From contig OZ024752.1 in the NCBI GenBank assembly GCA_964016885.1, positions 30,008,001-30,072,000 on the forward strand: 64,000 nucleotides of DNA. Direction: 5' to 3'. The translations under genes were made by a program, and so were the position numbers. The notes under the pieces are model-generated. The model was not told the origin of the DNA and searched no databases. It was given only the letters and a program-made list of their open reading frames with translations. Below, piece by piece: positions 1 to 64,000 of the stretch. Source of the stretch: Eledone cirrhosa (Eukaryota). The first letter of the stretch is position 1. Every line of letters begins with the position of its first letter.

Positions 1-10
1 TAGTAACAGT

Positions 11-51
11 CCGAGCTGAAGATCCGCATAAGGTGAAACAATTGTTCTCGG
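11..51 (+). ncRNA. Minimal type-I hammerhead ribozyme
   Basis: CCGAG-CTGAAGA-T CC gcataa GG T-GAAAC-AATT-GTT-CTCGG. Stem I CCGAG/CTCGG is extended by TAACAGT(4-10)/ACTGTTG(64-70). Stem III is the palindrome ACAATTGT. Confidence 0.8.
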
Positions 52-245
52 TATGGTGAATTAACTGTTGTGTTAGTACTTCTACCAAACTCGTCCCATG
101 GACTGGGTGGTCTACTACTACAGATATTGCCTTCTAGTGTTCTTACTTTATATATTTATATATATATTTATTATATGTACAGATTAAAGTTTAAGCAAAG
201 AATCACTGCTTTCACCCTTTTATAGGATCTTCATATATATATATA

Positions 246-281
<36 letters not shown>

Positions 282-1022
282 ATTCTTATAGAGCCCTCTT
301 CAAATTTTAGTCTTCACATTTATTATTACTATATATATATATATATATGTATACATATAATTTCTGAAGAAGTAATATCATTCTCAGATTCAATTCTGAG
401 GTACATAGTTATGAGGTTAAAGGGATGGATCATAAACTAATGGATGGGTTATTGTCTAAGTTTGAATATCACTACTGTTATTGGGATTTGCCTCTGAGCA
501 AAACAAACTAACTCTACATGCTCCGTTTTGCTTGACTGGATGAATGGTTAGCAGTAGAAAGAGAATCTAGCTATAAAAACAAATGCTTCAAGAAATATCC
601 TTTCCTTTGTGCTAGTATGGAATAATGGATCTAAAATAGTACAAAACAAAAAACAAATCTAAAGAAAGGTGAATTTTATAAAGTTGAAGGAACCGACATT
701 ACATTAAATACTGTCTTAGTTTAAAAAAACAAAACAAAAAATATTTTTATCTCTAAAAAGAAAAAGTTAAAAAGGTGAAGAATATGCTTAACATTGTGTG
801 GTGTATAGAAATGAAAAAAATGTTGAAATATAAACCTGGATAAAAAGAAACAAATGTATGATAGAATTTTCTTCTGACAATACATGGACAAGTAAAAATG
901 TTTTGAGTACAAAATGGGTCTAAAATCAATTGGAAAACTTCTATACAGCAGCAGGAGAATTCCATGGATCAAGATAAAGTTAAATACTTAATAATGGCTT
1001 GATTCTTTACTTTGTTTTTTTT

Positions 1023-1181
1023 TTAAACTATATTTTTCTTTAAAGGAAGGAACATATCCATTGACTGAGTTAGATTAAGAGCATTTTTATTGATCAACAC
1101 TTTTTTTATGTTGCTATATGATACACAAGTAGGAAGAGCAGATAGGAATGTTAAAAGGGAAGACTTATAATCTGGATCTGA
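1023..1181 (-). CDS. Possible next or alternative terminal exon of the ankyrin gene
   Basis: Good acceptor ctttatttttcacAG about 134 nt downstream of the ankyrin exon donor; phase-0 frame SDPDYKSSLLTFLSALP...KNIV* is open. It does not continue the ankyrin consensus. Confidence 0.2.
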   Translation of the reverse strand, partial: SDPDYKSSLLTFLSALPTCVSYSNIKKVLINKNALNLTQSMDMFLPLKKNIV

Positions 1182-1315
1182 CTGTGAAAAATAAAGTATT
1201 ACATTTTTCTTACAAAGTCTGCAAAATATAATATTTCTTAACATGGTCACAAGATATATTATAAATATTTTCTAAATTAAATAAGATGTTTTAAACTATT
1301 TTGTTAAATACTTAC

Positions 1316-1444
1316 TTTGTCTAGAGGATTCACATCAACTTTATTTTCTATAAGTACTTTTACTACATCTTCACAGCTTTTGTTACATGCATGATGTAGT
1401 GCAGTCATGTTATGGCCATCGATACAATTGATATTAGCACCAGC
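1316..1444 (-). CDS. Internal coding exon of an ankyrin-repeat protein gene
   Basis: On the minus strand: acceptor cttccatttttcAG, 129 nt in phase 0 encoding AGANINCIDGHNMTALHHACNKSCEDVVKVLIENKVDVNPLDK, then donor GTAAGT. Matches the ankyrin consensus (GA.VN..D..G.T.LH.A......VV.LL.....VN). Absent from the ORF track. Confidence 0.9.
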
Positions 1445-1470
1445 CTGAAAAATGGAAGTATGATTCAGTA

Positions 1471-1663
1471 AATAATTGTTTCTACTTTTGGCACAAGGCC
1501 AGCAATTATCCCAGTGTATTACTGGTACTTTATTTTATCAACCCCGTAAGGATGAAAGGCAAAGTTAACCTTGGTGGGATTTGAACTCAGACCATATAGG
1601 GACGTAACTCTTTGCTGCAAAGCATGGCATCCGACCCTCTACCGATACTGCCAATCCACCGCC
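1471..1663 (-). mobile_element. tRNA-derived SINE, family A
   Basis: GGCGGTGGATTGGCAG head, B-box GAGTTCAAATCC, body CTTTGCCTTTCATCCTTACGGGG, AAT-type tail. About 18-bp TSD atgattcag(t/c)aaataatt at 1460 and 1664. Confidence 0.9.
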
Positions 1664-1854
1664 ATGATTCAGCAAATAATTATTATAAAACAGAACTATT
1701 ATAAACATTTTCATTGATACATTAAAACAAAATAAAAACAAAAAAAAAAACCCAAAACAAAACAACCTAAAGTATATTTTCCCAAATGAAAGAAATTTAA
1801 AGTCTTTAAAAGAATTAAAACTAGAGCAATTGAATCAAATTATAATTTCCAGTG

Positions 1855-1885
<31 letters not shown>

Positions 1886-2352
1886 AAATTGATTGAAATT
1901 ACTAATAAAAGAGAAGAAAAGAGAATAAAACAAAGATATCAGGTTATGGCAAGTAAAGCTTACTTGCTAAAGCAATGATCAGAAATGTGACACTCAAAAT
2001 ACATTGTTTTTATGAATATTGATCGATTTTTATGTCAATGAAAACTGATCTAATATTGCATTACTTATTTCTTCTTTTTCAACTCAAGTATATAATGCAT
2101 TACATACATTACATACAATATATTGATACAGGTGAGTTCATAAGCTCCTTCAGAACAGCTCATAAATATCATTCCAAACTTTTTATCATTCCTACTGAAT
2201 ATGATAGCTTCATTTCTATTTCTTTTTTGCATGTATTTCATTGTGTATTTATCTACTTATTATCTGATGTTGTTTTGTAAAAGCATCAAAATTATTTCAA
2301 CCATTGAAATCACAAACCTAGAATCTACAATTCTAAAATTATTTACTTTTTA

Positions 2353-2801
2353 TTAACCCTTTAGTTACCAACCCAGCTAAAACCAGCTCTGGTTCTACAA
2401 AATAAAATCACCCATTTTAAAGGTTTCCAGTTTAAATTAAAATCTTCTAACATAATTTTATATAAGAACCTTACATTAAATTACTATCTTAGTAATAAAA
2501 TAATAATTTTAGTAAACCACTCAAAATTCTTCATTAATTAAATAAAATAGTGTGTATTTTAGTAAACCCCTCAAAATTCTTCATTAATTAAATAAAATAG
2601 TGTGTATTTCATTAAATTCTTCAAATTGTTGATTATTTTCAAAGTGAAGGATTTAGTAAAAAAAGACAACTTTCTCATTATTAAGCTGGTGTTAGGAACA
2701 CAACTTAAAATTTCTTACATAAAATTATGATGTAATGTTTTAAATAAATATAAATATTTAGAATCAGGGGCAGTTTTAAGTAATTTGGTTTCAAAAAGTT
2801 T
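2353..2801. mobile_element. Degenerate piggyBac-type MITE
   Basis: Starts TTAA CCCTTTAGTTACC with a decayed right TIR and an internal ~51-bp tandem duplication. Related to 15315-15537. Confidence 0.55.
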
Positions 2802-3223
2802 ACGGAAGTGACTGAGACTCAAAGATATTGATTAATGCCTGCAAGAGAGATGACTGCATCTCTATAACCATGAAACAATAATACTATGTGGAATTGTATT
2901 GTAAATTAATAGATTTGATAGTGAAAAGTAAGCAGCACTGAGAATTATTGAAGAAGTTGAAGTACTTGGATAAGATTTCTTCCATGTACTGTGTCATTTG
3001 TTTTGTTATTTATGTTATTTCTGTTTACCTTTTAGTTCATCATTTCCGTTTAGCCTCAATTCTTCTATGCTTAGGTTAGACGGGTTGTCCATGCTGGGAG
3101 GCAAGTCTGGCCATGGTTGGCGAGGACTGTAAATTTGACCAGGTATTTTACAGTTGGATGCCCTTCCTAACACGGCGTGTGTTTTCGCGTATGCACGTGT
3201 ATGTATGTATATAGATGTGTGTA

Positions 3224-3405
3224 TCATCATCATCATCAACATCATTTTACGTTCGCTTTTCCCTGCTTGCAAGGGTCGGAAGGGTCCTATTCAGCACAGC
3301 ATCTCTCCATTGTCACAGTCCCTCGTCATCTCCTCCGTGAGTTTCAGTGACCTGAGGTCTGCTCTCACCACCTCCGCCCATGTTTTTCGTGGTCTACCTC
3401 TACTG
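3224..3405 (-). mobile_element. RTE-clade LINE 3' end (5'-truncated)
   Basis: Minus-strand translation RGRPRKTWAEVVRADLRSLKLTEEMTRD followed by an (ATG)n tail. Shorter copies at 7676-7775 (-) and 10921-11002 (+). Confidence 0.85.
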
Positions 3406-3748
3406 TCATTTTCATTCAACTAATTTATTTACATTATTCTTAACTCTGAAGCCAAGAATCATTCGGTTTCCTAAATAGAATATTAGTCTAATAACTCCAT
3501 TTATACCATAAACGTGGTTTTGTCTTTGCGTGTAATTGTTCTCATCGCTCCACATAACCACGTATTATCTTTGCTTTTTTCCGTTCATTTCCAGGCAACA
3601 TCTAGTATCGTCGTCCTGTTTTCCTTCGGTTGCAATGTTTTTTGAAATATTTACTTCGGCGTTCACAAATTGATTTTTTTTGTTTCAGAAGATCTTGTTA
3701 AGGGTGAAAGCAGCGATTCTTTGCTTAAACTTTAATCTTGTTATTTTA

Positions 3749-3790
<42 letters not shown>

Positions 3791-4167
3791 ATGTTGACCC
3801 AGGTGGTTTATGTAGCATATTAAATGGGCTGATGATGATGATAATAAGGATGATGTTTTTGATAATTATTATCGTGTTGATGGTTTTGATGATATTTTGT
3901 AAAAAAAAGACACTTTATGCACATTTTGACATTAGGATAGTTATTTCAACACACCCAACATAGCTCAACCTTTTAATCCTAATTTATCATATTTCTGTAT
4001 ACATTAAAATTGACTGGTTTCATTACTTAAATAGATAACACATTCAGTACACACCCACAAATATACATGGATGTATATGGTGTTATTGTATATTCTTAAT
4101 TTCATATGAGTGCATGGGAAGCAGATGCTACGTGTTTAATATATATGTATATATCATCATCATCATG

Positions 4168-4224
<57 letters not shown>

Positions 4225-4338
4225 TTGTGTGAGTGTGTGTATGTCTCTGTGTGTGTGTGTGTATACATATCATCATAATATATATATATATATATACAAA
4301 GTGTTAAAATGATCAAATTTTAGTTTAGAACATTTATT

Positions 4339-4385
4339 TGCTGACAATTGTTTCTTCCAGAGGGAAGTCTGGAATCATCGGAATA
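4339..4385 (-). ncRNA. Degenerate hammerhead ribozyme
   Basis: CCGATGA (core mutated)-TTCCAGA cttccc TCTGGAA-GAAAC-AATT-GTC; stem I is decayed. Confidence 0.55.
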
Positions 4386-4946
4386 GGGAATGTCGAAACA
4401 TGTAACTAAAATCCTAGTCATTTAGAACATTTAGGGTACATAATTGTTATTAGTGTCAAAGGCATCATGTGGAGAGTCAGGAGTTAAAAAGGTGTTCTGC
4501 TTGAAAGAACACAATTACTGACAGCACTGGTTGGAAGTGTAAGAGGTATAAGTAAAAAACACAAGCAAAAAAGTTATAAGCAAGGAAAATTGGTGTACAA
4601 TGCAAGAGTCATTACAGTCAATAAGGCATGTATGAGGAAAGAGTTATAATGCAGTTGAAATAAACATATTTTGTGTGGGGTGTTAAAGCATGTTTAATTG
4701 TTATAAATGTTTAAGATAGTGTGCAAATTGTTAGAGAGGCATGTGGTGATAAGAAGGTATTTGTTATGTAAGGTGTAATGTAAAGCACGGGGTAGAGATG
4801 GATAGGCGATTTTCATTTCAGTGTTTTTGTGTTGTAGTTCGTATTTATGTGTATGTGTTTGTTACTCACAGCTATTAACCATGGGATTATTTTGAGTCAT
4901 TTATAGTCAATTGGTGTTTGTTTGTTAAATGATGTATACATATATA

Positions 4947-5029
<83 letters not shown>

Positions 5030-5766
5030 ACATATACTTTGGTTCCATCAACCTAAAAAGGGACATAGTTACACATGCTTTGTCAGTTAAGGAGGAGGAA
5101 ATTAAGTATAGACAAGTGGTTGTTAAGTGATGTCAAGTACATTTACGAAGGTGTTATTTTTTCCATCAATGTAGGGAATTTAAAAGTTGCTGGATTTTTC
5201 ATCTGAGTCCCTATTTCCAGTTTAGTAGTAATTCTTTATTCTGTCACACTTCAGAAAGAGATTAAAAAACTGTTAACTGTTAACTCTTAAAGATTCCTTA
5301 ATCAGGTATTATAAAAAAAATGCAAGGAAAGTGGAAGGCAATATTTAAATGTAAGACACCGACATTTGATATAGCTGTAACTTAAGAAGCAACATTAATC
5401 CTTAAATGGAAAGGAAGAAATTTAATAGTAGATAAAATAAATAATAAACTAGTGAATGTATTGAGAACAATGGCATTCATAGGAGACTGAGTGGCTGACT
5501 ATATAGTCTTGAGCTCAGATAAAACAGAAACTATATTCAATTTATGTGTAATGATTATGTTCTTACTTCACTAAAACAATGTTAAAGGTTGTTAGGTTCG
5601 ATAAAATAAAGTTCCAGTAATGTACTGAGTAATTGCTGGCCTTGTGCCAAAAGTAGAAACAATTATTATTATTATTGTTGTTGTTGTTGTTGTAAGATGT
5701 GTTTAGGGGCATAGCCTGTAGTTAATATATTGGATAAAAATCAGAATATGTTTTTTTAATGTTGAG

Positions 5767-5768
<2 letters not shown>

Positions 5769-5839
<71 letters not shown>

Positions 5840-5931
5840 TATATACATATATATATACATATATATATACATATATATATACATATATATATACATATAT
5901 ATATAACATATATATATACATATATATATAC

Positions 5932-5964
<33 letters not shown>

Positions 5965-5979
5965 CACATATATATATAC

Positions 5980-6011
<32 letters not shown>

Positions 6012-6253
6012 ATGTATATATATATATATTATATATATAATATATATATATGATATATATATATATATTATATATATACATATATATATATATACATACA
6101 TATATATATATACATATATATATATACATACATATATATATACATACATATATATATACATACATATATATATACATATATCTTTATATATATACATATA
6201 TCTTTATATATATATATATATCTTTATATATATATACGTATATATATATATAC

Positions 6254-6292
<39 letters not shown>

Positions 6293-6519
6293 CATACATA
6301 TATATATACATACATATATATATACATATATCTTTATATATATATATATATCTTTATATATATATACATATATATATGTTTATATATATACATATATATA
6401 TAAATACATATATATATACATACATATATATATACATATATCTTTATATATATATATCTTTATATATATATACATATATATATATATATACATATATATA
6501 TACATATATATATACATAT

Positions 6520-6550
<31 letters not shown>

Positions 6551-6708
6551 CATATATACATATATATATGTATATATATATATACATATATATACATATA
6601 TATATATACATGAATATATATATATACATATATACATATATATATGTATATATATATATACATATATATATGCATATATACATGTATATATATATATACA
6701 TATATATA
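5769..6708. repeat. Compound (TA)n/(TATAC)n microsatellite
   Basis: Directly visible; source of the Y/I-rich ORFs. Confidence 0.97.
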
Positions 6709-7557
6709 AACAATTAAGTTAAAAATGTACATCTACATATGCATACTGAAATACTAGTGTGTATATGAATACACACACGTATACATATGTAGGTGTACCA
6801 AGTCTTTCACTGGTCGCTTTACAGTGAGCGGCCCAGCTATTCTGTATGTAAACACACAGACAAACCGGTTTTTAGAGTCATACTGGTTTTTCGGGGGAAC
6901 ACCTTCCCCCTATTCTCCAGAAAGCCAGACAAGGAATATTGAACTAGTTTCGTTGTTGTTACAACTCATCAGCAATATTTACCTATCTACCGGCCTTTCT
7001 GGAGAATTGTAAAAGCACATATCGTTATATGCTTTTTCTATGAAAATTAGTAGTGGGCAGACTAATTTGCATAGAGTGTGAGTACGCACCGGTTCAGCGG
7101 AGACGATAAAAACAAATAACGAAACGAAATTAAATTTCGTTTCGTTTGTAACTCACTTTTGTATGACTGACGCTTAAACAATTAAGTTAAAAATGTACAT
7201 CTACATATGCATACTGAAATACTAGTGTGTATATGAATACACACACGTATACATATGTAGGTGTACCAAGTCTTTCACTGGTCGCTTTACAGTGAGCGGC
7301 CCAGCTATTCTGTATGTAAACACACAGACCGGTTTGTCTGTGTGTTTACATACAGAATAGCTGGGCCGCTCACTGTAAAGCGACCAGTGAAAGACTTGGT
7401 ACACCTACATATGTATACGTGTGTGTATTCATATACACACTAGTATTTCAGTATGCATATGTAGATGTACATTTTTAACTTAATTGTTTAAGCGTCAGTC
7501 ATACAAAAGTGAGTTACAAACGAAACGAAATTTAATTTTGTTTCGTTATTTGTTTTT
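6707..7557 (-). mobile_element. Penelope-like/retrozyme-like element: 468-bp unit, partial tandem copy and inverted segment
   Basis: 6707-6851 is repeated at 7175-7329 (period 468). 7328-7557 is the reverse complement of ~7108-7330. Contains a hammerhead and has (TA)n on both sides. Confidence 0.8.
6935..6979 (-). ncRNA. Minimal type-I hammerhead ribozyme
   Basis: AATATTG-CTGATGA-GTTGT aaca ACAAC-GAAAC-TA-GTT-CAATATT. Perfect 7-bp stem I, 5-bp stem II, palindromic ACTAGT stem III; outer helix TTCTCCAGAAAG/CTTTCTGGAGAA. Confidence 0.92.
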
Positions 7558-7774
7558 ACATATATATATATATACATATATGTATATACATGTATGTATA
7601 TATATATATATATACATACATATATATATATACATATACATATATACATATATGTATATACATATATATATATACATCATCATCATCATCATCATTTTAC
7701 GTCCGCTTTTCCCTGCTTGCAAGGGTGGGACGGGTCTTATTCAGCACAGCATCTCTCCACTCGTCATCTCCACC

Positions 7775-7809
7775 ATATATATATACATATATATATATAT
7801 ATACATATA

Positions 7810-7840
<31 letters not shown>

Positions 7841-7918
7841 ATATATACATATATACATATATATACATATATACATACATATATATATATACATATATAC
7901 ATACATATATATATATAC

Positions 7919-7969
<51 letters not shown>

Positions 7970-7970
7970 C

Positions 7971-8013
<43 letters not shown>

Positions 8014-8048
8014 TATATACATATATATATATACATATATATATATAC

Positions 8049-8081
<33 letters not shown>

Positions 8082-8094
8082 CATATATATATAC

Positions 8095-8129
<35 letters not shown>

Positions 8130-8160
8130 CATATATATATACATATATATATATATATAC

Positions 8161-8203
<43 letters not shown>

Positions 8204-8210
8204 TATATAC

Positions 8211-8251
<41 letters not shown>

Positions 8252-8278
8252 CATATATATATACATATATATATATAC

Positions 8279-8345
<67 letters not shown>

Positions 8346-8408
8346 CATATATATACATATATATATATACATATATATATATACATATATATACATATAT
8401 ATATATAC

Positions 8409-8475
<67 letters not shown>

Positions 8476-8486
8476 CATATATATAC

Positions 8487-8535
<49 letters not shown>

Positions 8536-8589
8536 TATACATATATATATATACATATATATACATATATATATATACATATATATATA
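7775..8589. repeat. (TA)n/(TATAC)n microsatellite
   Basis: Directly visible. Confidence 0.97.
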
Positions 8590-8645
8590 AATGTAAGTAT
8601 GTATGTATACGTACATACATATATGTATTCAGACGTACAGTAGCA

Positions 8646-8685
<40 letters not shown>

Positions 8686-9017
8686 CAGGTACACATACAT
8701 ATATGTACGTATCAGTTTAGCGGATGCTTATTATAACGCCCGCTTTGTTCGTTTGTAAACAAACTGAACAGCCTGAATTTATGCCGTACGGTGTTAAGGC
8801 AACCACGTCACCTTTTTGTTCAACACTGACACAGGAACGATGTACTAGTTTCAAGCTTGTTAGCTATCATCAGCACCGTATACCCTGAAAGGTGACGTGG
8901 TTGCCTTAAGACCGTACGGCATAAATTCAGGCTGTTCAGTTTGTTTACAAACGAACAAAGTGGATGTTATAATAAGCGTCCGCTAAACTGATGCGTACAT
9001 ATATATATGTGTACCTG

Positions 9018-9063
<46 letters not shown>

Positions 9064-9175
9064 TGCTACTGTACGTCTGTATACATATATGTATGTACGT
9101 ATACATACATACTTACATTTAAGTAAGTGCCGTACTAAGAGTGAGAAATGAAATTTCGTTTTCATTTTATTACAA
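8589..9175 (-). mobile_element. Fold-back Penelope-like/retrozyme-like element
   Basis: About 225-bp inverted arms (8589-8815 / 8888-9121) around a ~70-bp spacer holding a hammerhead; embedded in (TA)n. Confidence 0.8.
8837..8879 (-). ncRNA. Minimal type-I hammerhead ribozyme
   Basis: ACGGTG-CTGATGA-T AGCT aaca AGCT T-GAAAC-TA-GTA-CATCGT. Confidence 0.88.
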
Positions 9176-9226
9176 CATATATATATATATATACATATAT
9201 ATACATATATACATATATAGATATAC

Positions 9227-9257
<31 letters not shown>

Positions 9258-9282
9258 CATATATACATATATATATACCCAC

Positions 9283-9323
<41 letters not shown>

Positions 9324-9325
9324 CA

Positions 9326-9365
<40 letters not shown>

Positions 9366-9809
9366 CATATATATATATATACACACACACACACATATGT
9401 TAGAAGAGTAACAGTTATTAGTAGTGGGATGTTAAGATGTATAATTTGATGAATGGATGAAAGGAAGATAAATATTATAAGCAGAGCAGATTATATAGAG
9501 TTACATTTTTTTAATGATGTGAAGCTAAAATATAGAGAATCTATGTATGTTATCTAATCTTATGTTAGTATATAGAAAAATGTTGTTTATGGAAATGTTA
9601 TCAATAAGTTATATAACATTTAGACATTTTTTTTTATTTTAAAAGTTTTACCAAAGCAATTTTAAACAGATATTTATGTAATTCCTTTTCTATTTTAATA
9701 TAAAATATAAAGATAGTTCGTTTTAATACATGATATAAGAATAGCTCATTTTAATAAATCATATAAAGATACTTCATTTTCCCCAATAAAATCTCACTGC
9801 TGCAGCCAC

Positions 9810-9986
9810 CAATTGGCAGGAAACCAAGAGTAAGATGGTTGGATAATGTCCATGAGCTTGGCTGATCTCACTTGGGGACCCAGCCAGATCAAATGGAGAC
9901 AGTTGTTTCTGACAGGACCCACTGGAAGGAATGTTTGAGGACTCTGCGCCGATGACCTTCCTCGGAATTAGTGGGCAAAGAAGAAT
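9810..9986 (+). mobile_element. RTE-clade LINE 3' fragment
   Basis: Encodes RKPRVRWLDNVHELG*SHLGTQPDQMETVVSDRTHWKECLRTL with a GAA tail; same family as 59180-59476 and 49220-49432. Confidence 0.8.
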
Positions 9987-10017
9987 ATATGAATGATAGT
10001 TATAGTACTACTACCCA

Positions 10018-10226
10018 TATTTGCTTCTACTTTAGGCACAAGGCCAGCAATTTAAAGGGTAGGGAATGTCAATGAAATAGACCCCAGTGCATTACTGGTT
10101 CTTTATTTCACCAATCCCATAAGGATGAAGGGCAAAGCTAAGCTTGGTGGGATTTGAACTCAGAACCTAAAGATACGTAACTATCGACTATGAAGCATAT
10201 TGTCTGATGCTCTACCAATTACTGTC
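10018..10226 (-). mobile_element. SINE family A, diverged
   Basis: Shares GGCACAAGGCCAGCAAT, AGGATGAAGGGCAAAG and GGGATTTGAACTCAG blocks. Confidence 0.8.
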
Positions 10227-10548
10227 AATAATATGTTTATTAGACACAACAGGCTGCTTACAGAATTAGAGTATACATTATAAGCATGGAGGAGGGGGGG
10301 GGCGTACAATACATACAGCTTCACTGATGCCTTCATCTTTGTGGCATCCATTACTTTCCAAGGTGTATTCATGATAATTGAAACTTAAAATAGGAAACCA
10401 ACAAAATTATCTATCAATTATTAATTAGCTTAGTAAGCTTTAATGATATGTGACATCTAATTATTCTGTGACTTATTATGTTTTTGCTCTGGTCCAAATA
10501 TAGAGCAAGTCACATTGATATCAACTATCAAATCTGTGTTCAATACTT

Positions 10549-10764
10549 TTAACCCTCTAGTATTTAAACTGGCCATATATGGCCAGAATTCTCTCACCTC
10601 TTTCTGTTCAAACTGGTTGTAACTGGCCGTTCATACTGAGGTTAAGGTATTGTTCTCAAAATAAATAATATCAAAATCTCATAGATTTGGTATTATGAGA
10701 GGCAAAGCATTTACCATGAAAATACAATAGTATATAAAGAGTAATGTAAATGCTAAAGGGTTAA
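10549..10764. mobile_element. piggyBac-type MITE (~210 bp)
   Basis: TTAA-CCCTCTAGTATTTA...TAAATGCTAAAGGG-TTAA; other copies at 15103, 40295 and 61882. Confidence 0.85.
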
Positions 10765-11227
10765 TATACAATCTATTTAGCTAGTCAAGAATCTCATATG
10801 ACAGTATATTATGTTTATAGATGGTGACTAAAATATGAATTAAGTGATGATTGATTGCCATGCCTTGAAAATATACTTTTAGCTCTAACAAGATTCCTTA
10901 GCATCTAAAAAAGTTGAGACTCACAGAGATGATGTGCTAAGAAGGACCTGTCCAACCCATGTAAGTGTGGAAAAAACAGTCCTTAAAACAATGATGATGA
11001 TGACTGAAATATTGATGAGGAGGAGAAAGAAAAGTAGGTTGGGAGATTTTTTTTGTTGAAGTTGTATTTCTAGGTTTATTTTTATTGGAAATAGGAATTC
11101 TGTTGTATGTGGAAGGAGAGGGAGGGGGCACAATTCGACCAATTCTTCCAAGTTGTTTTTTTACTGTAAAGTTGTTTGACTCTATTGTTCTGCTAAAACA
11201 TTCTTTTTTTATGTTTTTTTTTTGTGT

Positions 11228-11574
11228 TATGAGGGTGGGTTGAAAAGTTCATAGGCTGACTATGAAGGAGTGATGCTAGAGCTGTGCAATCTTGCATGCA
11301 TTAATTTCACCTCTTCTTATTAATAACTCCATTGTTTCTTTGCAGAGACTATGTTGTAAAATAAATTATATTTAGTCATTCCATGAGAGTGTCTTGGTCA
11401 GCCTATGAAGGAGTGAATCTAGAACTGTAAAATCTTGCATACATTAATTTCACTTCTTATTAATAACTGCATTGTTTTTTTCCAGGGACTATGCTGAAAA
11501 ATAAACCTCATTTGGTAATTCCATGTGAGTATCTTGGTCAGCCTATGAACTTAATTTTTCAGCCGACCCTCTTA
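11228..11574. mobile_element. Tc1/mariner-type MITE with internal tandem duplication
   Basis: TA-TGAGGGTGGGTTGAAAAGTTCATAGGCTGAC ... GTCAGCCTATGAAC..TTTTCAGCCGACCCTCT-TA; related copies at 55794-55979 and 62370-62690. Confidence 0.8.
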
Positions 11575-11639
11575 TACAGAAATTTAATCTTATATTATTA
11601 CCTAAGAATTTTGAAATTCAAAACAAATATAGTCTATAC

Positions 11640-11960
11640 CAGGGGTGTGCAACAGGTGTTCTGCGGCACACAATCTGGCCCACCAAACCAGTCAGAGAGG
11701 CCTGCGATGACCGTTTTTAATTTTTAGCTTGTAGATTTATTTACAATTTTCTTTTTGTAACCGTAATTAAATTTTCTGTTAGATGACCTATATTAAAGGG
11801 CTTCACTGACAGGGTTTTGTGTGTTTTAATTTCCCAGTTCCATGTTATGGAAAGAAGTTGTGGTGAATCTTTGGAATAGTGCTTAATAAATATTAATGGC
11901 CATAATAGTTGTTCTAATGCTCAAAAGTGGCCCGCCAATGGAATATGTTGCACATCCCTG
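11640..11960. mobile_element. hAT-superfamily MITE
   Basis: TIRs CAGGGGTGTGCAACA / TGTTGCACATCCCTG with a perfect 8-bp TSD GTCTATAC (11632-11639, 11961-11968). Confidence 0.92.
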
Positions 11961-12529
11961 GTCTATACCAACAAAATTTCATTTAATAAAGAAATTAATT
12001 GAGAAATATATAATATAAAATATATAATATTATTATTACTTCTTCCATGATTAGCACTTTCCTGTTTGCAAAGAAAATCAGGAAATTAGTATTTAAAAAC
12101 GTCAGACATTTTTGTTATGAATAATTTATTAGATATTGCTATCAAATAATTATGAGAAAAACGAATCATGGATAAGAAGAAAAGAAAAATGGCATCAAAA
12201 TCTTCAATGTTATTCCTCTTGCCATTAAGATGATCACAGATTATTTCAGAAATATACAACTGTTTCAGACATGCAATATCATTTATCATTTTTTCCTCTT
12301 CATGAATACATATCTACTGCCATATTGACTATTTGACTATTTTATTCCAGCACTAAGGAAATTTATTTTGTAATGATTGTTTAATAAAGAGTGATTTTCA
12401 TTCATGTTTTAGCAGTCACAGAAATTTAAAAGAGCGATTATTTATTTGGGGAAAATAATTTGGGTTTAGCAAGTAAATTATAAAATTATTAAACTAATAA
12501 GTTTAACAGAATATATTAACCAATAAATG

Positions 12530-12710
12530 CTAACTCTGTCAACTCTCCCCGTTCGACAGGGAGATCTCCCACCCACTTTGGGGGTGAGTGACAGATGTCT
12601 CTTTTCTTGTGAAAATGGGTATAGCTTTCATTATGTAAAATCTCCCCATTTTGCCTCATTTCTTTTTTTACGGTACTCCCCGTTTGTGTTTTTAGAGGTT
12701 GGCAGGTCTG
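12530..12710. mobile_element. Degenerate MITE
   Basis: Imperfect inverted ends ctctgtcaactctc / gaggttggcaggtctg. Confidence 0.4.
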
Positions 12711-13204
12711 GTTAACTTGATAAACTAGCTTTTCTTTTCCTGGTCAATAGCTAGACTGGTCAATAAATTATCTAAAGAGAAAAAATAGATGTCTGGTCAA
12801 TGGCTATTTGCTTGTCTGAGACTGGACAATGGTGATCTGCTAGTAAAAGAAATGCCAGGTTATTTACTGGTCTGAGATTTTATCTTTTGCAATTGTTATC
12901 ACTCCACAATTTCCTGCAATTACTTCAGGAAACAATAAATATTATCTATTGTAATTTGGAAGACACAGAGATCAGGAAAATGGAAATATTTCCGCAGTTT
13001 CCTATCAACAGATTCCAAAATAGGATGCTACAATGTTTAGAGTCCTGCCATATCCCACTGGCAAGATTGGGAGAGGATCATCATCATCCTCATCATCATC
13101 ACCATTTAATGGCCATTTTCCACACTAGCATGGGTTAGATGAGTTGTCTCGTTTGACTGAATTTGAATTTTTTTAGTGTCTTAGTATCTTTGAGAAAAAG
13201 AAAA

Positions 13205-14125
13205 AAAAACAGGGTATAGTGTTACATGGAGTGTAGTAGAGAATAAAACAAGGCTGTAGTGTTACATGGAGTGTAGTGACACAATAAAACAGGTCTGGAG
13301 AGTTACATGGAGTGTAATAGCAAATAAAACATGTCTGTAGTGTTACATGGAATGTAGTGTCACAATAAAACAGGGTATAGTGTTACATGGAGTGTAGTGT
13401 CACAATAAAACAGGGTGTAGTGTTACATGGAGTGTAGTGTCACAATAAAACAGGGTGTAGTGTTACATGGAGTGTAGTGTCACAATAAAACAGGGTGTAG
13501 TGTTACATGGAGTGTAGTGTCACAATAAAACAGGTCTGTAGTGTTACATGGAATGTAGTATCACAATAAAACAGGTCTGGATTGTTACATGGAGTGTAGT
13601 GTCACAATAAAACAGGGTGTAGTGTTACATGGAGTGTAGTGTCACAATAAAACAGGGTGTAGTGTTACATGGAGTATAGTGTCACAATAAAACAGGTCTG
13701 TAGTGTTACATGGAATGTAGTATCACAATAAAACAGGTGTGGATTGTTACATGGAGTGTAGTGTCACAATAAAACAGATCTGGAGTGTTACATGGAGTGT
13801 AGTGTCACAATAAAACAGGGTGTAGTGTTACATGGAGTGTGTTGTCACAATAAAACAGGTCTGTAGTGTTACATGGAGTGTAGTATCACAATAAAACAGG
13901 GTGTAGTGTTACATGGAGTGTAGTGTCACAATAAAACAGGGTGTAGTGTTTCATGGAGTGTAGTGTCACAATAAAACAGGTCTGTAGTGTTACATGGAGT
14001 GTAGTATCACAATAAAACAGGGTGTAGTGTTACATGGAGTGTAGTGTCACAATAAAACAGGGTGTAGTGTTTCATGGAGTGTAGTGTCACAATAAAACAG
14101 GGTGTAGTGTTTCATGGAGTGTAAT
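13205..14125. repeat. 40/41-bp minisatellite, ~23 copies
   Basis: Unit CACAATAAAACAGGGTGTAGTGTTACATGGAGTGTAGTGT; no spacers. Confidence 0.95.
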
Positions 14126-15102
14126 ACAGAATGCAATAACATAATCACTGTTTTTTTTTCTAATTTTATCTCTCAGTTAGATTAACCCTTTGACTACTAC
14201 CTCCCTTCTGTCCCTCATTCCACCCTCTGCACTGTTATCTGTGCGGCCTCCAACACCAAGCATCCATACAAAAATTACTGAAAAAAATGTAATTCATGAA
14301 TTAAACCTAAAAATAAAAAAAAAATTTAAAAAAATGTATGAATTTGACACAAATCATAGCAATGTTTTACCTCTCTCCCCCTCCCCCAAAACATAATTTT
14401 TAAGCAAAAAATGTAAAATGACTTCCGATTCATGCAAAGTCAATGTAGATAACATTAGTAAACAGATATATGTGACATAAGAAAATAGTGATATGGCAGG
14501 ATATAGTGAAATATCATCTGTACTACAGTAACAGGAAGGTGGGTTCAAAGTGTTAACTGTTTATAACAGGGATGTTAGTTAGTGTGCTTGGCAGTGTATA
14601 GTAGTGTATCGTATGTGTGTTGATGTGTGACTAAAGAGGGGGGGGGGGGGCAGCTAACTCTTTCAAAGTATTGAGATAAACCAACAAAAAGACAAACTGC
14701 TAATTAACTATTTATCTTAACAGTAGAACATTTAGTTGTAATTTTTTTTAAAATGCTAGATTTAGTGGTGTTAAATCTGGAAACAAAACATTTATCTCTA
14801 AACTTCAAAAACATGACATCTGCTACAGAATATCTAATTTTTAGATCAACTCTTAGACTTTGGATATGTTTTACATTTTATTGTCTTATTATCCAGAGAC
14901 AATAATTGCAGAAAAAGATGGAAGCAATTTAATTGAATAGGGTAATGCTGGAATTGTTTAGTAAATGCCAAACATATTAACGATAAAATAACACCATATA
15001 AGAATGAGAAATATGACTAACATCCCACAACAACAATGACGACAACAACAACAGTAATTATCTTTGTATGCAATAGAAATAAACTGCAAGTGGTTAAGAT
15101 AC

Positions 15103-15537
15103 TTAACCCTTTAACATTTAAACCAGCCATATCCAGCCAGAATTCTCTTACCTTTTTCTGTTCAAACCAGCTGTAATCAGCCACTCATACTAATGATAAG
15201 GTATTGTTCTCAAAATAAATAATGTCAAAATCTCGTAGCTTCAATATTATGTGAGATAAAGCCTTTATTGTGAAAATACAACAGTAAATATAGAGTACTG
15301 TAAATGCTAAAGGGTTAACCCTTCTATTACCATACTCTTAGTAAAAGAAACTGTCTATGACTTTGGAAATAATCAAGAATTTGAATGGAATTAGTAATAT
15401 AACAACTAACTTTCTCATCATCAAGCTGATGTTTGGAATATAACTTACATCATATTATGACAGAAGGTTTTAGACTAAACAGTTTCCTATCAGATAACTA
15501 AGGGTGATTTCAGGCAGTTTGGTATCAAAAGGGTTAA
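15103..15537. mobile_element. Two different piggyBac-type MITEs sharing one TTAA
   Basis: TTAA(15103)-CCCTTT...AAAGGG-TTAA(15315)-CCCTT...AAAGGG-TTAA(15534). Confidence 0.85.
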
Positions 15538-15819
15538 AAGAAAGATGCTACCAATTAGGGAATTCCACAGAGCTTCTGACTTTCACAGCATTAAAGAGAT
15601 GACAAAGATATCACTTCCTGTGTAAAATGCTGATCTAGCACAAGTAATTTCCTCATGGGAGGAATTAAATTCAACATTACAAGCAAACTACTCCTAAATT
15701 TAACAGAATTGTTACTGTACACAGATGTAAATAACATTAAATATAGTATGTACATAAATATAGGTGGTCTTAGTCATGGAGGGTTAAGTGATTCACCATA
15801 GAGCCCATGTAGTTGTGGT

Positions 15820-16092
15820 CCAGGGTATGGTCCTGTAACTCCCGAGGGAGTCGTAGTGGTGGCACTTTGACATACAACATTTCTTGGGCATTTTAAAACT
15901 TGGCAGTACCCATCCCTCTTCAAGTCTGAATACAGCAGATTTTGTTCAGAGAAGCATTGATAATGAGAAAGAGATATAGAGGAAGAATACACCCCAGTAC
16001 TTGACTGGTACCTTTTTATTGACCTTGGCAGGAGCCAAAATGAATACTGCAAAGCATTCTAATCAATATTCTAACCACTCTGCTAATTCGAC
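15820..16092 (-). mobile_element. Longer SINE variant related to family A
   Basis: Blocks CTGAATACAGCAGATTT, CCCCAGTAC..GACTGGTAC and ATACTGCAAAGCATTCT recur at 47968-48302 and 50745-50990. Confidence 0.7.
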
Positions 16093-17384
16093 CCATTTCT
16101 GTTAATTTCATTCTTCATTGAAACCAATCAGTCCTAAATGAGGTAGCAATAGGTAGAAAGTTGTGTGAAGCTTTAGAGGTTAGCAAATGTTGATGTTTGA
16201 TTAACTGTGCAACAACCAGGGTCTCTCATTCCACTCACACTACTACTACTACTACTACTACCAAAACAAACAAACGTTGACAATGAATGCAGAAGGAAGT
16301 TTCTATGTGGTCATTCACCTGTTAGAAATAGCAGCCAAATGTCTTCAGATTATCCCCCACCAAACGGACATTGAATAATGTAGTCTTAGATAAATAAGAA
16401 GGAGTGGTCACAACTGGAACATCTTTGATTATTGGTCTTCTTGATCATTGCTGACCTGGGGTTAAACAACAATAGTTGATCTGGGGCTCAACGGCCACAG
16501 CTGACCTGAGGTTAAACAGCAATGACTGACTTGGGGCTGAACAGCAGTGGTTAACTTGGGGTTACACAGCCACAGATAATCTGGACCGAAACAGCCACAA
16601 CTGACCTGGGGTTAAACAACCTCAACAGTGACAACTTAGTATATGTTAACTTATGTTAACTTAAGTATATGTTAACTTAAACAACATACAATAAACTTAA
16701 CATAGAGTTTAATTGACAAGATTCCAGACCTCATTCACTTACTGTGTGTGTGTGGCAGGTGGGGGTGGGGATGGAACTCATTAAATCGGACCAAGGAAAC
16801 AATGTTTCCATTGGTCTTTCCTTTCATGATACTATACCAAAAATGAGAGAGTATGAATCAATAACACTCATTATAATCTAAAACTAATATCTTTACAATT
16901 GTAAGCCAGTAGTATTATTGAAAATATTGGTTGATATTATAATCAATACAATTTTGATAATGATGATGATGATATTGTAATATGTTAATAAACAGCATTA
17001 TATTATAATCAATATAATAATATGTTAATAAACAACACTCCAACAGGACATGTTGATATCAACAACACTATATCATAATATGATAGTGTAGAAACTTTCA
17101 CAGAGAACTAAAGAATATTTTAACAAACTAAATTATATAAGAGACACCAAGTGATACATGTCAAAAAGAAAAAAAAACACAAAACAAAAAGTTAATTGAA
17201 AAATGCCAAGAGACACTTCTGAAAAATAATTCCTTCCAAGTCACTAGCAGTCTTTTGTCCCCATTTTCTTAGCCTCTGATGTTTCAGAATTAATTTAACA
17301 ATTTGTTTTTGTTTCGTTTTTTGTTCTTTGTCATTTTTAATGCTATCATCAAAGACATCACTGTCTTCTTTTATATTCTTTTTC

Positions 17385-17388
<4 letters not shown>

Positions 17389-17423
<35 letters not shown>

Positions 17424-17752
17424 CTTTCTTTATTAACCACAAGGGTTTACATAAAGTAGACATTAAGGACAGTACAGGACAATACAGGACGGTACCAATG
17501 GGCATTTCTGCGTGTAAAAAACAAAAAAACAGAGGATGTAACAAAAAAAATAACAATGAAAAATTCCCCAATAGAGGGGGAGACTTCCGAGGGACATTCG
17601 TGGAGAAAGCCCATTAAAAAGCCACAGTGACCCTGACCACCAGGGCAAGTGCCCTCTCCCAGTTTTCCACCTTTAATTTACAGACACATACTCAGAGTAG
17701 ACCCATTCACTCGGGCCATTCTTGCCTCTCTCACCCATCTTTCAACAAAATG
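17389..17752 (-). mobile_element. L1/Tx1-like LINE 3' end
   Basis: Minus-strand C-terminus FVERWVREARMARVNGSTLSMCL*, then a 3' UTR, AATAAA and a (TTA)n tail. Confidence 0.55.
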
Positions 17753-17775
17753 CTAAAATAATAATTATATATATA

Positions 17776-18117
17776 TCATTTTCATCATTTCATTTTACGT
17801 CCACTTTTCCCTGCTTGCAAGGGTGGGACGGGAACTGATTCTGGCTTGATTTCTACAGCTGGATGCCCTTCCTAACACCAACCTCATTTACAGTGAGTGC
17901 TGGGTGCTTTTTTGCCGTTGCACCTCCACGACCACTTTACAGTGGAATGATAGGGACCCCAGTCCCTATCATCTCATTTCTACAGCTGAGTAAACTGGAG
18001 CAATGTGAAATAAAGTGTCTTGCTCAAGGAAACAACACATCACCCGGTCTGAGAATTGAACTCACAACCTTTCGATTGCAAGGCCAATGCTCTAACCACT
18101 AAGCCATGTGCCTCCAC
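17776..18117 (-). mobile_element. tRNA-derived SINE, family B (RTE-type 3' tail)
   Basis: A-box TGGCTTAGTGG, B-box GAGTTCAATTC, body CCTTGAGCAAGACACTTTATTTC, tail AGGAAGGGCATCCAGCTGTAGAAA...GGACGTAAAATGA. Confidence 0.9.
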
Positions 18118-18556
18118 ATATATCTAAGTAAAGAAAAGACAATTTGAAATGCATTCACAGATACTGAATTATTTATTAGGACTTATATATTATGGATGGA
18201 TCCATAAATATTTGCAGCTGGATTTTACTGTCACTTTCCTGTTTAGAAATGTTTTATATTTAATGCACAGATAGTTCGATGGTTTAATACTTCTATCCAG
18301 TTTCTTTTGAGGAAGGATTATGATAGTACATTCTATTTTATGAAAGTTATTGTTATCTTGGAATGGGTCAAAAACCAAATGTCTTATTTTGTTGCATATT
18401 TAGAAATAGATATAATCAACACTAGAATTGAAAACCTGATATAAAATGATTGAGTGACCGATAAGAATAACATGAAGGCGGTTTATTGTGAAAGGTTTTG
18501 AATAATTTGTTTGTATTTTGCTTTGAAGTTATATTGATTATATTTTTTTGTGTTAG

Positions 18557-21500
18557 TGGTTTAGCAACCACACCAAAACATACATGGTAAGTTCCTGGTT
18601 AAAATATGAATGTCACAACTTTCATTATGCCCACCTCTGAAATTAACAGAGTTCTTTACACATTGATGTATATCACTGGTCAGTTTTATGGGTTTGTGGT
18701 TTAGCAACCACACCAAAACTTTCTTGGTAAGTTCCTGGTTAAAATATGAATGTCACAACTTTCATTATGCCCACCTCTGAAATTAACAGAGTTCTTTACA
18801 CATTGATGTATATCACTGGTCAGTTTTATGGGTTTGTGGTTTAGCAACCACACCAAAACTTTCTTGGTAAGTTCCTGGTTAAAGTATGAATGTCATAACT
18901 TTCATTATGTTCTCCTCTGAAATTAACAGAGTTCTTTACACATTGATGTATATCACTGGTCAGTTTTATGGGTTTGTGGTTTAGCAACCACACCAAAACT
19001 TTCTTGGTAAGTTCCTGGTTAAAGTATGAATGTCACAACTTTCATTATGCCCACCTCTGAAATTAACAGAGTTCTTTACACATTGATGTATATCACTGGT
19101 CAGTTTTATGGGTTTGTGGTTTAGCAACCACACCAAAACATACATGGTAAGTTCCTGGTTAAAATATGAATGTCACAACTTTCATTATGCCCACCTCTGA
19201 AATTAACAGAGTTCTTTACACATTGATGTATATCACTGGTCAGTTTTATGGGTTTGTGGTTTAGCAACCACACCAAAACTTTCTTGGTAAGTTCCTGGTT
19301 AAAATATGAATGTCACAACTTTCATTATGCCCACCTCTGAAATTAACAGAGTTCTTTACACATTGATGTATATCACTGGTCAGTTTTATGGGTTTGTGGT
19401 TTAGCAACCACACCAAAACTTTCTTGGTAAGTTCCTGGTTAAAGTATGAATGTCATAACTTTCATTATGTTCTCCTCTGAAATTAACAGAGTTCTTTACA
19501 CATTGATGTATATCACTGGTCAGTTTTATGGGTTTGTGGTTTAGCAACCACACCAAAACTTTCTTGGTAAGTTCCTGGTTAAAGTATGAATGTCACAACT
19601 TTCATTATGCCCACCTCTGAAATTAACAGAGTTCTTTACACATTGATGTATATCACTGGTCAGTTTTATGGGTTTGTGGTTTAGCAACCACACCAAAACA
19701 TACATGGTAAGTTCCTGGTTAAAATATGAATGTCACAACTTTCATTATGCCCACCTCTGAAATTAACAGAGTTCTTTACACATTGATGTATATCACTGGT
19801 CAGTTTTATGGGTTTGTGGTTTAGCAACCACACCAAAACTTTCTTGGTAAGTTCCTGGTTAAAGTATGAATGTCATAACTTTCATTATGTTCTCCTCTGA
19901 AATTAACAGAGTTCTTTACACATTGATGTATATCACTGGTCAGTTTTATGGGTTTGTGGTTTAGCAACCACACCAAAACTTTCTTGGTAAGTTCCTGGTT
20001 AAAGTATGAATGTCACAACTTTCATTATGCCCACCTCTGAAATTAACAGAGTTCTTTACACATTGATGTATATCACTGGTCAGTTTTATGGGTTTGTGGT
20101 TTAGCAACCACACCAAAACTTTCTTGGTAAGTTCCTGGTTAAAGTATGAATGTCATAACTTTCATTATGTTCTCCTCTGAAATTAACAGAGTTCTTTACA
20201 CATTGATGTATATCACTGGTCAGTTTTATGGGTTTGTGGTTTAGCAACCACACCAAAACTTTCTTGGTAAGTTCCTGGTTAAAGTATGAATGTCACAACT
20301 TTCATTATGCCCACCTCTGAAATTAACAGAGTTCTTTACACATTGATGTATATCACTGGTCAGTTTTATGGGTTTGTGGTTTAGCAACCACACCAAAACA
20401 TACATGGTAAGTTCCTGGTTAAAATATGAATGTCACAACTTTCATTATGCCCACCTCTGAAATTAACAGAGTTCTTTACACATTGATGTATATCACTGGT
20501 CAGTTTTATGGGTTTGTGGTTTAGCAACCACACCAAAACTTTCTTGGTAAGTTCCTGGTTAAAGTATGAATGTCATAACTTTCATTATGTTCTCCTCTGA
20601 AATTAACAGAGTTCTTTACACATTGATGTATATCACTGGTCAGTTTTATGGGTTTGTGGTTTAGCAACCACACCAAAACTTTCTTGGTAAGTTCCTGGTT
20701 AAAGTATGAATGTCACAACTTTCATTATGCCCACCTCTGAAATTAACAGAGTTCTTTACACATTGATGTATATCACTGGTCAGTTTTATGGGTTTGTGGT
20801 TTAGCAACCACACCAAAACTTTCTTGGTAAGTTCCTGGTTAAAGTATGAATGTCATAACTTTCATTATGTTCTCCTCTGAAATTAACAGAGTTCTTTACA
20901 CATTGATGTATATCACTGGTCAGTTTTATGGGTTTGTGGTTTAGCAACCACACCAAAACTTTCTTGGTAAGTTCCTGGTTAAAGTATGAATGTCACAACT
21001 TTCATTATGCCCACCTCTGAAATTAACAGAGTTCTTTACACATTGATGTATATCACTGGTCAGTTTTATGGGTTTGTGGTTTAGCAACCACACCAAAACA
21101 TACATGGTAAGTTCCTGGTTAAAATATGAATGTCACAACTTTCATTATGCCCACCTCTGAAATTAACAGAGTTCTTTACACATTGATGTATATCACTGGT
21201 CAGTTTTATGGGTTTGTGGTTTAGCAACCACACCAAAACTTTCTTGGTAAGTTCCTGGTTAAAGTATGAATGTCATAACTTTCATTATGTTCTCCTCTGA
21301 AATTAACAGAGTTCTTTACACATTGATGTATATCACTGGTCAGTTTTATGGGTTTGTGGTTTAGCAACCACACCAAAACATACATGGTAAGTTCCTGGTT
21401 AAAATATGAATGTCACAACTTTCATTATGCCCACCTCTGAAATTAACAGAGTTCTTTACACATTGATGTATATCACTGGTCAGTTTTATGGGTTTGTGGT

Positions 21501-21762
21501 TTAGCAACCACACCAAAACTTTCTTGGTAAGTTCCTGGTTAAAATATGAATGTCACAACTTTCATTATGCCCACCTCTGAAATTAACAGAGTTCTTTACA
21601 CATTGATGTATATCACTGGTCAGTTTTATGGGTTTGTGGTTTAGCAACCACACCAAAACTTTCTTGGTAAGTTCCTGGTTAAAGTATGAATGTCATAACT
21701 TTCATTATGTTCTCCTCTGAAATTAACAGAAATCTTTACACATTGATGTATATCCCTGGTCA
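18557..21762. repeat. 140-bp tandem array, ~23 near-identical copies with higher-order structure
   Basis: Exact 140-bp period; four variants in the order (ABCD)2(ACDCD)2 AC ABC. Confidence 0.97.
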
Positions 21763-22340
21763 AGAAACTTAAAGACATTCACCCTATTTATTCCACCAGA
21801 AAGAATAAATGTTTAACATTATTTCGTATTTTTGTGGTAAATGTATTGAATTTGCTGACTCATAAAATCAAGATAAAAACTTTAATCGATTTACAGAAGA
21901 TTGAACGAGTAGTTATGGTGTTAGCATTTTGGCTCAAGTTCCTATCACATCATTGCGGCTCTACCGATTTATTGCAGCAAGACATGGAAAACTTCTCACT
22001 TCACTTATCTAAAAGAAGAGGAGGGTAAGAAAGATAAAGAAATGGATCTGTGAAAGAGAATCAAAATATTTGTAAATTACTGAAGAGTATGACTAAAATT
22101 GAGGAAGGGGAGGAGGTTTATCCTTATTTGATTCACTTCAATAATCATCTTCAGGCTTAATTTGTTTGCTAACCGAATTAATTCCAATGATTTCTGTTTC
22201 ATGAGTTTATATTATATGCACACACAGGTGGTAGATTGGGGAGGCAAATGACCTAATGGTAAGGGAGTTGGACTTACAATCATAATGTCCTGGGTTTAAT
22301 TCCTAAATTAGGTTGTGTGTTGTGTTCTTGAATAAAACAC

Positions 22341-22701
22341 AAAACTGTATTTCTTTGGAGATACGAAATATTTATACATATTGTATAAAGCTATGCTTGA
22401 AGCGAAATCCTATTTCTTTTTTATTATAAGTTGAGCCAACTTATGCAGCTTCATATGCAAATGAGATTAATCACCTCATTTACACAGACGAGAAAAGTAT
22501 ATATTCTCAGCTGTCTTCTAGTCCAGCAGTCGCAAGCGGTGGGAGGGACCGTCCTGACGAAGGCTAGTTAAGCCTGAAATGCATAGATGGTTGTCCCCCT
22601 TGCTTCTGCTGGACATCACCAGAGGGCGTTAGCCCTCCCGGTGTTTGCATAGCTATGGCTTCCTAAAACCGTATTTCTTTGGAGATACAAAATATTTATA
22701 C
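22341..22701 (+). mobile_element. Retrozyme-like element: 324-bp monomer with 37-bp terminal redundancy
   Basis: AAAAC(T/C)GTATTTCTTTGGAGATAC(G/A)AAATATTTATAC at 22341 and 22665; internal hammerhead; self-complementary flanks CCAGCAG..GCAAG / CTTGC..CTGCTGG. Confidence 0.82.
22547..22592 (+). ncRNA. Minimal type-I hammerhead ribozyme
   Basis: GACCGTC-CTGACGA-AGGCT agtta AGCCT-GAAAT-GC-ATA-GATGGTT; palindromic ATGCAT stem III. Confidence 0.9.
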
Positions 22702-23206
22702 TTTATTCATGTAGCTTCTGTATACTCAGCTGAAAATGAGTAGCAGCAATAGATGAGGGTTTAACCCTGCGACGGACTGGCATCATACCCATGGGGAGGT
22801 GTCTTGTACTCTCAGTCACTTTACACCATAGAAACTGGGATAATCATCGGCCTGATGAGCTTCCAAGCTTGAGATCGACTTACAGGTGGTAGAGCATCAG
22901 ACAACATAGCTCGTGGTATTTAGCTATGACTTTCTATGTTCTGAGTTTAAATGTTGCTGGGGTCAACTTTATCTTTTATCTTTCTGAGGTCAATAAAACA
23001 AAGTATTGAGGTTGATATATTTGACTCCCTCCTTCCTCCAAATTGTGCCCATGCTAGAAACAATTATATACCCCCTCCCCCCACACACATATTTATATAT
23101 CATCATCATCATCATCATCACCGTTTTACGTCAATGTTTCCATGCTAGCATGGGTTAGACAGGTTGTCCTATTGTGGGAAATGCCAAGTCAGGTGACCAT
23201 GTTTTG

Positions 23207-23280
<74 letters not shown>

Positions 23281-23284
<4 letters not shown>

Positions 23285-23610
23285 TTAGTGGTTAGAGCAT
23301 TGGCCTTGCAATCGAAAGGTTGAGAGTTCAATTCTCAGACTGGGTGATGTGTTGTTTCCTTGATCAAGACACTTTATTTCACATTGCTCCAATTTACTCA
23401 GCTGTAGAAATGAGATGATAGGGACTGGGGTCCCTATCATTCCACTGCTAAGTGGTTGTGTAGGCGCCACGGCAAAAAAGCACCCAGCACTCACTGTAAA
23501 TGAGGTTGGTGTTAGGAAGGGCATCCAGCTGTAGAAATCAAGCCAGAATCAGTTCCCGTCCCACCCTTGCAAGCAGGGAAAAAGCAGACGTAAAATGAAA
23601 TGATGATGAT
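23281..23610 (+). mobile_element. SINE family B
   Basis: Near-identical to the reverse complement of 17776-18117. Confidence 0.9.
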
Positions 23611-23629
23611 ATATATATATATTTATTTT

Positions 23630-23956
23630 AAGGCCCACATTGGTCACTAATGACCATGGTTTTGCACCTAGAAAGTTTCCCTCCAAGGCACAAGCCTGGG
23701 CAAGGATTGTTTGTGGAAGACCAGCAGTCACCCATACATACCAGTCTCCCCTCTCCATGCCACCGATGTTGTCCAAGGGAAAGGCAATGGTATGAAACAG
23801 CTTTGCGACAGTGACATCGCAACTCATTTTTACAGTAAGCTGGAGCAATGTGAAATAAAATGTCTTGCTCAAGGACACAATACATCACCCAGTCCAAGAA
23901 TCGAACTCTCAACCTCTCAATTGCAAGCCCAATGCTCTAAGCACTAAGCCATGTGT
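23630..23956 (-). mobile_element. SINE with family-B head and a different 3' body
   Basis: Same tRNA head as family B; body CCAAGGGAAAGGCAATGG...TTTTGCACCTAGAAAGTTTCC is also present at 51590-51905. Confidence 0.8.
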
Positions 23957-24054
23957 TTTCACTCATTAAATACATATATATATAGTTGTATAAAAAAGTG
24001 CCAAGCACTCCCAGAGTGAAGGGCAGATGTTTGAACCACTGGTGTTTGAACTGC

Positions 24055-24480
24055 AGTGTTGCTTAGATGTGAGATGTGGTTCTTCACTACAAAAGATTTA
24101 TAGCTTCTAAAAAGAAATGAAGCAAGCATGCTCTGCTGGAAGTTTAACGTTTGTGTGTATGAATGACAGAGCACAGGTGAACTGAGAGAAAATTTGAGTA
24201 TAAGAGGAAATTAATGGAGCTAGCAAGAAAGATGATTGTGCTGGTATGAGTATGTGATGCATAAGGAAAATGAGAGCTGTATACAAAAAATACTAAGCAA
24301 TTAAAATAGTTGGACTCTGAGGAAGAGAGAGACCAAGAAAGACATGGGGCAGAATTGTGAGAAATGACTTTAAAATACTTAACCTCACAAAAGAGATGAC
24401 ACAAGACCAAGCAGACTGGTGATATGTTATAATACAAAAGAGCTATCTACCAGTACAAACTATGTGACACTAAAAGTAAA
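24055..24480 (+). mobile_element. Degenerate RTE LINE 3' fragment
   Basis: EMWFFTTKDL*LLKRNEASMLCWKFNV...LRENLSIRG...RPRKTWGRIVRNDFKILNLTKEMTQDQADW. Confidence 0.8.
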
Positions 24481-25155
24481 TGTGGTGAGAGACCAAAGTC
24501 TATAGGGTTTAGTAATTAAATAGAGACATTATAGGGTCTGAGAGGACTCATTAGTCTCTAGTGATGGAGCTACACTAAAATGCACCCAGTACACTCTGTA
24601 AAGTGGTTGGCAATCAAACAGAGACAATATAGAGTAGAGAGCACTCTTCAGTGTTGCTGAGTACAGGATAACCTCTCTAGTACTAAATGCTGTGATAAAG
24701 TACACCTGTTACACTCTGTAAAATAGTTGGCATTAGGAAGGGCATACAACCAAAGAAATCATGCCAAATATGGAACATATGAGCAAGATATGGTTCTCCA
24801 GCCAGTTTAGTTCAACATTGAAGGACCTTTATATGATGCTTGTAAAAGTTGCAAAGTGAATGGCGTAAAATTGTTCTGTGATATTTGTTATCATCATATA
24901 TATCTTTTCATGTCCATGGCCAGTCTCATTTATCAGGAAAGAAGTCAGAGAGTTTGACAAAATGTTGACAACAGACATATGTATTATTCATGACAATAGA
25001 TTGTGTAATATGCAGTACATGTGGGAAAGTTTGAAAATCTATTGTTGTATTAAAAAAGACATAATTCTATACATACATCGAGATATATTTCAGCATACTG
25101 ATGCAGACATGTACAGCCTTTTTGTGAGGTTTGTCAAAAGCCATGAAGGACTCTT

Positions 25156-25216
<61 letters not shown>

Positions 25217-25364
25217 AGAGGTCAGAAGAGAGCATTTGTGTCATGAGCCATTTTCCATCAATCTTTCCATTACCACACTGTAGACTTGGTAAGAAGACAA
25301 CTACATGACTATAATACTAATAACTACTAGTATTTCTACAACAAAGGAATTAATTGTGATAATT

Positions 25365-26015
25365 ATGTTGTTGTAGTAGTAGTAGTAGTAGTGGTGGTAG
25401 TAGTAATAGTAGTAGTAGTAGCAACAGCTGCAGAACTACAACTATACAACCACCACCACCACCACCACCCCAACACTACTTCTACCACCACTACCACTAC
25501 CACCATCACTACCACTACCAACACTACTTCTACCACCACTACCACCACTACCACCACTACCACCACCAACACCAACACTACTTCTACCACCACTACCACT
25601 ACCACCATCACTACCACTACCACCACCAACACTACTTCTAGCACCACTATCACTACCACCACCACCACCAACACTACTTCTACCACCACCAACACTTCTA
25701 CCACCACTACCACTACCACCATCACTACCACTACCACCACCAACACTACTTCTACCACCACTACCACCACCAACACCACCACCAACACTACTTCTACCAC
25801 CACTACCACTACCAACACTACTTCTACCACCACTACCACCACCACCACTACCACTACCACCACCAACACTACTTCTACCACCACTACCACTACCACCACT
25901 ACCACTACCACCACCAACACTACTTCTACCACCACTACCACTACCACCACCAACACTACTTCTACCACCACTACCACTACCACCACCACCACTACTTCTA
26001 CCACCACTACCACTA
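25365..26015. repeat. Compound (TAG)n then (ACC/ACT)n trinucleotide array
   Basis: Directly visible, with a recurring AACACTACTTCT sub-unit. Confidence 0.95.
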
Positions 26016-26426
26016 TTTGGTAGTAATCATTACCATCAATCCCTTTTATATTAGTTTTCTCAAATTCATTTATTGATTAGAAAAGTAAAAATTTGATTCC
26101 CTTTAATCAATTGTGTAAAAATATGTTGTTGTTTTTTATTAAGAGATAACATTTTTTCCTGGAATGTTTAATTAACACAGCAGGTGTTAATTACCACCAA
26201 TCAGCCCTTGCCCTTTGATCATCTATAGTTCAGAGGTTTTCAAAGTGGATGCTACTGCCATCCGGCGGGGCCTTGAGAAGGTCCAGGTGGAGTTGGGGCC
26301 TAAGGGTGAGTGAGGTAGACATGATACAATAGTATATTAAATATCAAATGATACATATTATATATAAATATAGTAAAATAAAAAATATATAATATTTATT
26401 TATACATAGAATATATTATATTATTT

Positions 26427-26977
26427 ACTAGCAGTGGTACCCGGTGTTGTACAGGATAAGGTATTGTGAAATATATAACCGCCTTAGCTAAGCTTAGTAT
26501 TGCCACAACCACGGCTGGCAAAGAAGTAAGGGTCTGGTGGTACGTAAGTAAGCAACACTGTGGCTTAAAACATGAGGAAGCAGTTGTGTGCACTTACCAC
26601 CTGTTTAGGGAATGAGTGTGAGATTTGTCTTGAGCAAGGGTGGCAGAATAACCGGAGGCAGCAGACAGTCAGACATACAGACAGATATTATAAGGGTGCG
26701 TTCTGGACGGAGAGGGAATTGTGGGAAATGACGTAATGCAGACAGTCAGACATAGAGACAGATATTATAAGGGCGCGACGTTATATGTATGTATCTATCT
26801 AAAAAGAGAAAGACTAAGAATTATAGAGGGAGATCGCTAAAACGCCTAATGCGGCCCCTAGGGCATTGAAAATTAGAAATTTGTTTTGCTCAGAACACTC
26901 CCTGAAACATAAGTATTACATGTGTAAAGTTTGAAAACAGTCGGTTGGATGCTTCTCTAGTTTTAGGGATTCAAACT

Positions 26978-27009
<32 letters not shown>

Positions 27010-27035
27010 GACATCCTCAGTTTTATATATATAGA
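26427..27035 (+). mobile_element. Non-autonomous Helentron/HINE-like element
   Basis: Starts ACTAGCAG..ACCCGG hairpin, has internal (CAGA)n/(CA)n, ends CAGACAGACATCCTCAGTTTTATATATATAGA; no TSD. Confidence 0.6.
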
Positions 27036-27367
27036 CTAGCAGAAAACCACCCGTTAGGCGGTTTTTTGCTAGTATATATATATATTACACACACAGAAAT
27101 GTATATATATTTCTGTGTGTATATATATATATTTCTGTGTGTGTATATATATATATATTACACACACACAGAAATGTATATATGTTTCTGTAGCACTCGT
27201 CAATTCCCCCCTCTCTCCCTCCCGCTATCCCCCTCTTGTAGTCTGTCTCTTTCTTTCACTCTCACTCTCTCTCTATGCGTCGCGTGCGCAAAAAACATTC
27301 GCACGCGCGCACGTGTTTCCACTGTCGGACAGACAGACAGAGAAATTGCTGGTTATATATTATAAGG
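27035..27367 (+). mobile_element. Second Helentron/HINE-like element abutting the first
   Basis: ACTAGCAGAAAACC...GGTTTTTTGCTAGT hairpin; ends GGACAGACAGACAGAG...TATATATTATAAG. Confidence 0.5.
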
Positions 27368-27376
27368 AGATTATAG

Positions 27377-27562
27377 GGTGGTGAATTGGCAGTATCGGTA
27401 GAGGGTCGGACATGCTTTCCAGCATAGTTACGTCCCTTTACGATCTGAGTTCAAATCCCGCCGAGGTTAACTTTGCCTTTCATCCTTACGGGGTCGATAA
27501 AATAAAGTACCAGTAATACACTGGGTAATTTGTTGGCCTTGTGCCTAAAGTAGAAACAATTA
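27377..27562 (+). mobile_element. SINE family A
   Basis: Full-length match to the 1471-1663 family. Confidence 0.9.
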
Positions 27563-27757
27563 TATTATTTATTATATATAAATTAACGATTTTATTTATT
27601 ATATATTATATATATATTATTTATTATATATTATATATAATTTGTGTGTAGGTAGGTCTCACTGGAAATAGGGGTGGGGGTGCAGAGAGTATTATATGAC
27701 TGTGAGGGGGGAGGGGAGCCCAAAAAGTTTGAGATCTAGTTTCTGTAAAATGTTAAA

Positions 27758-28042
27758 GTCTGCCTCAAACCCGTAGGCTCATCAGGCTAATGCTTATTCT
27801 GGTTTCTGTAGTGTTAAGCAACTGAGAATACAAGACACGCCTCCCCTCTACCACAGTTAGACAGTCCATCACATGATTAAACCACCTGACCATTGCTGGT
27901 ACTCATTTTCAGTTGAGTATACTAGGGCAATGGGAAATGAAGTGTTTTGCTCAAGAACACAACACACAACCCAGTCCAGGAATCAAACCTATGACATTAT
28001 GATTCTAAGTCCATAGCCCTTACCACTAGGCCATGTGCCTCC
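27758..28042 (-). mobile_element. Old tRNA-derived SINE
   Basis: GGAGGCACATGGCCTAGTGG head; collinear with the split copy at 22239-22882. Confidence 0.8.
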
Positions 28043-28122
28043 ACTCTAATTCTTGTAATCCATTGAAATGAGCACAATCCATTAAGATAAACACCCAATG
28101 TGATTTATGTATATACAAATAA

Positions 28123-28172
<50 letters not shown>

Positions 28173-28182
28173 TACATATATG

Positions 28183-28240
<58 letters not shown>

Positions 28241-28301
28241 TATATAGAGAGAGAGATACATATATGTGTATATATATATATATATATATACATATATATA
28301 C

Positions 28302-28334
<33 letters not shown>

Positions 28335-28382
28335 TACATACATATATGTGTATATATATATGTAGAGAGAGAGAGAGATACA

Positions 28383-28438
<56 letters not shown>

Positions 28439-28447
28439 CATATATAT

Positions 28448-28494
<47 letters not shown>

Positions 28495-29057
28495 TACATA
28501 CATATATGTGTGTATATATATATATATTGTTGTAGGCTAGTTAATTATCGAAGCAGACAATAAAAGTATATTACTTCTATTATAAAGACCCTTTTGTTAC
28601 AATTCAATGGCCCTTTCAAAGACAGATTTCCATAAAATTTAATTGCAGCAAAAAGATTCTTTGCACTTAATGGAATGCTTAAAATTATTGGAAAACTGAT
28701 ATTCTTCTGTGTTGAAAGAGTTAAAAGTAAGTTTAGGTTGATTGAAAAATATGTTGTTCATTAAATAATGGCAGATAGAGAAGGGTTGAATATAGATCTA
28801 TAGATGACTATAGATAGTGTGTGTGTACATGTGTGTGTGTGTATGAGTGCATTTGTGTGTGTACATTTGTGTGTGTATGAGTGCATTTATGTGTGTACAT
28901 GTGCATATGTACATCTGTGTATGTGTGTAAGTGTGTGTTTCCTAATCAAATTTCATGTGAACACACTTTCATTCAGGTTTGTTGTCTTTAGTCTTTATTG
29001 AATATATCAATGATAATAAAGGGGAAGTTATATATATATATAAAACCAGTAAAAGAG

Positions 29058-29125
<68 letters not shown>

Positions 29126-29649
29126 CATCATCAACTGTCCTCTCTTTCTCTCTCTCTCTCTATATATATATATAAAAACAAAGGACAGTTATGGCACAAC
29201 TTAACAGAATTAGTATAAGCCTGTGTCTCTTAAATGGAATGCTCAAAAGAGAGAACCTGATTATAGACATTATAGAGAGAGCAACTGATTCCATTTTACT
29301 GGTTTGAAGTAGAACATTACAATGAAATAGGTCAGTAGATAGATGATTAGTGCATGTATGTATATATATATATATAAATACATATATTAGTGAATATATA
29401 TATAAGAGGAGATTAGAATATATATATATCATCATCATCATTTTACGTATCCCAACCTTCCAACTTCCTCATATATATATATATATAGAGATAAATATAC
29501 AGAGGTGTGTATGATTGTGTATAGAAGATTATATTAATAAAAGGAATTCCAACTTTGTCTGATTTACTCGTTTTATTTACAATCCTTTAAAATATATAAT
29601 GGTATTATAATGAAATAGTATGGTAGAATATTAAATGTCAAGTGTTAAT

Positions 29650-29688
29650 TGAACAAGTACTTTCATGCTTTCGCAATCTTCAGGTTCA
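29650..29688 (-). ncRNA. Minimal type-I hammerhead ribozyme (39 nt)
   Basis: TGAAC-CTGAAGA-T TGC gaaa GCA T-GAAAG-TA-CTT-GTTCA; GNRA loop on stem II, palindromic AGTACT stem III. Confidence 0.82.
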
Positions 29689-29733
29689 TATTGTGTGGTG
29701 ACAGTCAAGTTTGTAATTTTCAAGGGTCTAGTG

Positions 29734-30298
29734 GGGGAGCCAATTTAGTCGCTGACCACTCGACTATGAAGCATGTTGGGGAGCCAATTTAGTCACTGAC
29801 CACTCGACCATGAAGCATGTTGGGGAGCCAATTTAGTCGCTGACCACTCAAACATGAAGCATGTTGGGGAGCCAATTTAGTCGCTGACCACTCGACCATG
29901 AAGCATGTTGGGGAGCCAATTTAGTCACTGACCACTCAAACATGAAGCATGTTGGGGAGCCAATTTAGTCACTGACCACTCAAACATGAAGCATGTTGGG
30001 GAGCCAATTTAGTCACTGACCACTCACACATGAAACATGTTGTACTGAGTTACATGGTGCCAGAAATAGGCCTGACCTGACCAGACCAGAGTCTGGTGGG
30101 GAGCCAATTCAGTCTAGTTGTTGACCACTCAACCATCAAGCATGTTGTACTGGGTTACATGGTGCCAGAAGAAGGCTGAAGCCTGACCTGACCAGACCAG
30201 GGTCTGGTGGGGGAGCTGGTTTAGTCGCTGACCACTTAACCATGAAGCAGGTTGTACTGGGTTACATTGTACCAGTATCAGGCAGAATCCTGACCTGA
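29734..30298. repeat. 44-bp minisatellite (7 copies) expanded from a longer ~95-bp repeat
   Basis: GGGGAGCCAATTTAGTCACTGACCACTCGACCATGAAGCATGTT x7, then two longer units that contain it. Confidence 0.92.
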
Positions 30299-30328
30299 CA
30301 TAATATTAATAAGGTAACAGAGTATAAA

Positions 30329-30772
30329 TAATAATGGCTTCATATATGGACACAAGGCCAGCAATTTGGGAGGGAGACGGTAAAGTTGATTAAATCGACC
30401 CCAGTGTGTGACTGGTACTATATTTTATCAACCCTGTAAGAATGAAAGGCAAAGCTAACCTTGGCAGGATTTAAACTCAGAACATAAAGGCCCGTAACTC
30501 TATGTTACGAAGCATGGTGTTTGAACGCTCTACTGATATGACCAATCTAGCTATATCAGATGTATTAAGTTATTTTCTTCTATTATAATTGTTTCTCATT
30601 TGGCACAAGGCCAGCAAATACCCAGTACATTACTGGTACTTTATTTTATCGACCTCGTAAGGATGAAAGGCAAAGTTAACCTCAGCGGGATTTGAACTCA
30701 GATCGTAAAGGGACATAACTATGCTGGAAAGCATGGCGTCCAACCCTCTACTGATACTGCCAATCCACCACC
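30329..30772 (-). mobile_element. Two adjacent SINE family A copies (old 30329-30548, young 30585-30772)
   Basis: Family motifs present; the young copy has TSD TTTTCTTCTATTATAAT at 30573 and 30774. Confidence 0.88.
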
Positions 30773-31692
30773 ATTTTCTTCTATTATAATGAACTGTACA
30801 AGTTGAAAAACTAGTTGTAGAGATAACAACAGTAAAACAGATGATTGTGTAGAAATATCTAAACATCATAGCATGGTGATTAATGTTTCTTTTCACAGGT
30901 ACACATATACACACATGAACATGTATACATGTGCCTACATACACACACATACATACATACAGACACATACACGCACACAGACACATACACAGAGGCACAC
31001 ATACATACATATGCAGACACATACAGAGAGACACACACGTACACACAGGCACATGTACACACACATAGAAACATAAAAATATCCCCCACACACACACAAA
31101 CCTCCATGCATACCCACAAAGACACACCAACCTCCAAAATACCCACATATCCTCACATATTCACAAACCCCCTCCCTCCTACATACCCACACAGACACAC
31201 ACAAACCTCCTCCACACTCACACAGACACACACAAACCTCCTACATACCCACACAGACACACACCAAACCGACACACACAAACTCCCCCAAATTCCCCCA
31301 CACAAACCCCCCTCCCATCAACATACACACACAGACACACACACAAATCCACCCACACCCCACACGCCCCACACCGAGACAAAGAAGCGATATTGATTAT
31401 ACTACAAAACCTATTACAATGAGAAGTTATTGTTTATGATATTACTGGAAGTGGGGTGGGGTGATCCAATCAATTGAGACGATCAATTGCGACAAACTTA
31501 TGATATTATTGGAAGTGGGGGCTGGGTGGATATCCAATCAATTGAGACAAACCTATGATATTCAATTATTTTTGTTTTTATCAAATTGAGAAGTAATTTT
31601 GTTTTGATTTTAATTTTTTGTTTTGTTTTGTTTTCAGTGAAATTAATGTCAGTTTTGAAAGCTTTAAGAAATATATGACAATTTAATAAATG

Positions 31693-31696
<4 letters not shown>

Positions 31697-31754
<58 letters not shown>

Positions 31755-32217
31755 TAGATACACCACCATATATATATATATATAATATATATATATATTA
31801 TATATATAAAATATATATATATATTATATATATAAAATATATATATATATTATATATATAAAATATATATATATATTATATATATATATATATATTATAT
31901 ATATATATATATATATTAAATATATATATATATTATATATATATATATATGCATATATATATATTATATATCTATATTATATATATATATATATAATATA
32001 TATATATATAGATAGATACACCACCATATATATATATATTATTCCTCCCTCTATCTATCTCTATATTTCTCTCTCTCTGTATATATATATGCATATATAT
32101 ATTATATATATGCATATATATATATGCATATATATATTATATATATATATTATATATATATATTATATATATATATATATATATATGCATATATATATTA
32201 TATATATATATTATATA

Positions 32218-32260
<43 letters not shown>

Positions 32261-32474
32261 ATATTATATATATAAAATATATATATATATTATATATATA
32301 TATATATATAAAATATATATATATATTATATATATATATATTATATATATATATATATATATTAAATATATATATATATTATATATATATATATGCATAT
32401 ATATATTATATATCTATATTATATATATATATATATTATATATATATATATATTATATATATATATATATTATA

Positions 32475-32521
<47 letters not shown>

Positions 32522-32590
32522 TATATTAAATATATATGTATATATATATGCATATATATATTATATATATATATTATATATATTATATAT
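31697..32590. repeat. (TA)n/(TATTA)n microsatellite
   Basis: Directly visible. Confidence 0.97.
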
Positions 32591-32591
32591 A

Positions 32592-33211
32592 AGAAAAAAG
32601 TTTGTCCTTCATCAGTGATCTTACAACCATCATAGGTATTTCATCGCTTTAAAGACCATATACCTCCGGTTGGTGCGAGCAACGGCTAAAAAAAGTCGTT
32701 GGGACACGTAAATAAAGGGGACGCGAGGGTAAACAAACAAAATGGTGAGGCAACAGAAAGTGAGGAAGAAAGAGACAAGTCCCAGATTTCTATGAATTTA
32801 AGTTCGGTGAAATCGTGAACGAGAGAATAAAGACCATCAAACCTGGTTGAAATGTGAGCAAGGAAGGAATTTCGCACAGGTCTAACGGGAGGAAGAAGGG
32901 GTCTGGTCTGCGAATTCGGTAAACATAAGTTCTGTGAAATCGTAGACGCGAGAGAAAAAATTCCGACCAGCTTGGCCGAGAATGTGAGAGAAAAGAGTTA
33001 CTCACAGGTCAAACGGGAAGAAAGAGGAGGAGGAGAAGAGGTAGTGACAGAGAATGAGTGAGTGAAGTGTGAGGAAGAGGCTAACAAAGAGAGAGACTGC
33101 TAGAAAGGGTAAAGATACGTAGAACGAAAAAGACGTGTAGCAGCAGAGGAAAAAATATGTGTAAATATGATAATAAGGGCGCTGCGGAGTTGCAAATGGG
33201 TTACATATGAA
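32592..33211 (-). mobile_element. Penelope-like terminal fragment truncated inside its hammerhead
   Basis: The minus strand ends GATCA-CTGATGA-AGGAC. 32604-32665 is homologous to 42795-42854, and the other end resembles 42883-42920. (TA)n on both sides. Confidence 0.55.
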
Positions 33212-33863
33212 AATATTATATATATATATTATATATATATATATATATTAAATATATATGTATATATTATATATATATATGCATATATATATTATATATA
33301 TATATATTATATATATATATGCATATATATATTATATATATATTATATATATATATGCATATATATATTATATATATATATATATTATATATATATGCAT
33401 ATATATATTATATATATATATTATATATATATATATATATGCATATATATATTATATATATATATTAAATATATATGTATATATTATATATATATATTAT
33501 ATATATATATATATATGCATATATATATTATATATATATATATATTATATATATATATATACATATATATATTATATATATATATATATTATATATATAT
33601 TATATATATATATATATTATATATATAAATTACTACTGTGATTAATAGTAGTGGCTAGGCTCTGTCTTAATAGCACCCCCACTCCTAGCTGATTAACCTC
33701 AGTGTCACGTGATTGATTCTTTTGAATTTGCCACTTGACCAAGTAGGCAGTGAATTTTTCAATGTCTTGGAATCTAGCCCCGCTCGCTTTTTTCCATCCA
33801 CTGAATTATTTTTATATAAGTTCTCAGTGTCCCCGCATTGCCTGGAAGCTTAGCTGAGAATAG

Positions 33864-33944
33864 ACTCCCTGATGACGTAAGGCTTCTCTATGGGTACACT
33901 CCGTAACCATATTTATCCCCTTACAGAAACTAATTAGTTGGAGT
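33864..33944 (+). ncRNA. Type-I hammerhead ribozyme with extended stem II
   Basis: ACTCC-CTGATGA-C GTAAGG[...ATGGGTAC actcc GTAACCAT...]CCTTAC A-GAAAC-TAATTA-GTT-GGAGT; lies in a ~360-bp element (33632-33996) between (TA)n tracts. Confidence 0.82.
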
Positions 33945-33991
33945 GAAATTTTAGTAAGTAAGTCAATTTTCATAACTTTCTTATTTACGTC

Positions 33992-34030
<39 letters not shown>

Positions 34031-34035
<5 letters not shown>

Positions 34036-34564
34036 AATGAATAATAACAGGTAGACATCATAAAAAGGTAATTTATTCCGTGTGCTTACAAGTGTTTACA
34101 TAGTGGTACTGCAGCCTAGTTCCGCTACGTGCAAATTCACAAGTACTTGCAGAACTCGAATATCCAATGCTGTGACCACTGTTTCCTCAGAGCAGAATGT
34201 TCCACTCTATCTTCCCCAACAACCCCACTTAAGGGTTTTACATTGTACATTTACCATTCTGCTCTGAGGAAACAGTGGTCACAGCATTGGATATTCGAGT
34301 TCTGCAAGTACTTGTGAATTTGCACGTAGCGGAACTAGGCTGCAGTACCACCGTGGAAACACTTGTAAGCACACGGAATAAATTACCTTTTTATGATGTC
34401 TACCTGTTATTATTCATTCTTTATATACACTCCGGAATACTGAAGGATCAGGAACTAAGTTTCTAGAACAATTCTTCCACAACTCGTAGAGTAACCTCTT
34501 ACCGTACGTCAACCATATCCAGTGTAGTAATTAACCATTACTACATCTTGGATAATCCTATACC

Positions 34565-34566
<2 letters not shown>
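34031..34566 (+). mobile_element. Fold-back Penelope-like element
   Basis: About 170-bp inverted arms 34031-34199 / 34255-34425, followed by a unique tail; (TA)n on both sides. Confidence 0.78.
34260..34371 (+). ncRNA. Type-I hammerhead ribozyme with long stem II
   Basis: TGCT-CTGAGGA-AACAGTGGT[~67-nt hairpin insert]ACCACCGTG-GAAAC-ACTT-GTA-AGCA, with AATAAA just downstream. The inverted copy has GAAA changed to TAAA. Confidence 0.7.
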
Positions 34567-34658
<92 letters not shown>

Positions 34659-34705
34659 AAGGAAAAGCGAAGTAGTTTCAGATGTTCAAGTCCTTTAATA
34701 ATAAT

Positions 34706-34779
34706 GCTGTGATATATATTTCAGTGACGACACTGGCCACACTGTTCTGTGTGCGAGTGTCGTGTCATCATCAGACAGC
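34706..34779 (-). ncRNA. Type-I hammerhead ribozyme
   Basis: GCTGT-CTGATGA-T GAC ACGACACT cg CACAC agaaca GTGTG gcc AGTGTCGT CAC T-GAAAT-ATAT-ATC-ACAGC. Confidence 0.85.
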
Positions 34780-35439
34780 TTGTTACATAATAAGGTTATG
34801 TTTCCGAGGCAATCCAAATTGGATCGACAAGGGAACGGATGAATTGCGTGTTCTTGGGTTTTTCATCCGCTCCCTTGCGAGTACCAATTCACCCCCACCG
34901 GCCTGCGCAAGCGCATGTCCGAAGGAAGTTGACCATTCGCCACCACAGACTTCAACGAAATTTGCTTAGTCAGTTCACCCTGTCATCCAAAACAATGGCC
35001 CACCAATGCCTGTACCATATTTTACTGCTACCCATCACGGCTGTGGCAGTCAGCCGAGAGCCAGAGGAGATGGGAGAGTGTTAGTTTTTACAGGTCATAA
35101 TACTACCCCTCACTAAGCGTTGACAGCACGACTGACCATCACCTTCTTAGGGAAAATAAACTTATTCTAGGTATCATGGTTTTACGTTGGAAGTTAAGAG
35201 TGAGAGTTGGAAATAAAAATTAAAATCCTAAATCAAATATCAGAAATTATAAATTAAACAATTAAGAAATTAACAATTAGAAATTAAAGAATTAAAAAAA
35301 TTCTTTTAAGGTGATAATTCGGATTGAGGTGAGTAAAAATATAGACTGAAGTGAGTAAATAATATGGAGAGAGGTGTTTAAGTATTATGTTCTGAGAGGG
35401 ATTCTAGTGTCACAGTTACATATTGAATGACGGTGTCGT

Positions 35440-35733
35440 ACATTATAACTACAGGGCTCCAGGCATTAGTGAATCTGGTACACAGTCCTAATTTCCATCA
35501 CATGGAACAAAATCAAAGAAAAACAGACATAAAGTACACAAAAGAAAAGAACAGAACCAACAGTGAATAAATGCAAAAACACAGAGTACATATATGATCC
35601 ATATGATTGTCCATCTGTCCATGTATAGATTGAATTGAGGGGAACTCTGTTCAAGTGCGATTTGGTGCAGGAAAATAGGGGTTTATCCTATTATTTATCC
35701 ACTAATGCCTGGAGCCCTGTAGTTATAATGTAT
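35440..35733. repeat. ~33-bp inverted repeats flanking a 225-bp spacer
   Basis: TACATTATAACTACAGGGCTCCAGGCATTAGTG / CACTAATGCCTGGAGCCCTGTAGTTATAATGTA. Confidence 0.85.
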
Positions 35734-35783
35734 TATATATATATTATATATATATATTATATATATATATTATATATATATAA

Positions 35784-35940
35784 AGGCGGTGGATTGGCAG
35801 TATCGGTAGAGGGTCGGACGCCAGGCTTTCCAGCATAGTTACGTCCCTTTACGATCTGAGTTCAAATCCTTACGGGGTCGATAAAATAAAGTACCAATAA
35901 TACACTGGGTAATTGCTGGCCTTGTGCCTAACGTAGAAAC

Positions 35941-35945
<5 letters not shown>
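35784..35945 (+). mobile_element. SINE family A with internal deletion
   Basis: Deletion between two ATCC microhomologies (GTTCAAATCC|TTACGGGG). Confidence 0.88.
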
Positions 35946-35985
<40 letters not shown>

Positions 35986-36037
35986 ACATTATATATATAT
36001 ATACATTATATATATATATATATATATATAAACACAT

Positions 36038-36069
<32 letters not shown>

Positions 36070-36102
36070 ATACATTATATATATATATATATATATATAC
36101 AC

Positions 36103-36183
<81 letters not shown>

Positions 36184-36187
36184 ATAC

Positions 36188-36229
<42 letters not shown>

Positions 36230-36289
36230 ATACATTATATATATCTATATTATATATATATATATATATTATATATATATATATTATAT

Positions 36290-36603
36290 ATCATTTCATT
36301 TTACGTCCGCTTTTTCCCTGCTTGCAAGGGTGGGACGGGAACTGATTCTGGCTTGATTTCTACAGCTGGATGCCCTTCCTAACACCAACCTCATTTACCA
36401 CTGTAAATGATGAGTGCTTTTTTGCCGTGGCACCTCCACGACCACTTTGCAGTCCCTATCATCTCATTTCTACAGCTGAGTAAACTGGAGCAATGTGAAA
36501 TAAAGTGTCTTGCTCAAGGAAACAACACATCACCCGGTCTGAGAATTGAACTCACAACCTTTCGATTGCAAGGCCAATGCTCTAAACACTAAGCCATGTG
36601 CCT

Positions 36604-36606
<3 letters not shown>
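36290..36606 (-). mobile_element. SINE family B
   Basis: Near-identical to 17776-18117. Confidence 0.9.
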
Positions 36607-36674
<68 letters not shown>

Positions 36675-36838
36675 AATATATATATATATATATTTTATAT
36701 ATATATATATATTATATATATTTATATATATTATATATATATATATATATTATATATATTTATATATATTATATATATATATATATTATATATATATATA
36801 TATTATATATATATTATATATTATATATATATATATAT

Positions 36839-36869
<31 letters not shown>

Positions 36870-37179
36870 ATATATTATATATATATATATATATTATATA
36901 TATATATATATTATATATTATATATATATTATATATATATATATTATATATATAATATATATATTATATATATAATATATATATTATATATATATTATAT
37001 ATATATATATATATATAATATATATAATATATATATTATATATATAATATATATATTTATATATATTATATATATATATATATTATATATATAATATATA
37101 TATTATATATATTATATATATATATATATAATATATATATATATATATTATATATATAATATATATATTATATATATAT

Positions 37180-37211
<32 letters not shown>

Positions 37212-37495
37212 ATATATTATATATATATTATATATATATATATAATATATATATATATATATAATATATATAATATATATATATATATAATATATATAAT
37301 ATATATATATATATAATATATAATATATATATTATATATATATATATAAATTATATATATAATATATATATTATATATTAATATATATATTATATATATA
37401 TATTATATATATATAATATATATATATTATATATAATATATATATTATATATATATATATAAATTATATATATAATATATATATTATATATTATA

Positions 37496-37589
<94 letters not shown>

Positions 37590-37626
37590 ATAATTATATA
37601 TATATATATATATATTATATATATTT

Positions 37627-37679
<53 letters not shown>

Positions 37680-37959
37680 ATATATTATCTATTATATATA
37701 TATTATATATATATATCATATATAGGAGTAAGTAAGACCCCGACGGCTGAGCTCAAGCCGTTTCGACGGCTAGTCGAAACGGCTTGAGCTTAGCCGTCGG
37801 GGTCTTACTTACTCTATATATGATATATATATATAATATATATATAATAGATAATATATATATATATATTATATAGATAATATATATATATATATATATA
37901 GATAATATATATATATATATATATAGATAATATATATATATATATATATATATATAGAT

Positions 37960-38038
<79 letters not shown>

Positions 38039-38076
38039 TATATATATATGATATATATATATATAATATATATATA

Positions 38077-38114
<38 letters not shown>

Positions 38115-38479
38115 ATATATATATAATATATATATAATATATAATATATATATATATATATATAATATATATATATAATATATATATATAATATATATAT
38201 ATAATATATATATATATAATATATATATAATATATATATATATAATATATATATATAATATATATATATATAATATATATATATGATATATATATATATA
38301 ATATATATATAATATATAATATATATATATATGATATATATATATATAATATATATATAATATATAATATATATATATATATATATAATATATATATATA
38401 ATATATATATATAATATATATATATAATATATATATATATATAGATATATATAATATATATATATATAATATATATATA

Positions 38480-38512
<33 letters not shown>

Positions 38513-38645
38513 GATATATATATATATAAACCTGCCAGACAGTCCTATGCGAGCAAGACAACCACTCTTGCCTCAAGTGGGAAAACTCCCGTCCAAAACC
38601 CATGCAAGCATAGAACATGGACGTTAAACGATGATGATGATATAT

Positions 38646-38722
<77 letters not shown>

Positions 38723-38745
38723 ATATAATATATATATATATTATA

Positions 38746-38776
<31 letters not shown>

Positions 38777-39428
38777 TATATATATATAAATTATATATAT
38801 ATAAATTATATATATATAAATTATATATATATATAAATTATATATATATAAATTATATATATATATTATATATATATAAATTATATATATATAAATTATA
38901 TATATATAAATTATATATATATAAATTATATATATATATTATATATATATAAATTATATATATATAAATTATATATATATATATATTATATATATATATA
39001 TATATTATATATATATATATATATTATATATATATATATTATATATATATATATTATATATATATATATATATTATATATTATTATATATATTATATATA
39101 TATATTATATATATATTATATATATATATTATATATATATAATATATATATATATATTATATATATTATATATATATATTATATATATATATATATTATA
39201 TATATATATATTATATATATATATTATATATATATATATATTATATATATTACATATATATATATATATTATATATATATATTATATATATATATATATT
39301 ATATATATTACATATATATATATATATTATATATATATATTATATATATATATTATATATATATATATATATTATATATATATATATATAATGTATATAT
39401 TATATATATATATATTATATATATAAAG

Positions 39429-39473
<45 letters not shown>

Positions 39474-39600
39474 ATATTATTATATATATATATTATATAT
39501 ATATATATATTATATATATATATTATATATATATATATATATTATATATAATATTATATATATATATATATTATCTATATATATATTATATATATATAAT
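36607..39600. repeat. ~3-kb (TA)n/(TATTA)n/(TAATA)n tract with two short inserts
   Basis: Directly visible; inserts at 37718-37822 (palindrome) and 38530-38642 (RTE-type 3' tail ending in (ATG)n). Confidence 0.95.
37718..37822. repeat. Near-perfect ~100-bp GC-rich palindrome
   Basis: GAGTAAGTAAGACCCCGACGGCTGAGCTCAAGCCGTTTCGAC ggcta GTCGAAACGGCTTGAGCTTAGCCGTCGGGGTCTTACTTACTC; same family as 41462-41510. Confidence 0.92.
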
Positions 39601-40074
39601 CATCATCATCATCATTTAATGTCCATCATCCATGAGACACATGTGCACACAACCATACATAGACACAACCCTCCTATATATATATATATATATATATATA
39701 CATGCATACATACATAGATACCTTGCTCATATATATATATACACACGTATATATACACACATGCATGTATACATACATAATCATAAAGTACTATTATAAA
39801 ATCAATTACAATATGTCAAAAGTCTGGCCACTCCCCAAACGAAATATTCTCCTTTCTGTTTCCATCATTGGAAGTTGATATCAGTTATATTTTAAGAAAC
39901 ATTATTGAAAAATTTTAAACAAATTTCAGATTTATTTTATGTCTACTTGAACTGATCTTGTTTTGTCAAGCAAAAGACAAGTTCTATCTAATGTAGCTAA
40001 AACCTGAGAGGTCTGTTACACTGCGAGGTGGATTTCTACTCAATCTACAGTTTCCTTCCTTCCTTCTCATCCCA

Positions 40075-40232
40075 TCCTCATATATGAGGGTTGAGGGTCA
40101 TGGACTTATGGACCAGCACGTTCCATCTTTTCCTGTCTCTTGTTATTGCCATTCATTTCGTCAAACTCCTTCCTGATCAGTCCTTAATATCATCTGTCCA
40201 TCTCCTTTTCTGCCGTCCTCTGGCCCTTTTCC
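40075..40232 (-). mobile_element. RTE-type LINE 3' fragment
   Basis: KRARGRQKRRWTDDIKD*SGRSLTK*MAITRDRKRWNVLV. Confidence 0.75.
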
Positions 40233-40294
40233 TCATCAGTTATGTCAGGCCAAAGACGAGTTCTACCTAATGTAGCTAAAACCTGAGAAGTCTG

Positions 40295-40509
40295 TTAACC
40301 CTTTAGCATTTCAACCAGCTGTATCCGGCCAGAATTCTCTCACCTCTTTCGGTTCAAACCAGCCATAACTAGCCATTCATACTGATGTTAAGGTATTGTT
40401 TTCAAAATAAATAATATCAAAATCTCATAAATTCGATATTATGTGAGATAAAGCCTTTACCATGAAAATACAATAGTATATATGAGTAATGTAAATGCTA
40501 AAGGGGTGA
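40295..40509. mobile_element. piggyBac-type MITE
   Basis: Same family as 10549-10764; interrupts one unit of a ~90-bp degenerate tandem repeat (39960, 40240). Confidence 0.85.
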
Positions 40510-41370
40510 AACTGTAAGGAGGGATTTCCACTCAATCTTCAGTTATGTCAAGCAAGAAACAATTTCTACCTAAAGATGATGATGATGATGGTGGTTATTC
40601 CATCCATCTTACTTACTTTTCAGATAAATGGTGGAATTTCTATGCATTATGCATTATTAGAACTGTTTTGGTTTTCAGTTCTGGAATGTTTTAGAACAGA
40701 AGAAGACAAGGAATCAAGTTCTGTAGAAGAGTGGTCACATTTGATTGAAATATGGTTCTACTAAAAATTTCCCAGTAAAAACTTTTTAGGAACCTATAAA
40801 CTATTTATTTTATATTTATGAGAAAATGTTACTAGTTTTTTTTACTGATCTTTGAAATGTTATATACTAGTAGCTACCAATAGAGATAAGCAAGCAGGTG
40901 GCAGTTGCTAATGGTTTCCATAGCAGAAGAAAAACAAAAAAAAAATACTCTACTGCCACCGAATATTACTTGTATCATTTCAAAGTTGGTGGTAGTTTAC
41001 ACCCACTCCACCCCACCCTACCTGACCCTACCCCCATCACTAGAACTCCTTATTCAGTTTTAATATGTAAGAAAAAGCAACTATATAAGTTTTCTTGCAA
41101 CTGGCATGGGGTAAGTACACATAGAGAAGTGTCTTTTATTTCCATCATATTTGTTTTTCTCTCAGTTTCTCACCAAATCTTTTGATAACAGCTGTTCTTC
41201 ATTACATTCCTACAAGAAACTTCAATAATTCCAGTTTGTCATTCTTCCCTGTTTCAACACTACTCACATGTTTCAGTTTAATGAAGATAAATTGATAGTT
41301 TAAAAAAGAAAAAAATATCTATATAAATTAATAGTTTAAATATATATATATATATATATATTTAAACTAT

Positions 41371-41407
<37 letters not shown>

Positions 41408-41413
41408 AACTAT

Positions 41414-41461
<48 letters not shown>

Positions 41462-41464
<3 letters not shown>

Positions 41465-41586
41465 AACGAGTAGGACCCCGACGGCTGAACTCAAGCCATT
41501 TCGACGGCTAATTCTGGACTACTACCCTAAGTATTGAGTACTTTGGTGCGTTATGGTCCACCTGGTTCCTTACCAAATTTCCTTTG

Positions 41587-41628
<42 letters not shown>

Positions 41629-41634
41629 ATAGTT

Positions 41635-41673
<39 letters not shown>

Positions 41674-41757
41674 ATAGTTTAAATATATATATATATAAAT
41701 TAAATTAAATTATATATATATATATTAAATTATATATATATATATAAATTAAATTAA

Positions 41758-41789
<32 letters not shown>

Positions 41790-41871
41790 TGATAGTTTAA
41801 ATATATATATATATATACATATATATTGATAGTTTAAATATATATATATATATATATATATATTGATAGTT

Positions 41872-41930
<59 letters not shown>

Positions 41931-42052
41931 CGAAGGAAATTTGGTAAGGAACCAGGTGGACCATAACGCACCAAAGTACTCAATACTTAGGGTAGTAGTC
42001 CAGAATTAGCCGTCGAAACGGCTTGAGTTCAGCCGTTGGGGTCCTACTCGTT

Positions 42053-42056
<4 letters not shown>
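41462..42056. mobile_element. Pair of ~128-bp inverted copies separated by (TA)n
   Basis: 41462-41589 is the reverse complement of 41927-42056 with about 3 mismatches. Confidence 0.85.
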
Positions 42057-42102
<46 letters not shown>

Positions 42103-42403
42103 CAATATATATATATATATATATATATAAAAAACGAAAAATCAGTGATGCATCTGAACTCAATTTATTGTGTGTTACAATTGTTTCGCCGGCAGACAGC
42201 TCGAGACACGATCATTGTGTGGATCTGTCTGATTCTGGATCTGCAGGTTCGACGGACACGTCATATCATACTCTGCTCTGTAAGAGCATAGAGTGCTCAA
42301 CTGGCATACCACCTATGTAAGCATCTTAGCTACCATCAGACACACACACATATATATATCAATGATATTAAATAAATGGAAACTATATTTATAAAACCAT
42401 ATT

Positions 42404-42464
42404 TATTCTATTATATATATTTCAAGGGTACCAAAACTTTGGTACGCTCTCATCAGATGAAATA
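42404..42464 (-). ncRNA. Minimal type-I hammerhead ribozyme
   Basis: TATTTCAT-CTGATGA-GAGCGTACC aaagtttt GGTACCCTT-GAAAT-ATAT-ATA-ATAGAATA. Confidence 0.8.
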
Positions 42465-42575
42465 CAGAGCCTGTTTTATAAATATTGACATATCCAGGAA
42501 TGAGACCTTAACGGTTCAAGTTTTACTGTTAAGGTCTCATTCCTGGTTATGTCAATATTTATAAAACAAGCTGTG

Positions 42576-42636
42576 TATTTTATCTGATGAGAGTGTACCA
42601 AAGTTTTGGTACCCTTGAAATATATATAATAGAATA
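42576..42636 (+). ncRNA. Minimal type-I hammerhead ribozyme
   Basis: TATTTTAT-CTGATGA-GAGTGTACC aaagtttt GGTACCCTT-GAAAT-ATAT-ATA-ATAGAATA. Confidence 0.85.
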
Positions 42637-42697
42637 AATATGGTTTTATAAATACAGTTTCTATTTATTTAATATCATTGTATATATATATATATAT

Positions 42698-42930
42698 ATG
42701 AATGAAAAATAAAGCGAGAAACTGGACTGTCCATCATACCCAATTCGCTCTGTCCCAATAACTTATTTTAGTTATTGCTCGCACTGATTTTGAGGTATCT
42801 GGTCTTTAATGTGAAGAAATATCGATGATAGTCAGAAGATCACTGATGATGGACAGTCCCGTTCTCGCTCTATTTTTCATTTATATGTATCACACTCGCA
42901 ACAACGCAGCACGCCATTTTTTCATTCATA
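42698..42930 (+). mobile_element. Small fold-back element with half a hammerhead
   Basis: Inverted arms 42701-42737 / 42846-42882; CTGATGA-TGGAC-A-GTCC is present but GAAA is missing. Confidence 0.55.
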
Positions 42931-43082
42931 TATATATATATAAGCCAGAATCAGTTCCCATATGAGCAAGACAAGGTCAGCCCACAACAGGACAACCCGT
43001 CTAACCCATGCTAGCGTGGAAGAATGGATGTAAAACGGTGATGATGATGATGATGATATATATATAAATATATATATGTGTG

Positions 43083-43296
43083 TATGTGTGTGTATGTATA
43101 TATATTCATTTAATTAAGGCTAAATAGTGAGTCTAGTTACTCTTGCCTGTTTATCACAGGGTCATCAGACAAGTATTTATTAACCTGTGATAAACAGACG
43201 AAACTCCAGAGTAACAAGACTCAATATTTAGCCTTAATAAAATGAATATTAAAATTCTACTTCAGTATTGAGTACTCTTTTCTCTCAGCCATCAAC
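43083..43296. mobile_element. Fold-back element with complementary half hammerheads
   Basis: The minus arm has CTTGT-CTGATGA-CCCTGT gataa ACAGGC without GAAAC. The plus arm has CCTGT gataa ACAGAC-GAAAC-TCCAGA-GTA-ACAAG without CTGATGA. Confidence 0.75.
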
Positions 43297-43309
43297 TATA
43301 TATGGATAT

Positions 43310-43673
43310 ATCATCATCATCATCACCGTTTTTACGTCCGCTGTTCCACGCTAGCATGGGTTAGATGGGTTGTCCTGTTGTGGGCAGTATCCGGTCGGCT
43401 GACCTTGTCTTGCTCATATGGGAACTGATTCTGGCTTGATTTCTACAGCTGGATACACTTCCTAACACCAACCTCATTTACAGTAAGTGCTGGGTGCTTT
43501 TTTTCCGTGGCGCCTACACGTCCACTTTGCAGTAGAATGATAGGGACCTCAGTCCTATTATCTCATTTCTACAGTTGAGTAAACTGGAACAATGTGAAAA
43601 TAAAGTGTCTTGCTCAAGGAAACAACACATCACCCGGTCTGAGAATTGAACTCACAACCTTTCGATTGCAAGC
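43310..43673 (-). mobile_element. SINE family B, 5'-truncated
   Basis: Family motifs and (ATG)n tail; an inverted partial tail copy lies at 42942-43057. Confidence 0.85.
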
Positions 43674-44807
43674 AAATATATATATATATATATAGGGTTC
43701 TATACACTTTGATTATATGTTCAGGCAATATTTATTAGAATGCTGTTGAGGCTGATTCCTCAAACACTGTGTGTATACATTTTTGGGGGACACCTTGTAT
43801 ACATACATATATATGTTTTATTTTTCTATGTGGAGGAGCACAGTAAAAATCTGACTGTGCATATATTTTTTTCAGGAATTAAATGATAATAATAAAAATA
43901 ATAAGTTTTTAACTTTGTTTTCTCAAAGTTTCCTCTGCATTATATTAAAGATTAACAATACTACAATCGTCTCTTTCACAGAATAATCTGAAATCAATAA
44001 TACTGAATGGCTATTTGGTCATGGAAAGTCATGCAAATAAATTGCATAAATCCATATCAAATAGTTAAAGGAAAGATTTGGTCTGGCTTTTATTAATTTG
44101 AAAAGTATTTCAATTATTTGTAACTTGGTTAGAAAAAATAATCTGTTAACTGACGAGTAAAGTAAATAAGGGAAAGATGATGGTAACATTTTTTACTTCT
44201 ATAACACGCACAAAAATATATATACAGACAAACACAGATACATACAGACACACACAAACACAGATACATACGCAGACACAGTCATACATACACATTCACA
44301 TATACATAGACAGACATTCACATACATACACATACATACAGAGACACACACATACGCAGACACACACATACACACATATTCATACACACACAGACACACA
44401 AATAGCCTCCCCCCCCACACACATGCTCACATACACACACATTACAACTACACAGACACACTTACACATGTATATAGATAAATATGTATATATATATGTG
44501 GGTTTTTTTCTTTATATCCTATAATACATTACAATGGTGTATCATGGTGATATGTAAAAATGAATTTATTACATAAGATATTGTAACAACATTGTCACCA
44601 GGGAGGTATTTAAATATATGTCTGAAGTTATACATTGAAATATATTGAGGTGAGGTAGGTACAACTAAGTCTAATGGTCTAAAGTCTGTCTCAAACCCTG
44701 AGGTCTATCAGTTTTTCTCTGGTTTTGTGCCATTATGCATATATATGCACAATAGAATCACAGCAATTTGCTTAATTCAATGTTTTTTATCACACACACA
44801 CACACAC

Positions 44808-44844
<37 letters not shown>

Positions 44845-44936
44845 CTCTCTCTCTCTATATATATAAAAATGAAAGTATAGAAATTATTGTGAGCATGAAG
44901 CCAACAGTATTTCATACAATATTACTCACCTCCTAC

Positions 44937-44987
<51 letters not shown>

Positions 44988-45121
44988 CATATATGTAGGA
45001 GGTGAGTAATATTGTAGAACAATAAAACTATGCATATATCTGATAAGTAGCACTCAACAGTTGGTAGAACTGGCGTATATATATAAAGAAGAAATTAAGA
45101 GATGGTTAAAAAAGTTCCATA

Positions 45122-45191
45122 TATTTTATTATGCGCATTTCGAAAACAACATCATCCTGGGACAAAAATTGTGTTCTCATCAGATAAAATA
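45122..45191 (-). ncRNA. Minimal type-I hammerhead ribozyme
   Basis: TATTTTAT-CTGATGA-GAACACAAT...GTTGTTTTC-GAAAT-GCGC-ATA-ATAAAATA; perfect 8-bp stem I, palindromic ATGCGCAT. Confidence 0.85.
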
Positions 45192-45556
45192 AGGTAACAT
45201 GATATGAGGCCTAAAAACATTTGTGAACAAGAAAGTGTCCAGTCAACATATGACAAAAATATAAGAGAAGAGAAAAAAATAGGAAAAATGAAGAAAAGGA
45301 AAAAAGAAGGAAAAAGGAAAAAAGAAATAGAAGAGAGGAAAAAGAAAGAAAGAAGGAGGAAAGAGAAAGAGAGAGAGAGAGAGAGAGAGATACTTTTGAT
45401 CGGGAGCGCTGTAAAAAATGAAAAAAATATATATATATATATATAACCCATGCTAGCGTGGAAAGTGGACGTTAAACAAGGATGATGATGATGATGATGA
45501 TATATATATATATACAATATATTAATAAATGGAAACTATATTTATAAAACCATATT

Positions 45557-45622
45557 TATTTTATTATACATATTTCAAGGGCAACCAAGGCAAATTATGG
45601 TGCGCTTTCATCAGATAAAATA
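45557..45622 (-). ncRNA. Minimal type-I hammerhead ribozyme
   Basis: TATTTTAT-CTGATGA-AAGCGCACCA...TGGTTGCCCTT-GAAAT-ATGT-ATA-ATAAAATA. Confidence 0.85.
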
Positions 45623-45717
45623 CAGATTTGTTTTACAAACAAATATTGACATGCCCGGAAAAAAGACAACCTTAATGGTTGGAGCCTCCTGGATATATAT
45701 ATATATATATATATAAT

Positions 45718-46060
45718 ATTATAAAGAACGAGGAATCAGTGTTGCATCATCTCACATTTATTAACATATTACATATGTTTCTCCGTTGATCAGCTCGAGG
45801 CAAGATCTGTTACAGATCAAACCCACTCTGCAGTCGAAGAATCTTCAGATATGTATCTGACATGTATTGACATGTATTGACATGTATTGACATGTATCTG
45901 ACATGTATTGACAGAGAAACATATGTAATGTGTTAATAAATATGAGATGATGCAACACTGATTCCTCGTTCTTTGTAATACTATACTCTGCTCTGCGCGA
46001 GCATCGAGTGCTCAGCCGGCGTACTCCCTACGGACGCATTTATCTTGCAATCCTACAACT
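45718..46060. mobile_element. Fold-back Penelope-like element
   Basis: Arms 45718-45783 / 45914-45980. The tail ATACTCTGCTCTG..GAGCAT.GAGTGCTCA is shared with the truncated copy at 42130-42340. Confidence 0.78.
45764..45854 (-). ncRNA. Type-I hammerhead ribozyme with long stem II
   Basis: ACATAT-CTGAAGA-[~60-nt imperfect hairpin ending GATCTGT a ACAGATC]-GAAAC-ATAT-GTA-ATATGT, followed by AATAAA. Confidence 0.78.
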
Positions 46061-46461
46061 ATATATATATATATATACCACAAGAATTTTTGCTGGAGCC
46101 ACTTTTTTAACATAAAAACAGTCTTGGCGCAAAATCAATTTTTTACACTCACATGACCTCTACCGACCAATCAAAATTGTTTTGACCACAAGAAATTTTG
46201 CAACACCAAAGTAACGCTGGAGCCACTTTTTTAACATAAAAACATGTAGAATTCCCCAAACTAATCAGATCAGAGCAAACAGCACGGACACTCTATCTCA
46301 AAATTATTTTTGAAAAGCATTTAGAAATGCGCAACCGGTAAAAACTTAAAAACTTAAAACCACAACTGAATACTAACCCATACAATTACTAATACTCTTT
46401 TATTCCTAATTAAACCATTTTTCAACTGTGAACAATTTGTCAGCATTTTCTATTCCGTTTA

Positions 46462-46532
<71 letters not shown>

Positions 46533-46556
46533 TTCCACAACAAATTAGCAAACCAT

Positions 46557-46599
46557 ACTCGAGGACACAAGTTTCACCTAGCGGATTTTCAACCCGAGT
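46557..46599 (-). ncRNA. Degenerate hammerhead ribozyme
   Basis: ACTCGGG-TTGAAAA (two core substitutions)-T CC gcta GG T-GAAAC-TTGT-GTC-CTCGAGT; resembles the 11-51 family. Confidence 0.65.
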
Positions 46600-46875
46600 G
46601 AGGTTGTGCTGAGAACCCATATATATATATCATTATCAAATTCATTGTCAAAGGTGATGATGATGATGATGATCATCATCATCATTGTCATAAACACAAC
46701 AGTCATAACAACAACTATTACCATCATTGTATATTCTTCCTCCACCCCCTTAGTATCGACTGCAGCATCATAACAAGTAGTTCTAAGGTAATGAAACCTG
46801 ATACTTCCTACATGAGTGTCTTGAGGTCTTCTAGCAACTGTATTTGCCTTAGTTCATTGATGACTTACTACTGAA

Positions 46876-47165
46876 ACATGTGCCTGTACTGTTGCCACAA
46901 GGTCAGTACTATTGCTACATGGTCAGTATTATTGCTGCACGTGACTGCACGACTGCCACATGGCCGGTACTATTGCCACATGTACCTGTACTATTGCCAC
47001 ACAGTCAGTATTATTGCTACATGTGCATGTACTGTTGCCACATGGCCAGTATTATTGCTGCATGTAACTACATGACTGCCACATGGTCGGTACTATTGCC
47101 ACATGTACCTGTACTATTGTCACATGGTCGGTACTATTGCTACATGTGCCTGTTATTGGTCCACT
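46876..47165. repeat. Degenerate ~21-bp minisatellite
   Basis: Alternating ACATGGTCAGTATTATTGCT / ACATGTACCTGTACTATTGCC units. Confidence 0.85.
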
Positions 47166-47967
47166 ATTCTTAGCAGATGTGAGCACTTCAATTTAATTAT
47201 TTAAATAGGAATTTTTTATCAAATTCTAAATTCCTCAATAGCATACCATGGGTTTTAATGGATTTTCTTTATTAACTGTACACCCTTGGTTTCATGTTTA
47301 CTTATATGACCCAGAACAACCATCAAACATCATGGATTACCTTTTAGTTAAATACTTTACCATTATCACAACCACTCCCTTATGTATTTAGATTATGCAT
47401 CAATGTTGTTATTTAATCATGAACGGAGTAGTAACACTTATCCAGCAGACCTATTACCAAAAGAATTCCAGTTCTCATTATTCCATCTTTTGAATATGAA
47501 GAAAATATGAAGAACTACATTATCTAATGTTCCCTCTCTCTTTTAAGATGATATGAGTAAAATTTAACTACTATTTTTATTAGACCGTAGCTCCCTTGTT
47601 CGCTCAGCATGTATAATTTCAACTGAGAGATCTAATATGTCTCGGCTGTGACCTAATCACTTCCTCTCAAGTTTTCTTTCGACTATCTGTAATTTTCTGC
47701 TTGGATGATTAGAAGAGTCTTAATTATAAATATGCTTTATGTTTTGCTGCAACCCTTTCCACAGAAAACCAACCCCCTTCCACATGTTTCCATATATTTG
47801 AAGGACCCATGAAAAAACATATGTATTCTCCACCATCAATGTTATTCACATAACATGCAACTCTTGTTTATCTTACATGATCCCATTAGTACAATTGTCT
47901 CTGTTGCAGCACCTAATATCCCAAACCTCTGATTACAATCCACTTTGCCTTTCTCACATGTATGCAT

Positions 47968-48302
47968 ACATGGTCCCATAACTCCTGAGAGAGTCATAGG
48001 GGCACCATATTGACATGTGGTGTTTCTAAGGCATTTTAAAAACCTGGCAGAACTTGTCTTTTCTCTAGGTCTGAATACAGCAGATTTCTTCCAACGAAGC
48101 AAAAAGAGTGAGAGAATGGAAGTGAGAAAGCGATACAGAGGAAGAATTGACCCCCAGTACGAAACTGGTACTTTTTTTATCGACCTTGAATGGATGAAAG
48201 GCTAAGTCGACTTCAGTAGTATTTGAACTAAGAGAGCAGAAAGCTGAAACCAATACCGCAAAGCATTCTGTCTGATATTCTAACGACTCTGCCAATTTGC
48301 CA
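47968..48302 (-). mobile_element. Long SINE variant related to family A
   Basis: Homologous to 15820-16092 and 50745-50990. Confidence 0.75.
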
Positions 48303-49219
48303 TACATTACTGATTCTTCTGAAATTGTTAAATATCTTCTATATTCACTGTCTAGTTCTCTAAATACATGGGGAGTGAGTAGAGTTTTTAGAGTAGTGAT
48401 CAGCTTAACATCATCAAATGGCCCTTAGATACCTTTAGCATAGTTTATTCTGTTGTAAGAAATCAAATAAGATTGCAAAAGCTCTGAAAAGGTTTATCAG
48501 CACCACTACTTTTTCCTTTGACTAAGAAAGTAATTCTAAAAATGGTGTTGTATATATTAATTGATACAAATCTCAGGATGTTAAGATTGACATAAATTTC
48601 AAAAAGAACTGGAAACATAGAAAGAATTATAAATCTCATCCTGAAAACATTAAATGGATTATAAATTTCATCTTAGCCGAAATCTAAGCAAGCAAGTGTC
48701 AGCAAAACGGATGTTAGAATTGTGATAATGGGAGTGAATTACAATTTACTGTTATTACAGTTTTGGAGCGTCATAGAAATATAGTAGATTAAACCATTAA
48801 TTCTAATATTGAAATTTTATATTAAATAGCCTCAAGTATTATCATGTTTAAGTGATAAACAAATTTAACATCAAATTATAAACTATTTATTAAAATATCA
48901 CATATAAAATATCACTTCTATAGAAGTTCTTAGTAAACGATTGACTGGGAAAACTAGTTATTCTGTTTGTTTTCTAAACACCATGTAAAGAATATTTGTT
49001 GATCTATGACCTTCTCTGCTGTTTCATTACATTATCAAAGTAAGATGTCATATTTTGATGAAATTACTATTTGAATACATTAACCTTTTACAATGGCTTT
49101 TAATTTTCCACTTTGCTGATTTCCTTTTATTATTTTCCTTCTTTACTTTCAAGCTATTCTTATTTATAAGTCATTTTTGTGACATTGAGATTTACAATTT
49201 CTTTCTGAAGTAACAATTT

Positions 49220-49432
49220 AGTGGAACCCCAATTGGCGATAGTTACTTCTGACAGGACCTGTTGGAAGGAATGTTTGAGGACTCTGCCTCCAAGACCCTC
49301 TCAGGAATAAGTGGGAGAAAAAGAACAAGAACAACAATTTAGTGGAACCCCAACTGGAGACAGTTGCTTCTGATAGGAGTGTTTGTGAACTCTGTCCCAA
49401 CACCCTCTCAGGAATAAGTAGGTGAAGAAGAA
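49220..49432 (+). mobile_element. Tandemly duplicated RTE LINE 3' tips
   Basis: Two copies of ...GACAGTTGCTTCTGACAGGAC...CCCTCTCAGGAATAAGT..GAAGAA; flank AACAATTTAGTG occurs three times. Confidence 0.75.
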
Positions 49433-50059
49433 CAATAAAAACAACAATTTAGTGATCCTCAACCATCAACATTTTCCCTTGGATTGGCCACATTACACTT
49501 CCATTTATAACCATTTCCTATGTACTTAGAAATAGATATTTCTGCATCTAACCTCAATATTTGTCATGTTATCTCAGTTATCATATGGTTCTGGAAGATG
49601 GCTGGAATTAAGTTGATAACTATTTAAATTTCTTTTTTTTTTTTACAAGTCCTTCAAAAACGGAAACATGGGAAAGGGAGAGGAGAAGTTTTCTAAGATA
49701 AAATATTTCAGCTAGACATATAAGGCATATCATTAATTAAGATACTCCTAATCACCCAGGCAGAAAAGATAAGGTGCATCAAGGATGTTTAGCTGAGAGC
49801 TGTACAGAAATACTATTTATTTAAGAATCAGAGAGTTTAATTTGTTAGTCTGCCAGCCTGCAGCCTAGAGAAGTAGGGGTCAAATATAACTTTCAACTGC
49901 ATAGTATATTGTATAGAAAATAAATATAAAGGTTCTACTTAATAGTGTGAACCCTGTCAAAGTATTGTGATTTTTGTTAGCTTGTTGTAATAAGTTGAAG
50001 TCTTTTCATGGGAATAAATTGAAGAAAAAATAGATTCTAAGTTTATTTGTTACTTGTAC

Positions 50060-50620
50060 TTGATACACCACATAAAGATGAAAGTCCAATGATTCTAAAG
50101 CTTGAGAAAATGGCCTAAGTTATAAAGGTCTATTGTTTAACATGACAAATACCTAAATACTAATTAGAGACAAAAACTAAACAAATTCCAGTGCAGTCTG
50201 AAAAGTGGTATTGCTCAATATGTGGAAAGAGAATTGATAGGAGTTCAGTAGAACTATAAAGATAGTGTAAGTAATGAGTACACAAAGGATGTACTGAGAT
50301 TTCTGGCACATTGACAAAGATCCAAAACTTTCAGTCATGGACATTAGATGTACAGTAATAGGTAGTAATAGGGATAGCTATAATATAAAGTCCAGATTAC
50401 ATGCTAGCAGTAATAAATAGTTTCTGTTATCTAGGTGATATAATTAGTACTAGAGGTGGCTGTAGTGAAAACATAGTAGTTATACTTTCATTATAAAATC
50501 GGTAGAAGAGATTTGGAGAAATTGTTTCACTTGTTGCCAACTAAGGTTTTTAACCGTTCTATACAAAAACAGACTGCATAAAGTATGTGTATGTAAACAT
50601 TTGATGCTGCATGGTTATAA
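50060..50620 (+). pseudogene. Degenerate RTE reverse-transcriptase region with a PHD-like Cys/His insert
   Basis: GLSYKGLLFNMTNT*ILI...KWYCSICGKRIDRSSV...CK**VHKGCTEISGTL...NSFCYLGDIISTRGGCSE...MLHG; many stop codons. Confidence 0.75.
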
Positions 50621-51589
50621 ACCGTGGGTAGAGGTTGAAGATAAACAAATTAATTGCAATTTATTAGATATTGTGAAGTGATGAGACGTGGTAGTCTCGT
50701 AACTTCTGTTGAAGTTGTAGAGGTGCTGTATCTGGTAATTTGGGGGAATTTTAAGCCTGGCGGAGCTCATCCCTCTCTAGACCTGAATACAGCAGATTTT
50801 TTCCAGAGAAAGATTGAGAGTAAAAGAGAGAAAGTGAGAAAGAGATATTGAGGAAGAATCTATCCCAGTGCTGGACTGGTTACTTTTTTTTATCAACCTT
50901 GAAATGATAAAAGGCAAAGTTGACCTTTGCGGGATTTGAATTCAGAGAGCTGGAATGAATACTGCAAAGCATTCTATCCGATGTTCAATTCACTGGATAT
51001 TAACTTAAAGGAAATGCATAAACAAGTTAAGGAAGTAGCTAGATATTAAAGGCAACAGTCAATGTGGTTGTGCTGGTATCGACATGTGATATAAATTGAT
51101 GACATAAATTATGCTATGCTGATAAATTTCAAAATAACTAAATCATATCTATAACTCTCCCCCCTTGTCTGCAAACAAAGATAAATTTTTTCCTGAAGCA
51201 TGAAAATTAATTTTGTGATTTTTCTTTCAGAGTTTTTAACAATTACTGTGAGAATGTTGTTTTTGTTCTACAACTAATACAGAAATTTTAATGAATTAAA
51301 AGTTATTTTATATATGTCATTTAGTACATCACCTCTTAGCATATTTAATTATGTTTAATATTTTCAACTTAATTTAATAATTATCTTGATAATCTGACCT
51401 GGAGCGCAGTAATTCTGAATAAAAACTGATAGTGGGACAGAGCATATTTCAGCACAGACAAACAACCTCAGTAGTAGTAGTAGTAGTAACAACCTAGAGA
51501 CCATGAAGTACTGGGTTGACATTTGGTGTGAGAAGGAAGCCTTCTTCAGCCTAGATTGACATTGCTCCCAGAGTTAGAGACTCCCTTCA

Positions 51590-51905
51590 GTCAAGAATGA
51601 CCATGGGTTTTGCACCTAGAAAGTTTCCCTCCAAGGCTCAAATCCAGGCAAGGTTGTTTGTGGAAGACCAGCAGTTGCTCATACATACCAGTCTCCCATA
51701 CTACCGATGTTGTCCAAGGGAAAGGCAATGGCCAATACAGCTTGGCACCAGTGACATTGCAATGCATTTCTACAGTTGAGTAAACTGGATAATATGAAAT
51801 GAAGTGTCTTGCTCCAGGACACAACAAACACTGTATGGTCCATGAATCAAAATCACAACCTCATGATTGTAAGCCAAATGCTCTCACCACTAAGCCATAC
51901 ACCTT
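51590..51905 (-). mobile_element. SINE, same type as 23630-23956
   Basis: Collinear homology with that copy. Confidence 0.8.
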
Positions 51906-54900
51906 CACATCAGCATTATTCTGAAGTTGATGATTCTGCTGGTTATGTTTGCTTGACGTTGTCAAGCCATTTCCTGTATCATCCGATGTCCACCATATAA
52001 ACATTTGGCTGTATCAAGGAGACATGTTTTCTGTAATGTTACCAGGTTTATTTTTATGTTGATCATGAAAATCCACTTGATGGTATCTTCAGCTAGTGTA
52101 CCAAGTGACCCTATTATAACAGGAATAACTGTTATCTCTCTCTGGTCTTTTCAGTTGCCATTTTAAATCCTGGTAGTTATCTTCCTGTTTTTGTTTTCTT
52201 TCACCCTGCTGTCAAATGTGGAGCCTATATCTATTATCTTATAAATTCTAATATTTTTATTCTTTCTCTAGTACAACCATATCTGGTCTTGAGTGTTCTC
52301 TTTTTTTCCATTCTGGCATGAGTTAGGCAGTTCTTCACAGTTTTTACCATCTTGCAAACCAATCTAATTCAGGGCCTTCTCACTCCTGTTGGGGGAACCC
52401 CCGTCCTGGTTAACCTCCACTGCCTTTTGTTTGGTTATGTCAGAGTCAGAGATGCAGCTGTATTCACCACACTTGGCCAATTGCAGGTTGGTGAGTCTAT
52501 TTAACCAAGAGTTAGGGTGAATGACCATTGACCCTAAGGAGTTGATTCACCCTTTTAACAGCTCGGGGGGGGGGGGGGGGGTGTTATATAGTACCAGTAG
52601 CAGACAGAAAACCTGACTATGTAGCAGGCTGTACTAGTTAGATGGTACCAGTAGTAGCCAGAAACCCAACCTGACTAAATACATAGCAGCAATTTTAAAT
52701 CCAGGCCATGTTTGATGATAGATATTACTTTAGTGCTGTAAGTTTTAACAGTATTTCAAAATATTGTTGCCTTAATTAATAAATGTTTTGTAATACACAG
52801 TATACATGTTCTTTTTGATGGCATTATCAACATCCCACCATTATCAACATCCCACCATTATCAACACTCCACTATTAAATGCCCTTTGGAGCTTACACTA
52901 TCTATTTTAGTTTCATTAGATCAACATGGATTTTTTCTTTTGTTAGCAATATTCCTTAATGAAAAGAATATTTAATCTTTCATAAACAATACAGAACATC
53001 ATCTCAGCTCTGCATGTTTTCTCTCTTGTAATAAATTTTCAGGGTATCAATAAATATTGATTTATTATGAAGGCAAACGTTTGAGTAACAAAGGAGAAAA
53101 AAGGGAATTATGTCAATTAATTAATATGATCTCTATGTTCATGGCATTAATTTTCTGTTGGATAGACTGGGCAAGTTGGGAGTTAAATATCCGGACACAA
53201 TGTAACTGATACACTCTGCTGTTTCTTTGGCCACCAGTCCAGTATCCTATTGATGCAACCAACTGTGATTTTCAGTGCATTCTAGCATGAAATAAGATTA
53301 AAGAAAATATCATAAGAAAAAATTCTATAGTAAAGAAACTGTTTAGCAATCAACTAATGTTTGTTCATTAATGTAAACTCACTGATGTAACTGCTTGCCT
53401 GTTACTTTATTACAAAATATCCATTAACACAGATCCCATTCTTAAAGTATCATTAATATTTCTGGCATGACCTGTTAAACCTAAAGCTAAGAAAGTATTT
53501 ATGTATTTATTCAGATGATAAATTATAAATGATGTATAATGGAGAAATATTGCAAAATATTTTAGCATTGAATAAACCCAGTCAAAATTGTTAGGAGAAG
53601 AGGTTTTTAACCATTGTACCGAAGCACGATTGTTTGCTGTATATGGTTTGCAGGTGTGTCACAGGTTATTAGGGCTCTGAAAACTTGAGTGGTTTTCATG
53701 TGCCAGACCAGTGAATGGGTGTTTTTCATAAATATCACATCAATGTATAAGTATTCTTTTGCAGCAAATGTAAATGTATGCAATAATCTGTTATAACACA
53801 AATTTAACAATAGCTTTTGTTTTTATATTATAAACCATTTACAAAGCTGATGGTGTTCCATAAGACATTTTAGTCTCTTGTTCAGTGTGCAGGAGATAAA
53901 GATGTAGTTGAAAATAGTTGACAATATCACATGTAAAACTAATTGAATGTTCAGATTTACAAGTTAAATATATCAAATAAGACCTGGTTTTCAATAAGAT
54001 ATGATTTTATCATAGCAACATACAAACACTTAATTTGAAAAAATTTGAATTGATTTGAATATGGCATGTTAAAATTTGAACATAGAATCTTAACATGCCA
54101 TATTATTTATTATCATTGATAGAAATATTGGAGCATTGATGCCTTGATATTTTGATTGATTTGTGCACATTGTTAGAAAAGATGCATTTATTAATTCCAT
54201 TCATGTTTTCATTAAATGCAGCTTAATCTCATACATGTTATCTCTATAGAACGATGTTAAGCTTCCTGCAAGCTGAGTTTCTTATGAACTAGGTTTAATT
54301 TCCCATAACTAACAACTTTTACAAATGATTTCCAGTTTACATCAATAGTATGGATAGGGATCAACTAACTTGCCCTTGACTCATTACCAGCAAACAAAGC
54401 TTTCTTCTAGAGGAGAAGGAAGAAGACAGTGGTGTTAATAGTCTTATCATACCAACATACCATATAGCTCAGAATGTATACAACATGAGCTAGCAATCAA
54501 CCATTGAGACAAGTGTTCCATGTTTATGTATTTTCTGTTAAGTTGACTTCAAATTTATTGCTTGATTAGTGCTCTAAAAGTGGCCATCTTTTCTGTGTGT
54601 TGGTTATGTAATCCAAGGGATGAAAGCAACTACTTAAAACAGAAGCTACTTGTTTCATTAAATTTTGGCAGCTGTGTTAGAAGGTTGAATTACTTAGCTT
54701 GTTTATTGCTGTTCTTTATGAAAAAAAGCAATTTGTCAAAAAGTCAAATTCTTATTCAGAATTTGTTTTAAAAGTCTCCTTAAAGGTATTTTATGACTTG
54801 CTAAAAAATTTTATGACTTGATAAAAAAAAGGAACAAAATATTTCATATTGTGAACTATTTTTATTTGTCAATTGAATAAAATCTCTCTTTCTCTCCTAC

Positions 54901-54915
54901 TCTCTCTATATATTT

Positions 54916-54981
<66 letters not shown>

Positions 54982-55387
54982 TATATGTCTCCAATCCATG
55001 CAAGCATGGAAAAATGGATAACAATGATGATGATGATGACGATGGTGGTAATGGTGGTGGTGATGATGATTTATGTATGTTTGTGTGTAGTTTGGGTGAC
55101 TCTGCGAATTTAGGTATATGTATAGTTTATGTTACCAGCTGAGTAACATTACATTGCTGTGTGTGAGCTGAATAGATAGTTTTAACACCTGTGTATTGTG
55201 GTTATAATATATGCAGTCATGAATGAATAGAATATTAATGATAGCTACAGAGACACTAATACTTATGATACCAACTCAGTCAAAACTCGCTCTGGCTCTG
55301 TGAAACAAAACCACCAAATTTAAAGGGTTCCAATTTAAATTAGAATCTTCCAACATAATTTTATATTTAAAAAAAGCCCCTATCTTA

Positions 55388-55575
55388 ATAATTGTTTCTA
55401 CTTTTGGCACAAGGTCAGCAATTACCCAGTACATTACTGGTACTTTATTTTATTGACCCCGTATGGATGAAAGGCAAAGTTAACCTTGGTGGGATTTGAA
55501 CTCAGATCGTAAAGGGACGTAACTATGCTGGAAAGCATGTCCGACCCTCTACCGATACTGCCAATTCACCACCCT
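55388..55575 (-). mobile_element. SINE family A
   Basis: Full length, TSD TATCTTAATAAT; inserted into a remnant of the 2353-type MITE. Confidence 0.9.
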
Positions 55576-55793
55576 CCCTTATCTTAATAATGAAATAATA
55601 ATTTAATATATCCCTCAGAATTCTTCCTTAATTAATTGAAATAAAGTCAATTTCAGAAACGAGTTAAATGGATAAGGTGGGGAAATTAAAAAATGGAAAT
55701 TGTCTTGAATTTTTTAAATATGCATTTAAATTTTTGAAGAACTCTTGTTGTGAACTAAGGGGGATTTTCAAATCATGGTTATAGGATTAAAAA

Positions 55794-55979
55794 TATGAGG
55801 GTTGGCTGACTAAGATACTCTCATGGAATGACCAAATGAGGTTTATTTTTTTAACATAGAAAAAAAACAAACAATGCAGTTAGTAATAAGTAAGCATTGA
55901 AATTAATGCATGCAATATTTCACAGCTCTAGCATCACTTCTTCATAGTCAGCCAATGAACTTTTCAGTTGACCCTTGTA
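55794..55979. mobile_element. Tc1/mariner-type MITE
   Basis: TATGAGGGTTGGCTGA...TTTTCAGTTGACCCTTGTA; family of 11228-11574. Confidence 0.75.
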
Positions 55980-58900
55980 CATAGTAGACCAAAGCTGGGT
56001 TGTGACTATTCTTTGTAAACGAGATAAATACGATATACTAAGTTAAATAATTCAATATCGAAATAAAGGGAGACTGACCTATAGACCTTGCTATCCTTAG
56101 ACAGAATTGAAAGAAACAGACAAAAAGAAAATAATTTCAGAAAACGGTAATGATATTTCCTATTAGTAATATGGTAGCATCTGACTAAAGACAGTTCAAC
56201 TGATGTAAAAATAATAGTATTACAAAATTGATGTATAAAAATAGCATTGTTTTATTTGTGTGTACACGTAATACAGCTGGCTGTTTGATAAGAGAAAAAA
56301 ATAAAACAATTCTCTAAAACTGACATCAGCAAAATGAAATAATTTCCTGAATTACAAAACAAAAAAATAATAGAAAAATTTACCAAAAAAAGATATTTCT
56401 TTCACCAAAACTGCTAAGAATTTTACTTCACAAATTTACAAATCCACATGTTAAAACATATGTAGAAATTTGTGTAACACCTTCCTATATTAGGATAAAT
56501 TGTAAACTTTAGATAGTATCCTGTACAAAAATATCTACAAATATTTATCTCCTAAAACAGATGTTAGCATTTTTGACCTCTCCGAAAGCAACTTTTTTTT
56601 CAATTCTGCCTTCAGGGATGTCAGAAGTGATAATGTCTAAAACCCATTCTGGTATTTAGGCAGAATATTTTATTATTGGAATGATTGCAGTGTTAATAGA
56701 ATGAAACATATTAAAAAAAAAAAGTTATAGTAGAAAATATTTATCTGCATTTTGAATTTTTAACATAAGAAAGTAATTTCTAAATAAATTACTGTAAAAT
56801 CTGTATAGCAAAGATATTTTCTGATTATCCACAACATTTAATATGCATAACCAGAGCAAGCATTGGAAATTAAAATATCATAAATTTTCTAATATTTTAT
56901 ATTCTTCCATGCTTAATCATCATCATCGTTTAATATCCCTTTTTCCAAGCTAGCATCGATTAAATGAGTTGTCCTGTTTTAAGACAAGTCAGATCAGATG
57001 ACTGCGTCTTGCTCTTACAAAAATGTTTCTGGCTTGGTTTCTACAGCTGGATTCCCTTCCTAACACCTACCACATTTACAATGTAGACTGGCTGCTTTTT
57101 GTTGTGTCACCAACACAACAACTTTACAACCCACAATTAGCCAAGTGCGGTGACTATGGCTACACCCCTGACATGACCAAAACCAAACAGAAAGCAGTGG
57201 AGGTTAACCAGTGGGGAGTTCCTCCAATCCTATCAGCCAGGACCATCAGGTGGATGACATTATTAACCCTTCAAACGAAAGGGTCAATAATTATTTCTAC
57301 ATTTGGCACAGGGCCAGCAATTTGAAGTGGAAGGGAAAAGTCGATTAAATCGACCCAAGTGCATTACTGGTGTTTTATTTCATCGACTCCGTAAGAATGA
57401 AAGGTGAAGCTAACAAAAGGGTTAATAATGCTGATACACACAACAATATATATTTACAAAATCCCATAAATATTGTCAAAATATTCATGTAATATACAAG
57501 CAACACACTTACAAATGAAATAATCACTTTTACATGGCTGCCAGTAAATCAGCAACTTCTATAGTCTAAGTCTGTCCACAACAGTCAGCAGTAGATTTTA
57601 AAATAAAATAAAGACAAGACTGAACAAAAGTATCTTACTCATTATCATCATCATCAGCTAGAAAAGTTATTATTGTTTCATGTCAGAAGATAATCAGATT
57701 TTCAGGACATATTTTTAAAATGCTGTACCCATATAGAGGGGGAGGGGGAGAGTAGAGAGGGGAGGTGGATGAAAATCACAAGACAAGGGGTATCAAGTAG
57801 AATTTTATATTACTGTTTCAATATAATTTTGTTTTATTTTATTCAGAAACTCAAAATCTTGTAAAGATTTCTACATTTTCTGAGTTGCATTAAAAATGTC
57901 TGATCTAAAATGGATTTCCAAGGCTAAATTAATAACAGAGTGAAAATATTAAAATATATATAAAAAAAAAAAAGTACTCAAAAAAGAGTTTGTTCAAAAT
58001 ATTCAATATTTTTCAAAGTTAATTTAAATTTAAAAAAAAGATAACTGAGAAAAAAAAAACTAATAATAATTGTGATTTTGTAAGATATGCCAAGTAATGA
58101 AATGCTATGAAAGGAATCTAAACTTTTACACAATATTATTTCAGGAATTCATTGATTAAAATTACAATTAACATTTATTGAAACACAAATAACAAAATTT
58201 AGCAATTTGTGTGTAATACCATTTTACACAAATAGTTTTTTGTTTTTAAAGAACAGAAATGTTTTGAAGCAAATCAAACATTTTCACAAAAGTGTAAATA
58301 CCATTCTCTATCTTATTTTCTGAGACTTTGTGAGTTTAATTACTGTTAGCCATAAACAATAGGGAAAATGGTAAAAGATTGGTGTACTTTATATTTATTA
58401 GTTAATCCCAAGAGCTGAAGGTGTTGCCCATAGCCTTTTCGAATTCTTCAAGATTGAAGGATAGATGTAACTATTATTTCATTGTTTCCTCGAAATAGTT
58501 TAAAATGTTACAGATTAATGGTTGGTGAGGGTGGAGTAGTGAGTTTAAGTGAGAGAGAGTGAGACTTCCATGGGATTACAATTGAAAGGAAACCATTTAG
58601 CTTGAGATTTGAAGGAATAAAAACATTAGAACTGAATTGAAGGAAGGTATATTTCTACAAAAAAAGGGGGGGGGGGCAGATGAACTCCTCACTATTGGTT
58701 AAATAGCCTCATCAACCAGTAATTGGCCAAGCATGGTGAGTATAGTTACACCCTTGAAGACATGACCAAAACCAAACAGAAATGATAATGGCGATGATGA
58801 GGATGATGGTGGTGGTGGTGATGATGATTATGGTGATGATGATTATGATGACGATGATGATGATGATGATGATGGTATATTGTTTCAAAGTTTCAAAGTC

Positions 58901-59179
58901 AATAAATATTTGATTTGCTACTACTTGAATCTTTTCAAACTGAAACAAAATGTATCATAACAAATGATTAGAATTAAAAATTACTTTTACTGAAGAATTA
59001 AATGTAATATGAAATGTCATAATAGAATATTTATGTCTCTTCTGACTTTTGCCAACATTTTCATTATCAATAAATTCATTTTGTTAGAAATATCTTCACT
59101 ATATTTCTTTTTCTTTGTCATTCATCTCTCATAATTAATTCAGCTTCAGTATTTATCTTCCTGAGAATTTATTTCTCCG

Positions 59180-59476
59180 AATTGAGAGATCACAGCTCTG
59201 ATACTATGGCCATGTAGTTAGAATGTCACAGGAAATAATCTCTGGACAGATTTTATGGGTAAAGGCAAAACCAACTGTCAGGAGATCCAGGGGTAAACTC
59301 CAAGCAAGATGGTTGAATAACATCGATGAGCTTGGATGGTCACATTTGGGGATCCAGTCGGATCAGTTGGAGACAGTTGCTTCTGACAGGACCCACTGGA
59401 AGGAGTGTTTGAGGGCTCTGCCCCCATGACCCTCTCAGGAATAAGTGGGCGAAGAAGAAGAAGAAGAAGAAGAAGA
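59180..59476 (+). mobile_element. RTE-clade LINE 3' fragment
   Basis: IERSQL*YYGHVVRMSQE...RRSRGKLQARWLNNIDELGWSHLGIQSDQLETVASDRTHWKECLRALPP* followed by a (GAA)n tail. Confidence 0.85.
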
Positions 59477-60012
59477 GGAGAGGATTTATTTTCATCTCTT
59501 CTGTTCGTCAAACGTTCTAGATTTATCATGAGTTTTATATGTAATTTATTCTGAGTAACTTAATTAGAACTTTACCAACTTATCAATATTTCTATCCTAC
59601 TTACTCATCCCATAACCTACATACTACTGACATTGTTTTCTCATACCTCATGTTTTCAAAGAATTCTCAGATTCTGCAAACATAATTTTACTGTTACAGA
59701 GTGATTTCAATGTAATCACAAGTTCTAACATAATTGAAATGTAGAAAAATTGAATGGTAAAACTGGGAATTCAATAACAGTTGGAGATTGATATTTACTC
59801 TGAAAGTAAGTTCAGGGAATTTGTAGGTAAGCAATGATTATGTAATATTTTTTGCTCATTGAACACCAGAAAATTATGGAAATTTCAATAAAATTATGAA
59901 ATATTTACAATAAAATAAGAAAAAGAAAGAAAAAAATCAATAAACCAAAACAACAGGGAGGAGGAGAAACAGACTTTACACTCACAGCTAAGCAGTACAT
60001 CTATCTTGTACA

Positions 60013-60376
60013 TAATAATTGTTTCTACGTTAGGCATGAGGCCAACAATTACCCAGTGCATTACTGGTACTTTATTTTATCGACCCCGTAAGAATGAAAG
60101 GCAAAGTTAACCTCGCTGGGATTTGAACTCATACCATAAAGGGACGTAACTATGTTGGAAAGCATGGCGTCGGACCCTCTACCGATAATAATTGTTTCTA
60201 TTTTAGGCACAAGGCCAGCAAATACCCAGTGCATTACTGGCACTTTATTTTATCGACCCCGTAAGGATGAAAGGCAAAGTCAACCTCGGCGGGATTTGAA
60301 CTCAGATCGTTAAGGGACGTAACTATGCTGGAAAGCATGGCGTCCGACCCTCTACCGATACTGCCAATCCACCGCC
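60013..60376 (-). mobile_element. Head-to-tail SINE family A dimer
   Basis: One full monomer plus a 5'-clipped monomer, enclosed by a single 15-bp TSD CTTGTACATAATAAT (60005, 60385). Confidence 0.9.
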
Positions 60377-60639
60377 CTAATCCACTTGTACATAATAATG
60401 AAGATGAAACATCAGTACAGTTTTTTTTTGTATTTAGTTTTCACTAAGTAACACAGAAACAGAAGCAGTACACACTAAACTCTAAACACTCTTGTATGTA
60501 AAATAAAATGTTTAGAACTTCCTTATAAATGGGGAGAAGATAGCTAACTATCAAGTTGAATACCAAATATTGAAATAGATTCATAAAAGTTTATTCTATA
60601 GTTTTGGATGGAACCAAAATACTAATGGAAAAATTTAAC

Positions 60640-60743
60640 TACATGGTGTCCCAAAAAATGTATACACACTTCAACAGCATTCGGATAAATATTGCTTGTA
60701 CAGGTAATCAAAGTATGTATATATTTTTGGGGGACACCCTGTA
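60640..60743. mobile_element. ~100-bp Tc1-type MITE
   Basis: TA-CATGGTGTCCCAAAAAATGTATAC ... GTATATATTTTTGGGGGACACCCTG-TA; partial relative at 43693-43799. Confidence 0.82.
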
Positions 60744-61473
60744 TTTATCATAAGATAAACCAGTTGCCAGGCTAAATAAACCAGTTGCTTTTAAAAGCAG
60801 TTTTAGCAATGTTTATCTCTAGTATTTATCACTCCTAACATGTTCGTTTACGTTAAAGCTAAATTTGACACCACCATAAAGTTAATCTGGTTCCAGAATA
60901 TACTTTAAATGGAGTGAGATATCTCTTGAATGAAATATATGAATGATTTCAGATCTAAACATTTTAAAAAATCATTTGTCACATTTGTAACATATGTGAT
61001 GATGGATGTAGCAAAATGTAGACATTTTGAATAAACTGTTGAAATAAACTGTTGGATAGGATGATAAACTATTTTACAAATTTGAGATATTTTAATGAGG
61101 CACTATGTAGGAATTGAACCTATTTTGGAGTTGAATAATGGGATTTTCTCAAGAACGTTATGAGTTCATAAACCCTGGAGAACAAGTCAAAGACTTCATT
61201 TACTCAAATACACATACATACATGTAATAACCATGTATACATGTCATGCAATAGCTGCATCATGTACAGATACAAAACATATGCACATGCACACATATAA
61301 CTTAAAACATAGACATCCACACATACAATAACACCCATACCTGCACACACATGCAGATATGCATACATATCTATCTAGTTGATGTTATCTAAATTCCAAT
61401 GAAATACTCTTGAGTCTATATTAGAAACTGGCTTTCTCTCTATTGGTAAACATTTATAAAATTCTAAAACCAG

Positions 61474-61545
<72 letters not shown>

Positions 61546-61881
61546 TATATATGTACATACAAACAAATATGCTTACATACGTTCATTGATCATTTCTATC
61601 ATTTTGCTGGATCTACCTTTGATTGTGCCCATGTTTAGAGTGGCAGCCATTAAATCTGTTACCTCACACCAACCACACTTACTGTTTGGACTGAGTACTT
61701 TTTTTCATGTCACCAACATGACCACTTTACAGGGTGGACTGAGTGCTTTTTGTCATGTCACCAACACGACCACTTTATAGGAATATACATATAACATAAC
61801 TAAAATGAATATATGACAAAACAGTCTGTCTGTGATCACTTAGTTATACAACAATAGGATATAAACAATATGTAAGATTTG

Positions 61882-62109
61882 TTAACCCTTTAATGTTCAA
61901 ACCGGCCAAAACCGGCCAGAATTCTCTACCCTTTTCTGTTGAAATTGGCTGTAACTGGTCACTCAAACTGATGTTAAGGTATTGTTCTCAAAATAAATAC
62001 TTTCAAAATCTCATAGATTCGATATTATGTGAGATAATTATGTAAGATAAAGCCTTTACCATGAAAATATAATAGTATAAATAGAGTAATGTGAATGCTA
62101 AAGAGTTAA
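61882..62109. mobile_element. piggyBac-type MITE
   Basis: TTAA-CCCTTT...TGCTAAAGAG-TTAA; family of 10549-10764. Confidence 0.85.
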
Positions 62110-62369
62110 ATGTTATTCCAGACAGTCAACAACAACAAAAAGAACTGCACCATTGATAATACTGTGAAATAAAAATACTAAACTTGAAAGATAATATAGA
62201 ATAGAAATGAAACATACAGTGTGGGCTGGGCTATTTTTGTTGTGACACCTACACAACCACTTTACAGTGTGGACTGGACGCTTTTTATTGTGATATCTAC
62301 AGTGTAGACTGGGAATTTTTTATTGTGACTCCTACATGACCACTTTACAGTGTGGACTGGGTTTCTTTT

Positions 62370-62690
62370 CAAGGACTATGTTGGAAAATAAACCTTATTT
62401 GGTCATTCTGTGAGAGTATCTTGGTCAGTTTATGAAGAAGTGATGCTAGAGGTGTGAAATCTTGGATGCATTAATTTCAACTCTTCCTATTAATAACTGC
62501 ATTGTTTCTTTCCAGGGACTATGTTGAAAAATAAACCTCATTTGGTCATTCCATGAGAGTATCTTGGTAAGCCTATGAACTTTTCAGCCGATCCTCATAT
62601 AATAACTGCATTGTTTCTTTCCAGGGACTATGCTGAAAAATAAACCTGATTTGGTCATTCCATGAGAGTGTATTAGTCAGCCAACCGTCA
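62370..62690. mobile_element. Rearranged Tc1/mariner-type MITE
   Basis: Three partial repeats of GGACTATGTTGAAAAATAAACCTCATTTGGTCATTCCATGAGAGT plus the right TIR. Confidence 0.75.
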
Positions 62691-64000
62691 TAGACCAAAC
62701 CTCTCTGTGGAAAACTAATGTAATGACCATCCTTATTGAACTGTAAGGAATTGCAATTTTAGGCAAAGAGCAAACTCAACCAATCCATTATCCACTACAT
62801 TTATTTGACATCTTTTGATCTTCTATAAATGGACAGCATGGCAGAAATGATACAATATGATGCACTTTAATCCACATTGCTATCCATTGTATTGTGGAAT
62901 GTACATTATGGTTTGGAAGAAAATTGAAATATGTTTATCATAAATATAAGACTCGACCGTTTCTCCTGAATATCTAGTTATTGATTTCCGGTAGTTAACT
63001 AGCAAGGTCATTAGAACATAGAACAAAATGCCTTGTAGTATTTATTTAAACTTTCCACATTCTTCAGTTGAAATCATGTTTAAGTTGACCTTATTTTTGT
63101 TTTTTTGCTTTTTTGTAAGATCAATAAAATAAAGTAGCAGACTATGGAGGTGGATAAGTGAAATTGTTAATGTTGGATGAAATTCCTTGCAGTATTTGTC
63201 CTAGCTCTTTATGTTTAGAGTTCAAATCCTCCTGTGGCCTACATGAGCGGTAGCCTTAATCTGTTATCCAGTTTAACATGACCATCTGACCCACAAATGC
63301 TTGTAGCTAAGTCTACTATGTTACAAGCATTTGAGCGAGAATTCCAATTTGAGGATATTTTTCTTTCTCCTCCTCCTCAAAAAGGTCTTGCGCACTACCC
63401 TATGTCCCTAACTAAACAGTAAAAAAAGAAAAGTTTTCTTGAGCAGGTCTGATAATAGTAACTCTACAGCAACAACATGCTAATGAGAAAGCTGCCATGC
63501 AATCAGTTATTCTGCTCGACATTGTAGCAAGATTTCCCTCAAACTACACTATACCATTGTAAAAAAAGGAAGGACATAGTGAACATCATAAATAGATGGG
63601 ATAGTCATGGTTGGAATGCTGTTGGTCATTATGCTGCTTCATCAGTCCTGACCTGGGGCTAAATAACAATATAATGACAGTTGCAAAGTTTGAACACACA
63701 TTATGATTCAGATACTAACGCTTTAACCACAAAGAAATTGTTCCATATATAAATATAGGCATATTATTTATTCAAGATATATACTGAACAACACTTTAAA
63801 TACTCTTTAACAACACAATATAACCTAATTCTTTATCAAATTACAGTTATTAATGATGAAAATAAGTGAAAACTTATTAATTGAAGAATATTTTAAAAGT
63901 GTTAATTTGTCAATATGGAATTCAAATATATAATGGTAGAGAGACACAAAAACGCTTGCAACTTTTACGAACAAATAACATTGACTTTTGAAAAGCAATT

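What the first reader, a model, noticed from the sequence alone, without database searches (positions are those of the whole stretch)
6707..7557. 468-nt unit with partial tandem copy and 5' inversion at an ACCGGT palindrome
Seen: about 1.3 tandem units followed by an inverted 230-bp arm. The switch occurs exactly at the self-complementary ACCGGT (7328-7333). The unit is non-coding and carries a near-perfect hammerhead inside a long helix. Inference: reverse transcription of a circular or multimeric RNA for more than one round, then fold-back priming. Near-identity of the repeats suggests a recent insertion.
Basis: partly seen in the sequence, partly recalled or inferred. Interest (0 to 1): 0.7.

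Follow-up and report, generated by a model that had tools for sequence, protein, structure and literature searches.

The report
Young hammerhead retrozyme, twin-primed Penelope-style
This is one of thousands of young copies of a 468-base non-coding repeat that carries a predicted self-cutting RNA and sits in TA microsatellites as two back-to-back arms, nearly always one ending at each of two fixed sites, which likely records a Penelope-type jumping-gene enzyme copying a small, probably circular RNA onto both ends of a cut chromosome.

Summary
In detail: 1.33 tandem 468-nt units, an inverted 231-nt arm, and a type I hammerhead on the minus strand. It is one insertion of a young non-LTR retrozyme family (5,195 exact hammerhead cores; 2,088 exact ends of one class in (TA)n). 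Copying past the ribozyme site, probably on a circle, fits: arrays of 18-20 near-identical units, no arm stopping at the cut. Fold-back at ACCGGT does not: junctions scatter over the unit, and 9 of 47 loci cannot be fold-backs. Copies are not permuted. Their outer 3' ends are fixed at two sites 69 nt apart, and all 48 scorable two-arm insertions among 67 loci have one of each; a wider scan found one exception. An intact RT+GIY-YIG Penelope-like family in this genome obeys the same rule (11 of 11). Best reading: both ends of a cut (TA)n prime reverse transcription at two RNA sites, and the two cDNAs join head-to-head by microhomology. Tandem/inverted/tail Penelope structure and retrozymes are published; the near-obligate pairing I did not find in print. 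This scan noted the same footprint before in other families and genomes. Cleavage, circles and the partner enzyme are untested.

The parts
6697..6708 (.). Left copy of a likely 12-nt target-site duplication, at the end of a ~930-bp (TA)n-rich tract; overlaps the element end by 2 nt
   Evidence: low-complexity flank, so chance is possible; 12-13-nt duplications seen at 7 of 40 loci, most others lie in pure (TA)n where none can be read
6707..7329 (-). Arm 1 (623 nt, 1.33 units). RNA sense is the minus strand; unit positions 81-468 then 1-235, counted from the predicted cut. Outer end at the family's short (S) site, 235
6707..7174 (-). One complete 468-nt unit; 37.8% GC; no ORF over 20 aa; strongly self-paired as a circle (MFE -162.8 kcal/mol, z -11 against 40 shuffles)
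6919..6990 (-). Type I hammerhead: stem I 7 bp plus outer helix, CUGAUGA, stem II 5 bp, GAAA, 2-bp stem III with palindromic ACUAGU; predicted cut after GUU, between 6942 and 6941
   Evidence: covariation in stems I and II between two homologous families with an invariant core
7106..7174 (-). Internal copy of the 69-nt tail (unit 236-304) between the two fixed end sites; holds a 13-bp hairpin (7118-7146) inside a domain closed by GUGAGU (7151-7156) / ACUCAC (7078-7083)
   Evidence: 0.83% variation against 2.5-3.6% in the body over 27 loci; the closing helix is kept in the second family
7175..7329 (-). Partial tandem copy, 155 of 155 identical to 6707-6861
7328..7333 (.). Head-to-head junction: 2-nt microhomology AC (7328-7329) at the ACCGGT hexamer
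7328..7558 (+). Arm 2 (231 nt), unit 73-303, no hammerhead; outer end at the family's long (L, tail-bearing) site
7557..7568 (.). Right copy of the likely target-site duplication, followed by (TA)n

Best explanation
This is a young insertion of a non-coding hammerhead repeat (a non-LTR retrozyme) with two head-to-head arms ending at two fixed sites, likely made when a Penelope-like RT/GIY-YIG protein cut a (TA)n tract and used both DNA ends to prime reverse transcription at two sites of one, probably circular, RNA. Shown in sequence: unit, hammerhead fold, copy number, (TA)n target, two fixed outer ends, one of each per insertion, scattered inner ends with microhomology. Inferred: (1) tandem arrays are transcribed and the hammerheads, probably as dimers through the palindromic stem III, cut out 468-nt monomers that are ligated to circles; (2) the protein binds the conserved tail domain and makes a staggered cut of about 12 nt; (3) one DNA end primes at unit position 304, the other at 230-235; (4) each cDNA runs a variable distance, round the circle if long enough; (5) the two cDNA 3' ends are joined by short homology, sometimes at a palindrome as here. 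My odds: retrozyme with a Penelope footprint 0.93; two independent primings 0.75; circular template 0.65.
For: Family: 5,195 exact 32-nt hammerhead cores, control 0; 2,088 exact L ends followed by (TA)n. Ends: of 67 insertions (40 ranked by identity, 27 taken in order along C1), 48 have two arms with both ends at a fixed site and all 48 are one L (301-305) plus one S (229-235); 7 of these have one arm of only 8-15 nt; 8 have an atypical end, 11 have one arm. By coordinates on C1 2-124 Mb: 31 L/S pairs (7 already counted), no true L/L or S/S. Fold-back test: from the L arm possible in 30 of 47, from the S arm in 8, neither in 9; independent arms predict 12 (7-17). Microhomology of 2 nt or more in 15 of 26 scorable junctions against 17% by chance; 21 junctions were not scorable in that run. 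Template: 18 complete units identical across both arms of L043, with 3 private variants; 20 units differing at 2 positions in L058; in the positional set arms differ by 0.45% within a locus against 0.91% to the nearest other locus, closer in 10 of 15. Enzyme: RT plus C-terminal GIY-YIG ORFs; one family has 131 scored copies at 96-100% amino-acid identity, many with 775-codon open frames, two ends 68 nt apart, and L+S in 11 of 11 two-arm insertions among 26 loci. Literature: two internal RT start sites bounding the tail, both strands cut and extended, predicted dimer (PMC11167929).
Against: No RNA evidence: cleavage, ligation and circles are untested. One true S/S insertion (L152) among about 73 S ends listed, so the pairing is not absolute. 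About 10 of 47 junctions are near-symmetric against 6.6% expected, which is what self-priming predicts (PMC3846280), and this window is one of them. Two loci (L030, L039) mix two variants, so one RNA molecule is not always the only template; among the youngest copies, arms are no closer to each other than to other loci (5 of 27), which is uninformative rather than supportive. No sequence homology between the unit and the ends of 40 Penelope-like loci was found. The 68 versus 69 nt match is weak: the homologous second family has a 55-59-nt tail by my count. In the one in-vitro study hammerhead cleavage was not needed for insertion (PMC11167929). Period-2 and period-3 variant patterns in L054 and L058 could be unequal crossing-over after insertion.
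Confidence: 0.75

Rival explanations
1. Same element and enzyme, but one priming event followed by fold-back (self-priming) at a palindrome or hairpin, with the second end fixed by endonuclease resolution or a bound protein.
For: About 10 of 47 junctions near-symmetric, several at palindromes (L017, L050, L063, this window); 38 of 47 loci are geometrically compatible with one or the other direction; proposed for Penelope in PMC3846280 and PMC8557442 (passages).
Against: 9 of 47 loci fit neither direction, as many as independent arms predict; L110's arms (62-229 and 251-304) do not overlap at all. No single direction fits more than 30 of 47. Two RT start sites were seen in vitro (PMC11167929).
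Confidence: 0.12
2. Twin priming as in the best explanation, but on uncleaved linear multimeric transcripts of existing tandem arrays, or on two sibling RNAs, with no circle.
For: Long genomic arrays exist to give such transcripts; stem III is weak and GUU is a slower triplet (recalled); hammerhead cleavage was dispensable in vitro (PMC11167929); 8 of 9 Xenopus dimers did not cleave (10.64898/2026.07.22.740005); mixed templates in L030 and L039.
Against: Arrays could only shrink by this route, yet young dispersed insertions reach 18-20 near-identical units; the hammerhead fold is kept with compensatory changes; related animal retrozymes accumulate as circles (PMC7229834, passages). This rival shares steps 2, 3 and 5 with the best explanation.
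Confidence: 0.25
3. A DNA-level satellite or MITE-like element, or an assembly fold-back artefact, whose inverted ends form by recombination or misassembly.
For: Insertions have inverted outer ends and TA targets, superficially like MITEs; the flanks are long microsatellites that are hard to assemble.
Against: The two outer ends are different sites and the inner junction differs at every locus; a read-derived contig crosses this junction; raw Illumina reads of two other samples show another opposite-strand joint of the family, 5 and 6 reads; autonomous retroelements share the layout.
Confidence: 0.02

Closest known systems
Metazoan non-LTR retrozymes (Cervera and de la Pena 2020, PMC7229834, passages; Li, Clavereau and Pollet 2026, 10.64898/2026.07.22.740005, parts 1-3 of 5 plus term search)
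   Same: Non-coding tandem unit with a type I hammerhead, short palindromic helix III, GC under 50%, duplications longer than 4 bp, thousands of copies, co-occurring with Penelope-like elements, which both papers propose as the mobiliser.
   Different: Neither main text, in what I read and searched, describes inverted arms, fixed ends or a tail for retrozymes. The unit is at the upper end of the sizes in PMC7229834. No circle or cleavage is shown here. Supplements were not read.
EN+ Penelope-like elements: partial tandem, inverted 5'-truncated copy, tail (Craig et al. 2021, PMC8557442; Arkhipova et al. 2013, PMC3846280; passages)
   Same: Head-to-head arms, tail often at one end only, (TA)n bias, 8-10-bp duplications, palindromes at some junctions; non-autonomous multicopy derivatives are known (MRC1).
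   Different: No ORF; tail 69 nt rather than 30-40; the tail is called optional there, whereas here one tailed plus one untailed end is nearly obligatory; the data favour two primings over the proposed self-priming.
Poseidon PAc in vitro (Frangieh et al. 2024, PMC11167929, parts 1-2 of 4)
   Same: Two internal RT start sites that bound the tail, AT-rich targets, both strands cut and extended.
   Different: No difference in start site between strands was seen in vitro and inverted products were not addressed; here the two ends of one insertion use different sites.
L1 twin priming (recalled, no call)
   Same: Two primers from one staggered cut give an inversion joined by microhomology.
   Different: In L1 the second site is variable and the arms do not overlap; here both sites are fixed and the arms copy the same sequence, often many times.

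Membership tests
Metazoan non-LTR retrozyme | Type I hammerhead with conserved core in each unit | tested here: met
   76 of 88 full monomers share one exact motif, N17 is U, C or A in the variants seen
Metazoan non-LTR retrozyme | Head-to-tail tandem units of a few hundred bases, GC under 50% | tested here: met
   468 nt, 37.8% GC, arrays to 20 units
Metazoan non-LTR retrozyme | No protein coding, no LTR pair | tested here: met
   longest ORF 20 aa; layout; PBS and PPT not searched
Metazoan non-LTR retrozyme | Target-site duplication longer than 4 bp when present | tested here: met
   12-13 nt at 7 of 40 loci, including L073 and L045 outside pure (TA)n
Metazoan non-LTR retrozyme | Two consecutive complete hammerheads in the copy (Li et al. 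definition of active) | tested here: not met
   this copy has one hammerhead; many family arrays have two or more
Metazoan non-LTR retrozyme | Self-cleavage of the RNA | not testable with these tools
   fold and covariation only
Metazoan non-LTR retrozyme | Accumulation as monomeric circular RNA | not testable with these tools
   no run on record as RNA was offered
Penelope-mobilised non-autonomous element | Partial tandem plus inverted 5'-truncated copy, tail at one end | tested here: met
   48 of 48 scorable two-arm insertions among 67
Penelope-mobilised non-autonomous element | Tail of 30-40 bp | tested here: not met
   69 nt; but autonomous families here have about 38, 39, 47 and 68 nt
Penelope-mobilised non-autonomous element | Homology to the pLTR of an autonomous partner | tested here: inconclusive
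   none in 40 loci drawn from 10,596 GIY-YIG candidates
Autonomous Penelope-like element | RT plus GIY-YIG ORF | tested here: not met
Plant LTR retrozyme | Type III hammerhead in LTRs, 4-bp duplication | tested here: not met
   type I topology, 12-13-nt duplications
Rfam Hammerhead_HH9 (RF02275) | Gathering score 52 bits | tested here: not met
   38.6 bits; no Rfam hit at gathering level in the window

The most novel reading that the evidence does not exclude
Penelope-type proteins insert by asymmetric twin priming: one complex holds one RNA by its tail domain and starts one cDNA on each side of that domain, one per DNA end, and on a retrozyme circle both RTs roll, so every mirror-image insertion is a record of two rolling-circle cDNAs joined head-to-head. 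The tail would be the footprint of the bound dimer, not an optional extension, and the published self-priming model would explain at most a minority of junctions.
Probability: 0.5. Interest if true: 0.68.

Novelty: new member of a known kind. Interest (0 to 1): 0.45.

Why it matters
How Penelope-like elements make their tandem and inverted insertions is called undefined in PMC8557442, and that they mobilise animal retrozymes has been argued from co-occurrence and pLTR similarity only. This family gives direct insertion-footprint evidence for the link and a sharp, countable rule (one long plus one short end) that separates twin priming from self-priming. A 468-nt RNA with two mapped start sites and an intact candidate enzyme family in the same genome is a ready in-vitro substrate. 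The element itself is ordinary for its class, and the scan has noted this footprint many times.

Tried and rejected
ACCGGT as a hotspot: 4 of 94 ends near it, 2.2 expected. Linear cleaved monomer as template: 0 of 94 inner ends at the cut. Expression: no RNA holder listed; run X3 is of unrecorded kind and was not used as evidence. A loose end in X3 that looked like a partner element was one insertion (L124) joined to an old LINE copy. Partner search: no convincing match of the unit to 40 Penelope-like loci; a 30-nt 80% match lay inside an ORF and a 15-nt match was antisense. Apparent fixed differences between arms of L043, L046, L047 and L052 were gap-placement artefacts, removed. An L/L candidate was two separate insertions (L153). 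RNAalifold on a 7-sequence alignment did not recover the GUGAGU/ACUCAC helix, so that helix rests on single-sequence pair probabilities and on its presence in both families. Rfam miRNA hits at the junction only reflect the hairpin; no credible Rfam hit in the autonomous family's pLTR. RAD reads gave no information on this locus. Paper searches for the pairing rule and for this host group found nothing beyond the papers cited; the library lacks most subscription papers, and supplements were not read.

Full report
What is there. The window holds, between two long TA-rich microsatellites, an 852-bp insertion at 6707-7558. Positions 6707-6861 recur exactly at 7175-7329 (period 468), and 7328-7558 is an inverted copy with one mismatch. 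A type I hammerhead lies on the minus strand at 6919-6990 (Rfam HH9, 38.6 bits, E 7e-9, under the curated cut-off). Its predicted cut follows GUU, between 6942 and 6941. I number the unit from that cut in the ribozyme sense. The left arm then runs 81-468, 1-235 and the right arm 73-303. Both outer ends are 3' ends and the 5' ends meet in the middle, sharing 2 nt. A read-derived contig crosses the junction without differences, though short of the tool's bridging standard and possibly from the same sample.

The family. The genome (G000, 3.0 Gb, animal) has 5,195 exact copies of a 32-nt hammerhead core and 2,088 exact copies of one end class followed by (TA)n. Five other loci match the window's unit at 100%; loci taken in order along C1 differ from each other by a median 3.6%. 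A homologous 468-nt family, with a copy 1 kb downstream in this window, keeps the catalytic core and changes stems I and II on both sides (24 cells with double changes, 92% paired); that rests on essentially two lineages, so it is a few events, not 24. Stem III is 2 bp with a palindromic loop, the form said to work as a dimer (PMC4209133, passages).

The end rule. I classified 67 insertions: 40 ranked by identity to the window and 27 taken in order along C1. Outer ends fall at unit 229-235 (S) or 301-305 (L). Forty-eight have two arms with both ends at such a site; all are one L plus one S. Seven of the 48 have one arm of only 8-15 nt. Eight have one atypical end and 11 have a single arm (9 L, 2 S). 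A coordinate scan of the first listed S and L ends on C1 gave 31 L/S pairs, 7 already counted, one L/L candidate that proved to be two insertions, and, further along, one real S/S insertion. The 69-nt stretch between the sites varies 0.83% across 27 loci against 2.5-3.6% in the body and folds as a 13-bp hairpin inside a closing helix. Both flanks carry TA repeats at 37 of 40 loci, and 12-13-nt duplications can be read at 7.

The junction. Inner ends are spread over the whole unit; none of 94 is at the ribozyme cut and 4 are near ACCGGT, 2.2 expected. Fifteen of 26 scorable junctions share 2 nt or more against 17% by chance; 21 more had inserted letters or variants that this run could not score. 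About 10 of 47 are near-symmetric, more than the 6.6% expected, several at palindromes. So palindromes help joining, as noted for Penelope in PMC3846280 (passages), but a fold-back needs the second arm to lie within the first. That holds from the L arm in 30 of 47 loci, from the S arm in 8, and from neither in 9, close to the 12 expected for independent arms (two complex loci left out, L110 added). The window's own copy is compatible with either route.

The template. Ninety-eight of 112 arms run through the cut site. L043 has 18 identical complete units over both arms with 3 variants seen nowhere else; L058 has 20 units differing at 2 positions. In the positional set the two arms are closer to each other than to any other locus in 10 of 15. 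Two loci mix variants. This fits rolling copying of one circle, or of siblings, but a multimeric transcript is not excluded, and no RNA run was available.

The enzyme. The genome has many RT plus C-terminal GIY-YIG ORFs. One family, with a Cx4CxxC linker of the kind described for Neptune and Nematis elements (sequence; PMC8557442, passages), is young and often intact. It inserts in (TA)n with two ends 68 nt apart, L+S in 11 of 11 two-arm cases among 26 loci. Single examples of three other families show the same asymmetry with tails of about 38, 39 and 47 nt. The partner is not identified: no homology to the unit was found in 40 loci, and tail length varies between the two retrozyme families.

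Mechanism. Frangieh et al. (PMC11167929, parts 1-2 of 4) showed a Poseidon protein cutting and extending both strands and starting at two internal RNA sites that bound the tail. Joined with the pairing rule, the simplest model is a staggered cut in (TA)n, each end priming at its own site, variable extension round a circle, and head-to-head joining by microhomology. The layout is shown; every enzymatic step is inferred.

Comparison and novelty. It meets the sequence criteria for animal non-LTR retrozymes (PMC7229834; 10.64898/2026.07.22.740005) and carries the published Penelope insertion signature. I file it as a new member of a known kind. The near-obligate L+S pairing and its use against self-priming did not appear in searches; supplements, which I did not read, may show such cases. 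Earlier notes of this scan report the same footprint for other families: 109 findings matched the words, in at least 30 genomes, none by sequence. They are unchecked notes, not independent support; one with exceptions led me to look for exceptions here. Interest 0.45.

Noticed in passing
window 8588-9176: Insertion of a second, homologous 468-nt hammerhead family (GUA site, motif on the minus strand near 8878), also head-to-head with one short and one long end; other copies in L015, L041, L079, L111, L130.
   Followed up: partly
L152:1412-2156: A true short/short two-arm insertion with a GUC hammerhead variant; the one exception to the pairing rule found.
   Followed up: yes
L058+L147 left arm; L054:1958-4124: Variants recur with period 3 (A,G,G three times) and roughly period 2 along arrays: trimeric or dimeric circles, or later unequal crossing-over.
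   Followed up: partly
L030:1432-2576; L039:1789-2835: Two subfamily variants within one insertion, in L030 switching inside an arm: template switching or two RNAs in one complex.
   Followed up: partly
L100:1773-2250; L112, L116, L106, L093, L096: pLTRs of several Neptune-like families share a motif ending in ACCGGTAAA that resembles a hammerhead with an altered core; no credible Rfam hit. Possibly an unusual ribozyme.
   Followed up: partly
L103:1790-1850 (minus), L149: Another autonomous family has a clear minimal hammerhead with palindromic loop 3 in its pLTR, and a tail of about 47 nt.
   Followed up: partly
window 34027-34427, 42350-42691, 41386-42129, 36987-38528: Further mirror-image insertions in TA tracts; 34027-34427 has unequal ends and 42350-42691 holds CUGAUGA...GAAA motifs, so probably more Penelope-type copies.
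   Followed up: no
window 22549-22600, plus strand: A hammerhead-like motif (CUGACGA...GAAA) outside the two families.
   Followed up: no
window 7667-7770: A short (CAT)n-tipped repeat just right of the insertion; similar sequences flank L031, L053 and L141.
   Followed up: no
L124:1043-1530: Single-arm copy whose 5' end is joined directly into an old LINE fragment; the same joint is in a contig of run X3.
   Followed up: yes
   Followed up: no

What the first reader, a model, noticed from the sequence alone, without database searches (positions are those of the whole stretch)
22341..22701. Cleanly delimited 324-nt retrozyme-like monomer inside a SINE
Seen: the host SINE is split at AAAACAC|TTTATT, which fixes the insert ends. 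The insert is one 324-nt unit plus 37 nt of terminal redundancy, has no real TSD, and carries an intact AUA hammerhead in a long GC-rich rod. Established: metazoan non-LTR retrozymes are units of a few hundred nt with type-I hammerheads that yield circRNAs. This is the best candidate here for a circRNA-derived insertion, and it is not in a TA tract.
Basis: partly seen in the sequence, partly recalled or inferred. Interest (0 to 1): 0.75.

Follow-up and report, generated by a model that had tools for sequence, protein, structure and literature searches.

The report
Penelope-copied hammerhead retrozyme fragment in SINE
This is one cut-short copy of an abundant non-coding repeat that carries a predicted self-cutting RNA motif and whose ends show it was likely pasted in by Penelope-type jumping-gene enzymes; it is a new family of a known kind, and nothing here shows that this copy came from a circular RNA.

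Summary
In detail: a 361-nt insert (324-nt unit plus 37-nt repeat) splits a tRNA-type SINE and carries a type I hammerhead, predicted to cut after 22585. It is one of at least 2,359 candidate sites. It is not an excised monomer. In 99 loci, 157 of 181 arms end at two fixed sites about 45 nt apart, 5' ends are scattered, and 69 loci are inverted pairs, mostly in (TA)n. That is the Penelope (PLE) 'tail' footprint. This copy ends at the short site and is 5'-truncated after 1.1 units, which explains the redundancy. No free 5' end (0 of 45) ran into a shared upstream or coding sequence, so it is not a coding-PLE tip. Hammerhead stems covary with an older sister subfamily. A circular template is not shown: in two-armed copies, 9 of 18 template-borne variants sit in one unit position only, which favours multi-unit templates, though gene conversion is not excluded. 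No helper PLE was found. The scan found this architecture before in sibling families of this genome; no note matches this family's sequence.

The parts
22240..22340 (+). 5' part of host tRNA-derived SINE (tRNA-like head 22243-22314)
   Evidence: 84% to an uninterrupted copy at 28042-27942; weak Rfam tRNA match, E 1.3, below gathering score
22341..22701 (+). Whole insert: single 5'-truncated arm, 1.11 units, ending at the family's short fixed 3' site
22341..22664 (+). One 324-nt period of the repeat (a permutation set by truncation, not by ribozyme cleavage)
   Evidence: 7 differences from the family majority, 3 of them CpG transitions and 2 a subfamily marker
22377..22381 (+). Short fixed 3'-end site S (unit 37-41), in the 5' arm and loop of a small hairpin; the insert's own 3' end is the same site one unit later (22701)
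   Evidence: 83 of 181 arms end at unit 33-49; peak at 41
22419..22428 (+). Long fixed 3'-end site L (unit 79-88); S to L is the ~45-nt PLE-type tail
   Evidence: 74 of 181 arms end at unit 73-91; (TA)n loose ends behind 22424 in contigs
22422..22496 (+). 75-nt block identical between young and old subfamily majorities, just 3' of L: two hairpins and an ATGCAAAT octamer (22455-22462); candidate RT-recruitment or promoter element (inferred)
   Evidence: a run of 75 or more in 0.15% of 20,000 permutations; hairpins in folds
22521..22614 (+). Rod extending hammerhead stem I
   Evidence: z -3.57; 92% of cells paired across 31 distinct copies
22547..22592 (+). Type I hammerhead: stem I 22547-53/22586-92, core 22554-60, stem II 22561-64/22572-75, GAAA 22576-79, 1-bp palindromic stem III, predicted cut after A22585
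   Evidence: cleavage untested
22665..22701 (+). First 37 nt of the next unit (the 'terminal redundancy'), ending at site S
   Evidence: 35 of 37 identical, both differences CpG transitions
22702..22882 (+). 3' part of host SINE
   Evidence: 73% to 27922-27756

Best explanation
The insert is a 5'-truncated copy of a high-copy, non-coding tandem repeat with a predicted type I hammerhead (a non-LTR retrozyme), likely reverse-transcribed into a DNA nick by a Penelope-like element's enzyme from an RNA longer than one unit. Shown: family, fixed 3' ends, inverted pairs, (TA)n bias, no coding sequence upstream, covarying ribozyme stems. Inferred: a PLE RT/GIY-YIG protein binds the RNA, probably at the invariant 75-nt block, nicks AT-rich DNA, and starts copying internally at site S or L. 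Two starts on the two strands give the inverted S+L pairs; one start gave this copy, which stopped after 361 nt. The weak, probably dimer-dependent ribozyme leaves many transcripts uncut or partly cut, and these multi-unit RNAs likely serve as templates at least part of the time. Some step through a single unit (a circle, or local duplication) is still needed to fix lineage variants in all units. For this copy the template form cannot be told.
For: Copy number at least 2,359 candidates, full-length hits 94-98%. 157 of 181 arms at two sites; 69 of 99 loci inverted, 39 with exactly one L and one S arm; 123 of 157 fixed ends at (TA)n. This matches the PLE tail, inverted 5'-truncated copy and two internal RT starts described in PMC8557442 and PMC11167929. 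0 of 45 free 5' ends share upstream or ORF sequence, apart from one pair sharing a flank repeat. Pure-unit arms reach 2.3-2.7 units and one array 10.3 units. Units within an insertion share non-CpG variants about 5 times more than units of different loci (6.1-6.4 vs 1.2 per kb, 52 loci). In 41 clean two-arm loci: 9 variants in all units, 9 in the same unit position of both arms only, 2 across positions, where a monomer circle predicts 1:2 (p 0.0014 per variant; p 0.02 per locus). 65 of 77 arms run through the cleavage site. Canonical short-stem-II hammerhead, unlike the long-stem-II motifs of the genome's coding PLEs.
Against: No helper PLE was identified: ends of Neptune-like, Nematis-like and Hydra-like families show no similarity above shuffles, and Naiads were not sampled. 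Position-specific sharing could come from gene conversion between inverted arms after insertion; a sister-locus search found none for L028, and the one for L016 (L282) may be chance, about one such hit expected by my rough estimate. The excess of 5' ends just past the cut site is weak (10 vs 4.6, p 0.02 for the chosen window, scan p 0.47). Only about 100 of thousands of sites were seen, all high-identity hits, so rare coding parents may be missed. Rfam does not call the ribozyme.
Confidence: 0.7

Rival explanations
1. Same family and enzyme, but the template is always a monomeric circular RNA copied by rolling reverse transcription; position-specific variants arose later by conversion between inverted arms.
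For: 9 non-CpG variants are carried by all units of an insertion; one variant is in 10 of 10 units of the long array; 65 of 77 arms cross the cut site; the circle folds well (z -6.1); circles are shown for coral, mussel and axolotl retrozymes (PMC7229834).
Against: 9 same-position-only variants vs 2 cross-position, interspersed with unshared ones rather than in clean tracts; in L016 the shared pair is a compensatory stem II change that the upstream unit lacks; the long array shows a 5-unit higher-order duplication, not a pristine rolling copy.
Confidence: 0.2
2. The unit is the pseudo-LTR of a coding PLE, and all copies seen are its truncated 3' tips.
For: All end features are those of PLEs; retrozymes and pLTRs are related in Xenopus (10.64898/2026.07.22.740005); sampling is small and biased to high identity.
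Against: 0 of 45 free 5' ends continue into shared or coding sequence; arms go round into further units; no common upstream loose end among the best-supported rows in contigs (462 rows not shown); no match of the unit to the ends of 50 GIY-YIG loci except one chance neighbour, L113; no ORF start at the S/L sites, unlike the coding Nematis-like family.
Confidence: 0.07
3. A satellite or SINE-like repeat spread by DNA-level recombination or by an ordinary LINE, with the hammerhead motif a non-functional relic.
For: No Rfam call; the young subfamily has the weaker AUA triplet and an A-U first pair of stem II; one array shows DNA-level duplication.
Against: Two fixed internal 3' ends, inverted S+L pairs, no poly(A) or consistent TSD; three stem II pairs and one stem I pair change on both sides between subfamilies (largely one evolutionary event).
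Confidence: 0.03

Closest known systems
Metazoan non-LTR retrozymes (Cervera and de la Pena 2020, PMC7229834, parts 2-4 of 6 read; review PMC7761336, passages; Li, Clavereau and Pollet 2026, 10.64898/2026.07.22.740005, parts 1-3 of 5 read)
   Same: Non-coding unit of 150-450 nt, under 50% GC, canonical type I hammerhead, tandem and dispersed copies in thousands, no LTR/PBS/PPT; 1-bp palindromic stem III as in newt and axolotl HHR_Amex1.
   Different: Transcripts, cleavage and circles untested here. The passages read propose PLE mobilisation from co-occurrence and pLTR homology; they do not describe fixed S/L ends, inverted arms or position-specific variants. No homologous pLTR was found here.
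Penelope-like elements, EN+ clades (Craig et al. 2021, PMC8557442, passages and supplement rows for Octopus; Frangieh et al. 2024, PMC11167929, parts 1-2 of 4; Cervera and de la Pena 2014, PMC4209133, parts 1-2 of 4)
   Same: Two 3' ends separated by a tail (about 45 nt here, 30-40 nt typical), inverted 5'-truncated partner, (TA)n targets, unclear TSD, hammerhead in the terminal repeat, copying through an uncut ribozyme.
   Different: No ORF; hammerhead is canonical (4-bp stem II, long stem I), not the minimal long-stem-II PLE type.
Non-autonomous Chlamys PLE derivatives such as MRC1 (PMC8557442, passage)
   Same: Non-coding, head-to-tail multicopy insertions driven by a PLE.
   Different: Those resemble their autonomous family at the 3' end and mostly lack hammerheads; here no partner similarity was found.
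Sibling families in this genome noted earlier by the scan (310, 422, 467 and 520-600 nt; AI notes)
   Same: Two-armed, fixed-end, (TA)n-anchored hammerhead repeats.
   Different: No note matches this sequence. This family is older, with short arms, and its variant pattern does not point simply to one monomer circle.

Membership tests
Non-LTR retrozyme | Non-coding unit of about 150-450 nt, GC under 50% | tested here: met
   324 nt, 42% GC; no ORF of 120 aa over it
Non-LTR retrozyme | Type I hammerhead in each unit | tested here: met
   Core intact in 143 of 185 units covering it; covariation; Rfam gives no call
Non-LTR retrozyme | Tandem and dispersed high-copy occurrence, with dimers holding two ribozymes | tested here: met
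Non-LTR retrozyme | Self-cleavage in vitro | not testable with these tools
   Bench test needed; only 1 of 9 predicted Xenopus dimers cleaved in the 2026 preprint
Non-LTR retrozyme | Expression as linear and circular monomer RNA | not testable with these tools
   No run on record as RNA was available; contigs cannot show circles
Non-LTR retrozyme | TSD, when present, longer than 4 bp | tested here: inconclusive
   None in this copy; no consistent TSD in 40 loci with a non-TA flank, one clear 9-nt case (L173)
Autonomous PLE (3' tip) | RT + GIY-YIG ORF upstream of the repeat | tested here: not met
   0 of 45 free 5' ends
PLE-mobilised element | Two fixed 3' ends with a tail | tested here: met
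   157 of 181 arms; same sites in the older subfamily
PLE-mobilised element | Inverted 5'-truncated partner and microsatellite targeting | tested here: met
   69 of 99 loci inverted; 123 of 157 fixed ends at (TA)n
PLE-mobilised element | Terminal sequence shared with an autonomous partner | tested here: inconclusive
   Not found for the Neptune-like, Nematis-like and Hydra-like families sampled; most of 10,597 GIY-YIG candidates and all Naiads unseen

The most novel reading that the evidence does not exclude
Animal retrozymes are copied by Penelope enzymes largely from uncut or partly cut multi-unit transcripts rather than from monomer circles, and a 75-nt invariant two-hairpin block just past the long start site (22422-22496) is the signal that recruits the enzyme; the two arms of each insertion record the order of units in the template, so template form can be read from the genome.
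Probability: 0.35. Interest if true: 0.62.

Novelty: new member of a known kind. Interest (0 to 1): 0.36.

Why it matters
The copy itself is an ordinary truncated insertion. The family adds genomic support for the proposed but unshown idea that Penelope enzymes move animal retrozymes. It also gives a direct test of the assumed circular template: two-armed insertions with enough age show which variants the template carried and in which unit. If the position-specific pattern holds genome-wide, the circle-only life cycle drawn for retrozymes needs revising. The invariant block is a concrete candidate for an RT-binding assay.

Tried and rejected
No RNA holder listed: four coded runs of unknown kind, one study; no statement on expression follows. 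Contigs of those runs confirmed the empty SINE site and the L end but cannot show circles. Rfam: nothing at gathering score in the window, no hammerhead at E up to 5. Helper search: GIY-YIG loci, a young Nematis-like family and a Hydra-like family; clade labels are my reading of motifs against PMC8557442, and Pfam named only L094; local alignments to their ends were within shuffle range. A GTTGAGC word past the fixed ends of both this repeat and the Hydra-like family was seen by eye and is not significant. snRNA-type promoter idea (newt satellite 2, recalled): upstream of three U2 genes there is no octamer, and the best match (14 nt, 5-6 of 200 shuffles) is absent from the old subfamily, so rejected. 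5' ends at the cut site: only 1 of 181 exactly there; cluster weak. Sister loci for position-specific variants: none for L028, one doubtful for L016. The looser triplet count (17 vs 5) counted some variants twice and included L027; one search is the stricter count and drops loci without one clean fixed-end arm per strand (41 of 101 kept). The motif at 22853 in the SINE tail lacks GAAA and was not found by the core scan. Literature: six searches found no paper describing a cephalopod retrozyme; PMC13282606 has no 'ribozyme' or 'retrozyme' in its main text. The supplement of PMC7229834 was not opened and that of the 2026 preprint is closed; either may list such repeats or insertion ends.

Full report
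Observation. The sequence is as described. A 361-nt insert at 22341-22701 splits a tRNA-type SINE whose uninterrupted relative at 28042-27756 reads through the junction; contigs of four coded runs show the same empty site. The first and last 37 nt match at 35 positions, 324 nt apart, and both differences are CpG transitions. There is no target duplication beyond a possible 2-nt AC. A type I hammerhead lies at 22547-22592 with a predicted cut after A22585, at the tip of a 94-nt rod. The unit folds far better than shuffles (z -6.97 linear; -6.1 circular). Rfam does not recognise the ribozyme.

Family. The 3.0-Gb animal genome holds at least 2,359 candidate sites, best full-length hits 94-98% identical. 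The genome is probably a cephalopod's; this is inference from PLE proteins that resemble Hydra-1_Obim by eye and from earlier notes. An older sister subfamily with a 339-nt unit gave 3,661 candidates, which may overlap the first set. I examined 99 distinct young loci: 52 picked by long queries and 47 by short queries without length bias. Of 181 arms, 83 end at unit 33-49 (site S), 74 at 73-91 (site L) and 24 elsewhere; the ranges are wide because the ends blend into (TA)n. 5' ends are scattered. 69 loci are head-to-head inverted pairs, 39 with exactly one S and one L arm, and 123 of 157 fixed ends lie at (TA)n. The old subfamily ends at the same two places. PMC8557442 describes a 30-40-bp tail at one end, an inverted 5'-truncated partner and microsatellite bias for PLEs, and PMC11167929 shows that the tail lies between two internal RT starts and that uncut RNA is the main substrate in vitro. 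The window copy is therefore a single S-primed arm that stopped after 1.11 units. Its redundancy is an accident of truncation, and 17 of 99 loci are such single S arms.

Not a coding PLE tip. Of 45 free 5' ends, none continues into a PLE ORF or a shared upstream sequence; one pair shares a flank repeat. Long arms go round into further units, up to 10.3 in one array. The ends of sampled coding families show no similarity to the unit. Their hammerheads have long stem II, the minimal PLE type of PMC4209133, while this one is canonical. Sampling covers about 100 of thousands of sites, so a rare parent is not excluded. In one locus (L153) an arm joins directly to a 5'-truncated Nematis-like ORF in the same orientation; this could be a template switch or a nested insertion, and it is a single case.

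Ribozyme. Across 31 distinct young and old copies 93% of cells pair; three stem II pairs and one stem I pair change on both sides between the subfamilies, while loop II stays the same. These changes are mostly one evolutionary event, so the shuffle counts overstate them. The old subfamily has AUC and a G-C first pair in stem II; the young one has AUA and A-U. Stem III is one pair with a palindrome, which in newt and axolotl repeats needs a dimer. The window copy has further private changes in loop II and stem I. Weak cleavage fits the fact that 65 of 77 arms run through the cut site; ligated circles fit that too.

Template. Units in one insertion share non-CpG variants about five times more often than units of different loci, so both arms come from one source sequence. 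A monomer circle predicts that template variants are in every unit and that chance doubles fall 1:2 between same-position and cross-position pairs. In 41 clean two-arm loci (of 101) I found 9 variants in all units, 9 only in the same position of both arms and 2 across positions (p 0.0014; 6 vs 2 loci, p 0.02). In L016 the shared pair is a compensatory stem II change that the upstream unit lacks. This favours multi-unit templates with unlike units for part of the family. The rival is gene conversion between inverted arms. Shared and unshared sites are interspersed, which is mildly against recent conversion. Sister searches did not settle it: none for L028, and one for L016 that could be chance. 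5' ends just past the cut site are slightly in excess, not robustly. The all-unit variants still require a single-unit step at some point. For the window copy both differences are CpG changes and say nothing.

Signal. A 75-nt block (22422-22496) just 3' of site L is identical between the two subfamily majorities, which differ at 35 of 325 columns overall (permutation p 0.0015, ignoring base-composition effects). It holds two hairpins and an octamer word. I infer an RT-recruitment role from its position; a promoter role found no support against U2 upstream regions. No helper was found among Neptune-like, Nematis-like and Hydra-like families; Naiads were not sampled.

Comparison and verdict. It works like, and meets every testable criterion of, a metazoan non-LTR retrozyme; cleavage and circular RNA were not testable. 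It is PLE-mobilised by its ends but is not a coding PLE. Six literature searches found no cephalopod retrozyme, but unseen supplements may list one. The scan has already noted the two-armed architecture in sibling families of this genome; my reading of the ends was formed before that look-up, and no note matches this sequence. New member of a known kind; interest 0.36, with the template question as the most valuable lead.

Noticed in passing
window 42300-42700 and 45180-45680: A second hammerhead-bearing PLE-end family (inverted pair at 42456/42584, another copy at 45614, a different motif at 45183), 1,776 candidates; several copies share a long AT-rich upstream region, probably a 3' UTR of a coding PLE.
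   Followed up: partly
window 29683 (minus strand): Piece of the terminal repeat, with hammerhead-like core, of the Neptune-like family in L097/L098/L100.
   Followed up: partly
window 8873 and 6972 (minus strand): Two further minimal hammerhead-like cores with CUAG palindromes.
   Followed up: no
L153:250-2134: Retrozyme arm joined directly to a 5'-truncated Nematis-like ORF in the same orientation; possible template switch that would name a helper.
   Followed up: partly
L200, L202, L204, L205: A young, abundant Nematis-like PLE with near-intact ORFs of about 1,230-1,240 aa; its two fixed ends fall inside the first codons of the ORF, as for Poseidon_Ac.
   Followed up: partly
L061:4631-7935: 10.3-unit array with a 5-unit higher-order duplication and one variant fixed in 10 of 10 units.
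   Followed up: partly
L027: Both arms share five or more variants in one unit, two of which break hammerhead stem II, while the upstream unit lacks them.
   Followed up: partly
run X4 laid on 22341-22701: In this smaller run of unknown kind one variant with a 9-nt deletion in stem II/loop II dominates the ribozyme region.
   Followed up: no
L287-L304 (G000:C3 307.35-307.45 Mb): Tandem array of about 40 U2 snRNA genes at 2.2-kb spacing, with no octamer in 400 nt upstream.
   Followed up: no
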